A stretch of 24,087 nucleotides of DNA, taken from a virus. Lineage: Duplodnaviria; Heunggongvirae; Uroviricota; Caudoviricetes. Below the pieces are notes generated by a model. It was not told the origin of the DNA. It ran no database searches and saw only the letters and a list, made by a program, of their open reading frames with translations. Of the stretch, positions 1 to 24,087 are shown piece after piece. Numbering within the stretch: the stretch's first letter is position 1; each line of letters starts with the position of its first letter. The DNA lies in IMG/VR virus record IMGVR_UViG_2648501223_000008; one strand, 5' to 3'. Position numbers and translations under genes: made by a program.

Positions 1-6952: not shown

Positions 6953-8902
6953 TCACCTTTTAAATGGAGAATACCCAACATCATGGGTGATTTTCATAAA
7001 GGGATCGCCTGTTTTCGGCAAATCGATAACGCGCATTCCAGGCGGCGCGTTGTCAAACGTCACCTTAAGTTCGCTGCGGGTTGCCGGTGAAGATGCAAGG
7101 CTTAACAGCTGATTCCTTTCCAGTGATACATTCGGGGTGTAGCGTTTATCGGGAGATAAATACCCATCACCACGTGGCATCTGCCATCCGGTCATGTCAT
7201 AGACAAAATCATGGAACTGTTTGCCCCACTCGTCGAACTTATCATTCAGACCAAATCCACTGTTCAGTGCATCAGCCACAAAATTTTTAACAAGCCAGGG
7301 ATGTTCTTTTTCAAACTCCTGCGCCATCATGCCCAGTTCAAGCAATCCACCAATCAGACTGATCTTTCCGAGGCCCTTTAATTTCAGCCCTGTTTTTCCT
7401 GCCGCCGTTGTCCATTGATTCTGGGCGACTGTTGCCGCACGAATACTTGCCACCGCCTTCACACCAATATACAGGGCAGAAACCGTTGCTATTGTTTTTA
7501 CTGCCTGTTCCCATCCCCCCATTGCTCTGACAACCTGATCAACCTCCTGCCAGACTTTTTTCACAACCGGACCGACCGTTTCCCAGTTATCAATTATGAG
7601 ATATGCACCACCGACGAGAAGCGCAATTAATCCCTTTGCCGGCGTCATATTCATCACGCTACCCATGATTTTTGTTATGCGTGTCAATGTGCCAATCGCC
7701 ACGCCCATCGTCAGTAATGCCGCACCAGTTTTCGCGATGGTTTTTACGACCTCAGGATTTTCTCTGACAAACGTGCGCACTTCTTCCAGAAAAGGCTTCA
7801 TCTCTTTTATGCCTTCATTGAGTGAAGGCAGGAAGGTTTCCCCCAGCGTGGAAGAAATCGCATTGATCTGGTTCTGCAGCAGCAACAACTGATTTTCTGT
7901 CGTCGCGGCACGGGCGGCATATTCTTTCTGCATTGAGCCGCCATACTGCTGCGCATCCGCCACACGATTAAAGTTGGTTCGCAACAAATCCAGATTCGTG
8001 AGCAGCGGCGCAATGGCCCCCAGGGATTCCTTCCCGAACAGCGCTTTCAGCACAGCAGCCTGTTTTTCTTTCGGCACTTTTGCCAGAGAATCCAGTACGT
8101 GCAGCATGGCCCCGCGGGCGTCTTTCTGCATATCCGCCGCCAGTTTTTTCGGGCTAATGCGCAACGAGCGGAGCACTTTTTTCTGCGATTTGGTGGCAGA
8201 ATCCCTCGCTGTCAGCGACAACATAAAATTCTTTATCCCCGTCGCAGCAATTTCTGACTCCACCCCCATTCCGGCAATGGTTGCCCCCATTGCGGCAATC
8301 TCTCCGGAGGCCACACCCGCAACACTGCCTAAAGGGCCAATACGGGTCACAACATCAGAAATCTTTTTCGCACTTGCAGGACCGGTATTGCCAAGATAGT
8401 TAATCTTATCCGCAAGCCCTGCCACCTCTCCCTGTGTCAGTTTAAAGGCAGTGCGCCACTGCGCCATCATCTGACCGGATTCTTCTGCCGTGGTGTCAAA
8501 GGCCACGCCCATCTTCACGGCATCGTCAGTAAACTGCATCAGCTCGTCACGGGCGATACCAGCCTGACCACCCGCCGCCACAATTTCGGCGATACCTTCC
8601 GCCGACATGGGCAGTTCTGTTGACAGGTCGCGCACCTGCTCCGTCATTGCCTTAAACGCTTCCGGCGTATCCAGACCATCCACCACTTTCCGGACATCCG
8701 CCATTTTTGATTCAAGGGCAATGGCAGATTTGACCGGGAGCGCCAGCGCCCCCAGTACTGCGGTTCCGGCACCCGCTGCGCCCAGTGACAGGCTGGCAAA
8801 CTCCTTTTTAAAACCTTTCAGCTGGCGCTGCATTCCCTTCAGCGGTGCCGATACCTTATCCACGGCAGTGATGATCGCCTTCAGCTGAAAACTGTCAGCC
8901 AT
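6953..8902 (-). CDS. Phage tail tape measure protein
   Basis: 649 aa, Ala/Gly-rich coiled-coil-like protein directly downstream of the frameshifted chaperone, as in contractile-tail modules. Confidence 0.85.
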   Translation of the reverse strand: MADSFQLKAIITAVDKVSAPLKGMQRQLKGFKKEFASLSLGAAGAGTAVLGALALPVKSAIALESKMADVRKVVDGLDTPEAFKAMTEQVRDLSTELPMSAEGIAEIVAAGGQAGIARDELMQFTDDAVKMGVAFDTTAEESGQMMAQWRTAFKLTQGEVAGLADKINYLGNTGPASAKKISDVVTRIGPLGSVAGVASGEIAAMGATIAGMGVESEIAATGIKNFMLSLTARDSATKSQKKVLRSLRISPKKLAADMQKDARGAMLHVLDSLAKVPKEKQAAVLKALFGKESLGAIAPLLTNLDLLRTNFNRVADAQQYGGSMQKEYAARAATTENQLLLLQNQINAISSTLGETFLPSLNEGIKEMKPFLEEVRTFVRENPEVVKTIAKTGAALLTMGVAIGTLTRITKIMGSVMNMTPAKGLIALLVGGAYLIIDNWETVGPVVKKVWQEVDQVVRAMGGWEQAVKTIATVSALYIGVKAVASIRAATVAQNQWTTAAGKTGLKLKGLGKISLIGGLLELGMMAQEFEKEHPWLVKNFVADALNSGFGLNDKFDEWGKQFHDFVYDMTGWQMPRGDGYLSPDKRYTPNVSLERNQLLSLASSPATRSELKVTFDNAPPGMRVIDLPKTGDPFMKITHDVGYSPFKR

Positions 8903-9059
8903 GCTTCATCTCCTCGTTAATGCGGACGGCCTCGGCTTCCAGTTCTGTAAACTGCGAAACAGCCACCCGTCGCAGCTCCAGTGGATTCAGTTTCCAGAAC
9001 CAGGCAACATTGTAGAGTCGTTTCCGGAGGTGCTTCCCGTCTCCGACTGGGTAAAAAAA
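8895..9059 (-). other. Programmed -1 frameshift site and -1-frame extension of the tail chaperone
   Basis: slippery run ttttttt (minus strand, 9053-9059); the -1 frame then stays open for 54 codons (YPVGDGKHLRKRLYNVAWFWKLNPLELRRVAVSQFTELEAEAVRINEEMKHG) and stops at a TGA overlapping the tape measure ATG. Confidence 0.6.
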
Positions 9060-9322
9060 CGCAGGATCTGCATGCTGGTCTTAAAAATATCCAGTTTTGC
9101 CATCTGCGCCGCCGATGAACACGGGATCCCCGCCAGCAACGGGATATATTTCAGTGCCACCTGGCTGTCCAGTTTAATACTGCCTTCACCGGAAATAATG
9201 AAAGGAAAACCCAGCGCCTCGATTTCGTCATACGTGGGCTCGCGCAACTCCAGCACATGCAGCATTTCGTTATGCGCTGTCACCGGTTTTTTTAAAACTA
9301 TTTCTGTAACGTTCATTGCCAT
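8987..9322 (-). CDS. Tail assembly chaperone (zero-frame product)
   Basis: 111-aa ORF between tube and tape measure genes; contains a T7 slippery run near its 3' end. Confidence 0.6.
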   Translation of the reverse strand: MAMNVTEIVLKKPVTAHNEMLHVLELREPTYDEIEALGFPFIISGEGSIKLDSQVALKYIPLLAGIPCSSAAQMAKLDIFKTSMQILRFFTQSETGSTSGNDSTMLPGSGN

Positions 9323-9678
9323 TACTGATACCCTCCCTCTTCGCCGTGGAATTCAAGATCTGCCGTGCCTTCTTCGGCATTATGATTAGCCTCTCCGTGC
9401 AGCCATGCCGCCGAAAGCACATACACCATGCCGTTTGCCAGCTCAGCGGTAATCGTCATCTGGTCTGAGGTGGTAATTTTGTCGACCGGAAAGTTTTTGG
9501 GCACTTTAAACGTGCCCTTAACGTAAGGTGACCGCCAGGTCTCCTTGTAATCCACATCCCCTGCCATGCCGACGATGTCATCCCGGACATTGGTGTTCAT
9601 CGGCACTTCAATGCCACCTGTCAGCGATAACTGCTGACCATCCACTTTAAAAAAACAGGTTCCGGCGATCTTTGCCAT
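9322..9678 (-). CDS. Phage tail tube protein (Mu gpM-like by size and position)
   Basis: 118 aa, immediately downstream of and overlapping the sheath gene. Confidence 0.6.
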   Translation of the reverse strand: MAKIAGTCFFKVDGQQLSLTGGIEVPMNTNVRDDIVGMAGDVDYKETWRSPYVKGTFKVPKNFPVDKITTSDQMTITAELANGMVYVLSAAWLHGEANHNAEEGTADLEFHGEEGGYQ

Positions 9679-11174
9679 TATGCTGACTCCTCTGAATACT
9701 GAAGACGGAACTGGTTAACCACCGCAAAGACACGTAACTGATTAACATAATCCGGCGGGAACAGCGTATTCAGTCGGTTCGGGTTATCTGCATCACGCTC
9801 AACTATCAGATACTGTTTAAACAGATCGTAATTTTCCACAATACCGGCACGCTCCATCTGACGATATGTCGCCAGAAGTTCCCCTTTGATAACGGCAGGA
9901 GTGACAATCGCCTGCCCCGGACCAAAACGGGTACCATCATTTGCCAGCTTGTGACGTCCGTACTTGCTTGTGATGACCGATTTCAGTTTGCGAAGAACAT
10001 ATGCACTGGTATGCAGAGTTTCACTGTCCAGATAGCTGTTGTCTGCCACGCCATACGCATTCTTTTTGTAGGTGGTTACGGAACGCTGGATCTGCAACGT
10101 GCCGCCTTCCACATAAGCCGTCGCCACGCCGTGAGATAAAAGGGTCTGCTGCTCTGTCATGATGAATCGCTTACCTTTCGGTGCCGGAAGCATCCCCACC
10201 AGCTCCCCCGTCTGTGTCGGACGGGCAGGATCATTCCGGATAAATACCGCTTCACGGGCAAGGCGACTGGCAACCAGTTCATCGACAGGCGACTGGGTTT
10301 CTTTTTCGTAACCGGCAAGCGTGATATGTTGCTGATTATGCATATCTCCGGCACCAACCAGCTCTGACAGCGTTCCCAGTTTTGCGGTATAGACATGCCC
10401 GTATAACTGGCGCGCATAACTCCAGCGACCGCTGCTGTCATTCATTTCGGTCATCATCATATTGATGGAGGCGGCATCGTTGAACGGCAGACCGATAAAG
10501 TCGAATGCCTCATCGCCCATAGCAGCAACAGCGGCGGTAAGATCAGGCGCTCCGCTACCGGCAGCACCGACTTCCGTCACCACCCGAAGCCCTGCTGGCA
10601 AAATCTCACCACCACCAGAACCATAATAATTCAGACAGACCGGTAACTCATTACCATACAGCCCCTTATGACGGGCAGTCAGCGTCACCACGCCTGCATC
10701 AGATGACGCCGTAAACGGCAGGGTGATAACCCCGTTTACCGCTTCCTTAATCGCGGTGGCAACCGCAGTGGCATCATCGCCATTCACCACAGGCACCTGT
10801 ACACGGGAGCGCCCGACATACAGACTCAGGGTGCCGCTTTCCTCTGCTTCTCCGGCAACCGTCACCCTGACCGTCGCCGCCGCCCCTCTGGCTTCCGGTA
10901 CTGCAATAACATACAGTTCACCGAAAGGATCTGTCTGACGGTAGACTTCCACCATACGCGCCAGCTGGCTCCCCGCCCCACAAATCTGGCGGGCATAATC
11001 TGCCGATGGCATCAGCACCAGGCTGTTAACCTCAATGGCTGCATCGTTGCTGGCATGCCCGATCAGTAATGCAGGCGCGCTGGTCACCGCTGTATTTGCC
11101 GCAGAATTGTTCATCTCGGCGTAGAACAACGGCACCAGCGTATTCGACGGAACAGTATTAAAACTTATCGTCAT
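9678..11174 (-). CDS. Phage contractile tail sheath protein
   Basis: 498 aa, size and gene order (sheath-tube-chaperone-tape measure) typical of Mu-like tail modules; start ATG overlaps the stop of the upstream small ORF (ATGA). Confidence 0.75.
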   Translation of the reverse strand: MTISFNTVPSNTLVPLFYAEMNNSAANTAVTSAPALLIGHASNDAAIEVNSLVLMPSADYARQICGAGSQLARMVEVYRQTDPFGELYVIAVPEARGAAATVRVTVAGEAEESGTLSLYVGRSRVQVPVVNGDDATAVATAIKEAVNGVITLPFTASSDAGVVTLTARHKGLYGNELPVCLNYYGSGGGEILPAGLRVVTEVGAAGSGAPDLTAAVAAMGDEAFDFIGLPFNDAASINMMMTEMNDSSGRWSYARQLYGHVYTAKLGTLSELVGAGDMHNQQHITLAGYEKETQSPVDELVASRLAREAVFIRNDPARPTQTGELVGMLPAPKGKRFIMTEQQTLLSHGVATAYVEGGTLQIQRSVTTYKKNAYGVADNSYLDSETLHTSAYVLRKLKSVITSKYGRHKLANDGTRFGPGQAIVTPAVIKGELLATYRQMERAGIVENYDLFKQYLIVERDADNPNRLNTLFPPDYVNQLRVFAVVNQFRLQYSEESA

Positions 11175-11332
11175 GATTTTTTAGCCTTATCCTGTTTAAC
11201 ACGTACCACATCACCCGCCGCTATACGGCGGAACCAGTAGCTGCTTTCTTCCACATTTCGCCCTTCGGAAGGCAAAAGGTCTCCACGGGCAGGGTCAGGA
11301 ACCGACCGCCCTTTCAGGGGTTTCACAAACAT
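11171..11332 (-). CDS. Small phage protein (53 aa), translationally coupled to the sheath gene
   Basis: ORF MFVKPLKGRSVPDPARGDLLPSEGRNVEESSYWFRRIAAGDVVRVKQDKAKKS, below the 60-aa cutoff of the supplied track; its stop overlaps the sheath ATG. Confidence 0.45.
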   Translation of the reverse strand: MFVKPLKGRSVPDPARGDLLPSEGRNVEESSYWFRRIAAGDVVRVKQDKAKKS

Positions 11333-11341
11333 GAGGGACTC

Positions 11342-11682
11342 TTAATTCTGAGGGAAACGCATTTCCAGATGGTGCTCAATGTCACCATCCGGGCCAGTAC
11401 CAGGATCGATGTAATCCACATCAATACTCAGCAGGGATAAATCCGGCAGGGCATTCACGTCCTCTGCCTGTCGCGTGTCTTCTTCCGTGATTTCATACTT
11501 CGCCGTAAAATCAAACTGGTAATACAGTTCGTAACGGTTCAGATCCAGCAGGGTGCCACCGACATAAACAATCTCGCCCCCTTGCGGGTCCGGCATCCAT
11601 CCAAGCAGGGCTTTCCAGAGTTCTCTCCGGACATCATGAACGGCGTCATAGGCTGCCCACTGCCCTTTTTCATCACGCTCAT
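11342..11682 (-). pseudogene. Phage structural gene, 3' fragment truncated by IS600
   Basis: the reading frame begins at the IS600 end (11683); the first 5 residues of the track ORF (MPVHL) are encoded by IS600. Confidence 0.5.
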
Positions 11683-11725
11683 TGAGGTGTACTGGCAATA
11701 GCGGACACTACCATTTATTCTTTTT

Positions 11726-12544
11726 TTAAGCAGCCATCTGATGATATTTTTCCCTGAAGGCTGCCGGGGAGATATTCCCCAGACGAGAGTGACGACGCTG
11801 ACGATTGTAGAAAATCTCAATGTATTCCCGTATTACTGAGATGGCTTCATCCCGGTTATTAAAACGATAGTGGCTCAGGCTCTCATTTTTCAGCGTTCCC
11901 CAGAAGCTTTCCATCGGAGCGTTGTCGTAACAGTTACCTTTACGCGACATTGATGTTTTCAGACCAGACTGCTCCTGTATGACCCGGTAATCGTATGCGC
12001 AGTACTGTGAACCTCGATCAGAGTGGTGGATTAGCCCGGCAGGTGGGCGCTGGCTCCTGAGCGCCATAAACAGGGCTTTACCTGTCAGCTCTTTTGTCAT
12101 GCGCTCTCCCATGGCGTAGCCGACAATTTCGCACGTATAAACATCTTTGATGCCAGCGAGGTACAACCATCCCTCCTGTGTGGCAACATACGTCAGGTCC
12201 GCCACCCAGACCTGATTTGGTGCTGTAGGAGCGAACGTCTGGTTCAGCAGATTTGGCGCAACTGGCAGATTGTGGTTCGGGTTCGTAGTCGCTCTGAACT
12301 TGCGTTTCTGCTTACAGCGTAGCCTCAGCTCCTTACGAAGACGTGCCAGTCGGTCACGACCAACGATGATGCCATTCTCTGCCAGCTCCGTCTGGAGCCG
12401 CCGGGTTCCATATGTTTCGCGAGTGCGGATATGTGCCACCTTAATCTCCGGTTTTAGCCGCTCATCACTTTGTTTTCTGTCTGAGGGTTCATGCTGTACC
12501 CAGTTGTAATAACCGCTCCTGGATACACCAAATACCTGACACAT
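11726..12544 (-). CDS. IS600 OrfB transposase
   Basis: 272 aa, IS3-family DDE transposase. Confidence 0.9.
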   Translation of the reverse strand: MCQVFGVSRSGYYNWVQHEPSDRKQSDERLKPEIKVAHIRTRETYGTRRLQTELAENGIIVGRDRLARLRKELRLRCKQKRKFRATTNPNHNLPVAPNLLNQTFAPTAPNQVWVADLTYVATQEGWLYLAGIKDVYTCEIVGYAMGERMTKELTGKALFMALRSQRPPAGLIHHSDRGSQYCAYDYRVIQEQSGLKTSMSRKGNCYDNAPMESFWGTLKNESLSHYRFNNRDEAISVIREYIEIFYNRQRRHSRLGNISPAAFREKYHQMAA

Positions 12545-12579
12545 CGCTTCAATGGGAAATTGTTGTCGCCATTGTTCGA

Positions 12580-12882
12580 TTAACGCGTATTTTTCAGCGA
12601 CTCCTGTGCAAAATACGCTGTTGCTTTTTTTAATATATCTCGCTCAAGGCGAGCTTCATTTAACGCCTTACGCAGTTGCAGAATTTCAGATTCCAGTTCA
12701 GCCACCGTGCGGGAACCAGGAGTACCGAGCCCTTTTCTGGCGGCGGTAACCCATTGTCCTAAAGTGCCTTCAGGAAGAGATAATCGGGAAGCGCCTTCAC
12801 TGATCGAAAGTTGATTTTCAAGAACCGTTCTGACAGCTTCGGCTTTGAACTCTTTAGAGTAACGTTGGGTTTTTCTGCTCAT
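12580..12882 (-). CDS. IS600 OrfA (HTH/leucine-zipper transposase subunit)
   Basis: 100 aa MSRKTQRYSKEFKAEAVRTVLENQ...; slippery A7 near its 3' end. Confidence 0.9.
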   Translation of the reverse strand: MSRKTQRYSKEFKAEAVRTVLENQLSISEGASRLSLPEGTLGQWVTAARKGLGTPGSRTVAELESEILQLRKALNEARLERDILKKATAYFAQESLKNTR

Positions 12883-12946
12883 TATTAGCTCCTTCTGATG
12901 CCATTCTATTTCAGGAAGGAGTGTCCGTTAAACTCAGGCTACCTCA

Positions 12947-13594
12947 ATGTTCCATATATTTGCTGACCAGGATCCGTGCAAGTAACCCTGCACTGGCATA
13001 ACCGCGTTCGATCGGTTTAGGAGGAAGTGGTGCCTGAACGATGACATCACACCGGCTACAGGCCAGTTTGGGACGTATGGTTTCGATAACTTTAAAGGCG
13101 GTATTAATGATATCCAGTTGCTCTGAGATTGTTTCCCCCATTTCTTTCAGAACACCTCCACAGGCCGGGCAACTGGTTTCAGCAGGCAGAAGGCGATGTG
13201 TCTCCCGGGGAAGTTCTGCCGGCAGCGGTTTTCGTGAAGATTTTCGTCCCGGGGATTCAGGCTTACTGGCGATCGGGTTTTCTGACGGGGGACTGGTGTC
13301 AGGTGAATCTGTGACTGACGATGCATCTTCCAGAAGATTTCTGGCTGTGTTCAGCCGGTTTTCCAGTTCCGACAGTCGTTTTTCTGCCTGTCGGATCTGA
13401 TTTTCAAGCTTATGACGCTTTTTCTCTGAACTCTGGCCGAACAACATACGACGCAACCTGTCGAGTTGCGCTTTCAGCCGTTCAATTTCCTGCTCATAGC
13501 CCGCGACCTGACAGGCATACTGTCGAAGCCGACTCTGTTGCTTACGCAACATGGCTTTAAGCAGCTCAATATCATCGGGGAGTTCATTGTTCAT
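12947..13594 (-). pseudogene. IS66-family transposase TnpC, N-terminal fragment
   Basis: MNNELPDDIELLKAMLRKQQ... leucine zipper, CPACGG zinc-finger motif, ends ...LLARILVSKYMEH at the IS600 junction. Confidence 0.75.
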
Positions 13595-13941
13595 TCCCTT
13601 GTTTTATCACGGGTTATATCCGGATGCCAGGCCGTTCTGTCCGTTTGGGATGTTGCCACGCGATCCCCTCCAGTAGCATGGATAACTGAGCTGGCGTCAG
13701 GTGCACTTTCCCTTCCCGGGTCACCGGCCAGACGTTTGGCGAACAGGCATAACCCGTCACGATCGGCCCACAGTATTTTCACCATTTTGCCACTGCGGCC
13801 CCGGAAGACGAAGATATGCCCGGAGAACGGGTCATCTTTCAGCGTGTTCTGCACCTTCGAAGCCAGGCCATTGAAGCCACAACGCATATCTGTGATGCCA
13901 GCGATGATCCAGATTTTGGTACCGGTCGGCAGCGTTATCAT
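13591..13941 (-). pseudogene. IS66-family orf2 (TnpB), probably frameshifted
   Basis: N-terminus MITLPTGTKIWIIAGITDMRCGFNGLASKVQ...ILWADRDGLCLFAKRL is TnpB-like; after FAKRL the conserved continuation WPVTREGKVHLTPAQLSMLLEGIAWQHPKRTERPGIRI is in a different frame. Confidence 0.55.
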
Positions 13942-14612
13942 CGGATACCCCCTTTCATTTCGCGGATTAGCGCCCGTAACAGTTCCGGAGTGAGAGGGTC
14001 AAACAGTTTTACCACACCTGATTTAAGATGCAGCTCGCACCGTGGGACGTTTCCGGGAGCCCCCTCAGGGCGCTCATCATGCTTGTTACGCCAGAAGGGA
14101 TTTGTAACTGGTCTGGTCGGCTCCGGCGTATCAGTCAGTGCCACCGGGACAGGCATGCATTCCTGTATGTCATCATCGCTCAGTAAGCCGTCCTCGTACT
14201 GGCTTTTCCATTTAAACAGCAGGTTATCATTGATATCGTGTTCTCTGGCGATCCGGGCAACAACAGCCCCAGGCTGTAACGCCTGCTTAGCCAGACGGAC
14301 CTTAAATTCACGGCTATAGCTGGTTCGCCGTTCTTTTCGCCATGAGCCTTCTCTGATTTGAGGCTCTGTTAATTCCTTCTTTCTGTTGGCATAAAGGATG
14401 GCGTCAAGTTGAGCGAATGAAACTGAATCGGGCAATGGCCATGCGATACCGGATGCAAGAAATCGCTGAAAAAGCGTATGTATTGTGGAATGACTGAGAC
14501 CCAGACGCTGAGCGATGGCCCGGATGGTCAGTTTATCTTCAAATCTTAAACGCAGGGCATCAGGCAAATAAGAACGGAAGCAGGGAATATCTTTTGTTGT
14601 CTGGGAATTCAT
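13938..14612 (-). CDS. IS66-family accessory protein orf1 (TnpA-like, two HTH segments)
   Basis: 224 aa; C-terminal part RRTSYSREFKVRLAKQALQPGAVVARIAREHDINDNLLFKWKSQY resembles IS66 orf1. Confidence 0.6.
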   Translation of the reverse strand: MNSQTTKDIPCFRSYLPDALRLRFEDKLTIRAIAQRLGLSHSTIHTLFQRFLASGIAWPLPDSVSFAQLDAILYANRKKELTEPQIREGSWRKERRTSYSREFKVRLAKQALQPGAVVARIAREHDINDNLLFKWKSQYEDGLLSDDDIQECMPVPVALTDTPEPTRPVTNPFWRNKHDERPEGAPGNVPRCELHLKSGVVKLFDPLTPELLRALIREMKGGIR

Positions 14613-14710
14613 CGTTCGTGTCCATCAATATAGATGGGCGCGATTGTTGCCAGACAGGACAATTTTCACAAGACGTCGCTGATGGGGCGCTTACCGTAAT
14701 GATGGCGACA

Positions 14711-14926
14711 TTATTCACCTCTCGCAGCCTTACGCTTGTCTTCTCTGATTTTGAAGTACAGATTTGTCAGATAAGTCAGGAAGCCCAGAACCAGACTCCC
14801 CAGTACACCAATCGCAGCCCACTGTGACGGACTGACCTGATCAAGCCACTGTAAAAACCAGTAGCCAGCACTGCCTGCGGAGGTGCCGTAGGCAATGCCC
14901 GTTGAAATTTTGTCCATGGATTTCAT
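14711..14926 (-). CDS. Phage holin, S21/EssD-like pinholin with dual start
   Basis: 71 aa [71 protein letters not shown]; Met1 and Met4 dual-start motif; no endolysin follows, the IS66 end lies 16 bp downstream. Confidence 0.85.
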
Positions 14927-14985
14927 AGCCTCACCTCCGCAAATAACGGATGGCGTAGTTTTACACTGAGAAATGAAAGGGATTT

Positions 14986-15012
14986 GAAAAGAAAAAACCG
15001 CAAAAGCGGGCG
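14986..15012 (-). terminator. Weak terminator-like hairpin upstream of the holin gene
   Basis: minus strand ccgc-tttt-gcgg followed by ttttttctttt; short stem, so marginal. Confidence 0.3.
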
Positions 15013-15087
15013 AAACGATATATACAATAAGGAAAGCACTCTATCCAACAAACCACTCACAGTTAATCGGAATAAAAGCAGAGTGCT

Positions 15088-15158
15088 TATGAATGATCGC
15101 CTGCCCGAAGGTTAGTATTTCTGCACAGCAATTTTGCAAAAAAAAGCGATCATTCATA
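15088..15158. repeat. Perfect 13-bp inverted repeat with 45-bp spacer
   Basis: tatgaatgatcgc (15088-15100) and gcgatcattcata (15146-15158); lies between the tRNA cluster and the holin gene. Confidence 0.8.
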
Positions 15159-15218
15159 ACTTAAACGTCTTTCAGTCACTCCGGGATTTCCCATCATCGC
15201 AGACTGAAAGACTCTGAC

Positions 15219-15293
<75 letters not shown>

Positions 15294-15296
15294 ATA

Positions 15297-15372
<76 letters not shown>

Positions 15373-15374
15373 AC

Positions 15375-24087: not shown

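Follow-up and report, generated by a model that had tools for sequence, protein, structure and literature searches.

Between a phage tRNA array and a holin gene, the 24,087-nt window (the whole stretch of DNA analyzed here) carries an interval that we interpret, with about even confidence, as a conserved structured non-coding RNA of ~190 nt (hairpins H1-H2-H3) followed by a terminator, the two together making up the 3′ trailer of a phage tRNA 'moron' that is self-contained. What the computations show is the covarying structure, its strand and conservation, its tie to the tRNA array, a conserved array promoter and a recurrent terminator. Processing of the RNA, its stability, the efficiency of termination and any function in trans are inferences. 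The covariation support for the element is unusually clean.

Locus organization

All genes in this neighborhood of the window lie on the minus strand, in the order Q, pR′/tR′, four tRNAs, the element and a P21-type holin (Table 1). The interval occupies the known cargo slot of lambdoid phages. Its placement is that of a tRNA-operon 3′ trailer, with the element 6 nt past the CCA end of tRNA-Gly, a promoter before the array and a terminator after H3. A GC-rich discriminator (CCTGCGCC) lies between the TATTAT hexamer of the array promoter and the first tRNA, abutting the latter. In homologous loci, the combination of TTGCAR-17-TATTAT and a GC-rich discriminator is kept before tRNA-Met(cat) across several unrelated upstream flanks. 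One phage tRNA of the array has a hypervariable anticodon.

Two neighboring structures are distinct from the element. The palindromic stem of the tR′-like terminator, upstream of the array, was scored on the plus strand by the terminator scan. On the other side, UGCGGAGGUG (14941-14932), which contains the Shine-Dalgarno sequence of the holin gene, pairs with CACCUCCGCA (14885-14876) inside the holin ORF.

Table 1. Coordinates of the locus features in the window
Feature	Coordinates	Strand	Basis or remark
Q	16416..15727	minus	PF06323
pR′-like late promoter, 3′ of Q	15710..15738	minus	TTGCAA-17-TATATT (promoter scan); context only
tR′-like intrinsic terminator, AAAACCCGCCCACAAGCGGGUUUUUUGUG in late sense	15636..15659	minus	read from sequence; context only
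Sigma-70 promoter-like site of tRNA array	15538..15566	minus	TTGCAA-17 nt-TATTAT (scan match)
tRNA array	15219..15528	minus	ARAGORN; Rfam tRNA matches of 44-73 bits
tRNA-Met(cat)	15528-15453	minus	ARAGORN
tRNA 'Lys(ttt)'	15451-15375	minus	ARAGORN
tRNA-Thr(tgt)	15372-15297	minus	ARAGORN
tRNA-Gly(tcc)	15293-15219	minus	ARAGORN
Whole conserved element	15031..15221	minus	covariance model from 16 diverse homologs
Single-stranded linker GUCAGA, 6 nt, from tRNA-Gly CCA end to H1	15213..15218	minus	sequence and fold
Hairpin H1	15167..15212	minus	perfect inverted repeat and MFE fold
Hairpin H2, 14-15-bp stem closing a junction	15087..15159	minus	inverted repeat and fold
Hairpin H3	15035..15087	minus	inverted repeat and fold
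Eroded intrinsic terminator, CCGC-UUUU-GCGG then UUUUUUCUUUU	14987..15011	minus	sequence
Holin translation-initiation hairpin	14876..14941	minus	inverted repeat; separate from the element
Holin, P21 holin S	directly 3′ of the interval	minus	PF04971; starts MKSM (dual start)

Three-hairpin structure

The minus-strand sequence from 15221 to 15031 folds as three consecutive, autonomous hairpins, followed by a weak hairpin and a U-tract. Folding the 292 nt of the interval on the minus strand yields -91.2 kcal/mol, compared with -70.7 ± 4.8 kcal/mol for shuffled sequences (z = -4.27; none of the 200 shuffles matched it). For the plus strand of the same region, z = -2.46. Scored with the covariance model (cmsearch), the window reaches 196.3 bits (E = 6.5e-54) and covers model positions 1-190 of 190.

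H1 is built on an 11-bp lower stem formed by a perfect repeat (15167-15177/15202-15212). Above it lie an asymmetric kink-turn (K-turn)-like internal loop, in which 5′ GAUGA (15198-15194) is opposite GA (15181-15180), and a 4-bp UGGG/CCCG stem capped by the loop AAAU. The arms of H2, at 15087-15100 (TTATGAATGATCGC) and 15146-15159 (GCGATCATTCATAA), are 14 nt long and 100% complementary, with 45 nt between them. By comparison, 300 dinucleotide-preserving shuffles of the 292-nt region yielded no perfect inverted repeat longer than 10. This is the repeat that the first-pass annotation described as a perfect 13-bp inverted repeat with 45-bp spacing; perfection and spacing were correctly given, while the arms are 14 nt and the structure is only the middle one of three hairpins. 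The junction closed by the H2 stem holds two structures: sub-hairpin 2a (15142-15118), whose apical loop is AAAUUGCUG (15134-15126), and a small CC/GG hairpin. H3 consists of a basal stem of 8-9 bp, an internal loop and an upper stem of 10 bp, and includes a 9-bp perfect repeat (15034-15042/15080-15088). Its G/U-rich 3′ strand, GGUGGUUUGUUGGAU, is conserved above the 5′ strand (0.83 vs 0.65). Both the 11-bp and the 9-bp repeats had been overlooked in the first pass.

Covariation and strand

For 16 diverse copies, RNAalifold returns 59 pairs, 14 of which show compensatory changes. The 16-copy MAFFT alignment has 95.9% of cells paired, as opposed to 41-47% when the partners are slid, and its covariation score is reached by 0 of 500 shuffles. 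When 71 distinct copies are aligned to the covariance model, 97.8% of base-pair cells are paired, double changes occur at 24 of the 59 pairs, and all five measures stand at 0 of 500 in shuffles. Because the copies are interrelated, significance is exaggerated in the shuffle controls, and the sounder evidence comes from the slid-partner control and the number of independent pair types. Each hairpin contributes, with double changes in 6 of 12 pairs of the H1 lower stem and compensatory changes in 6 of 15 pairs of the H2 outer stem and in 8 of 8 basal pairs of H3.

G·U pairs are frequent (128 cells), and the sense strand is 95.9% paired vs 83.6% for the antisense strand; the RNA strand is therefore that of the tRNAs and the late transcript. 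The proposal of a structured RNA or small RNA in the late transcript thus holds up, with a fold beyond chance on the minus strand, copies in hundreds of genomes, compensatory changes and strand specificity. The inverted repeat is likewise kept in homologous prophages, with compensatory changes in its stem.

Conserved loops and the K-turn-like motif

Two unpaired regions are more constrained than the helices around them. In column identity, the K-turn-like loop reaches 0.96 and the H2a loop 0.97, whereas the stems score 0.84 and the other loops 0.30-0.58. The tandem GA/GA loop of H1 is kept in 57 of the 59 distinct copies that bear H1, and the H2a loop AAAUUGCUG is identical in 64 of 71. Near-invariant loops set against freely covarying stems suggest specific recognition by a protein or RNA partner, in which case the RNA would be sRNA-like or protein-binding and not a mere spacer structure.

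At the sequence level only, H1 fits the K-turn consensus of canonical stem, 3-nt bulge, tandem G·A/A·G and non-canonical stem. Numbering from 15218, the pair C20-G40 closes the canonical stem, G21-A22-U23 form the bulge, and the non-canonical stem comprises G24·A39, A25·G38, U26·G37 and G27-C36. The H1 sequence AUGAUGG...CGGA resembles the box C/D consensus, RUGAUGA...CUGA; the 5′ stem-loop of U4 snRNA is another example of a K-turn. H1 departs from the consensus in a bulged U and a G·U pair in the canonical stem beside the motif, and the K-turn is a prediction drawn from sequence alone. In the lineage of L144, L151 and Fels-1, the second G·A is replaced by a Watson-Crick pair. We know of no L7Ae-type K-turn-binding protein in E. 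coli or other enterobacteria.

Terminator-like hairpin after H3

The hairpin that follows H3 in the window (15009-14998, with a U6CU4 tract at 14997-14987) has a 4-bp stem of about -6.6 kcal/mol, where an intrinsic terminator would have a GC-rich stem of 5 bp or more right before its U-tract, and falls below detection in the terminator scan. Sister copies carry a 6-bp GCCCGC/GCGGGC terminator of -13.7 kcal/mol, and together they form a series, GCGGGC > GCGGGU > GCGGUU (window) > GCGUUU, along which ΔG runs from -13.7 to -3.3 kcal/mol. The weak terminator-like hairpin noted in the first pass is real; that it is a decayed form of a strong terminator had been missed. Diverged copies have strong terminators at the same position that are non-homologous to that of the window, with at least three non-homologous types found there. 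With a crude detector, 93 of 150 copies show a terminator-like hairpin and U-run 3′ of H3. The terminator lies 20-40 nt past H3, in a variable spacer, and its presence directly after the element appears to be selected for.

Distribution and linkage to tRNA arrays

Of 5426 complete E. coli genomes, 530 (about one in ten) carry homologs of 95-99% identity, which are always chromosomal and never annotated. Phage HK639 carries a copy of ~76% identity to that of the window, Salmonella Fels-1 carries modules of the element, and further copies occur in Shigella, Enterobacter, Phytobacter and Yokenella genomes. A degenerate 18-mer scan of genome contigs gave mostly chance matches; at least six true homologs are among the matches listed, so the taxonomic range given here is a minimum.

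In about 130 of 156 cases, the copy comes immediately 3′ of a tRNA array that ends in tRNA-Gly(tcc). Where tRNA-Gly has been deleted, its 3′ end is still fused to H1. H2 starts 58-59 nt past tRNA-Gly when H1 lies between them, and 1-3 nt past it when H1 is absent. The downstream genes vary: 92 copies are followed by a P21-type holin, others by different holin-like proteins. Hence it is the tRNA array, and no particular holin, that the element moves with. That the unit belongs to the array and not to the holin had been overlooked in the first pass.

The element is also divisible. H1 is missing from several copies, an ORF splits H1 from H2 in Fels-1 and L151, and in three loci (L124, L146 and L152) H2-H3 directly follow small ORFs. 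This separation of modules, and their solo use, are equally expected of generic cis-acting 3′/5′ stabilizer hairpins and of one functional RNA.

Comparison with annotated RNA families and sRNAs

At gathering thresholds, none of the 4227 covariance models of Rfam 15 matches within 14927-15218, so the Rfam search proposed in the first pass returned no family. With permissive filters up to E = 10, the sole match is STnc540 (12.8 bits, E = 7.7). In six diverged homologous loci the element is likewise unmatched in Rfam, apart from a chance istR match on the terminator (26 bits, E = 0.12). The STnc100/PasD model RF02076, for which 47 bits are required, fails to match the window region even at E ≤ 10. 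On neighboring cassettes in HK639, L057 and Fels-1 it reaches 52-138 bits, so the search had the power to find STnc100.

Searches against individual sRNAs gave similar results. PasA-D of EPEC E2348/69, with coordinates from Pearl Mizrahi 2021 (table S6), were compared by blastn at word size 7 in both directions, and only chance matches of ≤18 nt were obtained, mostly in GC-rich, terminator-like stretches; in the same comparison, the covariance model found nothing on L167-L169. IpeX and the DLP12 nmpC-essD spacer of E. coli K-12 (NC_000913 572000-579000), which precedes the P21-type holin gene essD, show no significant blastn match, and the covariance model was also negative on them. Querying the full-text literature with conserved 14-16-mers of the element turned up no relevant paper. 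Peng et al. 2011, in their sRNA screen of Shigella, left out tRNA-containing regions.

Coding and DNA-level features

The region contains a 38-aa ORF on the minus strand and a 43-aa ORF on the plus strand, annotated as 'hypothetical protein' in phage records ON470583 and ON470580. We rejected both as protein genes, as they are broken by indels and stops in diverged homologs; the description of some 290 bp as non-coding accordingly holds in essence. Three further candidates were judged by eye and set aside. A CRP-like half site inside H2 and a possible internal promoter, TTGCAA-16-TACTAA, both match poorly and are unconserved between lineages. An extended alternative hairpin in H2 (CUGACC...GGUUCAG) forms in HK639-type copies and was dropped because it is absent from window-type copies.

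Interpretation

The moron that we propose consists, in order, of a sigma-70 promoter, tRNA-Met(cat), a variable tRNA, tRNA-Thr, tRNA-Gly, H1-H2-H3 and the terminator, and would be an insertion that separates tR′ from the lysis cassette. RNA polymerase that initiates at the tRNA promoter in a lysogen would transcribe the array and halt at the terminator past H3, and the holin would therefore stay silent. RNase P and RNase E would cut out the tRNAs and leave a discrete RNA of ~200 nt, with a stable hairpin a few nucleotides from the cut at its 5′ end and the terminator hairpin at its 3′ end. With both ends capped by hairpins, such an RNA would probably be long-lived. After induction, Q-modified polymerase would read through, and H1-H3 would become the 5′ leader of the lysis mRNA.

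A possible, if rather unlikely, alternative is that the hairpins are purely cis-acting 'punctuation', which stabilizes or helps to process transcripts and has no function in trans. They could stop 3′ exonucleases where the upstream unit, a tRNA array or a small ORF, comes to an end, shield the monophosphorylated 5′ end that excision of the tRNAs gives the lysis mRNA, possibly provide RNase III sites and, together with the terminator, insulate the holin from the tRNA promoter. Several features fit well. A strong hairpin always starts 1-9 nt past the tRNA CCA end or a few nucleotides past a stop codon, the H2 stem is a perfect 14-15 bp, the modules separate and shuffle with other cassettes (Fels-1, L151, L124), and non-homologous terminators have been swapped in at one position. 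Simple stabilizer hairpins, however, have no need of an unpaired GAUGA/GA and an unpaired AAAUUGCUG that are more conserved than the stems. Nor would protection alone call for a junction as elaborate as that of H2 or for the conserved G/U-rich strand of H3.

If the trailer does act in trans, a more far-reaching version may be considered, which we regard as quite doubtful. The element would then represent a new class of phage non-coding RNA on lambdoid tRNA arrays, its K-turn-like and H2a loops would bind a host or phage factor, and the tRNAs and trailer together would make up a counter-defense or host-manipulation cassette that the prophage expresses. Candidate factors are a tRNA-processing or tRNA-targeting nuclease, or another defense protein.

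It appears improbable that the element works in the manner of a riboswitch or attenuator, with a domain that senses a signal, sets terminator formation and so gates the passage of tRNA-promoter transcripts into the lysis genes. A conserved structured domain followed by a terminator, upstream of genes, is the layout of such a device, and a cis-regulatory role, as raised in the first pass, is possible; the riboswitch-like antiterminator pairing that was sought was not found. In RNAduplex calculations on seven variants, the 5′ arm of the terminator pairs with the element no better than permuted arms do (fractions 0.04-0.62). A first impression that this arm pairs with the G-rich strand of H3 failed the same control. 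Furthermore, terminators are exchanged between lineages with H3 unchanged, and no Rfam leader or riboswitch model matched. In a variant of this scheme, a leader peptide of 10-13 codons inside H2 would couple translation to termination. Most copies do retain a mini-ORF of 10-13 codons, M[GS]A[AV]F[CR]KIAV (MIAFFCKIAVQKY in the window), with a GTG start in L124 and L146. Against a translated leader, the mini-ORF lacks a Shine-Dalgarno sequence, the H2 stem encloses its AUG, and its few substitutions are all non-synonymous, with no synonymous variation.

Still less credible is a put-like processive antiterminator RNA, which would modify RNA polymerase so that it reads through downstream terminators. 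HK639 is reportedly among the phages with put-like antiterminator RNAs, and its late leader has stem-loops just upstream of one or several terminators. The put RNAs are ~70 nt long with two stems, lie in early operons and act on the zinc-binding domain of the RNA polymerase β′ subunit (PMC9378689). By these described features the element is set apart from them, as it spans ~190 nt and three hairpins and lies in the late region, 3′ of Q and tR′. Constitutive antitermination from the tRNA promoter would, moreover, express the holin in lysogens.

Finally, the notion that there is no RNA element at all, and that the interval is a cargo scar, a protein-binding palindrome in the DNA or a small protein gene (38 or 43 aa), draws on the lambdoid cargo slot, the ORFs annotated in ON470583 and ON470580 and the DNA palindrome TTTTGCAAAA inside H2a, but it is largely refuted and now highly implausible in the face of compensatory changes, strand-specific G·U pairs, a junction conserved across genera and two ORFs that are broken in diverged copies. 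The excised-cargo scar suggested in the first pass is specifically contradicted by the window and HK639 copies, which share the same element and the same tRNA-Gly junction at ~76% identity, with stems held by covariation.

Read as a tRNA-operon trailer, the element offers a concrete case of a phage trailer RNA that is open to testing. Prophage sRNAs of the leader between Q and the lysis genes (PasD/STnc100, AgvB, AsxR, StxS) are an active topic, and the element is a further widespread occupant of this niche, missing from both Rfam and RefSeq annotation. A new RNA family could be started from the alignment and covariance model. Should the RNA only stabilize or insulate transcripts, it would still be useful for prophage annotation, and would help to explain how a constitutive tRNA promoter can lie 600 bp upstream of a holin gene.

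Relation to known systems

The put RNAs of HK022, and those reported for HK639, resemble the element in being cis-encoded structured RNAs of lambdoid phages that lie upstream of terminators. Closer in position are STnc100/PasD, prophage-encoded, Hfq-associated sRNAs that are likewise ~170-200 nt long, with several hairpins and an intrinsic terminator at the end. They too sit in the leader between Q and the lysis cassette, in sense orientation (Zhu et al. 2026, bioRxiv 10.64898/2026.05.13.724894). The element differs from them in that it has no sequence or covariance-model similarity to STnc100/PasD and is physically tied to the tRNA array. The two nevertheless meet in several loci. STnc100 adjoins the element in HK639 (L001 2754-2959), is interleaved with its modules in Fels-1 and, as a partial copy, is fused to H1 in L057. 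The late leader is thus a mosaic of shuffling non-coding cassettes, namely tRNAs, STnc100 and the H1-H3 hairpins.

Two systems provide parallels for an RNA released from a tRNA transcript. The T4 'species 1 and 2' RNAs (rnaC, rnaD) are small, stable and structured, and are co-transcribed with, and processed from, a tRNA cluster. They are likened to the element by description and not by sequence, as structured RNAs encoded among phage tRNA genes; T4, a virulent myovirus, is no lambdoid prophage, and its RNAs are not known to be followed by lysis genes. 3′ETS-leuZ, from the glyW-cysT-leuZ transcript, is a chromosomal, Hfq-dependent sponge of ~50 nt that is essentially a terminator hairpin. Like it, the element reaches from the last tRNA of a polycistronic transcript to an intrinsic terminator, and its release by tRNA processing would be expected. 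In contrast to 3′ETS-leuZ, the element is phage-borne, extends over ~200 nt and is composed of three elaborate, conserved hairpins.

Structure of the element

The 292-nt region between tRNA-Gly and the holin gene specifies a conserved structured non-coding RNA of three consecutive hairpins, H1, H2 and H3. The first-pass annotation had described a perfect 13-bp inverted repeat with a 45-bp gap; the repeat is perfect and 45 nt separate its arms, but it is 14 bp long, whereas the longest repeat in shuffled versions of the region is 10 bp and never above. This repeat forms the middle hairpin, H2. In the late-transcript sense the region folds 4.3 standard deviations better than shuffles (z = -2.46 for the opposite strand), bearing out the structured character first proposed. 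Open reading frames of 38 (sense) and 43 (antisense) residues, annotated in two phage records, are both broken in diverged copies. A mini-ORF of 10-13 codons (MIAFFCKIAVQKY at 15126-15158 (-) in the window, M[GS]A[AV]F[CR]KIAV elsewhere) is kept in most homologues. It is without a Shine-Dalgarno sequence, the H2 stem encloses its AUG (GTG start in loci L124 and L146), and its alternative stop codons, UGA and UAA, are both compatible with RNA pairing.

From 16 diverse copies aligned with MAFFT, RNAalifold predicts 59 pairs, and compensatory changes occur in 14 of these. Paired cells amount to 95.9%, versus 41-47% with the partners slid, and the covariation score of 0.227 (0.157 in shuffles) is reached by 0 of 500 controls. 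R1, a covariance model made from 16 diverse copies, gives the window copy a score of 196 bits. In 71 distinct copies aligned to the model, 97.8% of cells pair and double changes appear in 24 of 59 pairs (all controls 0/500); this alignment is fitted to R1, so the more conservative numbers are those from MAFFT. The structure is thus under selection. G·U accounts for 13.6% of pair cells, and 95.9% of cells pair on the sense strand versus 83.6% on the antisense; therefore, the functional molecule is RNA transcribed in the tRNA/late direction. Covariation and G·U asymmetry contradict both a DNA palindrome and the scar of excised cargo suggested earlier.

Unpaired positions are unevenly constrained. 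Column identity is 0.84 in stems and 0.30-0.58 in the other loops and linkers, and reaches 0.96 in H1's asymmetric internal loop (5' GAUGA opposite GA; 57 of 59 distinct H1 copies retain it) and 0.97 in the 9-nt H2a apical loop (AAAUUGCUG; identical in 64/71 copies). The near-invariance of these two loops hints at function. In H3, the G/U-rich 3' strand is better conserved than its 5' partner (0.83 vs 0.65). In the H1 loop, a C-G pair closes the canonical stem and is followed by a 3-nt bulge, by tandem G·A/A·G and by U·G and G-C, an arrangement that, at sequence level, appears to fit the K-turn consensus; its AUGAUGG...CGGA compares with RUGAUGA...CUGA of box C/D. One lineage (L144, L151 and Salmonella phage Fels-1) swaps the second G·A for a Watson-Crick pair.

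The weak terminator-like hairpin noted on first reading is present after H3. A hairpin and U-run occur within ~40 nt past H3 in 93 of 150 copies, and at least three unrelated terminator sequences take this position. Among near-identical E. coli copies, the terminator 3' arm erodes stepwise into the U-tract, from GCGGGC through GCGGGU and GCGGUU (the window) to GCGUUU, with predicted dG of -13.7 to -3.3 kcal/mol.

Locus organization

Q-to-holin genes are all on the minus strand. IS66/IS3 insertions ~100 bp past the holin stop codon (14711) replace the remainder of the lysis cassette, leaving the prophage defective.

Features of the window (RusA to holin listed 5' to 3' in late sense)
Feature	Coordinates	Strand	Evidence or note
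RusA	16772..16407	-	
Antiterminator Q	16416..15727	-	PF06323
pR'-like promoter	15738-15710	-	
tR'-like terminator	15659-15636	-	
tRNA array Met-cat, 'Lys-ttt', Thr-tgt, Gly-tcc	15528-15219	-	four tRNAs
Region under study	15218-14927	-	between tRNA-Gly and holin
H1, 11-bp perfect stem	15212-15167	-	inverted repeat and fold
H2	15159-15087	-	inverted repeat and fold
H3	15087-15035	-	fold
Weak hairpin and U-tract (terminator-like)	15011-14987	-	after H3
P21-type holin, 71 aa, MKSM dual start	14926..14711	-	PF04971
IS66-family ORFs and IS3-family element	11726-14612	-	PF01527 / PF05717 / zf-IS66
IS009	1088-1291	-	129 bits
CssrB	2048-2227	-	Rfam, 230 bits
sok/CssrC of hok-sok locus	18429-18604	-	Rfam, 119 bits
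tRNA-Ser(cga)	20747-20836	-	
tRNA-Asn(gtt)	21828-21903	+	

Through a 10-bp perfect inverted repeat (14876-14941 (-)), the Shine-Dalgarno region of the holin (UGCGGAGGUG) pairs with holin codons 14-17, beside the dual start; this is probably a translational control hairpin of this class II (P21-type) holin. The short pR'-to-tR' transcript (15634-15707 (-)) bears a weak similarity to IsrK and IsrJ, sRNAs of Salmonella prophages (22.5-23 bits), as does its counterpart in phage HK639 (L001 2255-2327; 34.6 bits), both under the gathering score of 37. The spacing of CssrB and sok/CssrC is similar to that in S. flexneri 301; together with an identical E. coli copy of the element, this makes a defective lambdoid prophage of Shigella/E. 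coli the probable source of the window.

About 130 of 156 copies lie directly behind a tRNA array closing with tRNA-Gly(tcc). H2 starts 58-59 nt from tRNA-Gly with H1 and 1-3 nt without it, and copies lacking an intact tRNA-Gly usually retain its final ~20 nt fused to H1. The promoter before the array (15566-15538 (-), TTGCAA-17-TATTAT) is of sigma-70 type, with a stringent-type GC-rich discriminator abutting the first tRNA. TTGCAR-17-TATTAT and the discriminator are kept across unrelated upstream flanks, and the array therefore appears self-promoted, only ~600 bp upstream of the holin gene. The genes that follow differ: a P21-type holin comes next in 92 copies, and elsewhere several different holin-like membrane proteins are encoded. 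Given this variability, the tRNA linkage, the conserved promoter and the recurrent terminator, the whole resembles a classical moron, made up of a promoter, the tRNAs, the structured trailer and a terminator, that has been inserted between tR' and the lysis genes.

The second tRNA (15375-15451 (-); Lys-ttt by ARAGORN) scores only 44 bits against Rfam tRNA. Its anticodon is hypervariable in otherwise near-identical arrays of the window and loci L004-L165 (Lys ttt, Arg tct, Phe aaa/gaa, Leu taa/cag, 'stop' tta, several undetermined), where Met(cat), Thr(tgt) and Gly(tcc) are constant.

Distribution

Of 5426 complete E. coli genomes, 530 contain the region, with 95-99% identity; it is always chromosomal, and no RefSeq feature lies under it in these 530. 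Four E. coli phages carry the element at 97-98% identity. The HK639 copy, 76% identical, lies behind a remnant of the tRNA-Gly 3' end and finishes at a strong annotated terminator. Alignment with other lambdoid late regions, proposed at the outset, shows the repeat kept with compensatory changes. Searches with two words of 16-18 nt, drawn from the H1 and H2 loops, each found at least 120 IMG/VR contigs, which yielded 97 distinct sequences. Among the matches listed for species-representative genomes, true homologues occur only in Enterobacteriaceae (Escherichia, Shigella, Enterobacter, Phytobacter and Yokenella); one E. coli genome (L231) carries a copy identical to that of the window.

Functional models

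The model we favour, at roughly even odds, is a processed trailer RNA expressed in the lysogen that later heads the lysis mRNA. The tRNA promoter would transcribe the array in the lysogen, and the terminator past H3 would halt transcription ahead of the holin. Processing of the tRNAs could free a stable, hairpin-capped RNA of ~200 nt, which may be recognised, possibly in trans, via its two invariant loops. Once the prophage is induced, Q-modified polymerase would read through, placing H1-H3 at the head of the lysis mRNA.

The main rival, which we consider distinctly less probable, gives the hairpins a role in cis alone, as modules for stabilisation, processing or insulation. That they are used as modules speaks for it: in L124 and L146, H2-H3 come straight after small ORFs; in Fels-1 and L151, an ORF splits H1 from H2. 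Some contigs bear a second, partial or diverged copy, an H1-only module with H2-H3 following ~450 nt downstream (L151 2857-3015 and 2260-2411; L247 1-70), which shows that insertions can separate the hairpins. It seems improbable that the RNA binds a specific factor and makes up a single cassette together with the phage tRNAs. The first-pass proposal of an RNA structure in the late transcript is supported, and this structure may act in cis. A riboswitch or attenuator is disfavoured: a variable spacer parts the terminator from H3, the terminator is swapped between lineages, and the antiterminator pairings considered do not outperform permuted controls. Nor does a put-like antiterminator suit the element's size, position or biology.

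Comparison with known RNAs

The Rfam search suggested at first reading found no family for 14927-15218 at gathering or permissive thresholds, and Rfam 15 gave no match to the element in the window or its diverged homologues at any threshold. Sequence comparison and covariance model show no relationship to the PasA-D sRNAs of EPEC or to the nmpC-essD spacer of K-12, and none of the full texts searched contains the element's conserved words. It is credibly a new family of phage-borne, late-leader, tRNA-trailer RNAs.

By niche, the closest relative is STnc100/PasD, which occupies the same Q-to-lysis leader and adjoins the element in HK639, immediately past its terminator (L001 2750-2960). Fels-1 (NC_010391; L290 1900-3700) has the order STnc100, partial STnc100, H1, ORF, H2, STnc100, holin, so that three full or partial STnc100 copies interleave with H1, H2 and a small ORF. 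In L057 (1313-1438), a partial STnc100 is joined to H1 where tRNA-Gly would stand. The Q-to-holin leaders of Fels-1, HK639 and L057 are mosaics of non-coding cassettes. The element is no member of STnc100/PasD, 3'ETS or T4 RNAs by sequence or model, 3'ETS-leuZ and the T4 RNAs being compared by description. In logic, its closest counterparts are 3'ETS-leuZ, a tRNA-operon trailer RNA, and the T4 'species 1 and 2' RNAs of the tRNA cluster.
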